This document shows, piece after piece, positions 1 through 64,000 of a stretch of DNA of 64,000 nt; positions within the stretch are counted from its first letter, which is position 1; each line of letters begins with the position of its first letter. Position numbers and translations under genes: made by a program. A model generated the notes under the pieces. It saw only the letters and a program-made list of their open reading frames with translations, was not told where the DNA came from and searched no databases. The stretch is from an uncultured virus (IMG/VR IMGVR_UViG_2061766007_000502) (taxonomy: Duplodnaviria > Heunggongvirae > Uroviricota > Caudoviricetes), in the IMG/VR virus record IMGVR_UViG_2061766007_000502. One strand, 5' to 3'.

Positions 1-1
1 T

Positions 2-2491
2 GATGACAATAACCGTAAAAATGCATTCGAGATTGCTGTTGATAGCAGTATATACATCAATGACATAGGTGGTTATGATGGAACTAATGTAGATTCAAGT
101 GTCGTTCAGTCTGTATAGCAGGTAATCAACACAGTAAGTGACTATGTTGATTCTCTTATGCTGAATGTTGATACTCTTATTATGAATGTCAATGATGCTA
201 ATGAGAAAATCGACACCGTAAGCGACTATGTTGATAGCATTGTGCTGAATGTTGATACTCTTATATTGAATTCAAGTGATTTGTATCAGAGAGTTGCAGA
301 TGCAGAAAATAGCATCTCTCTGACTCAACTCGAATTAACAGAAGATATAATGGAATTGAGCAGAAATGCATATAACATTCCAGTATTTTAGAGAGATGAT
401 GAGCAAGGTTATGTACTTGGCAGAGAATGGGAAAACAATGCAGTTGGTTAGTATTCTTTTGCAGAAGGATATGATACTTCTGCTTTAGGTGACTGGTCTC
501 ATGCTGAAGGAATTAATAACACTGCTTCCGGTAATGGTTCACATACAGAAGGCAGAAATAACAACTCATCTGGTCCATATTCTCACACAGAAGGTCAGTA
601 GAATATTTCTTCTGGCAACAGTGCTCATGCAGAAGGTGCGGGTACAACTGCGTCCGGTAATCGGTCTCACACAGAAGGTCAGTAGAATATTGCTTCTAAT
701 ACAGGTGCTCATGCAGAAGGTGTATATTCTATTGCAACGGGTATAGCATCTCATGCGGAAGGATATGATACTTCTGCTTTAAGCAATTCAACACATACAG
801 AAGGATATTAGACAATAGCATCTGCTGATAGTGCTCATGCAGAAGGTAGTTATACTGTTGCATCTGGTATTCGTTCACATGCAGAAGGTGGTGAGTCTAT
901 TGCATCTGGACCAAATAGTCATGCTGAAGGTTGGGGTACAACTGCATCCGGCAATAGTGCTCATACAGAAGGTAAATTCACTCAAGCAACAAATGAAGTA
1001 GAACATGCATCTGGTAAATACAACAAATCGACTGAGGGTATAACTCAATTCTCAGTCGGTGTTGGTACAATTGATATTAGAAAAAATGCATTCGAGATTG
1101 CAGTAGACAGTAGTATATACATCAATGACATCGGTGGTTATGATGGAACTAATGTAGATTCAAGTGTTATTCAATCTATACAGCAAGTAATCAAGACTAT
1201 CAACACATCAATCAATGATTTAGCAGAAGATTTCGCTACATCTGAAATCTTAATGTCTGAAGACATAATTGAATTGAATGAGCAGATTGACACAATCAAT
1301 TCTTCTGTCAATTCACTTGACACATCAGTAAGAATGATGAATGATGATATTCAGATAATTGATACATCAATCAATAATATGTCTGAAGACATAATTGAGT
1401 TGAGTGAACAAATCAACACAATTAATTCTTCTGTGAATACTCTGACACAGTCAATGTATGTATATAATAAGGCAGGACAATACGGCTATGTACTCGGTAT
1501 AAACAGCAGCAACAATGCTTATAGTCAATATGCTTTTGCAGAAGGTTTTAATACATCAGCATCTGGTGCAGGTTCTCATGCAGAAGGCGGTTTCTCAACT
1601 GCATCCGGTAATTATTCTCATGTAGAGGGTGATTCTAATACAGCATCGGGTTTCTGCTCTCATGCTGAGGGTGGTGGTACTACTGCTTCTGCTGAAGGTG
1701 CTCACGCAGAGGGAATAGAAACGAGTGCAATTGGCGATTATGCTCATGCTGAAGGTTATCAGACACATGCAAATGAAATAGGCGCTCATGCTGAGGGTAA
1801 TGGATCAACTGCATCCGGTGAATATTCACATGCGGAAGGTACTACAACACAGGCATCAGAAAGCAATGCTCATGCAGAAGGAGATACAACAAAAGCAACT
1901 GCTGAAAGTTCTCATGCAGAAGGTTATAGCACAACTGCTTCCGGTAATTATTCTCACGCGGAAGGTTATAGTAGCAAATCACAAGGCACTAAGTCACATG
2001 CGGAAGGAAGTTCTACAACTGCATCAAGCGAGGCATCACATGCGGAAGGAAGTTCTACAACTGCATCCGGTAAGGGTGCTCATGCTGAGGGTGTAGGTTC
2101 TCAGACAACCAATGAAGGTGAACACGCATCGGGCAGATACAACAAATCAACATCCGGCAAGACAAGATTCTCAGTCGGCATCGGTACAGGAACAAGTGCT
2201 CGTAAGAATGCATTTGAGATTACAACAGACGGAAGCATATATATTACTGAAATCGGCGGCTATAACGGCACAAACGTAACAACCAGTGGCATAAAAACCA
2301 TACAAAAGGTAATACAGACAATAAACAGTTCCGTAAACAACATTAATGTGCCTATCATAAGTACGAACATCACTAATGATGCAAACAGCGACGTGAAGAC
2401 TGCATCACCAAAGGCAGTCAAGACATATGTCGATAGTATTCTCGGTGACATTGCTACAGCACTTGATGCAATAAACGGAGAAGTAATTTAA
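2..2491 (+). CDS. Tail fibre/adhesin-like protein with 14-aa (S/A)HAEG repeats and coiled-coil linkers (5' partial; TAG=Gln)
   Basis: One frame from base 2 to TAA 2489-2491, broken only by TAG (116, 389, 449, 599, 683, 809). Repeated module: coiled coil, SHAEGxxTxASG repeats, then FSVGxG...RKNAFEI...IGGYxGTNV. Confidence 0.85.
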
Positions 2492-2529
2492 TCAGCAAAT
2501 CATTGTTTTGAAAACTAATCATTTTATTA

Positions 2530-2561
2530 AAAAGGATGCTTTCATAAAGAAGCATCCTTTT
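2530..2561. terminator. Intrinsic terminator hairpin
   Basis: AAAAGGATGCTT / AAGCATCCTTTT stem with A and T tails, after the fibre gene. Confidence 0.8.
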
Positions 2562-2571
2562 GTTTTATTAA

Positions 2572-2579
2572 GATAAATA
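2572..2579 (+). promoter_or_regulatory. GATAAATA candidate late promoter
   Basis: Recurrent intergenic 8-mer, one base from the T4 late promoter TATAAATA; 23 nt before ATG 2603. Confidence 0.65.
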
Positions 2580-2602
2580 AAAAAATGTTTCAATGACTCA
2601 TA

Positions 2603-3727
2603 ATGATTTTAAATGAAGAGTATTTTGATGATATTGATATAACTGATGATGATATAAAAAACAATATTGATAATAATGTTATAACATCGAAACAACTTGA
2701 TTCATATCAGTACTATATCAATGTACGCACTATAGATAAACATATTAACAAGAAACTCAGTTATATCATTAGAAACAACCCATGTGTTTCCGATTGCTTA
2801 ACACTGAAATACTATATAGATGGGATTGATATTGAATATAATAATGAAAATGAAATTTCAAATGATGATAATAACTCATTTATAATAACATACGGAATCA
2901 ATGCGGATTTTAACTACAAATATTTCATGATGCTGCTAAAGAACATATTCAGCAGATTTAAAGATGTTGTATTCTGTATCGGATTCTATACAACATACCC
3001 TGTAATCAAAAATAACCCAAAATCTCATAATATTGCTGATATTACTGATGAACCGTCAATAGAAAATGTCAAACAAGTTATGGAAGTGCTTGAATTATTT
3101 AATATAAAATATGATTGGGACATTCTTCTTGCAGATTTCAATATGTCTGTAAACGGTCTATTCAAATAGTATCTGAAACATCATTATACAGGCTATAAGA
3201 GCAATATCATATTCGCCGGTGAAACAGAACCGACCCAGATGACTGATGACATTCTGTCTGAATTCAGTGAAGTGAAAGCAACTAACATACTAAGTGAATA
3301 TAATTCTTCATTGGTTTACAGAAGTTTTAATCCGGATGAAATAGATAACACAGATATAAGAAAACACATCACAGACAGTTGTAACGGAAACAAACCAAGA
3401 TTTTATATAGTAGTTTCAACAAGAGGTAAGACAAACTGTTTCATAACATTCTATGTATATTACTCAAGAATATGTAAAGTGTCTAATGGCAATACAGTAA
3501 GATACAAAGGCTGTAAACCTGTCAATTGCATGGTAATGCTCCTGATAACACATAGAATGAACATGAAATATATAGAAGATAGTTTCCGAATTTATGAGAA
3601 ACTCGGTTTCAATGTACCAGAACTCATCAGACAAGCATTGGATGCCATTCCGAATATATCAGGTCAATATGAATCTGTATATGTAAAACAAATGCTTGCA
3701 AATATTAAACAAAAATTCATAAAATGA
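2603..3727 (+). CDS. NEDYF-leader family protein 1 (hypothetical)
   Basis: Starts MILNEEYFDDIDITDDDI; ORFs 2603-3169 and 3239-3727 share a frame, joined by TAG 3167. Confidence 0.8.
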
Positions 3728-3734
3728 TAAATCT

Positions 3735-4955
3735 ATGATATATAAAATCATTAATGAAGATTATTTCAATGAGCTTGAATTGACTGATGATGATATATAG
3801 AGTCAGAGTGATAATGAACAATATAAAGAAACAGATATCAATGACTATCCGTTTTATATGATTATGCAAATTCTATCATCAGAAAAAGATTCATATTCAA
3901 GTCTCAGCAAAGCAGACATCAAGAAATTCAGTACACAATGCTATTATATTCTCAATAATATGCCGGATACTATGAGAGTCTCAAAACCAATTTATTATAA
4001 TTATCATTTTGAACAAGAATATGGTAGTGATATAGAAAGCATAAGCATTCCAGAAAGAGACGGAAGAGTTTCTATGGTTTTCGGCATTGATGGTCATTTC
4101 TTCAATTTCAAGCACTTTTGGATATTAATGAGTTTTCTGTTTAATTATAAAAATATCGAAGTATACAGAGTCATATTCAATGATGAACTAAGAGTTGATA
4201 TCCATTCTAATGCCTCATACTTTGACTATTGGAATTTTCATCACGGTTGTAATTCTTCATCATTTGAAGGACTGATAAATATGCTTAATTTCCTCAAAGT
4301 CAAATATGATTATGAAGAACTTTGTCAGAGATTCTACCAACCGATACAGAAGCTTTTTAAAAATTACATATAGAAAACAGGAAAAAAACTGACAATAATC
4401 GAAGGTGGTGATATAAAACCGAGTATGATAAAGAATAACTTGCATAACAAGTGTTGTTATATCACAGCAATAAATTCTATAAACTTGGGAATCAATGAAA
4501 TCTGTCACACTTGTAATGATTTTACTGAATGTGATATCAATGATAATATAAAACAACATATAAATGATGACAGCAATGGCAATATAGCCAAATGCAGTTA
4601 TGTTATATTATCAAGAAATCATAATATATATAGCTCTAAATTCATTATATATTTTACAAGAACATGTCAGTTCTTCAAAAAAAACAGTTCGGACAAATAC
4701 CCACATCATTATATCATAACAATCGAATTCCCAGTCAGCTATTTCGGTGATTTAGAAACATTTGCATACATTCTCCATACATTTGAAACGTTCGGAATAG
4801 ATTCTGATAAATTTCTGAATAATATATTTGCAAATTTACCTGTAAAATTATTAAGAAATGATTATATAAAACAAAATATCAAAGATAAAATACAGTTGTT
4901 AAGAGATGGTGACGCTCCCAGGTCCGAAGGACCATGGGCTTCAGTGCATCTTTGA
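3735..4955 (+). CDS. NEDYF-leader family protein 2; C-terminus supplied by the IS right end
   Basis: ATG 3735 gives MIYKIINEDYFNELELTDDDI; in frame with ORFs 3858 and 4425 via TAGs; paralogous to protein 1. Confidence 0.8.
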
Positions 4956-4990
4956 CTCAGGAGATGTCTCCTGAGTCTGTTTCCTCTAAC
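4889..4990 (-). ncRNA. 3' part of TnpB reRNA (scaffold hairpins plus flank-derived guide)
   Basis: Hairpin GACTCAGGAGA/TCTCCTGAGTC over the stop codon, terminal GGTCC-TTCG hairpin, TCAC end; predicted guide CATCTCTTAACAACTGTATT (4908-4889). Confidence 0.6.
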
Positions 4991-6645
4991 GGCCTACTGT
5001 CATCTATGTTGCTGTCAGCGGAATCGCTGAACAGCAGATGCAGTCCTTCGTCAAAGTCCGCACGCTTAAATTCGGCTCCGTCCAAGCCTATGCGTTCTTT
5101 TAAATGGTTGAACAGCCAGACCATATCTTTTGCGGAGTGTGCATCGCGCTCTCCGTCATTGAAACCACAATTGGGACAAACATACACTCTGTCTTTNNNN
5201 NNNNNNCGCATCACGCTCTCCGTCATTGAAACCACAATTGGGACAAACATACACTCTGTCTTTNNNNNNNNNNCAATTTCTTATATTCACGCTTGATCAA
5301 GTTCAGTGTTCTGCACATGTTGTTTGAGGTTTTAATATTCTTCCGATTCTTCTTTTTCCGGTCCCAGCCGGCAGCTTTAAGCTGACGGTTGTATTTCTTC
5401 TGAAGTTTCTTCAGACGCTCAGTTTCTTCAACCTGNNNNNNNNNNTTGGCGGTTGTATTTCTTCTGAAGTTTCTTCAGACGCTCAGTTTCTTCAACCTGT
5501 GCATTGTACACTTTTCCGTTTGCATCAGTTGCAGTCTTCAGGCAACCCATGTCAAGTGCGTTTATCTCATAGACGGGAAGATTGTTCCCGTCTTTCTTGT
5601 TCTTGTTCCAGTTCTTCTTAGATTCTTTGTAAGACAGCCACGTTTCTTTATCAACATATACAGTCTGTTTGATGTAGTAGTTGTCTCCGCAGTGCGTCAG
5701 CTTTGCTGCCGACATCTCATAAACAATTTTGAGTTTATCAAGATTTCTCAGTTGCCGTATACCGGCAACACGTATTTCACAATCAAAACCCTATATCTGA
5801 TAAGAATTGTTCCCGACAATGCGATGTGTGACTCCGTATTGCTTTAAGCCGACGGCAGTGCAGTCGGATTTGTATTTCAGTCTTCCGATTTTGAAACCTT
5901 TGTTCTTGCGTGCTTTCAAAGCACGCATTTCATCTTTGACTTGGGAAATCACACTGTCTCTCATACTACTACCAAGATGTGTGATATTATCCGTTACAAT
6001 CTTCTTGTCTTTGTCCATATGTTCAACAACGTTGAACTCTTTCTGNNNNNNNNNNTGTTTCTTTATCAACATATACAGTCTGTTTGATGTAGTAGTTGTC
6101 TCCGCAATGCGTCAGCTTTGCTGACGACATCTCATAAACAATTTCGAGTTTATCAAGATTTCTCAGTTGCCGTATGCCGGCAACACGTATTTCACAATCA
6201 AAACCCTATATCTGATAAGAATTGTTNNNNNNNNNNNNNNNNNNNNNNNNNNNNNNNNNNNNNNNNNNNNNNNNNNNNNNNNNNNNNNNNNNNNNNNNNN
6301 NNNNNNNNNNNNNNNNNNNNNNNNNNNNNNNNNNNNNNNNNNNNNNNNNNNNNNNNNNNNNNNNNNNNNNNNNNNNNNNNNNNNNNNNNNNNNNNNNNNN
6401 NNNNNNNNNNNTGTGAAACTCGTGACTTTTCTTCCGGTTGAGTTCATCTGACTCAACATGGAATTCTTAATCCATTTGCCTTCGACAAAGACCATCTTCA
6501 GATGGTCAAATACTTTATTCTTACGGTTTCTTTTCTCATTGTGTACTTTAAATACAAAAGTCAATGGCATCTGAGACTTACGTCTCTCCATTGTCTGGAG
6601 ATACGTTTGCTTTATTCTCATATTTTTCTGCTCTTGTAATGTCAT
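4957..6645 (-). CDS. tnpB: TnpB RNA-guided endonuclease (assembly scrambled and gapped)
   Basis: N-term MTLQEQKN...ERRKSQ, RuvC-I INALDMG, ERLKKLQKK helix, Zn finger CPNCG, RuvC-III RDAHSA; in-frame TAG at 5791-5793. RuvC-II is not visible (probably in a gap). Confidence 0.85.
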
Positions 6646-6672
6646 ATTTAAAGTACACATACTGACTTTTAT

Positions 6673-6680
6673 TATTTATC
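6673..6680 (-). promoter_or_regulatory. GATAAATA candidate late promoter upstream of tnpB
   Basis: Same motif as before structural genes, ~30 nt upstream of the tnpB start. Confidence 0.6.
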
Positions 6681-6777
6681 TAAGTTCTTGACATAAATTT
6701 TCAATTTCTGTCTATATAATTATTAAGAATGTGATATAACAATAAATATTAAATAAATAATTAGTGTGGCAATTCAT

Positions 6778-8011
6778 ATGACGAGCTGTAAAAGCATTAA
6801 TGTACTGAATGAAGACTATTTCGATGACATTGAGATAACCGACAAAGACATTCAAAGCACAGCAGATAATACAGATATTACATTAACTGCTGAGACTGAA
6901 CATATATATAACCATGATATTATAATACCTTTACCATATGATAGAAAATTATATAGGTATAATGCAGAAAAATATATGCTTATATTAAAGCATAGANNNN
7001 NNNNNNNNNNNNNNNNNNNNNTGACAAATATGAAATACAATTCAAATGGGGTTATCATTCATTCCCGTATGATTTTAAAAGATATGATGTCGGTAACGGT
7101 ATAATATGGTGGGGATATAAGGACTATATAGAAGATAGCAAATCTCCGGAAGATTAGTATAATTCTATAAAAGACAATAGTCTTGGATACTACAGGCTTG
7201 ANNNNNNNNNNNNNNNNNNNNNNATATAAAAGATATACATAAACTGCTGTTAAGTTTCATAAACGCATTTGGCTATTTCACTCATTTGGAATTCAAATAT
7301 AGTGCTTTTAGTTATATAACTATGAGCAATGAAATAACATCATCTCTGCTTGCAAATTTCATCCGATATAAGAAGACGAATGGAAATTTACAGAAGATAT
7401 GGAACACAGTAGATTATTTTGTGATATTATATTTCTATAAGTTCATCAAACAATTCATACCGCATTATGGTATCAGTAAATTAAGAGACTATCTTGAAGT
7501 CAATGATTTGAAATATCATATAAGAACTTACTCAACAACATATAAGACAGTCTACTATGAGCATATTGACTATGGCTATGATATCAACAAGTTTCTTGAT
7601 GTAGTAGAACATACTGACAATTCATTATGGCAGTACTATGATTTAAGTAACGGCACTCGTTCATCGATGCCAAATTGCAAATCAGATTTAATAAAAGACT
7701 ATTTATACAAGAGAACACCCGGTGTCAATGTGTACTTGATAAGACGAAAGCCGTCTAATAATTTATATGTTTATTATTACTTTGACGAGACATTTTCTAA
7801 AGATGATGGCATCGTTGAATATGATTTACTTTGGACACATTATGTAGATAATATAAATGATATAATCAAACTGTTCACTCCAATGTACTACATAGGATGT
7901 GATGTTAAAAAAGCAATCATATCAACAAAGAAAATCAAAGACGATTTCAACGGCTATTATATTCTCGATAAAATGAATATGAATACTATTCTATCTGAAA
8001 TTAAAAATTAA
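6778..8011 (+). CDS. NEDYF-leader family protein 3 (two N gaps)
   Basis: MTSCKSINVLNEDYFDDIEITDKDI; frame changes only at N gaps; TAA at 8011. Confidence 0.7.
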
Positions 8012-8022
8012 AACAAATATCA

Positions 8023-9267
8023 ATGCCGATGAGTAATCATATTTTAAAATATATCAATGAGGACTATTTCAATGATATTGAAATAACAGATGATGACATA
8101 GAGACTCAATATCCAGTAGTGAACATAACTGAAGAAACAGATTATTCTGTCATTTTTCAATTATCAATACCATATAATTATCCATTCATCTATAACCTGC
8201 TTGATGATTTAGTCAGTAAAATCACAAAACTGATAAAAATTATAGAATATTATATGAGAAACTGTGATGCATTCACCAGAATCGGAAATATTGATATAGT
8301 TTTATCATCACACTTCAATAAAGTCAAGAACTATGGCAATTACTGTGTATTCTATGATGATAATGAAAGAAGTCTATCGAATGCATATATAGAAGCACAT
8401 TGCAACTATTTATTTACACAACCCAATGATTTGTCATTACTCCTGATGTCTGCTTTTGTCAAATTCCATAAGTTGAGCAATATAGGCTGTCATAGTGTTA
8501 TATTGAAAAATAAGACTTTAGATAGACAAATAAAATTCAAAGCAGGAACAGAAAACATATTCAAAACACCAAATGACAACAAACAACCTTTAATCTGGAG
8601 AGAATATACAAATAACATATATGTAATGATAAATTATTTTGAGATGTCATTACCGGGTTTCTATGGAAAGTGCCTGAAAAAATACGGCAACAACAATGAC
8701 GCTATCAATTATCCTTCTGACTTCAATAAGTGTGCTTATCATGGTGACAGATACAGAGTAAAGCATTTAAGAAAACTTCCGAAATTTAATTACATACAAA
8801 TCGTGCAATTCGGATCTGGAAGTGATATGATGGCATTCAAGTCAGAATCTGGAACATTTCAAGATGATATTATCGAATGTCCAAACTGGTCTGACATTAC
8901 ACTACCGAATTTCAAAGAAGAGTGTCATAAGATTATACAGATGTACTATCAACAACAAAGAGATTTTGTAATGCTTGTTAATTCTTATGCTGAAAAAACA
9001 ATCAACATAACATATGTCCTTGATGGAACATATATCTTAGATGGTGATGAATATGTGATTGAGTTTGTTAATGTACCACTATCAGACGAACCTGATAAAC
9101 TTATATATAACAATGCAGTGTCAATCAATATGATGATTCAGACCGGTTTATATGATCTTGATTCTGCAATGAACGAATATATGAATATATATACTCCTAT
9201 GTCAGAAGCAGAAGCAGAACCGGTCAGATAGAAATACATTGAATGTTTTGTTAAAAGAGAGAGTTGA
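8023..9267 (+). CDS. NEDYF-leader family protein 4
   Basis: ILKYINEDYFNDIEITDDDI; TAG 9229 read through to TGA 9265-9267. Confidence 0.8.
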
Positions 9268-9269
9268 TA

Positions 9270-10244
9270 TCATACTCTCTCTTTTATGATTAACAATCTC
9301 TTGAACTTGCATTTCCCGTTTATAATCGGTTTGGCAAAGTCATAGTTCTGTCCGTTTCCTGAGTTCAACTGACCTATTATACTGAACAACAGAATGTTTC
9401 CGTTTTCATCCTTGAACTCACATAACTTATCTTTATTCAGTTTGTCTATGACTGTAATCGGCACTCCCATTACTGCATCATAATCAACTGGTATCTCTTT
9501 CATGGTATTCACGTTAATTGCATCATATGTATCGAATTTACTATATGATTCCGGACTGTACTTAGCAGTTAGCACCGTATGCCTGACTTCAGGATGCTGA
9601 TAATCCATATTGGTGAACCAGCGGACACCCTTAACCCTTATGAACTTGGTCCCATCATCTGCAGTCCTGCATGCAATGCCATCAAGGGGATAGTCATCTG
9701 GCACTCTGAACTCTCTATCTCCGCTGTGTATAGAACCGCCCAAAGTTATCTTGTGTGATATTATATGCTGAAAGACCTCTCTATAAGTCACGGCATTTAT
9801 ATTACCAAGAATTATGTACAGAATGTTAGTTTTGTTGAGCAAATCTATAAACTCCCTGAAAAGTGAGAACGGTGGATTAGTAACTACAATATCAGATTCG
9901 CTTAAAATGCTCTTACACTCGTCAGAACGAAAATCACCGTTAGATTTCATCTGTACAGTCTCTTCAGAGTCATTCTCTATTATAGTCATTGAACCATAAT
10001 CTTCTCTGTTAAAACATGTTGCAATTAGTTTCTTCAATCCGAAATTAGTGAAATTATCCTTGAAATATTTGAAGAAATTACTTGTATTCGAATCATCACA
10101 CGGACAATACACAACCTTATCCTTGAAATCTGACTTATATAGTGACATTTCTGATGCAATGTCTTCATATGCAGTATAAAATTCATCAGCCTTGTTCTTG
10201 CGTGCTGATGTCAAATCTGTATTGTTCTGTTCAAAATTCTTCAT
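9270..10244 (-). CDS. Adenine-specific DNA methyltransferase, EcoRI-methylase family (orphan)
   Basis: KxDEFYT, VVYCPCDD, GDFRSDEC, IVVTNPPFSLFREF, VRWFTN and GVPIT motifs. Confidence 0.9.
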   Translation of the reverse strand: MKNFEQNNTDLTSARKNKADEFYTAYEDIASEMSLYKSDFKDKVVYCPCDDSNTSNFFKYFKDNFTNFGLKKLIATCFNREDYGSMTIIENDSEETVQMKSNGDFRSDECKSILSESDIVVTNPPFSLFREFIDLLNKTNILYIILGNINAVTYREVFQHIISHKITLGGSIHSGDREFRVPDDYPLDGIACRTADDGTKFIRVKGVRWFTNMDYQHPEVRHTVLTAKYSPESYSKFDTYDAINVNTMKEIPVDYDAVMGVPITVIDKLNKDKLCEFKDENGNILLFSIIGQLNSGNGQNYDFAKPIINGKCKFKRLLIIKERV

Positions 10245-10526
10245 ATTGAGGTTTATCCGTTATTTTCAGAAACTGTATTGGATGTTACAAAAACATACAG
10301 TTCTTCAAAAATNNNNNNNNNNNNNNNNNNNNNNNNNNNNNNNNNNNNNNNNNNNNNNNNNNNNNNNNNNNNNNNNNNNNNNNNNNNNNNNNNNNNNNNN
10401 NNNNNNNNNNNNNNNNNNNNNNNNNNNNNNNNNNNNNNNNNNNNNNNNNNNNNNNNNNNNNNNNNNNNNNNNNNNNNNNNNNNNNNNNNNNTATAGGAGA
10501 TAGAGAGTGTGGAGAGAAGTAAAGAT

Positions 10527-10645
10527 ATTTTTCTTTGCTTCTTTCTTTTTTTAATTTCTTTTGTTTCTTTTCTTTTTTTTTATTAATTAAATTTCTTTTG
10601 TTTCTTTTCTTTTTTATCTTTAAAAATCTTTTTTGATTTTGTTGT
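10527..10645. repeat. Pyrimidine-rich low-complexity tract with a ~25-bp direct repeat
   Basis: AATTTCTTTTGTTTCTTTTCTTTTT occurs twice within a T/C run. Confidence 0.6.
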
Positions 10646-10688
10646 TTAATGTAGATAAATAATGAAATGATTATTTTTGTTTTTAATT

Positions 10689-12008
10689 ATGTTGAAAATC
10701 TTGAATGAAGATTATTTTAAAGACATTGAACTGTCAGATGATGATATTGTCAGTCCTGTCGATAATGAATTTAATGACAATAACATGGATATTACAGATG
10801 ATACCCTGTTTGACAATGCTTTCATAATAGAACAAGAGACAAGTGTGAAACCGACAAAGTTCAATAAACTGAAGAATGCAAATGTTAATCTCAAGATATG
10901 GTGGCAGAAACTCTGTGATGTTATGGACAATATAAGAGTCTTCAATAGTAATTACATAGATGTCTTTGTTTTGTTCAAGAATGATAGCGGTTGGGATAAC
11001 AAGACAGTTCCGAAGCTGAATAGCCAGCCTGTAGTGCTTTCTGATTTCAGGAATCTCTCTGCACAGACAATCATACAGAAAATCTCTGATGAATTGCAGA
11101 GAGTGACAGAAGAAACCGGCATTGACTGGCAACTGCCAGAAAACGACAGAAAAAGCGTTATAATGCAGACTGAGATTAGAGCTGTAGGCAATTGGATAGA
11201 ATATATCAACTTTGAAAGATTCTGCAAGGATATGAGCATACTGTATCATATTATGATGCCGTACAATAAGTATATGCAGATATTTGGCAATGCATATTGC
11301 AGTAATACAAACGAGACTACTTATGTATTCAGGAAGGACGGTGAGGTCATAGATATTCATCTGCCACTCGGAATGTGGAATATGAAGACGTACAAGTCAA
11401 TATACAATAAATTGATTGACTAGTATTTCAATGAAGATGTAAATGGCAAGAATGAAGATATTTACAAATCTGAAACTCCGCTTGCTAAAAGATGGCATCA
11501 GATTTATTTCCTGCCGGATGCACAGACAGACTATGTTTATCTGCCAATCGGTCTCAACAGTGAAATGAACCGGTTCTATGTAGGTCTTGCAAGGAAAGAT
11601 GACAGCAAATGGACTTATGAGCAGATTAATGAATGGTTTAAGACACATTTCATAGACAGACTCAAATATATAGACAAATTGGGCATTATGGGACAGCGGA
11701 TTGTCTGTGAGGTTGAATTGTTTATCTGCATAGGCAAGGATGTTCCGCCAAGAAGTGATAATAAAAAACGATATGTGTATCAGTATGTCGATAAGGTGAA
11801 TGATTGTCAGGAAATCTCATATAAGTTCATATACTTTAATGAACATTTTACGAGAATCGGACAACCGGTGAGAGGATATTTTTCCAATAGCGGTATGGAT
11901 ATGCTAAATGCAATGCATGATTATGAGCATGAACTCAAAATAGGCAAGTTCGGTAAAGATGAGATAAATAAACTTCCTGACATTAAAGAAGAACTGAGAA
12001 AACTTTAA
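10689..12008 (+). CDS. NEDYF-leader family protein 5
   Basis: GATAAATA at 10654; MLKILNEDYFKDIELSDDDI; TAG 11421 joins it to ORF 11565-12008. Confidence 0.8.
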
Positions 12009-12173
12009 TTGTTTGTATTAATTTAAGATAACGATATAGACTGCTTTATGTGACACTAACTCTCATGGTGAACTCAAAAACTGCTAAATACATGAGACAT
12101 AAATCTCATTGGAATGATAGTGCAAAAATAATAAAAAACAAATATGTTGGGAAAAATAACTGATAATCATTTA

Positions 12174-13509
12174 ATGAAATATAATATATTGAATGAAGAT
12201 TTTTTTGATGATGAAGAAATAAATAATGATATTTAGAATGAATTGTCATCAGATAAAAATAAATTGTCATCAGATAAAGAAGATGATGATGATGTGTTGT
12301 TATCATTAGAAGATTTATANNNNNNNNNNNNNNNNNNNNNCATTCCAATTTGAATACAAATTCAACAGAGATGAAGATGTCAGCAAATTCAGTAATTCTA
12401 TTTATTTGCAGAATATTCTAAAGCAGTTTGTAACATATGTCAATTCATTGTCATTCATTAAAGAAGGATATATATTATTCTCTGTGTATTCTGTTCCGCT
12501 GTTAATGAGTTGCGGAAATGATATAGATAAAATAAAGAAATATAGCGGTGGGTTCTCATCGGAACAGTTATTGACGAAACCGAGAATTATAAATGACAGA
12601 ATTAACAATGTTATTGAAGAAACGCTTAACTTGAATATAGAAATCAAAGAACTTGGTGTTTATATATCATGTAGTATTTATTTTAATGCTATGAAAATTG
12701 CACCAAAGAGATATGATAGACTTGTTAATGAGTTTATGGGACTTTGCAATATATGGAACAGATTGCCGGATCTTGCATGGGTTATCAGCGAACAGTCCAA
12801 TGCAAGATTCCTATATAAGCATAATACTAAAGAGAAAGATTGTAATTTTATATGCAATCAAAATATAAAAGATAAAATCCCGCAATATATTGTACAAAAA
12901 TTCTTATGTAATCTATTCCGTTGGGATCTGAATGAAATAAAAACCGGAGTCTGTTATAATTGTCCGACAGGAATCAAAAAAGTGATTAGCACATTATGTA
13001 TAGACAAGTCTGTGTATGATATGTCTCTTATGGGGTACTATCAGGATGATAATGACAGGGGTGTGAGTATAATGATTGTTTTCAAGTATAACGGTTTCAA
13101 AGATGAAAAAAACAATACTACCAAAGCAATCAGTAAATATATTACTAATATACTCAACAGTCTCAATGAATATCAGATGGGTTCTATAATAAGGCTTACT
13201 GTTAATGTTGAGTTTTACTTTATATGTGATAAACAAACTCTTCCTGTTTCAGAACATAAGTTTGATTATGAAAACTATAAATAGACATCGAAGTATTTTG
13301 TCAAATTGCGTACAAACAAGCAAGAATATAATAACAATATACATTTCAGTGCGTTTTTCCTTGATGAGTATTATAGATTGTTTCCGGATTCATATTGTAA
13401 AGACAGATATGCCAGGTATGATGACATCATAAGAATGACCAAAAATAATATCTGGAAAGATGATGCTGATGCATGGATGAAATTGACAAAAGGGAATTGT
13501 ATTATCTGA
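12174..13509 (+). CDS. NEDYF-leader family protein 6 (one N gap)
   Basis: MKYNILNEDFFDDEEINNDI; ORFs 12406 and 13306 are in frame via TAG 13282; C-terminal similarity to protein 5. Confidence 0.75.
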
Positions 13510-13510
13510 T

Positions 13511-14626
13511 ATGAAATTAAATGAAGACTATTTTGATGAGATTGAAATAACCGATGATGATTTGAGTGTTGAGCAGACTGATGAAAACTATCAGTATTCT
13601 CTAATCATACAGTTCAAGACGCAGACAGGAACAAGAGAATAGAGACTCTTTGTCCCACACACTCCGTTTGCCATGATATACAAGAACTTCATCAATATAT
13701 CAGATAATATGATATGTTTTGAAAAAGTCAAACCGGTGTTCAAGTTCATTATAGAAAACCCGAAAAATAACACACCATACACTAATGAATATACCAGGGA
13801 AGACAGCACGAATCAAATGAATGAGTATATTACTCAGTTGTTTGATGTTAATATAGAACGCACTAATAGTTTCTTTAAAACAATCTCGTCAGAATTCCAG
13901 TATATGTTGTCTTTTGATATTTACGGTCATTCTAAAACAAGGGATTTTATTCATGATATGACAATCCTGAGTAAATGGCTCAGGTTTGTACGAACACATA
14001 TGTTGTCTATCGATAAATATCATGATTTTAATATCATATCATTCAAATTGATGTGTAAAGATAAAGTGGAATTTGAACACGTTTTTAATTTTAATGATAT
14101 ATGCGTGTATAATGAAATACCAATCGAATTGTATAGTAAATTGTATGAGATTGTGCTGGGATTCAAATAGAATACATCTAAAATGAAAAGTACAACAAAG
14201 AACTTCAGAAGTACTGATAATGCAGTAGAGAGAATAATAGATCAGGTGTTTATTAAGGCAAATAAAGATAAATTGTTTAGTAGTATCAATATTTCCAAAG
14301 ATTTTTCATATAGATATGCTGTTTCAGTCGGAATATTGAAAGTAATGGACAAAAGGTATAATGATGCGAAAACACTTGCTGAGTATATATCTGAACAGAT
14401 AGACAGGTTGTTAAGTCATTCGGATAAACTGAATATTCTGCATTACGGCAAATATGACAAGAGAGAGATTATTATCAACGTTTATTACAATCAGGCTGAT
14501 GAAAATATGATTTCTAAATGTAAGGAAATAGAAAGAACAAGCATTACATACAAATTGAATAACAATGCATATAACTTATGCGAGATTGATTTTTGTATAA
14601 GAATATTTGAAAATCCGATATCATAA
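13511..14626 (+). CDS. NEDYF-leader family protein 7
   Basis: MKLNEDYFDEIEITDDDL; in frame with ORFs 13673 and 14183 via TAGs. Confidence 0.8.
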
Positions 14627-14627
14627 A

Positions 14628-14668
14628 AAAAACAACTGCTTTGAATCAAATCAAGGCAGTTGTTTTTG
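14628..14668. terminator. Bidirectional terminator
   Basis: AAAAACAACTGCTTTGA...TCAAGGCAGTTGTTTTT between convergent genes. Confidence 0.75.
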
Positions 14669-14697
14669 AATTTGTAGTAAATCAACCAACAAGATGA

Positions 14698-14880
14698 TTA
14701 TTTGTCAGTGAATACATGTATTAAGTACCACACACATGCGCTGATGACAGCGACAAGCGTTACCCAGTGAAATACATTCCACTTATCAACTGTTGTCAGC
14801 CAGAGACTGGCAAAGATAGCAGCAGCACACACACTGAACTTGATTACGTTCTTTTGATTGCGGGTTAGGTTTAATTTCAT
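14698..14880 (-). CDS. Small membrane protein (two hydrophobic helices)
   Basis: 60-aa ORF with two hydrophobic segments and an AT-rich leader. Confidence 0.7.
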   Translation of the reverse strand: MKLNLTRNQKNVIKFSVCAAAIFASLWLTTVDKWNVFHWVTLVAVISACVWYLIHVFTDK

Positions 14881-14944
14881 AATTTTTAAAATTTAGGTTT
14901 TTGTAAAATATTTATTTAGAAAAGTAGAATTATATAAACATTTT

Positions 14945-15613
14945 TTAATTCATAGGAACTTCATTCTCAACTTTCTGATCGACTTCATGTTCCATCATGA
15001 ATGATGCATAGTGGTCTGCCAGCATCACTATCTCTACAAGCGGAACATCGTTTATAGCACTCATCATCGCATTCTTGCAATACGGACTGAGATACATTCC
15101 TGGATCAGACAGTCCCATATGCCAGCGTATTGCACACTGCTCATGACCGTACAGTTTCAGTCCGAGAGTCAGAAGCATGATAACACTCTTTTCTCCGTGT
15201 CCCATCGGGAAACTATGGTCATCTATCGTATATGTAGCATATCTGTGCCAAGAACCGTAGTCGTCCTTGTACATCTTCGTAGTCGGTTTATAGAAGTTGC
15301 ACTTGCATATGTCATGGAGAAGCGTCGAAATCAGTATTGATTCTTGTGAAATGCTGTCAAGATGCTTTTCTGGTAATGACATATCTTTCAGACTGTCATA
15401 TATCCTCTGTGCTGCTTTATATACATTGAGAGAGTGTGCAAGTAAGCCACCTTGACATGAATTGTGGTAGATTGTGGAACTCGGAGCAGAAAAGAAGTCT
15501 GACTTGTTGGAAAGCCAGTCTATGACGTTTTCTATTCCCTGACGATTGGTAGACTGAAGCAATGAGATGTATTCAGTCTTGTAAGACTGTAATTGTTCTT
15601 CTGTAAATGTCAT
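14945..15613 (-). CDS. HD-domain phosphohydrolase
   Basis: APSS..YH...GGLLAHSLNV, LLHDICK, GHGEKSV, AIRWHMG, LAD motifs. Confidence 0.9.
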   Translation of the reverse strand: MTFTEEQLQSYKTEYISLLQSTNRQGIENVIDWLSNKSDFFSAPSSTIYHNSCQGGLLAHSLNVYKAAQRIYDSLKDMSLPEKHLDSISQESILISTLLHDICKCNFYKPTTKMYKDDYGSWHRYATYTIDDHSFPMGHGEKSVIMLLTLGLKLYGHEQCAIRWHMGLSDPGMYLSPYCKNAMMSAINDVPLVEIVMLADHYASFMMEHEVDQKVENEVPMN

Positions 15614-15702
15614 ATTTATATTCTTCTTGTTAAATGATTATCTGTTATTTTCCTCAAATTATATTGGTTATCTTCATGGATGTTTTATTTTTCTTTGAAA
15701 AT

Positions 15703-15730
15703 GAGTGCCGTCAGTTACCTAACGGCACTC
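15703..15730 (-). terminator. GC-rich hairpin closing the omega-RNA unit (terminator or IS end)
   Basis: GAGTGCCGT/ACGGCACTC stem followed by T residues on the minus strand. Confidence 0.55.
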
Positions 15731-15754
15731 TGAAACAACAATTAAGTTGTAATG

Positions 15755-15975
15755 CAGGTTCAGAGAACCTGTTAAGCGCCCATCGCCAATGTTATAGAAC
15801 GGTTTTCGCAAGCAACACCGTTGCTTTCGCAACTTTTAATCACTTACCGCAGTTGTCACGGAACTTGGACGAACATTCCGGAGTGCCTATATCATTCGTT
15901 CCTAACGTAGTCCCGCCCAACCGGGACTCAGGCTAATCCACTATCCGCGTCTATTAGGGACTATTGCGGATAATC
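15755..15975 (-). ncRNA. IscB-type omega RNA (HEARO-like) with no adjacent iscB ORF
   Basis: Minus strand shows the HEARO-like block order GATTAGCC, GACTACGTT, ATAGGCAC, GGAATG-CGTCCAAGTTCC, CTGCGG, GTGATTAAA, GTGTTGC, AAAACC, ATAAC, TTGGCGATGGGCGCTTAAC, with a 5' stem ATTATCCGC/GCGGATAGT. Recognised by eye, not by a covariance model. Confidence 0.8.
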
Positions 15976-16005
15976 AAATCTTGTTATTAGTTTTTTGGAT
16001 TGCTG

Positions 16006-16013
16006 CAAAGATA
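16006..16013 (-). promoter_or_regulatory. Bacteroidetes housekeeping -7 promoter element (TAnnTTTG)
   Basis: TATCTTTG(CA) ~30 nt upstream of the omega scaffold; no clear -33 box. Confidence 0.6.
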
Positions 16014-16210
16014 GTGATTTATTTCAATTATAGAAAATAATCAGTGATAATTATAACAAGATTTAACAAAAAAGAAGACATATAATAGCATGTCTTCCTT
16101 TTTATTTTTTTAATAAAGGATTTGAAATAGGAACAGTTAAGTTATTATCCATATATCAAAATATAACAGAAGTGAACTATCATTATCAAAAATGGTAGTT
16201 CACTTGGCAA

Positions 16211-19200
16211 TTATTGCAGATTGTTTCTGTTTTTATTTTTGCTCTATGCTCTGTCTCTTGCTGTATTAGCTCTTTCAAGTGTGGCTTCGTCAACCGGTCT
16301 GATAGATGCTAAAAACTAATTTCTCTCAGGCTGTTCGATGACAGGCATCTTCATTCTTCCACGTTTCATCATGGTCGGCTGTTCAATCACATTCATCTTC
16401 ATCTGCTTCTTGACGTCTTTGAGAGTATCTTCCATGATATTGGCAAGTTTTACAAGATTCTCCATTGATGAGTCTTTGAGTGAATCTACGTCGATGCTTG
16501 TCAGATTGTCAATCTGCTTTTTGAGCCTTTCCGTGACACTGATAGAGTTGTCTATGATGTGTTGAGAGTTGTCTATGGTATTCAAAGACTGCTTGACTTT
16601 TGCATCATTGTCTATTATTCCCTCACCCATTGTGTATTTAGGCTATGAAGACTTGGTATTTATGTCTTGCATCGTCATAGGAGTCTTAGTCTTGCTCTGT
16701 TCATTAAGAGTCTTCAGTTTCTGCTGTTCTGCATAAAGACTGTCATATTCGCCATAAGGCTTTTCATATGTGTCTTCAATCTTCTTCATGGAGAACTCTG
16801 TGTTATACTCCTGTTCACGAAGATTCTGCATAGTCTGTTCAGGGAGTTTTCCGTTATCCTGAATATCTTGCATCTTCATATCAGTCATAGCATCAGTTTC
16901 TATGATATTCTGCATAGGAGCATCAGAAGGTTTTTCACTGTCTTCAAGTTTTCTCAATGTCATATCAGCAGGTTCTTCCGGCTCTACAAGTTTGACATCT
17001 TTCATCTCAAATTCATATTCTTCGTCATCTTCTATATAGACCATATCCATCTTTGCTGGCTCTTCTGGTTCCTTCATCTTGACCTTGAGCATTTCAAATT
17101 CATACTCACTGCCAGTAACATCTTTCATGACCATATCATCCGGCTGTTCCGGCTCTATCAGAGTGACATCTGTCATCCTGTTAGTCTTTTCATCATTGAT
17201 TTCAAGAGGTCTCATATCAGCATTATCAGGAGTGATTGCTTCTTTTATTGAAGGAAGTTCTTGTTCAGCCTTATCAACATTATTGATTATACCGCTTAAC
17301 TCATGCTCATGCTTCTCATTAGGTTCATTCTGCCCGACAAACTGCATCTGACTTCTGTCAGTGTTAATAACAGGTTCAGTCATATTGACATCTGCTTTGA
17401 AACCATCTATAATCTGTTCCTGCATGTTCTGCTTGCCGTGAACATCTTGAATAATTGCTTCATTCATATTGAAGTTTTTAGCCGGAGCAGAACCAGTGAT
17501 TTCCACATTAGTAAAGAGAGCATCATGACCGATACTATTTGTACCGCTCATCTGCTGTTCAGGTTTTTTCAGAGCATTATTGATGATACTCATATTCTTA
17601 GTCTGTTTCCTGGTGCTATCTTCTATTTGATTCATATTCTGCTCAGGCAATGCTGTATTATCCTTGATTCCGGTCATTTCCTGTACAGAGTTCTTTTCAT
17701 CATTGAAATCCGGTTTGACATACTCCATTTCATATTTGTGCTCATCATTGATGATACCTGACATCTCCATAGTGTCCTTGTGTGTGTCCTGAACAAGTTC
17801 CGTCATTTCCATTTGAGAATGTGCAGTATTCATAATTTGCTTTTGGAATTCCATATCAGTCTTATGTGTATCACTTTCCTGTTCAATCAAATCCTGTTTA
17901 GTCTTATGCTCATCAAAGATTACAGAAGACATCTCCTGATTATGGTTAGACTTGATATTGAGTTCTTGAGGAATCATCTCTTGTTTAGTTTTAGAGTCAT
18001 TCATCACAGTCTCTACCATTTGCTGTTCGTATTTTGACAGGTCTAACTCCTGTGGTATCATGTCTTGCTTAGTCTTATGTTCATCTATGATTGTATCTAT
18101 TAACTCTTGCTTATATTTCTTGAGATTCATTATCTGCTTGACAAGTTCCTGCGGCGCTTTCTCATTATTAAGAATCATTTCCATAAGCTCTTGCTGATAA
18201 TGCTCAAGATTCTGTATTAACTCTACGAAGTCTTGATGCTTGAGTTCTGTATTCATATTAATAGGAATCAGTTCTTGTTCGGATCTTGATAGATTAAGGA
18301 CAAGATTAGTGAGATTCTGCATTATCTTAGACAGATTGAATCTTAACCCGCTCATCTGCATCTCAGTCTTATCAAGATTGAAATCCATATTCATGAACTC
18401 TTGAGTGAATTTGTCAAGGTTTATGATGACAGTCTGTAACTGCTGCTGAGGTCTGTCGAGATTCTATATCATGTTCTGGAACTCCTGAGTTGGCTTCTCA
18501 AGATTAGCATACAGATATATGAGTTCATGCTGTAGTTTGTTTAGGTTCTGTGTGAGTTCCACAAACTACATATCCGGTTTATTAAGATTCTGTATGATGT
18601 TAGAAAGACTCTAAGTGATATGTTTAATATTGAAGTCTAAAGGAATGAGAACCATATCCGGCTTGACTGTATTCTGGACAATGGATATAAGGTCTTGACT
18701 TGGAAGTTCTATGTTCATATCAAGAGCAATAAGAGTCTGTTCAAGTTGTACAAGATTCTGTTCTATCTTAATGAGTTCCATATCCGGAAGTCTCTCTGTG
18801 TCAGTATCAAGTTCCCTAAGATTCTGTTCAGGAATCTCCGTACTGATTAATTCAGTCTCCATTATCTCGCTTTGTCTGTCAAGATTCATATCAAGAGGTC
18901 TTAGTTCTTCAGTAGGTTTCTCGACATTCTGTATATAACCCGGATTCACAATCTCAGATTGAGTCTTGTCATTAATCTGAAGTCTGTAATTATTGAGTTG
19001 TGCAAGAAGTTCGGCAATCCTGATTCTCATATCATTCCTCATTCCGTCTACATCCATTCTAATCATATGTCTATTGGTATAATAGAGATATGTAGAATAG
19101 TCAAGTCTCATCAAGTCGTTCCTGAAATAGTATCTGTCAGGAAGTCTTGAGTCTCTGATTACAGTGGTATTCGCAGTTATAATGGATTTGAATGCGCTCC

Positions 19201-20593
19201 AAAGGTCTTTAAGACTATTGATGACATATGCTTCGTCAGTAACTGTCGCACGGTGCCATGTATTGTCTATCGGAAGGTCTAACTGAGAACGCCCGTATAC
19301 AAGATCGTAATTATCATCATCACCCTTGTCACCGGCATAGTGTGTAATAGGTATGCTGTTGAAATTAGAGTCATAAGCCTTGTACTCATCGGAGAGCATA
19401 AAGAATCTCTGCATCCAGTTGTATCTCCAGTCAGGATAGTTCTCATCGACTCTGTCAGTCCTGAAGTTATGCTCAGAAGCAGACTGCAAGTCCCAAGCAT
19501 ACTTGACTCTCTGCATAAGCATATCACTCCAGTATGCATGTACGTTCTTTACCTTGATGTCTATTGTAGGTTGATTGTTCTTAACATCAAACGCATCAAC
19601 AGAATATTCAGATTCGATATGACTGTTGATTACAAACTCGCACGGACTGCATTCAAGAGCAAGAATAGGGAAATCAAGTTGCTCAGTAGAGAACTGACCG
19701 TTGCCCATCTGGAGAATGCGGTTGTCAAATATATAGATAATCATCCTGAAGTACCTGTATATGTCAGGAAGTTCCCATCTCTGCCACAGGTCATTCCAAG
19801 CTGCGTTTCTGTAAAGATGCATTAAGTGGAATATCTTCTGGTCTATTCCGTCAGAAAGACATGACAACTGTATGGTAGTGTCAGTCTTCACTCTTTGACC
19901 GAGAGATATGTCATGGTCCATAAGTTTGGAAACACCCGATATTTTCTGAAACAGATAAGGAAGGTCTTTCTGTATGGTATAGAATCCTTCTATGAAGTCT
20001 TTTATGAACTGAGCACGTCTGTCTTCGTTTCTGTTTAACAGGAAATTGTATGCATTGTATGTGGTCTGATCATTGAATCTCATATTCCCAGGATTCTGAA
20101 AATTCAAATCAAACAAACCCATAGGGAACTAATCATAGTTGGCATTGATTACACTGGAAGAATATGATGATTTCTGAATAGCACGGATAGTGCTCATATC
20201 GGATATGCTTCCACCCCATTCTCCGAACTCTATCTTGAAACTAAGATGTGTCGGATCCTCGAAGCCTGGTGCGAATACGTCATTAGCAGAAGTAGTACCC
20301 CATTCATTACCGAAGCGGAATCTCTTCAGAATCTCAAGACCGTTCATGAAACGACCGGCGTCGAGAATCTGAGACTCAGAGTCTGTCAGTGCCGGTGAGT
20401 CGCCGTAATATTTCTGACTTGTCCCGTTATATGCACCGATGAGTTTCTGCATCCAACCGGAAAGACCGCTGGATGAACTGTTGTCACTACGCCTGTTGTT
20501 GTTCGATGTGTTTGTATTGTTCCGGTTACTGTTCAACAGTGCTCTTGCTGTCTTAGCATTACCGTTTTGTAAACCAGTTAGTTTTGTTGCCAT
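16211..20593 (-). CDS. Large (~1460 aa) putative virion protein: globular N-domain followed by long Q/M/E-rich ~14-aa degenerate repeats
   Basis: Four track ORFs in one frame joined only by TAGs; TAA at 16211-16213; downstream of the neck-like gene. Function is inferred from context. Confidence 0.7.
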
Positions 20594-20614
20594 AATTGAT
20601 GTCAGAAATAATGA

Positions 20615-22162
20615 TTATCTTGCCGGTGATATGAACGGCTTTCCGTCTTTTACGTTTGGTGCATCTACAAGAATCATCTTGGATGCGTTTCTTGATATTT
20701 CACTAAACATATCCTGCTCATACTTATCTTCGATAGGATATTCATTTTCATATAAGCGGATATTTCTTATATTCAGCGAAGTCTCCATGCCCTTTATTAT
20801 CAGAGACTCGAAATCGAACTCTCCGGCATTTGTAGCAGATTTATATTCATTATCAAGAATATTATCCATGAACATCTCTCCTGTTCCACTGCAGTTGATT
20901 TGTGAGATTATTGCTCTCAGATTGTTAGGGGAGAAGTCAATGCACATATAACTCCACTTTGTGAAATCCGGCTGTTTCTTGAAGGTTATGTCTTTTTTGA
21001 TATTTCCAAACTTTACGTGAATCTGTGCTTCGTCTGGAGATATGTTAATGAACATAGAGTCATTGTCAGATGAAATGATATTGAACTGTGAAGACTTGTT
21101 TATCTTGAAAGAGCCAGATTCATACCAGTTGGAGAGTTTCTTTGATAGTCTTGACATATCAGAATACTTAAAGCGGATTCCGAGTGTCTGCTCATTCGGC
21201 AATTCAACCACTTCTCCCTATACGGTGATTAGTCTTCCTCTCTTTAGAGTTATAATGTCACCTACACTCATCTTCATCATAGTACCAATCTTGAAGTACC
21301 AGAATTTCTTGTCTTTGTGATAAAGGAACAGACTCTTTACATTATACTCTTTTACGGTAGTGTCATCATCAGACCTGAACCAGCATGTGAATATCCAGTG
21401 AGTTCTGTCTGAATCTATATAGTAGTGTGCCGGAACATGATATACAACATCCTAAGAAGCAATACTGAAATTATAGTATGCATTCGAGATTATATTGCCG
21501 TGAGGACCGACGAGCGGATCGAATGTCACACAGTCAAAGTCAAAGTCTTTCAAAGGATCAGTATAAGTAGTGTGGTTGTATGATGTCTCTTCTTCAGCAA
21601 CTGCATCAGCAACTTCATTTGAAATCGTCTCACCGAACAACTCTTCTTGTGATACGGTAAGTTCATCTATTGATAACTGCAATTCTTCTGTTGTACGGCG
21701 AGATGCAGTAGGATTGTACTTAGATAACTGACATTTGTAATATGTTGGCATAGATGCTATTGAATACATAACCTGTGAAGACCTGACCTCAAACAATTTA
21801 TGGAGAATCTTGATATATACGACATCACCCTGCTACGGCATAGAATTATCACCGAATGTCTTCTTCCAGTCATCTACCGTGACATTGACTTCAAGCGGAG
21901 AGTCATAGTTCACGCCGAATAAATCTATCGTATAGTTTCCGGGATTGTAGTCACCATTAGTAGTAATAACCTTGATTTGTTGCGGACATTCTACACCTAT
22001 GTTAGTTAATGTATATTCCTGAAGCACAACATCTTCAGAATTCGGTTCAGGTGTGGCTCTGCACCATAAAGTGTCAAGACCGATTATCTCTGCTGCCGAA
22101 TTCTGTATCTATGTTAATATATTATAGGCTGAAGCAGCCATTTCTTGTATGTTCAATGCCAT
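20615..22162 (-). CDS. Neck protein, T4 gp14-like, with C-terminal extension
   Basis: Single frame with TAG read-through; DLFG...W..TFG...PQQGDVVYI...LFEV...YYKCQL resembles the gp14 pattern. Confidence 0.6.
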
Positions 22163-22308
22163 TGTCAAAATGAAATGTCCATTTATATTGTATTTATTTT
22201 GCCTATGTTGAAAAGTACGGAAAAGAAAGTATTTTTTTGATTTTTGGACAAAATTACTTGAAAAATACAATAAATAAATTAAATTATAAAACTCAAAAAA
22301 TCAAACAG

Positions 22309-25114
22309 ATGGCAAGAAGAGGACCTATACCGAAGAGAGATACGAGAGTGCTTAGAGATGATAAGTCCAATTACTTGGACAAAGAACTTGAAGCACAGAA
22401 ACGCTCAAAGGTTTACAATACATAGATAATTAATGATATAATAAAGAATCTCGGAGATCCGAAAGCAGATATGATGCCGTTCTTCCACGGAAAGACTGCA
22501 TGGAGAAACTCTGATATTGCATTTGAGTACACACAGGAAGAATGGGAGATACTGCAGAGATGTGCAGAAGATCCGATATACTTCATAGAGAACTACTGTA
22601 CGTTCCTGACAGACTACGGAAGAAAGACAGTGAATCTCAGACCTTATCAGAAAGACGTCATTCACCTTATGTGTGACGAGCATTATTCAGAAGAATATGA
22701 ATTGATGCTTCCTGACAACCGAAGAGTCGTTCTGCTTTAGAGCAGACAGACAGGAAAATGTGTTGATTGTAACACAACAGTGAAGATTTTGGGAAGCTAT
22801 GCATATAATACTATAAAGAACACTAACAGAAAGAAATACAGTCTTTTCAGAATATTATATCAGAAACTAAAAAACGGATTATAGGATATTCTGATAAGCA
22901 ATGAAGCATCATAGAGTGATATAGTAAGTTCTGAGATAGAAGATAATTACGAATATTCTATACCTTTCTATGAAATCTATTATAGCAGTATTAAAACACC
23001 GACACTTAGAGACTATATAACATACAAGTTATATAGACATAACAAGTATAGTATATTCAATACTTTTATCTTAATTCTTGATAAGATTAAGTACAGAAAG
23101 ACCAATAACAATAATAAGATTATAGAGTCTTTAAGTCCTATTGTTGACATAAGACTCAAGTCTAAGAATTGCTATACCGCTGTTACTGATATTCACAGGA
23201 CCAAATAGTTCACGGAATATATTATAGAACTAAAAGATGGCAGTAAGTTGAGTTGTGCTGATGAGCATCTGTTATTTGCATCAGACCTTCATGCTGATGG
23301 CTGGACTCATATCAAAGATATCCGTCCGGACTTCTTTGTGTATACAGAAAACGGCTGGCAGAAAGTCATATCCGTAAAGAAGAAGAACAGAAAGACTTTT
23401 ATGGGAGATTTGACTGTAAGTGATGAATCACATTCATACTACACTAACGGCATGCTGTCTCATAACACTACTACCACTGCTGCTGTATTCACATGGTATC
23501 TCACGTTCCATACTGACAAGAATGCCATGGTAGTGGCAAACAAGGGTGACACTGCAGAAGAGATTATCGGAAAGATGACAGACGTATTCAAGGGACTGCC
23601 GTATTTCTTGAAACCCGGTGTCGTATCAGTTGCCCAGGATGCTATAAGATTTGAGAATGGATGTTCACTCAGATGTTCGGCAACAGGTGATTCTCCAGCG
23701 ACTGGTGACACCATACATATGCTGATGATCGATGAGTGTGCTCTTATTCCGGCAAACAAGATTGGACCTTTCTGGAGATCTGTGTTCCCTACCCTGTCTT
23801 CATCAGTCCTGTCATAGATTATAGTCCTGTCAACTCCACGCGGAAGACACAATCTTTATTATGACATATACAGCGGAGCAGTTAACGGAACAAACGGTTT
23901 CAAATACAAAAGAGTGGATTATTGGGAAGTCCCCGGACATGATACTGAAGAGTGGAAACAGGAACAGGTATCTGCTTTCGGTGAAGCGTTTTTCAATTAG
24001 GAGTTTGGACTTTCATTTGATTCCGACCAAAGTAAACTGATTGGTCCGAAAGACTTGCAGTTCTTCAACAAGATAAAGAAAGAGTTTGTGCCTGTTGAAA
24101 TCTACGGCATTCCATATAATGTGTCTTCGAAGATATTATGGCATCCGGATTTCCATCCGGACAGTCTTACTGTTAATGATTTGCTGACAAGAAAGTTCTT
24201 ATTGCAAATTGATACAGCAGAGGGAAAGGAAAAGGGAGAAAAGGGACAGGAAGACTCTGATTATAATGTAATCAATATATACGAGATAGAGTTTTTGTCA
24301 CCGGCACGTATTAGAAAGAATAGATGCGGATACAAGAAAGTATCGACTATGGATTGTATAAGATTCAGACAGATTGGTATTTACATGGATTAGGATTTTG
24401 ATGAAGAGCATTGTGCGGATGCTGCACAACATATAGCATTCACATTGCTGAAGAATGGTGTTCAGTATCAGGATTATGATATTGACAACTGCCGTATAAT
24501 GCTTGAAGTCAATTTCAATGGTGCTAACTGGATTAAGACTTTCAAGACTCATGACTTATTCTACCCTAATTTGATTCTGAAGACATTCCATTCACAGANN
24601 NNNNNNNNGTTTCAGACTTTCCGGCGGTGAGCACGGTAAGGGTTACTATTGTGAAGCAGGAGCAAAATTGATTTCAAAAAGACAGATTATTATTTCCCAT
24701 GATAGTCCTACTCCAGTATTGAGTTCGATTCAGTAGCTGGAAGCATTCGGAAAGACTAAGACCGGAAAATACGAAGGCAGTTGTATTCATGATGATATCT
24801 CAATGACTATCCTGATGCCAAGCATAGTTATAGAATGTGAAGAGTTCATTATGTGGATTGATGACTGGTTGGAATTTCTGCCATATATGGAAATAAATGA
24901 TATTGTCAAAAATAAGCTGATTATGATTTCAAGATTTCTTGAGACGTTTGTTGTAGAGAGTACAGAAGAGGAAGAATATTCAAATGAGGAATATATGAGA
25001 ATGGTAGCATCTTCAACAAGCGGATTCAACGGTTATGGTACAATGGGACAGATACCGTACCAATATCCGACATATAATAGCGGCTATGGTACAGGAAATG
25101 TGTATCCGCATTGA
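22309..25114 (+). CDS. terL: Terminase large subunit (T4 gp17-like) with intein
   Basis: DPIYFIENY, LRPYQ, Walker A SRQTGK-[intein]-TT, Walker B MLMIDEC, STPRG, FN(TAG)EF, IDTAEG, HDDI. At least nine in-frame TAGs; one N gap. Confidence 0.93.
22759..23466 (+). other. Cis mini-intein (236 aa) in the TerL Walker A motif
   Basis: Starts CVDCNTTV after GK, block B SCADEH, ends NGMLSHN before T; no endonuclease motifs; three TAG codons. Confidence 0.9.
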
Positions 25115-25133
25115 ATATGATTAAAAGTACAAT

Positions 25134-25170
25134 AAAAAGCGGTCAATCAATCAAGATTAACCGCTTTTTT
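25134..25170. terminator. Bidirectional terminator
   Basis: AAAAAGCGGT...ACCGCTTTTT between convergent genes. Confidence 0.75.
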
Positions 25171-25186
25171 GTATCTTTGGAAAAGA

Positions 25187-26275
25187 TTATAGATCCATAT
25201 AATCATTCATATCATCAGATGTTGTTGCCGGACTGTTTGTTACATTTATGCCACGACCTTTTTCTTCAGCATTTTTGCTGATTTTCCATCTTTCATATCC
25301 TGCTTCTATGTCATCCATAGTAAGCTTGAACGACAGTTTATTCTTAATCTCATTGAATATGGCAGTACGTTTCTTAAAATCCATATTCTTGAACTTATTA
25401 TACAGATAAGGCATACTGCTTGTAACTGAAGTCGGTTTGGCAATTTCCTTTGCTTTCTCTGCAGTCTCAGGATCATTCAATATTACATTGAATTTAGGGT
25501 TTATTTGTGATACACCATCTACTTTGATAATGTCATGTCCGTAATCATAAACCGTCATCATTGATGATGTATTCGCATTACCGATGATGATATAATATAT
25601 TATATATTCTTTCATTTGGTTTATCGGTTTGACTACAAAACATCTGGTTTGGTTATCAATCTTGAAATTCAAATGGTTCTGGTTGAGTCTGTCTTTCGTG
25701 TTCTCCTTGTTTACTTTTCTCTTATCACCATAGAAATATCTCCAGTTGATATTTGTGTTAAAACACGTATTCACAGCATTAGCCAATTTCTTTGCTTCTG
25801 AAATGTCTTTATTCAGATTAGAAGAAATTATTTCAAGATTGTCTTTTGCAATTGCTTTGCGCTTATATAAAGATGCTATATCATCAAGAATTTTTATATC
25901 ACGGATATTAACAAGGTCGGTCTTTGTCACACGTGCAATAGCAATATCGCATCTTTTAGTTGCTCTCAGCAAAGCAATGAAGTTGATGTTGACCGGTTTG
26001 TATTTTCCCAATACAATCTTTGTTGTGTTATCAATAGTAATCTCATCATATTGATCAATCGGATTATCGTATTCAGAAGATTGCAACTCACGCTTGCGTG
26101 CTTCATCTCCAGCCTGACGGAACTTTTTTGCCAAATCACGGTTATAGTATCTGTCAGCCTTAGTTGCTGCATCATAGTATGTAGTCGAACCGAGTTCATT
26201 GATACGTGCTTCAATTAATGGTGTCAGACGACTCATGATTTTCTTGACAATATTATCTGTATTTTTTTTATTCAT
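25187..26275 (-). CDS. Hypothetical protein with helical leader ending RINE
   Basis: 362-aa ORF with GATAAATA at 26307-26314. Confidence 0.8.
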   Translation of the reverse strand: MNKKNTDNIVKKIMSRLTPLIEARINELGSTTYYDAATKADRYYNRDLAKKFRQAGDEARKRELQSSEYDNPIDQYDEITIDNTTKIVLGKYKPVNINFIALLRATKRCDIAIARVTKTDLVNIRDIKILDDIASLYKRKAIAKDNLEIISSNLNKDISEAKKLANAVNTCFNTNINWRYFYGDKRKVNKENTKDRLNQNHLNFKIDNQTRCFVVKPINQMKEYIIYYIIIGNANTSSMMTVYDYGHDIIKVDGVSQINPKFNVILNDPETAEKAKEIAKPTSVTSSMPYLYNKFKNMDFKKRTAIFNEIKNKLSFKLTMDDIEAGYERWKISKNAEEKGRGINVTNSPATTSDDMNDYMDL

Positions 26276-26315
26276 TTTAAAATAAAATGTTTGATTTTTT
26301 ATAAATTATTTATCA

Positions 26316-27098
26316 TCAAAGAGAATTTATCTTATCGCTAAGAAGCACTTTGATATCTTTCAGTTTTCCGATGTGACCTGTTCTTCTCAGTACTTTGAAT
26401 ACGATGTTATGTGCTCCATACTCACCGAATTCTGCAATGCTGTCACGTCTGCCCTGAATTATCTCATCATATATCTTATCTGCAATCTCCAATAGAGTGT
26501 TGCACTTCTTCACTGATGTGAGTTTCTCTGCATATTCGCCGATGTTGTCAATTATATTGATATACTGTGATGCAAGAGTCTTAACCAAGTCTCTGTCAAA
26601 AGTAGTATTCTTGCCCTGTGGAATCTTGTTCCATTTGCCGAACAAGACAGAATAGCATCCGTCAGTGCCGTTCACTTCATTTACATCTTGGACATACAAT
26701 TCAACCGGATAACCGTATATGAGTACATTATGGTTGTTGTTCCAGTTGTTCTTCTTCATATCAAACAAATCCTTCAGAGTTTCAGGAGTACCGAGATTTG
26801 ATAGTGCTGCAAAATCAACCATAATATGCAAGTCGATGTCAGAGTACTTTGACCAGTTGTAACCGGCAAGTGAGCCGACAACAACCACATCTTCAATCTT
26901 GATACCCATTTCAAGATTCTCTATGAAGTTTTTTGCAATAGCAAGAAGATGTTTTCTTATTATTCTCTTCATGTCATTGTGAACCCAAATCTTGCTATTC
27001 AACTGCTGTTTTCTTTCAAAAGACTTGAGATTTATCTGATTTGGATATACCTTGTCAAATATTTCCTCAAATTCATTCAAAACCGCTTCATTCAACAT
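26316..27098 (-). CDS. Pol-beta-superfamily nucleotidyltransferase
   Basis: VVVGSLAGYNWSKYSDIDLHI (GS...DxD) and PVELYVQD; GATAAATA at 27127-27134. Confidence 0.85.
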   Translation of the reverse strand: MLNEAVLNEFEEIFDKVYPNQINLKSFERKQQLNSKIWVHNDMKRIIRKHLLAIAKNFIENLEMGIKIEDVVVVGSLAGYNWSKYSDIDLHIMVDFAALSNLGTPETLKDLFDMKKNNWNNNHNVLIYGYPVELYVQDVNEVNGTDGCYSVLFGKWNKIPQGKNTTFDRDLVKTLASQYINIIDNIGEYAEKLTSVKKCNTLLEIADKIYDEIIQGRRDSIAEFGEYGAHNIVFKVLRRTGHIGKLKDIKVLLSDKINSL

Positions 27099-27194
27099 AG
27101 TGTTTTTACAAAAATTAACTTTTATTTATTTATCTAATCAGAAACTTTTCCTTTTATTATTAGTACAATATATAAGGATAAAAATATTTATAAG

Positions 27195-27935
27195 ATGGAA
27201 CTGAATGATNNNNNNNNNNNNNNNNNNGATGATATAAATTCAGTAACAGAAGATAATACTCATATGGATGGTATCATCCGAGGGAGATTGTCTGAATGGT
27301 TTGATAATTCTGAAATGTCACCACAGAAATTCAAGAAGAATATAGTCATTGGTACAGATGCGTATCAATTTGGCGCAATACTCATATACCGCCCGAATGA
27401 TCTTGTAAAGGATTCACTGTATATATGTTCAGCAAGTCTGAAGAGTGCTTCTAATGTGTTTGAAGAGTTTAAAGCAGACTCAGATGCAAAGCCAGTAGAG
27501 AAACTTATTATATATGGTCATATTGATGATCTTGATGATGAGTTCAATTCAAGACTGGATGAAAGACTTGTAGATAGCATAAGTAGGAATTTCAGAAATA
27601 AATACGACTCTATTGAGTTATGCGGTGCATTCAAGAACATAGAGTCTATGCAATATGTTATAACTGAGTTGTATGAACGTATGATAGACAAGAACCCGTT
27701 CTCAAGAGTATGGCTGAATCTCGGTTCCAAAACCCGTGATGATGATGGTGTAGTAAAAACTATTGCTTCAATGATTAATAGTAATTACATAGATGAGCAT
27801 ATCATCAAGAATAAAGATATTGTGGAATATACATTCAAGAGATTTGACAGAAGTATGTTTGCACGTCTGTTCACTAAAGATTTGAATATTCAGTACAATA
27901 AACAGTTGTTCGATGAAAAGATTAATGATGAATAA
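27195..27935 (+). CDS. Hypothetical protein, possible short NEDYF-leader member
   Basis: MELND[gap]DDINS; the leader is partly hidden in an N gap. Confidence 0.65.
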   Translation: MELNDXXXXXXDDINSVTEDNTHMDGIIRGRLSEWFDNSEMSPQKFKKNIVIGTDAYQFGAILIYRPNDLVKDSLYICSASLKSASNVFEEFKADSDAKPVEKLIIYGHIDDLDDEFNSRLDERLVDSISRNFRNKYDSIELCGAFKNIESMQYVITELYERMIDKNPFSRVWLNLGSKTRDDDGVVKTIASMINSNYIDEHIIKNKDIVEYTFKRFDRSMFARLFTKDLNIQYNKQLFDEKINDE

Positions 27936-27937
27936 AA

Positions 27938-29065
27938 ATGGCAAAGACAGCACAACCGACTAATATAATAAAGATTGCATCACATAATGTGATATTCATA
28001 TCTGATATCCATTTCGGTGTAAACACTTCATCCGAGGAATGGCAAGACAACATTAACAATTACTTTGAGAAGTGGTTTATACCTTATGTCAAGCGTCAGA
28101 AAGAAATTACTCCAGATGTTGTCATAGTATGTCTTGGAGATGTTTTTCATGATCGTAAGTCTATAGATATTGATGTGAACAATCTGTGTATAGATACATT
28201 CGAGACACTTGCTTCTATTGTTCCATGTTATATCATCAACGGCAACCATGATTTATCTAAAAAGACCAATAAGGGAAACTCATCACTACGCTCATTATCT
28301 AATATAGAGAATGTGACAGTAATCAAGGAACCTACTGCGATTCATTTCATTGACGGGAGGAAAATTGTATCAAAGATGATTGCCATACCTTATCTTGGCG
28401 ACTGTAATGACGAGAATGATGAACTGACTAAATATGCAGCAAGTGCCAAGTATGCGCTGATGCATACTGACATATCTAATATGAAATTTGACAATGGGAT
28501 GATAATCACTGGTGCAGTTGATGCTGAGAGATTCCACGGAAAGATTATTTCCGGACACATTCATAAGCGACAGGAAACTGCTAAAGTGCTATATGTCGGC
28601 AGTCCCTATCATTTATCAAGGAGTGATATTGGAAATCAGAAAGGAATATATAAGTTGAATCTGGATAATGATACATTCGAGTTCACAGAGAATGATTTCA
28701 GTCCAATATTCAATAAAATCAATATTAAGAAATTCCTGAACATGAGTCAATTACAGCGTGACAAAATGGTTGAGAACAACTATATAGATATTATAATCGA
28801 TGAAAAAGAGATTGATGAATACAAGATGTCCGATGTATATGATATGCTTAACAACTCTAAAGCAAAAAAGATACAAATCAATGTCATCAAATCAAAAAAG
28901 AATGCTGAAACTGAAGAAGGAGAAGATTATAAGGAGTTGTCAATTGAACAGTTAATTGAACAGACTATAGACAATTTGCCTGATATTGATGATGATTTCA
29001 AGAAAATATTAAAAATCAAATCAAATCAGTATTATAAGAATGCTCAAATGCAATTAGATATGTAA
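27938..29065 (+). CDS. gp47: Mre11/SbcD-like nuclease (T4 gp47-like)
   Basis: SDIHFG, LGDVFH, GNHD, MHT, SGHIH, YVGSP motifs; no TAG. Confidence 0.93.
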   Translation: MAKTAQPTNIIKIASHNVIFISDIHFGVNTSSEEWQDNINNYFEKWFIPYVKRQKEITPDVVIVCLGDVFHDRKSIDIDVNNLCIDTFETLASIVPCYIINGNHDLSKKTNKGNSSLRSLSNIENVTVIKEPTAIHFIDGRKIVSKMIAIPYLGDCNDENDELTKYAASAKYALMHTDISNMKFDNGMIITGAVDAERFHGKIISGHIHKRQETAKVLYVGSPYHLSRSDIGNQKGIYKLNLDNDTFEFTENDFSPIFNKINIKKFLNMSQLQRDKMVENNYIDIIIDEKEIDEYKMSDVYDMLNNSKAKKIQINVIKSKKNAETEEGEDYKELSIEQLIEQTIDNLPDIDDDFKKILKIKSNQYYKNAQMQLDM

Positions 29066-29071
29066 GTTGTT

Positions 29072-30778
29072 ATGAAATTTGAAAAGATTGAATTTAAGAA
29101 TATATTCGCATATGGTGAAGAGGTTCGCACAATAGAATACTCTGACAATGGTGAACTTGTGTTACTGAAAGGTAAAACGGGTGCCGGTAAGAGTGCTATC
29201 CTTTCTCTTCCCATTTTGGTGCTGTATGGCAGATTGACAAAGACAACCAAAACCAGCATCGCCAACAGAATAAACAAACATGGTTGGATTAAAGGTACTA
29301 TAATCAAAGGTCAGCATCGCTATATCATAGAACGTGAATTTTCACCAAATTCATTGAAGATTTGGAAAGATGGTGAACCTGTTGATATATACGGTGCAAG
29401 TGCCGGAGAAGACTATATCAATACTGAGATAATAGAGATACCTATTACGACATTCACTAATATGATTTCAATTTCCATGAAGAAATTTAAGTCGTTCTTA
29501 TCTATGTCGCCTACAGAACGTAAACAGGTAGTTGATGAAGTCTTTGATATCAGGATTGTCAATATAGTGTATGATCAGATTAAAAAAGATGCACGTGACC
29601 TTGGTAACAGAATCAATGGTGATCAGAGTACGCTTTTCTCACTTAATCAGACATTGGTGAATGCTAACAATGAGATACTGAAGATTCAAGAGAAGAATGC
29701 AACTGAAGAAAATCTCAAGAAGATGGAAGAGAATAATTTATGCATAGCAGAAGCCAATAGACATATATGCTATTTTAATAAAGTATACAAAGACGTGTAT
29801 AATCGTCAGAATGAAGTTTCCAAAGCATTGTATGAAAAAAATAAAGAATATGCGGAAATTAAGACCAAATTGAAACTTGCGAATGAAAAATATAATATTT
29901 TCATGAAAGACAGATGTCCTACATGTGGAACTGTATTAGTGGGTGGTGATTATGACAAAATAAAAATCCGAATAAAAGAGATTATTCATGAACATAGTAA
30001 TAAGATAGTTTCTTTAGAAGAAGAACTAAAAATGTTGAATGAGAAATCAAACAAAATTCAACAGGCATGTCACATAGTTCAGAATACAATATACAAGTTT
30101 AATCTGGATATCAACAAACGTCGCTCAGACAATCAGCTTATTGACAATAAGATGAAGACGAGTGGTGAATATCAGGCAGTGCAAAACATAATAGATAATA
30201 CTCAAAAGCAAATAGAAGAGATTAAGGCATCTATTGATAAAAACACCAAAGAAATTAACTATCTTCAGAAACTATTGACTGTATACAGTATAGAAGGTGT
30301 TACTAAAATGATAATCAATAACTACATACCATTGCTGAATCAGGAACTATCAGAGAATCTCATTATGCTGGATTTTCCATACACATTGACTTTTGACGAT
30401 AAATTTACTCCGGAGATTAGAGATTGTGGTCAGATTGTCCCAATAGAGACTCTTAGTGATGGTGAAGAGACACGTGTAAATCTCGTAATTCTATGTTCAT
30501 TGTACAAATTGATTAAACGGAAATACAGTGATGTCAATCTTTTGACTGTTGATGAAGTTGTATCAAGCATTGATCCTGAGACTTCGGCAAATGTAATAGG
30601 ATTCTTGAAAAATTTTGCCGATGAGAATAACTTGAATGTCTTTATCGTCAGCCACACAGACCTCCCTCTTGATTTATTTGATAAGATAATAAATGTAGAG
30701 AAGAAAAACGGATTCAGTCAGTTTGATATATTAGAAANNNNNNNNNNNNNNNNNNNNNNNNNNNNNAATAAAATATAA
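29072..30778 (+). CDS. gp46: Rad50/SbcC-like ATPase (T4 gp46-like); end lies near an N gap
   Basis: GKTGAGKS, CPTCG Zn hook, LSDGE signature, TVDEV, IVSH; no TAG. Confidence 0.93.
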   Translation: MKFEKIEFKNIFAYGEEVRTIEYSDNGELVLLKGKTGAGKSAILSLPILVLYGRLTKTTKTSIANRINKHGWIKGTIIKGQHRYIIEREFSPNSLKIWKDGEPVDIYGASAGEDYINTEIIEIPITTFTNMISISMKKFKSFLSMSPTERKQVVDEVFDIRIVNIVYDQIKKDARDLGNRINGDQSTLFSLNQTLVNANNEILKIQEKNATEENLKKMEENNLCIAEANRHICYFNKVYKDVYNRQNEVSKALYEKNKEYAEIKTKLKLANEKYNIFMKDRCPTCGTVLVGGDYDKIKIRIKEIIHEHSNKIVSLEEELKMLNEKSNKIQQACHIVQNTIYKFNLDINKRRSDNQLIDNKMKTSGEYQAVQNIIDNTQKQIEEIKASIDKNTKEINYLQKLLTVYSIEGVTKMIINNYIPLLNQELSENLIMLDFPYTLTFDDKFTPEIRDCGQIVPIETLSDGEETRVNLVILCSLYKLIKRKYSDVNLLTVDEVVSSIDPETSANVIGFLKNFADENNLNVFIVSHTDLPLDLFDKIINVEKKNGFSQFDILEXXXXXXXXXXNKI

Positions 30779-30795
30779 TTATTTTTTGTTTAATT

Positions 30796-32043
30796 ATGTT
30801 TGATAATGATAATATTTATATCAATTCATTGAATGAAGATTATTTTGATGATATTGAAATAACAGATGAAGATATTGAGTCTAATAATGAAATTTTCACT
30901 GACCCCGATGAAGTTGGTATTACTAATAAATATACATTTGATATAGAATTTACTGGAATACCAATTGATGTAAGACGTAGTGGTTTTAATGCATATGCAT
31001 CTATGTTAAAGTAGATTAATGATAAATTCAACAGGTTGATACCATATTTGGAATATATTGCAACATCTAATAAACTGGTGTTTTGTTTAAATGACTGGTC
31101 ATGGAATAAAAATCAATATTATGCAATGCGTGTTATAGGTGATGTAGCAAAACCGGAAATGAATGATGTGAACGGAGTCATTATATATAACGACAGTCGT
31201 TTCTTTGACAAAACAGATGAAATTATAAATGTGAAAAGATTCAATATCAAATGGGGTGTGAATTATAATGATATAAATGAGAACAGATTTCCGAATGTCA
31301 TAATTGATTTATATAAATGTATGATGAGAGTGTGTAAGAGCATTTATCCAACATTGAGTGTATGGTCTATAACAATGTATGGTGTTGAAAAACATAAAGT
31401 ATAGATAAATAAGAAAACAATAAATGATTTGATTAATAGAATAAATAATAACCCTACACATAATGCACTAAAAAAATTATATCGTGTTATTTACGGAAAA
31501 ACTATTCCAAGGCGTTTTTATAAAGATTATTTCAACAAAGCACAATATAGTCAGCTTGTTTTATGTTTGATGAATGTATTAAAAGTGAATAATATTAATG
31601 ATGTGTATATAGATGAAGACAATAATGCATTGCGAGTTACAATGCCAAAAGGTCATCATCTTAATGTTAATTATTATAATTTTTATGAGAAAATATCACA
31701 ATTGCATGATAAATTTAATAAATATATCAAGATATTCATAGAAGGTAAGTTAACTATTGATTTTGATAAGATGTATAACATAAATTAGAATAAAGTGAAT
31801 AATATTCTTGATATATTTGGATATAATATTGAAGAACTTGTTTTAAAAGTCTGTCCAAGCAAAGAAGAAATTACTGTAGATTTATCTATGTTCAATATAA
31901 ATAATCTGAAAATATTTTTAAAGCCTTGGACAAAATGGCAGAAAAAGCAAAACTATAAATATATGAAAGTGATATTGAATAAACAATTTAAGCCGAAGAC
32001 TTATAAACTGATAGACCATTCGAATCAAATAAAAGAATGGTAA
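30796..32043 (+). CDS. NEDYF-leader family protein 8
   Basis: NSLNEDYFDDIEITDEDI; four track ORFs in one frame joined by three TAGs. Confidence 0.8.
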
Positions 32044-32045
32044 AA

Positions 32046-32077
32046 GAAAAACCGGGACTTTTTAGTCTCGGTTTTCT
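32046..32077. terminator. Bidirectional terminator
   Basis: AGAAAAACCGGGACT...AGTCTCGGTTTTCT between convergent genes. Confidence 0.7.
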
Positions 32078-32100
32078 TTTTTAGTGTAAATTGTTGTTTA

Positions 32101-33327
32101 TTAACCAGCATATTCTTCAATCTCAGATATGATATCATCAATGCTTTTAGCTGAATCAAATGCTTTAACTTTCAAATCCTCTGCTTCGTCATCGATTGTG
32201 TCTCTTACATCATCAGACAATGTACGAACATAACGCTTGCGGAATTCATTGATAACATTATTAGATTCAATAGTGAAGAACTCGCCAGATGAACTGATAC
32301 CAGCCATTGTGATAATATTAAGTTTACGGAGAACATCACCGAATGAATCACCCCAGATGGTTACTGTTTTCTCTTGTGTCTCATCATCATTCTTGATAGT
32401 AATGTCAAAACCAATCTTACGTCCGTTCAACTTGATATACCTGTTATTAAACTCATTGAATGAAGCATTCATAGCAGGATCATTGAAGTCTTCCTCTGTA
32501 AGTGCTTGAATGTTGGTGATCTCCTTAATAACTGCATTTTCTGACTCTGTGTCATCATATGCTGGATAGTCAGGCTCATCTTCAATTGAAGCCTCTGACT
32601 CTGTCTCATCATATGCTGGATAGTCAGGCTCATCTTCGATTGAAGCCTCTGGCTCAGTCTCAGTCTCATCATATGCTGGATAGTCAGGCTCATCATTGAC
32701 TGGTGCTGGAGTTGGTTTTTCTTCATCAAAGTTGAAATCCTCAGATGGCTGCTGTTCTGCCTTCTTCCAACCCTTAATAGCACGGGTAGTACCGCGACGC
32801 TGACGATCACCGATTCTATCCTGCTCTGCATATAGTGTCTGAATGTCATCAAGTGTGCCTGTACCTTCGTCAATGAGCTTATGAGCATAATTCTTGAAGA
32901 TACCGATTTCATCAATCTCTTCCTCTGTCTTAGGACATGGCTGCTTGTAAACAAGAAGAGCAGCAACATAACGATGAAGCAATTCTATATCATCGAATTT
33001 TGGTGATGGCTTTGCGTCAATAGCCCAGTCAACATCAAAGCCACGGCGTGATGCAGCATCACGGACATTAGCAAGAGACTTAGGATTGATTGTGCGCTTT
33101 ACGGCAGAACGAGCCATCTCGTTCATACTGCGGAGTGAACGGCGTCTTGTACGAGACTCATAACACTCATCAGTCTCATCACATTCATCAACATCAGCAT
33201 AATCTACATAGCCGATCTCATCGAGATCATCATCAGAATACTGCTCAATAAGATGCTTGACATCCTTTGAGAGTTGCTTCATAATCATATTATATGATTC
33301 CTGAATTGATTTTTTGTTTCTTTTCAT
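32101..33327 (-). CDS. Acidic hypothetical protein with three DEPDYPAYD repeats
   Basis: 408-aa ORF; GATAAATA at 33363-33370; helical leader MKRNKKSIQESYNMIM...VKHLIE. Confidence 0.8.
   Translation of the reverse strand: MKRNKKSIQESYNMIMKQLSKDVKHLIEQYSDDDLDEIGYVDYADVDECDETDECYESRTRRRSLRSMNEMARSAVKRTINPKSLANVRDAASRRGFDVDWAIDAKPSPKFDDIELLHRYVAALLVYKQPCPKTEEEIDEIGIFKNYAHKLIDEGTGTLDDIQTLYAEQDRIGDRQRRGTTRAIKGWKKAEQQPSEDFNFDEEKPTPAPVNDEPDYPAYDETETEPEASIEDEPDYPAYDETESEASIEDEPDYPAYDDTESENAVIKEITNIQALTEEDFNDPAMNASFNEFNNRYIKLNGRKIGFDITIKNDDETQEKTVTIWGDSFGDVLRKLNIITMAGISSSGEFFTIESNNVINEFRKRYVRTLSDDVRDTIDDEAEDLKVKAFDSAKSIDDIISEIEEYAG
32551..32695. repeat. Three ~29-bp coding direct repeats
   Basis: TCATCATATGCTGGATAGTCAGGCTCATC three times. 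Confidence 0.85.
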
Positions 33328-33426
33328 TTTAATGAATTTTGAAAATTATTTTCTATTTAAAATATTTATCATATATATTATACAGTAAAAATCCAAATTT
33401 ATCCGTATATGGAAAATTAAAAAGTG

Positions 33427-35226
33427 TTAAACTTTAGTGAAAAGATATGTCTTGAGGAAAGATACTTCATCTTCCAAAGCAGTAATCTTATCACTTAACA
33501 CTTTGTTTTCATTTTCCAAAGTAGCGATTTTGAGAGAAAGTGCTGCATTATAGTCAACTCTCTTCAAACCGTTATTGTCAGTAGAGACTAACTCATTGAA
33601 ACCTGCTTCTTCAAGTTCCTGAGCAATGAAACCGTAACTTTTAGCACCAGTGTCTTTCCAGTTAAACTCCTTAACTGTCGGCATCTTTGATTGAGTGCAT
33701 ATGGTAATGTTATCTTTAAGTCGTTCATCAGATTCAGCAAAATACTGTTTAGCATAAATCTGATTCTGACTAACACGCACACCAGTTTTGTATATTGTTC
33801 CACTATGAGTACCTGTACTTGAGTTTATACTATCGACTTGCTTATCTGTAATACATAACAAAAATTTGTCTTCTGGTTCGTTTTCTGCGTCTTTTACTGA
33901 CAATGTTGTCTTGTTTATATATGTGTCATCATGAATATTAACCAATTCAAAATTAGTACCACCAATGACAGACTGATTATTGATTGAACATAAACGAATA
34001 TTTTCTTCTGATGTTGTATCATCAATATTATAGTTCGGATCATAAAGTAGTGATTTTGAAATTAATGCACCATCAGGACCGGAAGATATAAATTTGAATC
34101 TAACTGGTGGTGTTTGTGTATTATTCAGTATTTCTTTCTTTATGAGATTGCCATCTGCTTTTGTATAAAATTCCAATGCACGAATATATACAGAAACATC
34201 ATTAATATAAACATTATCGGTTCTTGGATCAATAGTGAAATCATTCTTTACAGTATTAATATCGGAAATGAACTTAATACTTGGTACCTTAACCCATTTC
34301 AATTTAGTTTTGCCTTGCGATGAATCAGCAGTCAAGAAAGTAAACACGCTTGTGTCAATGCCGGCAGTACTAGGATCCTGTAACTCAGCATCATATAACT
34401 TGATTCCATAATTATCAGAAGCATCAATACTCAAATTGGTAGCATACAAATACATAGAACCGAGACTGCTTGAAATAACCAATTGATCCTTACCTACTAT
34501 GCTGACAAAAGATGAATCATAATATATAGCAGATGAGTCATAAACAATCTTATTAGTGGCATTGACAGAAACATCCATAGTATTTACAAATACCGTCTGT
34601 GGCGCATTGATGTCAATTTGATTGGTAGCATTGACTTCAATCTTTGAAGAAGATATGGACACTGAACCGTTTGATGCATTGAGTGAGCCGTCTTTTCCGA
34701 ACAAACCGTTGTTATATCCGAATTTTATACCACATCCTTCATCTTTAACAGAATATAACTGCAATGAATCTGCATGTGGATTTATACGATTAACAGAACC
34801 GATAATAATAGATGAATCTGCATATCTGGTACCGTCCAGTTTTAAATAGTCTAATGCTGATTCATGCTTTCCATTGGAAGTTGTTAAATATGTATTATTA
34901 AAACTTTCTTTAATTGCATTAGCAATATTAGTGCCCAATGTATATGTTCCGGTATTTAACTGATATATCGAACCACCAGTTCCGGTAGCCATAGTCACAT
35001 ATGTATAAGGAACTGTAATATCTTGGATGTTAGTGTTGTCATTAGGTGCATTCACGCGCTGGTTCAGAATCATATTCTCTCCAGCCACGACAACCCTATT
35101 CCTGATTGACATTCTGTATGTCGTATTGTTTTGTGTCTATTCAAAATAAAGTGAATCCACACAAACTGCCGGAGATACGTTATTGTTGTTAGCATCAAGC
35201 AATTGCAATGTTTTTGCTGTTCTCAT
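33427..35226 (-). CDS. Tail spike/fibre with C-terminal S74 intramolecular chaperone
   Basis: SDERLKDNI...FNWKD...YGFIAQELE...VDY plus coiled coil; start extended to ATG 35226 through one TAG; GATAAATA at 35258-35265. Confidence 0.85.
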
Positions 35227-35333
35227 AAATTAAAAAATATTCCGAAATAATTTTTTGTATTTATCTTTATATAAGAGCAAAAATATAGAAAATAGTGAAT
35301 AAATACAATATAAAATTTTAATCATAAAGTATT

Positions 35334-35991
35334 TTGAGCAATCATAACATTTATATTGGGTTTGACTTTTCCATGAACNNNNNNNNNNNNNNNNNNNATA
35401 TATTTCTATTTCTGGCCGCTGAAACTACCAAAAAAAGTAATGGAAAAATATGTAAATTGCGGAGTGAATGTAAAGTCTCGCGGACTTGAGTCGATAGACA
35501 CGAAGCATACTGATAATACACAGCTTGTGCTTATACATACGATACGTTCCACCGAACTTGCTAATTTAATCATATCCGATATAGACGAGTTTATCTCTAA
35601 ACATATACCAGATAATGATTATGACCTGTATGTTTGCTCTGAGGGTTTATCATTCTCGTCAAAGGGTGATGCTACGTTGAATCTTGCTACATATAAGGGA
35701 GTTCTGCTATCAAAGATATATGAGCATTATTCTGATAAACTGAAGAGATTGTTCACTTACTCTCCGAATACTTTGAAGTCTGTCGCAGGCTGTGCTACTG
35801 CAGAATACAGGAGCAAGAAAGAGAATATGATAAAGTCTTTCATGAGAGAACCGCTTAACTCTCCGTTCAAAAACGGACTCATTGACGGCACTTTAGTCGC
35901 ATAGACTAATTTCATAACTGGTGTGGATGATATAGTAGATTCTTACTGGGCATTGAAAACTATGATTAAGAGAGAAAAACTAAGTTATTGA
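35334..35991 (+). CDS. RuvC-like Holliday junction resolvase
   Basis: YIGFDFSMN, SEGLSF, SPNTLK, KENMI, and (after TAG 35902) VDDIVDSYW; one N gap. Confidence 0.8.
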
Positions 35992-35998
35992 TTTTGTA

Positions 35999-38194
35999 AT
36001 GGCAAGTGTGATACAGGTAGATCTCGGTTCCGGTGTCGATGAAGCAAAGGCAGCATTTGGCAAGATGTCGTCTTTTGCCGTCGGTGATGCCGGTAAGCAG
36101 ATTGCTGACTCTGTTTTGAAAAGAGGTGCGGAAACTGCAAAGGCTGAGATTGAAATGGTTATCACACAGATAGAGAGTCAGGTTCAGCAGGTCCTTGACA
36201 AGAGTGTGTCCGAACTATATACATCTCTTGGGATTAATAAGGAAACCATGGAATTTGCCAAGAGAATAGTGCAGATGGGAAAGAATGCAACCGGTTTTGC
36301 CGGTGCGTCTGTGTTGAAGGGAATACTTGCTATCAATAATTTCGATACTTACAGCATACCTATGTCAAGTCTTGCCGCAGGATTACAGGCAATCAGTAGT
36401 TTTGCAGACAAATTCTTTCAGAAATTCATAGAAGCATACGGTTCGTATATAGACAATGTGGCAGAGTATATCGTCAATCCCGGTTCAGCACTTGAATTAC
36501 TGAAAGATGCAATGGATGTCATGCTCCAGAAACTCCTTGATATGGTTGATGAACAGTTGTACAAATATCTCGGATTGTCTATGGCTCAACTCAAGTACTA
36601 TACGAGAAAGGGTTGGAACATCTATATGCAGTACAAGGCTGCTAAGAAAGCAGTCCGTGATGGAAAAGACACGGAAGACACTCAAGAGGGTATCAATGTC
36701 ACAGGCACTTCCGTAAAGACCAACATCAAACCGTATATCAATCCGGTTCTGTTGAGAGAGTAGTTGATGTTATGGCTTGCTTCATAGCGAGACTCTCTTT
36801 ATAACGGATTCATGGTTCTTTAGGTTATTGATGCAGTCAATTCTATAAAGGGTATGATAAAGTGCATGACTGATGTCAATCTTGATACTCTTGCAGACTC
36901 GATGAACTCTCTTGACGACTTAATGTAGTTGCTTGATGATTTGGGTGTCAGTGATAATTCAACAGCAGTTGATTTGTCATTGATTCCGTCACTCAATATC
37001 AATGACATATATGCTTCATTGAACAGTCTGACTAATACACAGAATACTATTGATGAATTGCAGACACTTGGAGGAGCATTTGCGAGAAGTGCTGATTTTG
37101 AAGGATATGTAAGTACACAGAAGCAATATAAAATAACAACTGATGCAGATAAAAAAGTCATTACATTGGACTTTTATACGAATCCGACAGCACAAAGTGT
37201 GTCTAAGAAAATATATAAGGTATTGACAGAAGCAAAGAATGCAGACGGCAAGTCATTGTTCACTATGAGTGAGTGTTCTTCAATACAGCTTGCCATAAAG
37301 AAGAGTTATGATGCCGGATAGAAACAGACAACACTGAAAGCTGGTATATATGAAATAAAAATCAACTTGAATATACAGCAGACAAAGGACAATCTGTATG
37401 ATAGCAAAGATAATAATGAGCATACAGACAAGAAAGTGTTCTCGCTTGCAGTCGTAAATGAAGAAATGCTATCAAAAGAAGAAGTCGATAAAAGACGCAA
37501 TGAGACGAGAAGGAACACGATAGCATTGCTTCATTCTCTGTATAGCATACTGAAAGCACTTTGGCCTCAGTTGAAGCAATTTGCTACGCTTACTGAATGG
37601 TACAGGAAAAACAAAGCATATGCAAGAAGCAAGTCAAAGGAGAATCTATTCCAGATATATGCAGAAGTGATGAAGAAACTCGGATTCAGTAAGGAGATTA
37701 AGTTCGGAAAAAGCATATCCGACAGTTACACGATAGAAGACTATATGTATGAACTTCCGTATTGCATATATACAGTAAGAACACTCGCTCTTTATAATTT
37801 TCTCAAAAACAGTATATATCTGATTGATGGGAATAGTTCTACATATGATGTGGATGTTCGCTATGCAAAGGTCATCAATGACTGGCTTGATATCAATGAC
37901 AGAGGTTCCATACATGCAGACGGTTCAAAGGGAAAACTTGTTCTCTTTGTTGACTATGCTGCAATAAGTATTGAATAGAGATGTATAGAATTGAAGAAAC
38001 AGCAGTATGAGAAAGCATTGAATGCTGAACTCTCTGAAAGTCTCATAAAATGTAACAGCAAGTACAGGAACGGGACTTTCAACAACATAGAGAATATGGA
38101 GCTTGTCGGAAACAGGTTGTTGTACTCAGACAGGAATCTTCCAAGAAACGGCAGTCAGATTATGATGGCACAAATGAGAGGTTTTGATTATTAA
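35999..38194 (+). CDS. Large hypothetical protein (~730 aa)
   Basis: Four track ORFs in one frame joined by TAGs; TAA at 38194. Confidence 0.75.
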
Positions 38195-38216
38195 AAATTA
38201 AGATTTAGAAAAATCA

Positions 38217-40844
38217 GTGGCAGGATACTCAGAAGAAAATCTGGAATATTTGAAGCAACTTATAGTTCAGGCAATCACATTCCGCTCAGATGAATGGGAG
38301 GGAATGCAGACTGCCGATATACCAAATATATGTGATCCAGACTATATTGACACAGAAGAACCGGAATTGTCCGCAGATGACATAGACTCGTTGTTTCATT
38401 TCAATGATTCTGACATCTTTCCGGGAAATGATTCAGGGGATATACCGACAGATGGGGATTCTGCCGAAACACCGAACGAAGAACGTAATGATTTCCTGAA
38501 AGATGAGAAACCGACTGATGATTCACTGAAAGTCCCTGGAGCAGATTCAGCCGGTCTCGGCAACAACAATGACAACAAAAAGAATGAAATTGCATCTGGA
38601 AACAAGCCGGGAAAACAACCGAAAGACTACAACAAGAATATTCCGGATTCCGCTAATATGGATGCAATCGTTTCTGCAATACTTGATGACAAGAATCCAT
38701 CCGGTCTCAACCATGCAATTATAGAGTTCGCAACACCATCACTGCAAGACGAAAAAGGTGTCGATTACAAACTATATGTTAAGCCTGGACAGTCTCTTAC
38801 ATCAGACACTATAATCGGAACGGTGACTATCAATGGGAAGTCGAAGGAAATTCGTTCTATTTTTGATAGCGGTGTTGTTCTTGCCAATGAAAGCGGTACT
38901 GATTTCAAGCATGTGTATGAGTCAGCCGGAGCAAACAGGCATATCATAATAGAGGACTATAATATTTGCGGAGAAGCGCCGGAAGTGAATCTTGAAGCGA
39001 TAGAGGCAATTTAGGATATGTATCTCCATGAAGCATATTTGAACCAGTTCATATCCGACAATTTGTGTGATTCCCTGCTCCCGTGGATATTGCTAAGAAG
39101 ACATACAGGTTACAAATATACTGGTATAATACGTAAAGAGAGACAAAATGGTCGTGAGATATTCCATGATTTTATGGAGTATATCGAAAAAATCCGCAAA
39201 TAGTATCTTGAGGATATGAAAGGACGCGGTACTGAAGAAAGTCTCAGGAAGACCAACGGCAATATAAGGAAGATTAATGCAATAGGATATTCCATTATAG
39301 ACCGTAGGAAGAAATACATATCCGATTTAGTGTACGCATATAGGGAATATAGGGAAACCTTGCCTAATGCGGAGTTCGATCCGAAATACAGTGACTGTAA
39401 GTTCCTTGCATATGTGCATAAGATAGATTACAGAAGCCATGAGACATCTACTGTATTGGGAGAGACTGACTATAACAACTATTATATGGCATTGCTTGCT
39501 AAGATTGATATCAGTGACACACAGAATCCGTTTGCTAAAGAATACTATGAAATATTGAAGAATATCATAGAAATCAGAATGACTCGTGAGAAATATGATT
39601 TGGATGTCATAAAGAAAGAGTTCAATGATATGTTCAAGGAACTTGTCAACAAATCATATAAGAATGCTTTTGAAGAACTTGACAGAGCGATGAAACTCAA
39701 GAAAGAAGATATTACGGTCAGTGATGTAGTCTCTTGGCTTTCTGCTCATCAGTCCTCATCAAAGAAAGGTAATGCGGCATCATGGCTTTCTGAGGAACAG
39801 GCTGGAAGTTATGTGTCTAATGACATTAAGCAGCTTGCTAATATATATATGTTCATATGGAACTATAAGCCGTATAAAGTCGAGACTGTTAAAGTATGGA
39901 ACAACAAAGCAAGGAGATATGAAGAGAAAGACAAAGACGGTATTGAGAGTATATTTGATTTGGTTAGGCAAGAAGAGATGAAACTGTCTGCTTTCTGGAA
40001 CAAGCTTATTGCTGAATGGGAGACGACCGATCTCAATGATATAATAAAGAAGACTAAAGAACTCGGTGATAACGTCAACAAGTATGCCACATGGCCGACA
40101 AGTTCTTCTATATACATAGGCAGTGCTGTTTATGAACATTTCTTGTTTCAGAACAATGTTGAGGTGGAAGGAGAAGAACCGGATGAGGACTTGGGTATGG
40201 ACTATGAGACTACCGAACCTGTGCAGCCGACTGATTTAGATATTCCGGATTATACTCAGGACGATCTCAATTTCAATGACAGGGATCCACAGGATGGAGA
40301 ACCTTCACCGATTGACTTCAAATACTGGCAGAGATATTTCGGACTTGCCACTATCATAAGCATACCTTATCTCAACTGCGGACTTGACATACTTCCGTTT
40401 ATTCAACTCATTCCGCTTCCGTGTATATTCATCTGTATCACATCGATATACATAAAGATATTCGATATTACTATTGTAATAGGCATCTCTATACGAGGAA
40501 TGTATATCTGGCCTGTCATATTGTTCGTCAATCTGTCTAATCAGTATGCAAGTATCCTGACACCGCTGATCGCTCAGTTGAAGAATATTCAGGCTAAGAT
40601 TCAGGCAAAACTCGACGCTATGCTTGAGAAGCCTGTCAATTCACTTGCCAACAGCTACATCAATATGCTTGAGAATGACAATCGCAGAATGAGACGTGAG
40701 AATATAGAATTGAAGAATTTTCAGGCTCAGATTAAAACAAAGAAAGTCAGGAATCAAGATAAGATAAGACGTGATATTAATAAGATATACAATCCGAATG
40801 GTAACAACAGACAGCATATAATTAACCCGTTGGAAGAAAATTAA
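38217..40844 (+). CDS. Large protein (~875 aa) with C-terminal hydrophobic segments and coiled coil
   Basis: Three ORFs joined by TAG 39012 and TAG 39201; hydrophobic stretch FGLATIISIP...VILFVNL. Confidence 0.75.
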
Positions 40845-40856
40845 AAGTGATTTGTT

Positions 40857-41552
40857 ATGGATTTCAAATTCATAGAAGAATGTAAGAAGAATGCATAGAA
40901 CGGATGGGATAAGCAAGAGAGTGCCGCATATGAATCCATTATACAGTTCCTGTTCAGGCTGAAATTGTACGGAAAGGAGAAAGCAAGGCAGATTGATGAA
41001 TATGATGGAGAGAGTATGTTCAGGAACACGACACTTTATCCGGGGAGCATATATGCTTTCATCTATAATAGTGACACTCCGAGTACATTTAATGACGGAA
41101 GAATTAAGTTCGTGTATTCTGATACTTTGCCTATAGTCCTTGTTACTCATATAGAAGCCGGTAAAGTCAGGGGAATAAATCTCAACTTATGCAGTTATGG
41201 TCTGAGAGCATATATAATAAATGCATTGCATAATCTGGATTTATAGTTCTATGAAAGAGGCAACCTTGAAATGGTAAACAACAAGAGAATGCCTATATCT
41301 AATAATGTAGCGAAGATATTCCTGAATCAAGATACGGAAAAAGCATTTTTCGAACATATAAAGAATGCATGCAAATTGGAACATACTGAAATACTGTACA
41401 GGACTTATGCAGTAAGGAATATCAAGTATATCCGTATGATTGAGATATGGCAGCATAAATACATCCCGTTCCTGACATACAATGGAGAGATGAAAAAAGA
41501 CATACTTGAACTTATTCATAAAGTGACAGGTACTGATAAAGTGCATATATGA
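40857..41552 (+). CDS. DNA end-protector protein, T4 gp2-like
   Basis: PGSIYAFIY...DTLPIVLV...GINLNL...R...RTY resembles gp2; two TAGs. Confidence 0.6.
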
Positions 41553-41564
41553 TAAATAATTAAA

Positions 41565-42758
41565 ATGGGTAAGACTTTACTGATGAAACATTATCAACAT
41601 AATGTATTGGAAAATAGAAGACAGTATATCATAGAATGTTATGGTCTTCAGGAAATGATGTCATATGATTTTAATAAAATCGAATTGTATGAAAGCATAT
41701 TCGGTAATAAGAAAGACATCAATAAATTGAAGAGAGATTATAACATTCTCAGAAAAGCAATTCCGGATCTTATATACAGACTTGTCAAAATTGGGAAAAA
41801 AGCAGTAGTTGATCTTGTTGTTTCAACAGCAAAGAAAGCAATGGAGCATGGTCGGGACAATATTGAAGCACTGCGATATACATTCTATGCACTATTGTTT
41901 TTTGCAATCGGTTATACTGGAAATTCACTCAAAGATAAGTATAATGAACAACCTATTATACAGGGTACACATATTGAGACGACTATCGTAGATGGGAATG
42001 ACACTATTGTAGTATATGCGGATGACGACACGACCACTGTAATCATGCAACCAGACAAGAGCAAAGCTCCTGTTATGAGTGTAAGCAAACCGAAGGGAGA
42101 ACTCACAAGTTATAATGATGAATCACCGATTAGACTGCTCAAGACCAATGAGACAAAGACACGCTACTATCATGCTTCTGATGATATGCTTTCTGCACTT
42201 GCCGATGTAGAGCATTTTGTCGATCATATCTATGATACTGCAAACAGGAACCGCAAAATCACTAAACGTGATATGTTGAATCCAAAGGTGGATTTGACAA
42301 TAGGTTATGGTCATAAGTTAACTAAAGAAGAACGTCAGAAATGGAACATCAATAAGAAAGTCACTAAAGCAGATGCATATGAAATGTTCAAGGATGATGT
42401 TGCTAAACAAGAACGGATAATGAACATAAAACTGTCTCAACTTCCGTATGATGATAGAGTGGAATATTCACAGGGAATGATAGATGGACTGTTATCAATG
42501 CAGTTCAACATAGGAGCCGGAAATCTTTACGGTTCCAATACAAAACAGCCGAGTGAATTCTGGAAACGTATGTGTAATTGCAGAATAGACAGGAAGCATG
42601 GCTGTATCAACAAGAGTGACATTGAATATAGTCTTGCATAGATAAACAGTCAGAATGTATTTATGAAAGGTCATAAGACAAGAAGACGTGCTGAATATTT
42701 CATTGCAATGCAACCATTCGGCAAAGTAAACAGTGAATTATACAATCTTAAAGATTGA
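41565..42758 (+). CDS. GH24 (T4-type) lysozyme with long N-terminal extension and one TM helix
   Basis: E...YD...LTIGYGH, DGLLSMQFNIG, and GHKTRRRAE after TAG 42639; GATAAATA at 41551. Confidence 0.85.
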
Positions 42759-42770
42759 TTTTTATATATT

Positions 42771-43392
42771 ATGTTTTTAGCAACTCACAATACCATGTCT
42801 TATCTGCCGCCGAAACAGTGGTACTTGAGACCGTTTGCATTCTTGGCAAGATGTCAGAATATCTCATATCAGGAACAATATGAAAGCGGTGCCAGAGGTT
42901 TTGATTTGAGATTGTATTGGGATGAAGATGGCACTCTGAACTTTAAGCACGGCTTTTTCAAATACAGCGGTTCGGAGATTTCTGATGTATTGGATTTCGC
43001 AAACAGCCATTATATGGTAGNNNNNNNNNNNNNNNNGGGGAAAATACATAAGCAATAATCCAAAAACATATAGTAAACATATGTTTTAGTCTGGTATGTT
43101 TTATAATTTTTGTGAGAAAATAGAAGCACAATATCCTAATATCAAATTTTATGGCGGTAAGACAACTGGTGACTGGACATTGATATATAATTTCTGTAAT
43201 GAGATAAAACAGATTGATATGTATAGTTCAACCACTTCATTCTTCAAATCCGATAATTATTTTTTGAGAATCATTGATGATTGGTTGCCTTGGCTGTATG
43301 CAATATTACATAACAAAAGTAATATTAAGAAATGCATCAATAATGGAAATACAGACGGTTATTTGATGATTGATTTTATTGATATACAATAA
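42771..43392 (+). CDS. PI-PLC X-box-like phosphodiesterase
   Basis: ATHNTMSY...RCQ....EQY..GARGFDLR...HG; one N gap and one TAG. Confidence 0.75.
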
Positions 43393-43455
43393 TTTACTTT
43401 AATTGTTAAAATATGTTATATATCAAATGATATTTGAAATTATTTTGAATTAAAT

Positions 43456-43486
43456 TTTGTTATTTGGAAATAAATGTTTATTTTTG
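43456..43486 (+). promoter_or_regulatory. Bacteroidetes-type host promoter (TTTG-19 nt-TAnnTTTG)
   Basis: TTTG at 43456-43459 and TATTTTTG at 43479-43486. Confidence 0.7.
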
Positions 43487-43508
43487 CAACATAAAATATA
43501 AATCAACT

Positions 43509-44579
43509 ATGAAAAAGATTATAGAACAATATATTAGTGTTGCTTCCAGTGCTCCATGTCTTGTATATGAGAACACTGTGAAAGATTATGGGAAATACCG
43601 TATAGAAGTATATAAGAGAGATGAACCAGAAGATTTAGCATATATATCAAAGCATAAAAGAGAAATCAAGGCATTCTTTGATGCTGGTTATGAGCATTTT
43701 CTGAAAGACAAGTTCTATAGTTGTCTTTATGCTAACTCTATCAAGGAGAATACTGCTATGCTGAAAATAGGAAGAGATGTAGCAACTGAAAAGATAGTTG
43801 CAATGACTATCTATTCTTCAAGATGGGGTGGAATGAAGTGTGTTGGTGGTACTAAACTTGTCACAGATGATATACGCCTAAAAGAACTTAGTTCTCGTGC
43901 TTGGCTTCAAATCACACAAGAAGATGTTAAATTGTGGGGAGAATGGGTATGGACTGAATGTTCTCAAGCAGTAGAAGTTGCATGGGAAAAACTTGGTGGC
44001 ATAAAGATACCTCATACATATCTTGATTTGTTTATGGATGAAGAAACTCTTGCCGATGTTATTCCAAATGAGAATGATCCATATAGATATTGCAGAAAAG
44101 TAGCAAAAGGACAACCTGAAGAAAAATATGTAGATAAAGTTATATTTGGTTTTCCTAATGCTAACGTTCTTAAAAAATATATTGCAGATAAAGATACTAC
44201 TCTTGAAGAATTATGTAAAAAATATAAAATAGATATAGACACTATTGTTCTTGAACGTTTTAATTATAAAGTTCTTCCAGAAAATACAATAAATGATTTG
44301 TCATTTCTTATGCAATATGAACAAATTTTCAATAATAATGTATTTGAAATGACTGAAAATGAAATCAATGTTTTATCTCAATGTATAATGAGAGTGTATA
44401 AAAATATGGAACACATATGGGATAAAATTATGTATGATGATCAATATCATAAATTTCATTCATTCATTGCTGGTATGATGGTGAACATTAACCGTTCAAA
44501 TATAATAAAAACAAGAAAATTTAATATTGATAAATTGGAACCAGAAATATATAGATTTCCTGCACATTATTGGATTTAA
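43509..44579 (+). CDS. Hypothetical protein (probably early; TAG-free)
   Basis: ATG 43509 after the host-type promoter; 356 codons. Confidence 0.8.
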   Translation: MKKIIEQYISVASSAPCLVYENTVKDYGKYRIEVYKRDEPEDLAYISKHKREIKAFFDAGYEHFLKDKFYSCLYANSIKENTAMLKIGRDVATEKIVAMTIYSSRWGGMKCVGGTKLVTDDIRLKELSSRAWLQITQEDVKLWGEWVWTECSQAVEVAWEKLGGIKIPHTYLDLFMDEETLADVIPNENDPYRYCRKVAKGQPEEKYVDKVIFGFPNANVLKKYIADKDTTLEELCKKYKIDIDTIVLERFNYKVLPENTINDLSFLMQYEQIFNNNVFEMTENEINVLSQCIMRVYKNMEHIWDKIMYDDQYHKFHSFIAGMMVNINRSNIIKTRKFNIDKLEPEIYRFPAHYWI

Positions 44580-44686
44580 AAAGAAATCAGAGAATCGTAT
44601 TGTTTCTCTGNNNNNNNNNNNNNNNNNNNNNNNNNNNNNNNNNNNNNNNNNNNTACTATTTTTGCAAATGAACAGTAAAAACTTAA

Positions 44687-44897
44687 GGCAACAATATACA
44701 TGTTGGCACACAAATAGTGATAATCATCTGAATAACAGTTTATTATAACATTTTTGTGATTAATGTAATAAATGTATATAAATGACTGATTTCTAAATTA
44801 TTACAGCACATTTGTGCCAACATGTATATCATTACCAAACTTAAAAATAACAAGAAATGAAAAAAAATTTGGTAACGATATACATGTTAGCACAGAT
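44687..44897. repeat. Three copies of a ~24-30-bp motif (direct and inverted)
   Basis: ATATACATGTTGGCACA 44694-44710 is a perfect inverted repeat of 44813-44829; 44810-44839 and 44868-44897 form a 30-bp inverted repeat with three mismatches. Confidence 0.8.
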
Positions 44898-45001
44898 TAT
44901 ACATTTTTGATACACAAAAAAACTACTTGTATGATTAAAAAACTCAAGCAAGCAGTTTTTCATATTCTGTCCATTAACCTGTTGTGGATTTCATTGTTAG
45001 A

Positions 45002-45263
45002 TTAACAACCATAACGGCCAGCGAGTTGGCCTATTTTTCTTAGACACTTTTCATCTTCAGCCCTACCGTCTTCTTCAAATGTCTAAACACGGTCAATCAC
45101 ACTCATTAATGCAGCCTTTGAGAAACCAGAAATTTCATCTTCATGATCAAGCAAATATTGAAGACGTCTTGTAAATGGATTGCCATTAGATTCATTAAGA
45201 TGTCGTTTTACAGTCTTAGCGACATCATTCATTATACTCTCATAAAGAGAGCGCTTTTCTGTA
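45002..45263 (-). CDS. Small protein with LYESIM..VAK.VK..LNE leader (start in gap)
   Basis: TEKRSLYESIMNDVAKTVKRHLNE; reads through TAG 45085 to TAA 45002. Confidence 0.7.
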
Positions 45264-45296
45264 NNNNNNNNNNNNNNNNNNNNNNNNNNNNNNNNN

Positions 45297-45688
45297 TTTA
45301 CAACAACAGCAATTTCATTCATAATACTCTCATAAAGTATTCTTGTCTATGACTATTGATTTTCTGCTTCATGCATGTTTCTATGATTTATAACTTCATA
45401 GACTCGAATAATATAATCAGAGTTTTTATCCTTCTCAACTTTATACTCAAAATACCAATCAATTTTCGTGCCCTTTCTTTTCCAAGTTGCTTCTTTGTAA
45501 CCTTTGTTTCTATGTTTCTATAAAATTGGGAGTTTACCATTATCTTGAATATTTTGTACTGCATCACATACTTCATCAACATTTTTCTACATTTGTTCTT
45601 CAGAATATGTGTTGCTATATTTTTGTAGAACATTATTATAAAATGTTGAAATTGACAAGAATGCTCTTTTATTGACAACAACTCTCAT
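45297..45688 (-). CDS. RelE/ParE-like toxin with C-terminal LYESIM motif (end in gap)
   Basis: Only its last codons appear in the track. With four TAG=Gln it reads MRVVVNKRAFLSISTFY...WYFEYKVE...IIRVYEVINH...; ATGA overlap with the upstream ORF. The fold call is by pattern only. Confidence 0.55.
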
Positions 45689-45846
45689 AACTTTGAATAA
45701 AAATCATGTATCTTTTTATGAAGAATATTTCTCATCTCTTCCACTGTCATCCATTCTGGACATGAATCCAATTGGTTTGATTGGAAATTTGTGTCAATCT
45801 CATTTAACCTCTGAGATTCTTGTTTTGTTGTATATCTCTTCATCAT
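45685..45846 (-). CDS. Putative antitoxin-like small protein
   Basis: MMKRYTTKQESQRLNEI...WMTVEEMRNIL...; translationally coupled to the toxin-like gene. Confidence 0.5.
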   Translation of the reverse strand: MMKRYTTKQESQRLNEIDTNFQSNQLDSCPEWMTVEEMRNILHKKIHDFYSKL

Positions 45847-46322
45847 ATTNNNNNNNNNNNNNNNNNNNNNNNGTCGTTTTATTTGAACTGATAACACTTA
45901 TATTATATTTATTCAGTTTATTTAAGTATTATGCTAATCATCCTCACATTTTTTAGGATTCAATTTATATAAATANNNNNNNNNNNNNNNNNNNNNNNNN
46001 NNNNTACAAATGCTGACAGCCTTTGCAAACATATTATTGAAGCGATATGACTCAGACATCTTTCTTGTGTTCCAGCGGAACACTTCCTCATCAATATATC
46101 TCTGCAAGTGCTTCTTTGATATATAGTGATAAGCAAAGAATATAAGGAACAGAGTGCTCGTAACCGTGTTACGAGAATTGCTCTTAAAACAATTGGATAA
46201 TGGTGCTTTTAAGCCTAAGAAACTTAAACGTGAAAATGTGAAGGAAGTATTGTTATCGTTTCGAAGAAGCCTACAAAATGTAGGAAGTGAATGTACAGAA
46301 AGTAGTGTGACTACTTTTGACT

Positions 46323-46484
46323 ATGTTTAATTCTTTGGATGAATATCCGCAGCACCGTTCATTTGAGCGTGAACTTGAAGTAACCGATGAAGAATTTGAA
46401 TATCTGAGTCATGTTCAGAGGTATGAGAGAGGACAGACAAAATCAGGAGTTCTTGATGTAATTGAAGTCAAAAAATAGAACTAA
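46323..46484 (+). CDS. Small hypothetical protein (53 aa)
   Basis: MFNSLDEYPQHRSFERELEVTDEEFEYL...; followed by a terminator. Confidence 0.45.
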
Positions 46485-46516
46485 CTGCATTACAAATCAT
46501 TATATCCTTCAAAAAG

Positions 46517-46545
46517 AAAAGTGATACTATATAAGTATCACTTTT
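46517..46545. terminator. Bidirectional terminator
   Basis: AAAAGTGATACT/AGTATCACTTTT. Confidence 0.75.
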
Positions 46546-46575
46546 TGTTTGTTGCAACATGTGTTTTTCTTTGTA

Positions 46576-47202
46576 TTAAAGTACGCACTCATCCCACCAG
46601 TCACAACGGAATGTCATAGTACCTTCCATAAGAGATGTATTAGTGTAACTTAGAGATGGTGTTGGAGCACCAGTTGTAGGCCATACATAGTAGAAAATCC
46701 ACTGCCAGTAAGGAGTACCGGCACGGTCATGCATCGTTACTACAACATTTCCTGCTGCATAGTCCTTCTTCAAACCCTGACGACCTGTAAGTGGATCGTA
46801 AACAAGATCTACCCACTGACGGAGGAATTTGTAAGTATAGTTCTCTGGAGTACCGTTATCATATGAGAGGTTCAATGCAAACTGAATCTGAAGATCGATA
46901 GTGGTACCTTCTGGAGTAGCATTAGCATAAGAACGTGTAGCAAACTTATACTTCTGCTCAACTGCTGAAGATGCCTTAGATGAAGTAATGGTTCCCACAC
47001 TCTGAACACCCTCAAGAATGATATTCACTCTCTCTTCTGAACGGTCTTCCAATCCAGCAGGAGGTACAACTGATACAGAGAATAGGTTCTGATAGATTGG
47101 CTCCCAAAGACTTGTAGCGACCCTTGAATTTCTAAAGTGGCTCAAACCGAGCAAACCGTTAGATTTCTGAGGTACATCTGGTCCATTATTAACAATTGCC
47201 AT
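46576..47202 (-). CDS. gp19: Tail tube protein, T4 gp19-like
   Basis: NLFSV, FLRQW.DLVYDPLTG...KKDY, DRAG, WPT...LSY, FRCDWW; two GATAAATA sites (47270, 47318). Confidence 0.8.
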   Translation of the reverse strand: MAIVNNGPDVPQKSNGLLGLSHFRNSRVATSLWEPIYQNLFSVSVVPPAGLEDRSEERVNIILEGVQSVGTITSSKASSAVEQKYKFATRSYANATPEGTTIDLQIQFALNLSYDNGTPENYTYKFLRQWVDLVYDPLTGRQGLKKDYAAGNVVVTMHDRAGTPYWQWIFYYVWPTTGAPTPSLSYTNTSLMEGTMTFRCDWWDECVL

Positions 47203-47480
47203 ATTTTATAACTTATAAGTTTATTTTTGTCTTTTGATTAACAGGCATAATATAAACCCTGTCTTTTATTATTTATCCTGATACTCAAAAATGAGCAAAT
47301 GGATATTATCTTTTTTCTATTTATCTAATATATAAAAGGTGAAAAAATACAAATTTGTTTTTAAAGTTATGATTTTTTGATTCTTTTCATAAACCAAAAC
47401 TATAATCCTTAGTATAATTTTCAGAAAAATACCGCAATTTTATAGTGGCAATATAATTAATTAACTTCATTCATATACTT

Positions 47481-48539
47481 ATGGAAGAAATCGAATTTAA
47501 ATACAGTCATCTTAAAGATCCCGAGAATTGTCCGATAGAAGAACTTGCAAAACAAGTCAGTGAACTTGAAGCACTTGTCGGTTTCTACGACACTAAGCAG
47601 CTTGCTATCAAGAAGTTCATTAATTCCGTATATGGTGCTCTTGGTAGTAAGTACTTTGTTGCTCATAATACGGCAATAGCAGAAAGTATTACGGCACAAG
47701 GACGTGATTTGAATCATTTCTCTGAGAATAGTGTGAACAGATATTTCAAAGGATTGTTTCAGAGTAATCCGACTATCACGCTGTACTATCAATGGGTGCA
47801 TCATACTGATGAAGGTGAGAGATTCACTTTCGAGAAGCCGGATAAGCCGGCTGACTATTACAATAACGGAAAATGGGAAGAGTGTGAGAACTGGAGACCT
47901 GCTGTCAAGAAAGGAAAGAAACTGACGGCTGATATGAAAGAATGTCTTAGAGACAATTCTGTCGGTCATTGTGACTGGTTTATGACAAGTGTTGATTTGT
48001 TCACTAAGCTCGGACTTGTCGGTGAACAGCGTGAGAAAGCAAAGAACTTCGATATCTCAAAGGGTATGACTAATGACTACGGAGAATTGACAGGTGCTGA
48101 GTTCAATTATCTTGAAGGAACGAGGTCTATGGTAGTAGGTGGTGATACTGATTCAGTGTCAGCAGACAGTAACATAAAGATTTCATATAGTGACACCGGC
48201 AGCAAGAAAGACATTAAGGTATGTGATTTGTTCACTGAACTCAAATATAACAACAACGACTGTGTTATAATAACCGGTAATGGTTCTGAAGTAGTGCCAG
48301 TGAAAGATATATGTGCTCAGACATATAGTACAGAAAAGGATAAAGTCATATTCCGACCTGTTAATTATATAATGAGACATAAGGTTAAGAAGTCACGTTT
48401 CAGGATAACAACTGAGTCTGGCAAGCAGATTATTGTGACTGGTGATCATTCTTGTATGGTAGTCAGAGACAATGAACTGATTTCAGTAAAGGCTAAAGAT
48501 ATAAAGATGAGTGATAAAATCATAACAGTTGATAATTGA
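47481..48539 (+). CDS. polB: Family-B DNA polymerase fragment (motif B to motif C) fused to N-intein
   Basis: KQLAIKKFINSVYG, AESITAQGR, GGDTD followed by intein SVSADS...VTGDHS; true TGA stop. Confidence 0.92.
   Translation: MEEIEFKYSHLKDPENCPIEELAKQVSELEALVGFYDTKQLAIKKFINSVYGALGSKYFVAHNTAIAESITAQGRDLNHFSENSVNRYFKGLFQSNPTITLYYQWVHHTDEGERFTFEKPDKPADYYNNGKWEECENWRPAVKKGKKLTADMKECLRDNSVGHCDWFMTSVDLFTKLGLVGEQREKAKNFDISKGMTNDYGELTGAEFNYLEGTRSMVVGGDTDSVSADSNIKISYSDTGSKKDIKVCDLFTELKYNNNDCVIITGNGSEVVPVKDICAQTYSTEKDKVIFRPVNYIMRHKVKKSRFRITTESGKQIIVTGDHSCMVVRDNELISVKAKDIKMSDKIITVDN
48153..48536 (+). other. Split intein N-fragment (128 aa, Ser1)
   Basis: Block A SVSADS and block B TGDH; no terminal HN. 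Confidence 0.9.
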
Positions 48540-48544
48540 GAATT

Positions 48545-48934
48545 ATGTATATAAATCCCATTTTGAATAGATATGCTATATCAATAGAATCAGATACTAT
48601 TCTCATCAAAGATGGTGAGGATGTGATAGATTTGAAATATGATAAAAGCACTACTATCATCCGTGATATGTACATTACGATGTTCATAAAACTTGATGAT
48701 GACAATGGTTCAATGTCTGGAAAGTATCTGCAGTTCACGGATATAAACGGACTCACATCTGAGACTGTAATTGAAGAAGAAGATGTACCGACACTGATAA
48801 AGAACAATACTGTTGAACTCAATAAGGCTTATCTGTATCTTATATATGAAATTATTGAAGAATCAAAAAATGATGATTCTGATAAGGATAAGAATTCAAA
48901 GTACAGAGAAGTTTATATTAAGATTGAAAAATAA
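48545..48934 (+). CDS. Hypothetical protein between the split-intein halves
   Basis: 129-aa acidic ORF abutting both neighbours; no HNH, GIY-YIG or LAGLIDADG motif visible. Confidence 0.75.
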   Translation: MYINPILNRYAISIESDTILIKDGEDVIDLKYDKSTTIIRDMYITMFIKLDDDNGSMSGKYLQFTDINGLTSETVIEEEDVPTLIKNNTVELNKAYLYLIYEIIEESKNDDSDKDKNSKYREVYIKIEK

Positions 48935-48936
48935 TT

Positions 48937-49910
48937 ATGGTTATGGATTTCAAAGAAACAAACTATAAGATTGAGAGTATTGCCGCAATAGAGCAGATTG
49001 AAGATTTCGATGAGGAGTATGTATATGACTTGGAAATTGATGATACTCATATGTTCTTTGCTAATGACATACTTGTTCATAATTCCATATATGTCGAGTT
49101 TGGACGAATTTGTAGATATTGTAATGTAGAGGCGGAAAAGCAACCGAAGTTCTGTGTAGATTTATGGAATTACTCACTCGGACCTTATATGGATCATTGC
49201 TATGAGGAGTATGCAGAGAAATTCAACTGTCCTAAGAATTTGCAGAATCTGGAACTTGAGAAACTTTCTGATGTGACTATGTATTTTGCAAAGAAAAGAT
49301 ATGCAATGTCAGAGTGCTGGAAGGAACCTAATATATATCTGCCTTATATGTCTAAAGTGTTGTATAAGGGTATTGAGATTGTAAAGGGTTCTACATCTAC
49401 ATATGCACGCGAGTGTATGGATGATTTCTGCCGTTTCATTCTCAAGTGGTACAGCACGCATGACAATCCTATTGCATATGAGGAAGTTATGAAGAAACTC
49501 AAGAGTTATAAAAATTTGTTCATGACAAAACCACCGGAGGATATATGCGGCGGTTCATCTGTGGGTGACTATGAGAAATTCATTCTCTCAGACAAGACAA
49601 AATTCGTAATCGGTGACAAATGTCCGGCTCATATCAGAGCGGCAGGNNNNNNNNNNNNNNNNNNNNNNNNNNNNNNNNNNNNNNNNNNNNNNNNNCTGCT
49701 GATAAGATAAAATGGTATTATACTAAGGATTCTAACTTGGAGGTGTTTGCTTTCCTTCCTGGCTCATATCCGGGTGAGTTTGCTCCGGCAATGGATATGG
49801 ATGTACAGTTTGAGAAAACTATTCTGTCATTCTGTAATAAAGTAGTCGGAGATATTCTCGGTTATCCGACATTGACATCATCTCTTTGTTATTCTGAAGC
49901 ATTGTTTTAA
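48937..49910 (+). CDS. polB: C-intein (49 aa) fused to the family-B polymerase C-terminal part
   Basis: YVYDLEI..THMFFANDILVHN then SIYV, LELEK, AKKRY, KGIEIV, HIRAA, DKIKWYY; one N gap. Confidence 0.92.
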
Positions 49911-51847
49911 ATGGATAAGAAATATTTTGATTTAAGTGTGAGTCCGGGTGATGACTTTTTCAAGTTCTGCTGTGGGAACTGGGTTAAGTATCATCCACAG
50001 CCGAATGATTACCCAAGTTGGAATGTGTTCACCGTCATAGAAGAGAACAACATCAATAAACTGAAATCAATCATAGATGAATTGTCACAAGATGATATGA
50101 TGCAGAAGAAGATGATTGATTATTGGAATCTGATGAGAGACTATGACAGACGCAACAGAGACAGGTTTGCTCCGCTGAAGCCATATATAGACCGTCTTGA
50201 AGAGTTGAGCACTAAAGACGACATCTTGGAATTCATGATAAGCGATATGTCGGTGTCATTCGGAATATCTGTTCTTCTCGGACCTGATATGAAGAACTCT
50301 AAGATGAACGAAGTGATATTCACTCAGTCGCTTCCGCTTGATAACAGAGAATACTATTTGTCAGATGATGAGCGTAATAAGAGTATTATTGCAAAATACA
50401 AGGACGTCTCGATAAATGTTCTTACTGCATGCGGTTATCCAAAAGATCAAGCAAAAGACATCATAGATGTGTTTGTAGATTTCAATACTGAACTGGCATA
50501 TGACTGTTATGATATGGAAGACTTGAATAAGCCGGAATTGAACTATCATAAGATGTCTGTTGATGAATTGAGTGCTTTATGTAATTATGATATAAGGAAA
50601 TTTCTCTCATGGCATGGTATGAATGAGACTGATACGGTCATAGTGGAACAGACAGAAGCAATAGTCAAGTTCTTCAGTCTCATTAATAATATGACATTGG
50701 ATGAACTCAGAGAATGTGTGATGTTTGTAATCATTGATGACTGCTGTTGCGCTCTGAGTGAAGATTTCGGAAATATTCTGTTTGAGTTCACCAAATTCAT
50801 GACAGGGGCGATAGCCCGTCCTGACAAATGGAAACGTGAGGTTAATAAAATGAACTCTGTTTTCAGTGAGCAAATCGGCAAGTTATATGCAGAGAAGTTC
50901 TTCAGCGGTGAGTCTAAGCCTAAGATGATAGAAATCATCAAAAACATAATATCATCTTTTAGGGAAATCATAGATACACAGTCATGGATGTCTTATTCTA
51001 CAAAGAAGATAGCAATAGAGAAACTTGATTCTATGACATACAAAGTCGGTTATCCGGAAAAATGGGAAGACTATTCTGACATACCAGTTGAACCTGAGAA
51101 ATCATATCTTGAGAATTGTCTTGCTATATCTAAGTACTATCATAGGAGATTTCTGGAAAAAAATTACAACAAGCCGGTTGACTATGACGAGTGGCCTATG
51201 CTTCCGCAGAGTGTCAATGCCTGTTATATGCCGACAAGGAATGAGTTTTGTTTTCCGTGTGGTATATTAGTGGAACCGTTCTTTGATGTCAATGCTGATA
51301 TGGCAATGAACTATGGCGGTATAGGTNNNNNNNNNNNNCACATGGTTTTGATTCAAGCGGAAGGCAATTCACTAAAGATGGTAATATAGAAGACTGGTGG
51401 ACTGCTTCGGATGCTGAGAATTTCAATAAGCAGACTGAGAATACTGTAAAGAGATTCGACAGTCTGTATGTGCTTCCTGACTTGAAATGCAATGCAGAAC
51501 TGACTAAAGATGAGAATATAGCAGATTACGGCGGTCTCAATATAGCATATAATGCATTGGACAAATATATGTGGGATAAGAAGGACATTGATGATGAGTA
51601 TAACTACAAACAGAGGTTCTTTATATCATTTGCCACTATATGGGCAGGAGTATGTACGGATATGCTTATAAGGCAAAACACAATGAACGGCACACACAGC
51701 ATGAACTTCATGAGAGTGAACGGCACGGTTCCTATGATGGATGAATGGTATGAATCATTCGGTATCAAGGAAGACAGCAAACTGTATGTCAAACCGGAAG
51801 ACCGGGGAAGAATTTGGAACAGATATAAATTTTTTAAAATAGTATAA
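49911..51847 (+). CDS. pepO: M13-family zinc endopeptidase (PepO/neprilysin-like)
   Basis: PGDDFF, VGYPE, VNACY, NYGGIG, HGFD, ENIAD, RVNG; the first part of HExxH is lost in a gap. Confidence 0.9.
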
Positions 51848-52554
51848 TGAATAACGAGTATTACAACAATCAGAAATGTAATGAGTGTCCTATAAGGCAA
51901 CAGACAGAAACAGTATCAGAAGAAGAACTTTGCGGTTCTGTACAGAACACAGCATTTGATGTAAATGAGCATGAGAATACTCAGTCTGAAGACTGGTTTG
52001 TTAATGCAATAGAATCATGCCGTAAGATATTCTACAACAAGTTGGATGATTATGGTCCGAGTTGGAGAATTATGCGTCCGGCTTCACTGACGGATCAGAT
52101 TTATATCAAGGCAAGCAGAATCCGTTATCTTGAGGAGAATCATATATCAATGGTGGGTGATGGAATACTTACTGAGTTCCGTGCTATCGTTAACTATGGA
52201 GTGATTGCATTGATTCAATTGCAATACGGCTATTCCGATAAGAACAATATGACATCTGAGACTGCAAAGACTCTCTATAATCAATTTATGGAGAATACTT
52301 TTAATCTTATGGTTAAGAAGAATCATGACTATAATGAAGCATGGAAACTGATGAGACTCAACTCTTATACAGATTTCATACTTATGAAGATTCTCAGGAT
52401 TATGGAAATCGAGTCGCATGGCGGCAAGACTAAGGTTTCTGAACCTATTGATTCTAATTACTATGACATCATTAATTATGCATTATTCGGCATCATCAAA
52501 CTCACTGAACCGGAATGGAAAGAAGAGGTTATGAATTTTGCTGATATAAACTGA
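51847..52554 (+). CDS. DUF1599 (nucleotide-modification-associated) protein
   Basis: Duplicated K..DY..SW/AW...D.I..K..RI...NY unit, as in Bacteroidetes DUF1599. Confidence 0.8.
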   Translation: MNNEYYNNQKCNECPIRQQTETVSEEELCGSVQNTAFDVNEHENTQSEDWFVNAIESCRKIFYNKLDDYGPSWRIMRPASLTDQIYIKASRIRYLEENHISMVGDGILTEFRAIVNYGVIALIQLQYGYSDKNNMTSETAKTLYNQFMENTFNLMVKKNHDYNEAWKLMRLNSYTDFILMKILRIMEIESHGGKTKVSEPIDSNYYDIINYALFGIIKLTEPEWKEEVMNFADIN

Positions 52555-52674
52555 ATTTAATTTTTAAATGACTGTTTCTTTTTTACGAAGCAGTCATTTT
52601 TTCTTTTGTCTTTTTTGTTTTATTTTCTAAAAGTCTTTAGATAAATACAATATAAAATTTGATCATAATGTTTT

Positions 52675-52935
52675 ATGACACCGAAAACGAAAGATAACAG
52701 ACAATATAACGGAGTGACTCTTGATGTCAGTTCACCAGAAGACAACAAACCGGATATTGATTTCAATGAGGGTGAGTCACCAGCTGCTAATGTCAATTCA
52801 AAAGATGAAGAGACACTCAGAATCAAATCCGTGGAAATTGCAGTAGAGTTCATCAAACTTACAGCTGGTGGTGATTTGGATGATATTTTTGGATGTGCTG
52901 CACAGGTTCTGAAATTCATTTCTTCAAAAGGATAA
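52675..52935 (+). CDS. Small acidic protein
   Basis: GATAAATA at 52640; shares a helical motif with the next gene. Confidence 0.7.
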   Translation: MTPKTKDNRQYNGVTLDVSSPEDNKPDIDFNEGESPAANVNSKDEETLRIKSVEIAVEFIKLTAGGDLDDIFGCAAQVLKFISSKG

Positions 52936-52955
52936 AAAGAAACATTCTTATAAAT

Positions 52956-53480
52956 ATGTCAAAATATTCAAAATTTAAGTTTACGAAGAAGAACTATGAA
53001 CAGCGTCTCCTTGATAGTAACAATTCATTGAATGAGGCTGATGGTGATAGCGAGAGTTCAGATAACAGCGGTATTAGAAGTGAAGACCAGCTTCGTATTG
53101 AAGCATGTAAGTTGTCACAGAAGATTTCAAAACTAATGGACAATGTATCTCCGGCTGATATGCTTGAGATTGCTGATGCATGTCTCAAATATATTAAGTA
53201 TCAGAAAGCAGGAGAAGAATATGATCCTACATATGGTCTTGAAGATGCATCTTCCGAGTCTGAGAGCAGTTCTGAAGAACAGCCAAAAGATATAGAGTCT
53301 GATGATTTCGAAGTTAGTGATGCTGAAGATGAGAATACATCAGAAACAGGTGCATTGTCTTTTGATGACCTTAACTTTGATGATGAGGACTTTGAACTTG
53401 GTGATGAGAATAATGAGAAGAAGGAAGATAATAAAGAAGATAAGAAAGAAGATAATCTTCCGGATGATTTCATTGTCTGA
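52956..53480 (+). CDS. Highly acidic hypothetical protein
   Basis: ATG 52956 (MSKYSKF...SLNEADG); D/E-rich C-terminus. Confidence 0.75.
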   Translation: MSKYSKFKFTKKNYEQRLLDSNNSLNEADGDSESSDNSGIRSEDQLRIEACKLSQKISKLMDNVSPADMLEIADACLKYIKYQKAGEEYDPTYGLEDASSESESSSEEQPKDIESDDFEVSDAEDENTSETGALSFDDLNFDDEDFELGDENNEKKEDNKEDKKEDNLPDDFIV

Positions 53481-53507
53481 TTTTGGACAATTTTTAACCA
53501 GAACCAA

Positions 53508-53551
53508 TAAATGCCGATTATCGGAATCAATTTCAGATAATCGGCATTTTC
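53508..53551. terminator. Intrinsic terminator hairpin
   Basis: AAATGCCGATTATC...GATAATCGGCATTT. Confidence 0.75.
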
Positions 53552-53571
53552 AAAATTAATATTATGTATAT

Positions 53572-54724
53572 ATGAAAATAGATAATCATATATTTGAAGA
53601 TTATTTTGATGATATTGATGACAAAGATATTGAATCAAACATATCATCATCATTTGACGATGATGTGAAAAATTCTGTTAATGATTTTCCAGATTATGAG
53701 TTATGTTTCGGTAAGTATAATATGAATAATAATTCATGGTTAGTAAATAAANNNNNNNNNNNNNNNNNNNNNNNNNNNNNNNNNNNNNNNCAGAATATAT
53801 AATTTGCGTTATATGGATAATGTAGTGATTAGATTTCAAGCAAGCGCAAGAAATGAATATAAAGAGTATGAAACTTATTATCCTGATGTATCTAAGTTTT
53901 CAGAGTATAATCTGATGTCTCCAGAAGAATTTCATGATTATATATCAAAACATAATGATAAGTATGATTATATTATTCTAACTGCAATACATATATACTA
54001 TGATAAACCGAACATCAACACTGATGATGTCAATTATGCAGTGAAACTCATATTAGAAGGATGGGATTTGTTTATAGATTTGATGAATGAATTAGCAGAA
54101 AGTGCAATATGTATATAGCATACTGCTATGTTGGCTTTTTGTCTGAAAAAAAGTATAGATGAAAACAAAGGGTATAGTTTAAGATTTTATGACTATCTTT
54201 ATATTAAAGAAGGAAAATATAATGATAGTGTATCAAAGGTTATTGGTAGTATTTTGCCGATTATTGATTGTTTTCCAGATATTCCTTTAGGAGAGCGTAA
54301 TAGTGAATATTATGACACTAAATATGATAAAATCTTCAAAGCCATAGAAAAGAAGCCAGATAAGATGAAAATAACTATTTATAATGCACTCAAGAATTCC
54401 GGCTTCAGAATTAATATTATAAAGAAAATCAAGTTAGAACTAATCAAAAACCTCGGTATAATTTTGATTACTATACCTAAAGACACAACTATATCACTAA
54501 AGAATGTATCTCTCGGTACGCTTCTTTCGGATTTCAATAAAATGGACAGAGTGAAATTGAGAGTTGAAGGTACATTGCTGATAGATGACATAAGCGCATA
54601 TGACTGCTTGAACTACATTGATTATGGTTTTGATAATAATGAAATAGTAATTTCTGCTCCGAGGACAAAGAGAATTATGGATTTAGTCAATAACATCGGA
54701 TTCAAAAATATTATAGAGAAATGA
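53572..54724 (+). CDS. NEDYF-leader family protein 9
   Basis: HIFEDYFDDIDDKDI; one gap and TAG 54116; C-terminus resembles protein 8. Confidence 0.7.
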
Positions 54725-56108
54725 ATTTTATGACAATATACAGGCAATTGAATGAAGATTATTTCAAGGACATAGAAATCAATGACGATGACATTGACAC
54801 CGATGATACTTTTGATAAAACGTCAAAACCGCTGGATATTTCTCAATATGAATACATACTGGATTTCCATTGGTTTTTGGAGTCTGGTGTTTTATATAAA
54901 ATAGAAGAGAATTTGAAACATGTCAATGTAAAAAAAGTATATGATACTATAACATTTGCATTAGAACAAACGCAGTTAATAGAAAATTACTATATAGATA
55001 ATCCATTTGTATCTGATGGATATGGTTATTTTGATACGTTTNNNNNNNNNNNNNNNNNNNNNNNNNNNNNNNNNNNNNNNNNNATCTTCTTACTTTCTAT
55101 GAAAATAAAACATATAATTATATTCGACCAGAGTTTTCATTTAGAGTATATTTCAACAAGGAGTCTGTTATAGACAAAAATATGTCATATCAGAGATTCC
55201 TGAAAGAGTATATGCTTCTGTAGAATATATTGAAGAAAATATACAGTACTGGTTCATGTCGAGCCATAACAATGAATTTATTATCAATTGATTAGACAAA
55301 AGAATCAAAAACAAGTTCATTGACTGGTGAAATAGGTTTATTTCCTGCTCGTTTTTCAAAATGTGCAATTCGTTTATATAATCAGTTGTTTGATAATGAT
55401 GCACCGGAAGATGATGCATATAAAGATAAAATTGAATATAGCAAGCAGGTTAATTATTTTGCCAATACTATAATGAAACAAACAAAGTTTGATGAAATTA
55501 TAAAAAAGAGTGCTGAGAGAATCACAGCATAGGGAAAATACAAACTAACTCCATATGTTATCTACATTGCCAGTCCGGAAAAATACATATATGTTCCGAC
55601 TTTCGGAAAGAAATATCTCTCATATGTATGCTATGATGTTGAATCATTGTCAAATGATAAACGGATAAACCAAAGGTAGTTTGAAGAAGATTTTATCAAA
55701 AATGTAATCAAATGTATCCCTGTACAATATATATCGGAAATCATGTTAATAATGAGCTTCAGACCGGTGAATGGTACTGTGTTTGATATTCCGGAAGCAA
55801 AATTGAAAAAAGACAGAGAAGGTGAAGTTGTTTTGATGAAGGGTAGTTATTTGGAATGTAATATTGAAAATGTAGAATATGGAATTTCATCGGGTGCAAA
55901 TTTTTACAGGAAATATAGCAATAAAATCAGAACTGCTAAATTTGAAAACATGACCGGTAATGAACTGAATATGTTATATACAGATCACAATGGCAATGTA
56001 TTCAGGAATCCTCAATATGTAAATTTCTATTATATGGGTACATTAGATAAGTTTGTAAAAAATATATTACCAAACATTTATTCAAAAAATATATCAAAGA
56101 AAAAATGA
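54721..56108 (+). CDS. NEDYF-leader family protein 10
   Basis: RQLNEDYFKDIEINDDDI; one gap and several TAGs. Confidence 0.75.
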
Positions 56109-57432
56109 TTAAGATATTAAATGAAAGTTACTTTGATGACATTGAAGTAAATGACGATGATATTGTGAATACTGAATCTGTTGATGTTAAGCGTGATGAT
56201 TTGACACAGTATCAGTATTGTATTGATATTGAAATAGTAATAAAACCGCTGATTCGTAATAGTTATTATAGTGTGTTTGGTGATAGTTTGTGTCATATTA
56301 ATTTAAAGAGAATTACCGATATTGTCAAACTCGGATTCGATGAAACAGATATTATCAAGAATTATTATATACCGGGATTGTATATATATGATTCAAATAA
56401 CCGTATAGAACAACTCTTTGTAAATATAAATGAAAAACCGTTACAGACAGATTTCAATCTCCAGACTCATTATAATAATAGTAAAAAATACATAATGCAT
56501 TATGATCCAAATATCAAATATAAATTATTTTTTAATAAAAATGATTTATATACAAATGTCACATATTAGAAATTTGTCAAACAATTCATAAANNNNNNNN
56601 NNNNNNNNNNNNNNNNNNNNNNNNNNNNNNNNNNNNNNNNNNNNNNNNNNNNNNNNNNNNNNNNNNNNNNNNNNNNNNNNNNNNNNNNNNNNNNNNNNNN
56701 NNNNNNNNNNNNNNNNNNNNNNNNNNNNNNNNNNNNNNNNNNNNNNNNNNNNNNNNNNNNNNNNNNNNNAGTTTTAAAAAAAATTTCAATGTAGAAAATT
56801 GTAAGAACTATATTCTTGATGAGTTATTGAAGAAAGAATATAGAATCCAGAATCTCATAGATTCCGGCATTGAGAAACTGAATGAAAGAGGTGAATACAA
56901 AATTACACAAGTGAAGTACAAAAAGCCAAACAGTGTGATGACTAAAGCATCATATGGAGAATATTATATGTATGATATGTATATTTCATTTGATGTGGAA
57001 TCACTACTTAGTGATAAATCGATAGATTAGAGGGAATTTGAAAAAGACTTCATATATACTGTACTTGACAGATTGCCGAAACAATATCTCTGTGATATAA
57101 CAAAATTTATTATCTTCCGACCGGTTAATGGTTCAGTATTTGAAATACCAGAAGCAAAGGGAGAATTCAGAGAAGGTAAAATTAAACTGAGTGACAACAG
57201 ATTGAAGATATGTGATTTGGAAAACACGGAATATACATCAACCCCTAAAAACAATATGTATAGAAAGATAAGCAATCGTATACGTACTTTAAGATATGGT
57301 TTCAATGCTTACTCATATTTGATATTTACAGATAAAAACGGTAAAGTATTCAAAGATATGGATAATATAGGTTTCTATCATTATCATAACCTATTAGATT
57401 TTATGAAAAACGAGTTAAAAAATATGTATTAA
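56105..57432 (+). CDS. NEDYF-leader family protein 11, close paralog of protein 10
   Basis: KILNESYFDDIEVNDDDI; FRPVNGSVFEIPEAK versus FRPVNGTVFDIPEAK. Confidence 0.75.
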
Positions 57433-57436
57433 ATAA

Positions 57437-57468
57437 AAAATAGAGTGATTATAAAATCACTCTATTTT
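57437..57468. terminator. Bidirectional terminator
   Basis: AAAATAGAGTGATT/AATCACTCTATTTT. Confidence 0.75.
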
Positions 57469-57472
57469 ATTG

Positions 57473-57550
57473 TCGGGGTAGTGGGATTCGAACCCACATT
57501 TACGCCTTCAGAGGGCTACGGTTTTAGAGACCGCTGTAATACCATTATAC
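57473..57550 (-). tRNA. Amber suppressor tRNA, anticodon CUA (first ~9 nt in gap)
   Basis: D arm GTATAATGGTATTAC, anticodon arm GCGGT-CTCTAAA-ACCGT (CTA at 57527-57525), 20-nt variable region, T arm GTGGG-TTCGAAT-CCCAC, acceptor 3' strand TACCCCG-A. Confidence 0.92.
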
Positions 57551-57850
57551 NNNNNNNNNNNNNNNNNNNNNNNNNNNNNNNNNNNNNNNNNNNNNNNNNN
57601 NNNNNNNNNNNNNNNNNNNNNNNNNNNNNNNNNNNNNNNNNNNNNNNNNNNNNNNNNNNNNNNNNNNNNNNNNNNNNNNNNNNNNNNNNNNNNNNNNNNN
57701 NNNNNNNNNNNNNNNNNNNNNNNNNNNNNNNNNNNNNNNNNNNNNNNNNNNNNNNNNNNNNNNNNNNNNNNNNNNNNNNNNNNNNNNNNNNNNNNNNNNN
57801 NNNNNNNNNNNNNNNNNNNNNNNNNNNNNNNNNNNNNNNNNNNNNNNNNN

Positions 57851-57996
57851 TTCGTATTATCAATATGAAAGGTGAAGAAAATTATAACGACAGAACGGGT
57901 ATTGTGAAACATATTGATAGTATTGGACAATTGCATGGCACATGGGGCGGACTTGCTATTATTCCGGAAGAAGATGAATTTGAAGTTCTTGATTGA
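57851..57996 (+). CDS. DUF4314-like small protein (5' end in gap)
   Basis: RIINMKGE...GIVKHIDSIGQLHGTWGGLAIIPEEDEF. Confidence 0.7.
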
Positions 57997-58183
57997 TTTC
58001 AAACAATAGCATCCAAATTGAGAGAAATCTAATTAAAATGTGAGATTTTCTCTCAATTTTTTATTATATTCTTTGACTATTCCAAACATTCTGAGTAAAA
58101 TTTTCAAGGAGCTTCTTCATTCTACTACCTATAAAAAACAAAGTAAGTTGCTCTTTATATAAAATGAATACTTATTTGGAATA

Positions 58184-58687
58184 GTGTCAAGAAAGATAAT
58201 AAATGATCAGTTGTCTGTAGAAGATAATGAGGTCACTAAGATATGTAAGGATTGTGGCAGAGAACTGCCAGTAGGCAAATTCAATTACTGGAACAAGGAA
58301 CTCGGAACACATATGATAATATGTAAAGAGTGTGAGAAGAAGAGAAAGCAGAAGAAACATGATGAAAGACGCAATATTCTCAATACACTGAAGAGTTCCG
58401 GTTGCTGTTGTTGTAATGAAAGTGATGTGAATTGCTTAGATTTTCATCATATAGATCCACAGAACAAGGAGTTCAATATGAGTGTTGCATTGAACAAGCC
58501 GGTTAAGAAAATGCTTGAGGAAGCATCAAAGTGTGTAGTTGTGTGTGCTAATTGCCATAGGAAAATACATGCTGGCGTTATCAATATAGACAATCATATT
58601 AATCGCCGGCAACATAATTATATGAACAATATAATAGGTGTGATGATGAATTTTTATGAAAGTGATAATAAACCAAAGTCTAAGTAA
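58184..58687 (+). CDS. HNH endonuclease with N-terminal Zn finger
   Basis: CKDC...CKEC, LDFHHIDP, CVVVCANCHRKIH. Confidence 0.85.
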   Translation: MSRKIINDQLSVEDNEVTKICKDCGRELPVGKFNYWNKELGTHMIICKECEKKRKQKKHDERRNILNTLKSSGCCCCNESDVNCLDFHHIDPQNKEFNMSVALNKPVKKMLEEASKCVVVCANCHRKIHAGVINIDNHINRRQHNYMNNIIGVMMNFYESDNKPKSK

Positions 58688-58726
58688 TTAGTATAATTTA
58701 TAGAAAAAAGATATATAACAGTAAGG

Positions 58727-58915
58727 ATGTTAGAGGAAGAGAAAAAAGGTATTATGTCATTGGAGAAAAGAATGACAGAAAATGCACGTGAAGCAGAAGA
58801 AATATATGCAGAGGCTATTAAGAATGGTATGCAGAATGAACAGTGTTTCATGGATTGGCAGGATCGTTTGAATGTAGTCACANNNNNNNNNNNNNTAATT
58901 AGGAAGTCAGATTGA
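58727..58915 (+). CDS. Small hypothetical protein
   Basis: Short ORF containing an N gap. Confidence 0.5.
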   Translation: MLEEEKKGIMSLEKRMTENAREAEEIYAEAIKNGMQNEQCFMDWQDRLNVVTXXXXXIRKSD

Positions 58916-58950
58916 TGACTTCAATAGTTGTTGTTTTTTGTTTTATAAAA

Positions 58951-58989
58951 AGTGCCGGAGCATTAGTTTGCTCCGGCGCTCATTTTTTT
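58951..58989. terminator. Bidirectional terminator
   Basis: AGTGCCGGAGCA/TGCTCCGGCGCT followed by a T run. Confidence 0.75.
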
Positions 58990-58992
58990 ATA

Positions 58993-61900
58993 TCAATCAC
59001 CATCTGAATTTGTATCACTACTCAAATCTCTCCAGTATTTTTCTTCTTCCGGATCAGGATGATTGATGATGTATAGTATCTGTTGAAGCATATCTTCATG
59101 ACTTAGCACACTTGAGTCTATTTCTGTTATCTTGAGATTATGTTCATCGATATTCTCATCAATGATTCCGATAGATGTGTTTATAGTCTATATTGAAGAG
59201 TCTATAACACTGAGATGCTCATTGATTTCATTGAATTTTATCCAATCTGATGTTGCATTTGCTGCAATAGTGTCAGTCAAATCTGAAATATTAGCATTTA
59301 TGTCATCTATATTGCTTTCTATCTCTGCAACAGAAGATTCAATATGACTTTCAGTACTTTCTTTGACATCAATCACATAAGAGATGATAGAAGCATCCAT
59401 AGTCTCTCGTGTCTGTGCTTCCGTAGCAATGTTGTCACTAAGAGTATTCAAGTCAGATATAATTGCATTCTCATTCTGTATGATTTGTACAAATGATGAA
59501 TCTATATGTTCGATTATTTCATCTTTTGTATCAATAACATAGGAAACGATAGATGCGTCTTCAATCTGACGATTCTCTGTTTCTTCATCAAGATCATCGG
59601 CAAGTGCATTTAAGTCAGAGACGATTACGTCTTCATTCTGTATAATCTCTATATAAGAAGAATCAAGATGCTCATTTATTTCACTCCTGAGATTAGACAT
59701 ATCAGTCGTGATAGATGTATCAGCATTCTGACGTGCTGTTATCTCGGCATTGAGGTCTTCAGCAAGAGCATTCATATCAGATATGATTACTTCTTCTTTC
59801 TGTATAATTTCTATATAAGAAGAATCAAGATGCTCATTTATGTCTATCTTTGTGTCAGTGATGTATGAGGTTATTGATGAATCAAATGCTTGTCGCTCTG
59901 TCTTCTCTGCATTAATTGCCGTAGTCAGTTCATTCTTATTAGAACTGATTGTAGAGTTTAATACAGCAACAGAACTATCAATGTGATCTTCTATGTCTGC
60001 TTTGATGTCATTTGCATAAGAGATGATAGAAGCATCCATAGTCTGACGAATCTGTGCTTCTTCTTCAAGATTGTCAGCAAGTTCACTTATATTAGAATTT
60101 ATTGCTGAATCACTTTGTATAAGTTCTGCAACAGATGAATCGATATGGCTGTCAATTGCAGTTTTGGTACTGTCTATATAAGTAACAATAGTAGAATCCG
60201 CATTAATACGCTCTTCTCTCTCGTTCATAATTGCAGTAGCAATCGCATCCTCATTATCAGCAATAACAGCATTGATAGCATCAATAGAAGCATCGATATG
60301 CTGCTCTATTGCAGACGTGTTATCAATAATCTGATTGATAATGTTATTGTCATTGGCTTCACGTGTTATGATCTCTTCATTGATGAGTTCATTGAGTAAA
60401 GCAATGCTTGAGTCTGTTACAGACTGGTTGGATGCAATTGAAGAAACAGAATCATCGATACGGCTTTCAATTTGACTGACCTGTTCATTCAACTGACTTA
60501 TGATAGCATTATCCGCTGCTTGTCGCTCTTCTGTTTCAGTGTTGATTGCTGAAGCGAGGTCTGCAACATTGTTAGCAATAGAACGATTTATCGCATTAAC
60601 AGATACATCAATATGTTCATCAATTGTATTCTTGATGCCATTTATGTAGTTAAGAATAGAAGAGTCTTGTACTTCGCGTTTATGTGCTTCATTACCTATA
60701 CTTGTTGTAAGAGCACTTACATTAGCATCAAGACTTCTTTGAAGAGCATTTGTAGAAAGATCAATATGCTCATCCAAATCCTATTTTATGTCATTTACAT
60801 AATTGTAAAGAGATGTATCTTCTGCTCTGCGGTTTTCTGTTTCAGTGTTGATAGCAGAAGCGAGATCAGCAGTGTTAGTGAGAATGGTTCTGTTCAATTC
60901 AGTAACAGATTCATTGATACGGCTGTCTATTTCGTTCTTAATTGAAATCAGTTCATTGGTAATAGCATTATCATTAGTCTCACGGATTCTTGCTTCTTCT
61001 TGTATGCTACCGACAATGCTTACTATATCAGCATTATGCTGAGTCTGAATGGCATTAATGGAAGAATCAATATGATGCTCGGTATTGCTTCTCAAATCAC
61101 TTATTTCAGTGTGAATAGAACTGTCAGCAATCTGTCTTTCTCTGACTTCAGTAGTAATGGCTGTAAGAATTTCTGCTGTATTATTGTCAAGTGCTGCATT
61201 AACAGTTGTCTCAACAGCATTTATCTGGCTTTCCAAGTCAGTTCTCAATTCTGCCATCTCAGTCATTATAGAAGCATCTTTGTTCTGACGGGCCCTTGCC
61301 TCTGCAGTAATGTCTTCTATTAGTGATGTGATGTTTTCATTGATGTTTGAATTGATTTCAGCAATAGAAGAATCGATATGACTATTGACTGAATTAATTG
61401 AGTTGTTGAGTTCAGTTATAACTAATTCATCACCACTCTGACGTGCATATGCTTCATTTTCAATAGCATTGTCAATAGCAACTACTTCATTTTCAATAAC
61501 AGAGTAAATCTCATTGACAGAAGAGTTTATGTGTTCTTCAATCTCACTCTTGACATCATCTATCTTAGCAAGAATTGTCGCATCGCTGTTTTGATAGTCA
61601 CTGATGACTTCTGTGATTCTGTCATTGACTGTTGATATTGTTGAATCTACTGTTGCCTGTAATGTTGTGACTGATTCATCTACATAATCCTGTACTTCAG
61701 TTTTTGTATCAATTAATTTAGAAAGAATTGTTGCGTCATTTTCCTGATAACCGGCTATGACATTGTTAATAGAAGAGTTGATTGCAGAAACAACATCAGC
61801 AATTGAAGTTTCAACAGCATTTATGGAAGAATCGATGTGTGCGTCAATAGAATCTTTAATGCTATTTAATTCTGTACGAATTGAGTTGTCGCTTTCCTGA

Positions 61901-62724
61901 TAGTCAGTGATTGCATCATTGATTGAGGAATTGATTGAATCAACAGCAGAATTGATAGTAGAGTTGATTTCAGCAATAGAAGAATCGATATGACTATTAA
62001 TCTCTGCCTTATTTGTGTTTATCAGAGTAATGATGGTTTCTTCTGAAGTCTGACGTGAAATCACTTCATATTCGATTGCCTGATTGACTTCGGAAATGCT
62101 TGTATCAACAGATGCACGCAATGCATTCAATGAATCATCAACCTGATTCTGGATATCTGCTCTGATATCATTCATTTCAGAAACAAGAGATGAATCATAT
62201 GCATTGAAACGTGAGTCCATATTATCAGTGAACTCGGCAAAAGCATTTTCATTTTGTGTGACAAATACATCGAACTGGTTGGTAATGTCCGTTTTGAACT
62301 CAGAAAGACTTGAGTTCACGATATTAGTCACTTCATTGATTGTCTGCTGATTCAGTGTCTGTGTATCATTGATAATCTAAGTCTGGAGTGTCTCTGCCAA
62401 CTCTCTTATGCTCTAATCCTATGCATTTATGAGATTGCTAAGATAATCGACTAAATCATCAATCTGTTTGGCATTCTTGAATATCTCATTGTAACCGCCA
62501 GCCTGTATGGGACCGGCACCAATAAGTGTTGAAATTCCATCATCGGCAGTAGCGTCTTTATAATAAACCACTACGAGTTCACCGGGATGTAAAATCTTAT
62601 TTTCCAATTCAGCAACTGCTGTCTCATAGTCTGCGAATGGAATCTTGTTATGAACATGTATAACAGGTGGCAATTCGGTGTGGATGTGATTGACACTACC
62701 TGCTCCGTATTTCTTATCAGTCAT
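58993..62724 (-). CDS. Long coiled-coil repeat fibre protein (~1240 aa)
   Basis: Three ORFs joined by TAGs to TGA 58993; about 20 copies of a ~51-aa unit E..(A/E)R...D.SI...HIDSS; GATAAATA at 62755-62762. Confidence 0.8.
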
Positions 62725-62810
62725 CTTAAATTGCAATTAAAGAGATTTATATTGTATTTATCTAAACATCAAAAATATCCATAGAAACAAAGAACAACCG
62801 ACAAATGCAG

Positions 62811-63389
62811 TCATTTCTTATTGGTTGCATTGCCGGTCTCTTTTGCTTTCTTAGTACTTATCTTATTGTGCTCAATAATTTCTCTCATAAGCACAGCAGA
62901 CTAATCAATGTCTTCGTAAAGTTCTATCTGATGAATGATTATCTAGTCATATGCCTGCTTCTCAAAAATTGCTTGCTGTTTATATCTTTCAAGTTCATTT
63001 ACTATCATAACATCAGATGGATTGTTTTTCTTAATGTAATCTTGAAAAGCATTTATCATGGCAATTGTAACATTGTGTTGTGCTTCTACCTGTCTTTCGA
63101 TTGTCCTGAATGATATAACGACATTTTGTATGTCATATGTATATCTGTCAGCAATTATAACAGCACTGTATTTCTCAGCAAGGTCGTTAACCTCTGACTG
63201 TAATGCTTGTAAATCATAAGACATGACCATTCTGGTATAACAGAAATAGATACCACCGACAATGAGAGTAGTGATGAGAGAATTCCTAAGCCATTTTGGT
63301 ATCCCGAACCAAGTTTCTTTAAGGAAAGTAGTGATTTTTTTCAGTGTCTCATTGTCAAGTTTAACTTCTATGGTCTTTATATCAAACAT
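62811..63389 (-). CDS. Single-pass membrane protein with helical C-domain (holin/spanin-like topology, unproven)
   Basis: TM segment NSLITTLIVGGIYFCY; two TAGs read to TGA 62811; GATAAATA at 63415-63422. Confidence 0.65.
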
Positions 63390-63525
63390 TTGTAAGACAA
63401 ACTTTTAGTTTGAGTATTTATCTAAAAACATATTCTCAATATAGATGTTTTTTGTTTGGTATTAACATAGTTTTTATGCAATTGTTTTAATAAATAATTC
63501 ATAAAATGCATATTGAATTTTAGTT

Positions 63526-64000
63526 ATGCCGGCAACTTAGAAAGACTTGGAAAATATAAAATTCTTTGCTGATGAAAGCATCGTCACAGAAGAAGCATAT
63601 GGACTGAATATAGATTAGAACACAGGTGATTGGATGTAGGGTGAGTTTCAGAATGCAAATGAGTATTTGAAGAAATTTGCAGCATTTGAGCAGAGTGTAT
63701 AGATGTTCAGCCAGATTGCTTATAGCGGTGATACCACAGTGATGAATACGGGAACACAGATGACTGCGACTGTCAGAAGCAAATATTTCAGTAGAACCGG
63801 ACAGATAGAAACCGGACAATATGAATGTCCGGTATGCCATAAGAAAGTTGATTAGTTACTGAAGAATGGTTACTGCAGTACATCATGCGCATCAAAGGCA
63901 CATCTGACTATTGCAAAAGCGAAACTGACTTCATCCGCATATCATACTCTGGATATAATAAAGCAAGTCGAAAGTAAGATGAATATGCTTGACATGCTGC
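63526..64000 (+). CDS. Hypothetical protein with CxxC/YCSxxC Zn motif (3' partial)
   Basis: Absent from the track; open to the window end with five TAG codons; CPVC...GYCSTSC. Confidence 0.75.

Follow-up and report, generated by a model that had tools for sequence, protein, structure and literature searches.

A transposase-less IS200/IS605-family element in a TAG-recoded rumen phage, with a TnpB that appears tailored to phage life

The presence of a tnpB gene in a phage genome raises the question of what an RNA-guided nuclease gene may do there, in particular if it is interrupted by an in-frame stop codon and preceded by a sequence resembling the phage's own promoters. TnpB, the ancestor of Cas12, acts as a transposon-retention nuclease in bacteria, and the classic selfish nucleases of lytic phages are homing endonucleases; to our knowledge, the behaviour of TnpB in lytic phages has been little explored. 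The gene in question lies in a 64-kb stretch of DNA from an uncultured member of the Caudoviricetes, which was analysed as a whole and is called the window here. An earlier note on this DNA had proposed that the TAG codon acts in concert with a late promoter as an evolved timing device, by which full-length nuclease is made only late in infection in suppressing cells, serving homing or exclusion between co-infecting phages and staying inert in a standard-code host.

The host of the element is a cattle-gut (rumen) phage which reads TAG as glutamine, the identity of the amino acid having been tested at the TnpB columns only. The longest stop-to-stop frames in the window grow from 1818 to 4401 nt once TAG is treated as a sense codon. 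An ORF of 1460 codons contains seven in-frame TAGs and the terminase gene eight, while none occur in the replication genes (SbcCD and DNA polymerase pieces), which is the pattern of a recoded phage, with many in-frame TAGs in conserved genes and few in those for replication. In the TAG-bearing genes of this phage, TAG accounts for a share of 0.05-0.26 of the Gln-type codons. No tRNA genes were found in the 64-kb window, and hence no suppressor tRNA there, and none with a CTA anticodon turned up in 18 related loci, each representing a part of a genome; a measure of stop-to-stop coverage did not separate the standard from the recoded code in these short loci.

The element itself occupies positions 4909-6787 on the minus strand, reaching further than the end at 6700 given in the earlier note, and is a non-autonomous, tnpB-only member of the IS200/IS605 family that has been badly scaffolded. 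As scaffolded, the tnpB coding sequence runs from 6645 to 4957 on the minus strand. As judged from an alignment to a full-length relative of 475 residues (P0001) and eight other homologs, and from the joints visible in contigs assembled from individual sequencing runs, the true gene consists of the pieces 6645-6412, 6045-5446, 5435-5274 (overlapping the preceding piece) and 5196-4957. The region 6046..6411 is a scaffolding artefact, composed of N runs and a 171-nt piece (6056-6226) that stems from another copy of the element with slight differences; in contigs of the runs X1, X3 and X4, position 6045 is joined directly to 6412, and the protein alignment continues unbroken across the join. About 84 codons, including the RuvC-II motif and the first CxxC pair, are absent from the window, with gaps at 5197-5273, and the loose ends of X3 and X20 contigs carry the tnpB frame on into this missing part. 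The 393 visible codons are open with the exception of the TAG. Note that the run-contig comparison covered positions 5274-9300 and that X4 and X20 cover only parts of this stretch, their uncovered parts saying nothing on absence.

Such an assembly invites the suspicion that an element from another genome of the sample was mis-scaffolded into the phage. The source sample contains at least two copies of the element, 1.9 kb are crowded with five N gaps along with duplicated pieces and one piece of a foreign variant, and the GC content of the element (41%) differs from that of its flanks (about 30%). A chimera is nevertheless extremely unlikely, since an independently built X1 contig of 343 nt, which starts within the element (6654) and ends in the phage gene (6996), shows 0 differences, and since both the promoter-like box and the TAG described below fit the usage of this phage.

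The site of insertion is framed by two plus-strand ORFs. The upstream part of the interrupted phage gene (3735..4908), identified from the ORF list, belongs to a paralog family sharing the N-terminal motif LNEDYFDDIEI and, as scaffolded, extends by 15 codons into the right end of the element (to 4955). The downstream ORF (6788..6996), also taken from the ORF list and belonging to the same paralog family, is in frame with an ATG at 6778 inside the left end. The element is inserted within, or at the end of, a gene from a fast-evolving paralog family. As tnpB lies antisense to this gene and a re-spelled duplicate of the gene end is absent, a layout with a spare gene end was considered and dropped. 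Positions 4908 and 6788 are frame-compatible, so that precise excision would leave a single open frame; as such an agreement is expected by chance in one of three cases, it may serve as weak evidence. No relatives of the interrupted gene were found in viral_contigs, a 25-nt word from the left flank had no match there, and blastn of positions 2500-9300 against phage records gave no match; no empty allele was found in these searches.

The left end is present as a remnant (6684..6787, minus strand), which was recognized by comparison with left ends of the clade. It keeps the 3' arms of a long hairpin (approximately 6766-6787), but neither the 5' arms nor the outermost approximately 24 nt, while X3 and X4 contigs and a second X1 contig run on at 6793/6795 into a full left end. 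This truncation, which was not part of the earlier description, means that TnpA-type excision of the window copy is probably no longer possible. A search by tblastn with the clade's own TnpA (E at most 1e-3) detected no tnpA in the 64-kb window, which agrees with the earlier statement that tnpB has no transposase partner here. The window copy may accordingly be a stranded relic, a reading which is weighed below together with the state of the gene.

The broken gene is hard to recognize by itself. None of its four ORF pieces gave a Pfam or PHROGs match below E 0.01, and the C-terminal piece alone reaches PF07282 only at E 0.17; its identity was therefore taken from full-length relatives. The pieces tile P0001 at 76-89% identity, with 89% over a piece of 200 residues. 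P0001 passes the zinc-finger/TNB profile PF07282 (30.9 bits, cut-off 26.3) and stays below the cut-off of the OrfB_IS605 profile PF01385 (20.0 versus 30.5 bits), which P0011 and P0012, two distant relatives, exceed with 40-41 bits. Profile matches to solved TnpB structures reached 1.6e-20 for 8iaz and 7e-6 for ISDra2. An AlphaFold model, built of P0001 as an 89% relative rather than of the broken gene of the window (pLDDT 92.8, pTM 0.86), retrieved by Foldseek the ISFba1 structure 8iaz (E 1.1e-18, TM 0.66 on the target) and ISDra2 8h1j (1.6e-13), followed by Cas12f and Fanzor2, and thus predicts a TnpB-like fold for the whole protein. Taken together, the presence of a genuine tnpB gene in a phage reading TAG as Gln is well supported.

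The residues D243, C385, C388, C404 and D415 are invariant across 79 relatives. The corresponding residues of the window align with D243 and D415, which bears out the earlier observation of intact RuvC-I and RuvC-III aspartates, and the second CxxC pair is visible as well. The RuvC-II motif, whose loss would have counted against the earlier proposal, is a more complex case: the stretch is present in the relatives, but falls into the gap of the window, and the position of its canonical glutamate is occupied by glutamine throughout the family (invariant Q339), forming a QDE motif that was not part of the earlier note. In HMMER alignments, Q339 takes the position held by Glu in 8iaz and 9yyg, and in the P0001 model the strand 333-339 is predicted to terminate at this residue; D340 and E341 are conserved in at least 90% of the relatives. 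QDE-type motifs recur in 77 of 80 bacterial loci (the best 80 of 136) and in 44 of 56 distant viral ones. With a Gln at the canonical Glu site and RuvC-II itself missing from the window, nuclease activity is less certain than for a textbook TnpB. A related situation has been described for the RIIr branches of TnpB, which have a rearranged RuvC-II and some of which are mostly viral (Altae-Tran et al. 2023, PMC10691335). As far as comparable from the description in that paper, both share the replacement of the canonical Glu and the conservation of a nearby acidic residue; the main RIIr example has Gly in place of Glu and uses a Glu on a loop instead, whereas the clade has Gln, with a Glu two residues on.

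In a view on the distribution of the family, close relatives (51-89% identity) were found only in viral (IMG/VR) or metagenome contigs, one of them 673 kb in size, whereas the best 80 of 136 relatives in bacterial and archaeal genomes reach at most 39% identity, a distribution resting on one genome per species and on the viral calls of IMG/VR. No close copy, and so none of the identical TAG-containing copies in bacterial chromosomes that had been considered as counter-evidence, was found in these genomes. A single gene piece as query retrieved no relative from viral_contigs, and P0001 alone had no match in metagenome_contigs, where the clade alignment succeeded as query. Ratios of dN/dS between 0.09 and 0.23 in eight within-subfamily pairs show that tnpB is under purifying selection in the clade. 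A Y1 transposase gene (Y1_Tnp, PF01797, 1.6e-20) adjoins tnpB in four loci (L001, L139, L149 and L150). The tnpA of L001 contains a TGA at a conserved Trp codon; a reading of TGA as Trp was considered there, but L139 and L150 have TGG at this position, which makes a nonsense change the simpler explanation.

These data bear on the reading of the window copy as a stranded relic, i.e., an insertion sequence that lost its left end after insertion, is now immobile and persists solely because it is nearly harmless, with TnpB and its RNA having no present role. The left end is indeed cut off at an internal TTTAC, tnpA is missing from the window, and other copies of the clade are decaying, as seen from the early TGA codons ending tnpB in L140 and L159 and from the TGA in tnpA of L001. 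We regard this reading as improbable, because the visible codons are open apart from the TAG, the catalytic aspartates, the second CxxC pair and the stems of the omegaRNA are intact, and dN/dS is low in the clade. Moreover, the X3 and X4 copies show 98-99% identity, which suggests an element that is either young or constrained, and retention by TnpB would be independent of TnpA.

The in-frame TAG is located at 5791..5793 (minus strand, SYQI*GF) and recurs at 6206-6208 in the duplicated piece, so that it is indeed present in both assembled variants, and it precedes RuvC-I and with it all catalytic motifs, as previously noted. Its reading as Gln follows from the alignment column, which holds Q in all 17 non-TAG sequences of the clade; a second TAG column of the clade holds Q in 11 of 12. 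The codon is retained in contigs of X3, X4 and X20, which derive from one RNA run and two DNA runs independent of each other, with the listed differences all lying elsewhere, and a TAG occurs at the identical column in L002. This constancy over three further data sets, the recurrence in L002 and the position ahead of the catalytic motifs would fit a timing device, as would the lack of close copies among the best 80 of the 136 relatives in bacterial genomes. A comparable idea has been published for a group I intron endonuclease in a TGA-recoded phage, whose in-frame stops were proposed to delay production until late (Borges et al., 10.1101/2021.08.26.457843). However, 11 of 24 clade loci (many of them partial) have no in-frame TAG, and the positions of TAG otherwise vary between the copies. 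Several of them fall within a stem of the omegaRNA, where RNA pairing rather than protein timing may fix the letters. In the tnpB of the window, TAG represents one of 16 Gln-type codons, a share like that of other TAG-bearing genes of this phage. The variable positions, which go beyond the earlier note, and the TAG-free loci make the codon resemble drift under the phage code, and not the conserved, purposeful switch of the earlier proposal. It is explained most simply as a CAG-to-TAG change that is tolerated under this code.

The second component of the proposed timing device is the promoter-like box TTAGATAAATA (6673..6683, minus strand), which was defined from enrichment and conservation and contains the core GATAAATA at 6673-6680. 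The core stands 27 nt before the conserved ATG of tnpB (6645) and 12 nt before the first ATG (6660), confirming its reported position about 30 nt upstream of the gene. The 27-nt leader between box and conserved start (6646..6672, minus strand), as read by inspection of aligned upstream sequences, holds a short hairpin with a stem that varies in sequence from one subfamily to the next. In the window, GATAAATA occurs 17 times versus 7.4 expected, a number reached in 0 of 100 shuffles, and 12-13 of these 17 sites are followed, at a distance of 6-35 nt, by the start of a same-strand ORF. The core precedes about 12 genes belonging to the phage itself at the spacing seen for tnpB. The box is part of the element and was present in all 19 close-clade loci with upstream sequence, so that the possibility of a non-conserved motif outside the element, raised earlier as an objection, does not apply; among distant relatives, it was seen in 2 of 53 viral and 2 of 73 bacterial loci. 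Its distance to tnpB is constant also in loci in which tnpA is situated between left end and box, and in L146, L155 and L159 the box stands at equal spacing before further genes of the flanks.

The box may work like a late promoter, but the T4-type late-promoter consensus TATAAATA, which is recognized by gp55 in T4, is not enriched in the window (10 versus 8.8 expected). Late timing is suggested by boxes before genes for tail-tube-like, tail-fibre-like and endolysin-like proteins; as the box also precedes TAG-free genes, it need not mark a late class. Expression is indicated by a single set of metatranscriptome contigs, which may reflect DNA carry-over. In view of the scattered TAG positions, the ordinary TAG share and the missing T4 consensus, an evolved timing device made up of TAG and late promoter appears unlikely, in spite of the conserved box.

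Beyond its coding function, the 3' part of the gene seems to contribute to a guide RNA. The candidate omegaRNA scaffold (4909..5091, minus strand) consists of the last approximately 135 nt of the tnpB coding sequence and a 48-nt non-coding right end, and it terminates with the clade-wide sequence GGAGCGTCAC, which finishes at 4909. The coding portion accounts for a C-terminal extension of 45-60 residues in the clade proteins. A common multi-stem fold was found in 12 copies. Over nine relatives, 87.9% of the cells of the alignment are paired, compared to 34-46% in slid controls, and none of 500 shuffles reached the score; eight pairs show compensatory changes, and the covariation value is 0.242 against at most 0.077 in the slid controls. 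The structure used in these counts came from one of the sequences counted, and a third stem-loop was excluded because the alignment is shifted there. RNAalifold on MAFFT alignments recovered one or few stems only, as the subfamilies are out of register, and single-sequence folds with a named structure were used instead. Comparison of L001, L143 and L153 with the Rfam families gave no match.

Immediately past the terminus, the flanks of 13 loci and of the window are unrelated. In ISDra2, the guide of the omegaRNA lies next to the right-end terminus, and by analogy the guide template of the window copy is predicted at 4889..4908 (minus strand), directly adjoining the terminus. This stretch runs antisense to the final codons of the interrupted phage gene and, allowing for up to three mismatches, occurs only once in the window. 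At the other end, TTTAC (6788..6792, minus strand) adjoins the truncated left end as candidate TAM and insertion target. In the clade, the left end is immediately preceded by TTAC in 12 loci and by ATAC in four, the boundary being the point where similarity stops, within about 2 nt. Near-identical copies have their left ends after TTAC in differing contexts, showing that the clade has inserted at multiple sites. The clade elements have a subterminal hairpin at either end and a short 5' target, of which the window copy retains the right-end hairpin and TTTAC.

An immobile element with an intact-looking gene and a phage-type box might also be regarded as a domesticated tool, with TnpB and omegaRNA serving the phage, e.g., by cutting or binding DNA of competitors or of the host, and domesticated TnpB relatives encoded by phages (TldR) have been published. 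This alternative is very improbable here: the predicted guide position holds ordinary flank DNA without a second match in the window, the catalytic aspartates are retained, the sister copies are plainly mobile, and there is no conserved partner gene.

The account which we favour, and consider fairly probable, is that of a phage-resident, tnpB-only IS200/IS605 lineage which is transcribed from the phage-type box, depends on the reading of TAG, and is retained or spread by omegaRNA-guided cutting, with the TAG being tolerated rather than selected. The elements of this lineage are arranged in the order TTAC or TTTAC, long-hairpin left end, (in some) a divergent Y1 tnpA, box, tnpB, and omegaRNA up to the fixed right-end terminus, and their box GATAAATA, about 25-35 nt before tnpB, is identical to that before many genes of the host phages. 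TnpB would be made by phage-directed transcription from this box. Full-length protein requires TAG to be read as Gln, and would hence appear only after the phage code has taken effect. The omegaRNA would copy its guide from the flank, from 4908 downward, and the complex would cut TTTAC-adjacent copies of the flank sequence, i.e., genomes free of the insertion. Such cutting would favour retention of the element, or its copying via recombination between co-infecting phages. The lineage therefore looks tailored to phage life in its sequence features, with cutting and spread remaining putative.

A more far-reaching version sees the whole IS605/TnpB lineage as parasitic on TAG-recoded rumen phages, having taken over the phage box and accumulating TAG codons. 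As TAG sense codons leave the nuclease untranslatable in a standard-code host, the code would then act as a containment wall that keeps an RNA-guided homing drive out of bacterial genomes. We consider this possible, but rather doubtful.

The IS608 element of Helicobacter pylori inserts 3' of TTAC, and the clade shares with it the TTAC-type target at the left end and the subterminal hairpins at both ends, while host range, end sequences and TnpB subfamily differ. Solved structures used for comparison were 8exa, 8h1j and 8iaz of the ISDra2/ISFba1 type. Common to these systems and the clade are the full-length fold, the RuvC-I and RuvC-III aspartates, the four-Cys zinc finger, a structured RNA from the 3' end of the gene to the right end, a short TAM preceding the left end, and Y1 TnpA in autonomous members. 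In contrast, the clade proteins are only 8-18% identical to the solved TnpBs, have Gln at the RuvC-II Glu followed by the conserved Asp-Glu, and carry the C-terminal extension from the omegaRNA region; furthermore, the close clade was found only in viral or metagenome contigs, has the phage-type box and TAG sense codons, and the window copy is devoid of tnpA and has kept only half of its left end.

A homing role for TnpB of IS200/IS605 elements has been described (Meers et al., PMC10055086). The case of Borges et al. resembles the clade in that the gene of a selfish nuclease is carried by a recoded phage, but concerns a protein-guided group I intron endonuclease and TGA instead of an RNA-guided transposon nuclease and TAG; the terms "TnpB", "transposase" and "transposon" have 0 occurrences each in the available text of that preprint. 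Archaeal TnpB and IscB proteins with in-frame TAG codons read as pyrrolysine, usually mis-annotated as fragments, have been reported in another preprint (10.1101/2024.09.30.615893). They share the sense TAG under an altered code, but are encoded on archaeal chromosomes and contain pyrrolysine, with no capture of a promoter described in the accessible portion of the source, whereas the clade resides in phages and uses Gln.

The present findings define a compact, phage-adapted TnpB lineage with a candidate TAM (TTAC/TTTAC), a defined omegaRNA and a defined box, which makes it a testable case. Standard-code gene finders split or miss nucleases of this kind bearing TAG codons. If active, the family-wide Gln-Asp-Glu version of RuvC-II would represent one more variant of this catalytic site occurring in nature, and recoding may partition mobile elements between phages and their hosts.

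The tnpB element at 4909-6787, on the minus strand, has a GC content of ~41%, above that of the rest of the window (~33% overall), a scaffold interrupted by 25 runs of N. It appears there as four minus-strand ORF pieces with N runs between them, none of which matched a Pfam or PHROG family when searched singly. Searching with a 200-residue piece retrieved 12 longer relatives, and the best of these (P0001, 475 aa, 89% identity) is tiled in order by the window pieces: 6645-6412 (-) meets 6045-5446 (-) without loss, 5435-5274 (-) overlaps with the preceding piece, and ~84 residues have no counterpart between 5274 and 5196 (-). Contigs from three public sequencing runs join 5382/5385 to 5447/5450 and 6045 to 6412, and the interval 6046-6411, which contains a 171-nt fragment from a second, slightly different element copy, is therefore a scaffolding artefact. 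The tnpB frame is carried on into the missing part by loose contig ends of run X3 and of the RNA run X20.

P0001 scores above the cut-off of PF07282 and below that of PF01385, while a profile of nine relatives matches the solved TnpBs of ISFba1 (8iaz, 1.6e-20) and ISDra2 (7e-6). The AlphaFold model of P0001, computed with 79 relatives as input (pLDDT 92.8), has 8iaz, 8h1j, Cas12f and Fanzor2 at the top of its Foldseek ranking. Among the 79 relatives, D243, D415 and three zinc-finger Cys never vary, and the fourth Cys is conserved in at least 90%; the window gene contains the second CxxC and both Asp, so that the RuvC-I and RuvC-III aspartates noted earlier are indeed intact. As to the RuvC-II Glu, none is visible in the window, where the stretch is missing, and in the relatives it appears displaced and non-canonical: the usual position is occupied family-wide by an invariant Gln, followed by Asp-Glu, with a strand predicted to terminate at this Gln in the P0001 model. 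The window gene is a TnpB, of a family with an unusual RuvC-II position. Other TnpB branches with rearranged RuvC-II sites are described in PMC10691335, some of them being called mostly viral.

The phage reads TAG as a sense codon, as judged from its longest frames, which grow from 1.8 to 4.4 kb once TAG is read through, and from in-frame TAGs in the large terminase subunit (22237-24630, +; eight), a 1460-aa ORF (seven) and further genes; none occur in SbcCD, in the DNA polymerase pieces or in some other genes. The terminase also has an insert, just ahead of the ATPase domain, with weak similarity to an intein-splicing family (PF14890, 6.2e-5, under the cut-off). The tnpB TAG at 5791-5793 fits Gln, which occupies this column in all 17 non-TAG clade sequences and all nine database homologs, and the codon is covered by contigs from X3, X4 and X20, whose differences (tallying with the per-piece counts) all fall elsewhere. 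TAG accounts for 1 of 16 Gln-type codons among the 393 tnpB codons seen, the fraction being 0.05-0.26 in the other TAG-bearing genes of the phage. No tRNA genes were found in the 64-kb window, nor any tRNA with a CTA anticodon in the 18 related loci scanned; one locus (L158, 3986-4412) has three tRNA-Gly and one tRNA-Trp clustered ~2.5 kb from the element.

The earlier note asked whether all copies carry the TAG: only 13 of 24 clade loci carry one in frame, at differing positions, in columns that are Gln in some cases and variable, Glu or Asn in others. One variable column ~20-30 codons before the tnpB stop is TAG in five copies from three subfamilies (L002, L142, L145, L148 and L152) and lies inside a palindromic stem of the omegaRNA, where RNA pairing may favour the TAG letters. 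Distant viral relatives also contain in-frame TAGs (L038, five; L005, one), and since L039 and L040 have 11 each and an adjoining Y1 tnpA, other phages therefore harbour whole IS605 elements under TAG recoding.

The promoter-like box GATAAATA occurs 17 times in the window, 7.4 being expected, and 12-13 of these sites lie 6-35 nt (mostly 23-35) upstream of an ATG that begins a same-strand ORF of 86 codons or more. A longer form, TTAGATAAATA, is common to six sites including that of tnpB, where 27 nt separate the box from the conserved start (6645). Genes preceded by the box include a tail-tube-like, an S74-type tail-fibre-like and an endolysin-like one, and also functionally unassigned genes without TAG; in L146, L155 and L159 it stands at equal spacing before other genes that flank the element. 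All 19 close-clade loci with at least 60 nt of upstream sequence have the box, as against only 2 of 53 distant viral relatives and 2 of 73 bacterial ones. Where a tnpA separates the left end from tnpB (L001, L139, L150), it keeps its place beside tnpB, which argues that it behaves as an expression signal and not as a transposon end. The T4 late consensus, TATAAATA, is not enriched in the window, and the late timing proposed previously is therefore inferred.

Relatives more than 50% identical were found in 22 metagenome loci and in two IMG/VR contigs, of which one measures 673 kb. Near-identical copies in bacterial chromosomes, which would have spoken against phage adaptation, did not appear among the 136 prokaryotic relatives from a scan of one genome per species, the best 80 of which are at most 39% identical, most of them being multi-copy and from MAGs of Synergistaceae and Spirochaetales. 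The right-end terminus GGAGCGTCAC is present in all 13 clade loci reaching the 3' end (one copy ends with T instead of C), and the flanks beyond are unrelated between these loci. In folding, the last 130-185 nt form one stem set in 12 copies; the named structure is 87.9% paired on nine relatives, compared with 34-46% after sliding, and shows eight compensatory pairs, one of which joins the third base of a Gly codon to the first base of a Ser/Thr/Ala codon. By these features, the 3'-end RNA of the clade looks as an omegaRNA should. The left end forms a long hairpin whose arms covary; TTAC stands before it in 12 loci and ATAC in four. Divergent Y1 tnpA genes are found in L001 (PF01797, 1.6e-20), L139, L149 and L150. 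That of L001 (~5540-5550, -) is broken just before the catalytic Tyr motif by a TGA, probably a nonsense mutation, at a conserved Trp codon (TGG in L139 and L150), and this element's right end lies directly against the C-terminal portion of an AAA_21/AbiEii-type ATPase gene (7410-7766, +), the insertion therefore having split a defence-like gene. The tnpB genes of L140 and L159 halt at TGA after ~217 codons where relatives read on, and look like decaying copies; dN/dS is 0.09-0.23 within subfamilies.

The element is inserted within an array of at least seven paralogous genes (at 2603, 3735, 6778, 8023, 10677, 13511 and 30796, +) of ~370-440 codons each, which share an LNEDYFDDIEI-like N-terminal motif, match no Pfam or PHROG family, and have conserved 5' DNA that attracted cross-matching run contigs. 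A complete left end past 6793/6795 is present in X3, X4 and a second contig of run X1. A 343-nt X1 contig confirms the window version instead, in which TTTAC, located in the hairpin loop of the full form, directly abuts the phage gene; the 5' arms of this hairpin are thus absent from the window copy. Contig depth is 7.5 and 11.4 at the two left-end forms and 14-19 over the body they share, which suggests two element copies in the source sample and would account for the broken scaffold. Positions 4908 and 6788 are frame-compatible by coordinate arithmetic, so precise excision might conceivably leave a single open frame over two paralog units. Neither the flanking gene nor a 25-nt left-flank word matched any sequence in viral_contigs, and no empty allele was found. 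In X3, the element is ~99% and the right flank 91.5-98.3% identical, which hints at spread of the element between strains. Elsewhere, DNA polymerase matches fall into two TAG-free ORFs ~400 nt apart (47481-48539 and 48937-49710, +), a split that may reflect a break in the assembly or a mobile insertion between them. The phage also encodes a full-length M13-family peptidase (49911-51449, +; PF05649, 1.3e-87).

The literature, covered mostly outside subscription journals, yielded no paper on TAG recoding of phage TnpBs or on promoter capture. Phage-borne TnpBs are described in a cyanophage preprint, Pyl-containing TnpBs in archaea (10.1101/2024.09.30.615893), and a delayed-endonuclease idea has been proposed for a recoded intron endonuclease (10.1101/2021.08.26.457843). 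That the TAG and a late promoter together form a timing switch for tnpB, and that the TnpB acts in homing, remain hypotheses. The adaptation of TnpB to the phage is supported: the element is real and well-defined, and while IS605 TnpBs are a known kind, the phage-adapted form is new.
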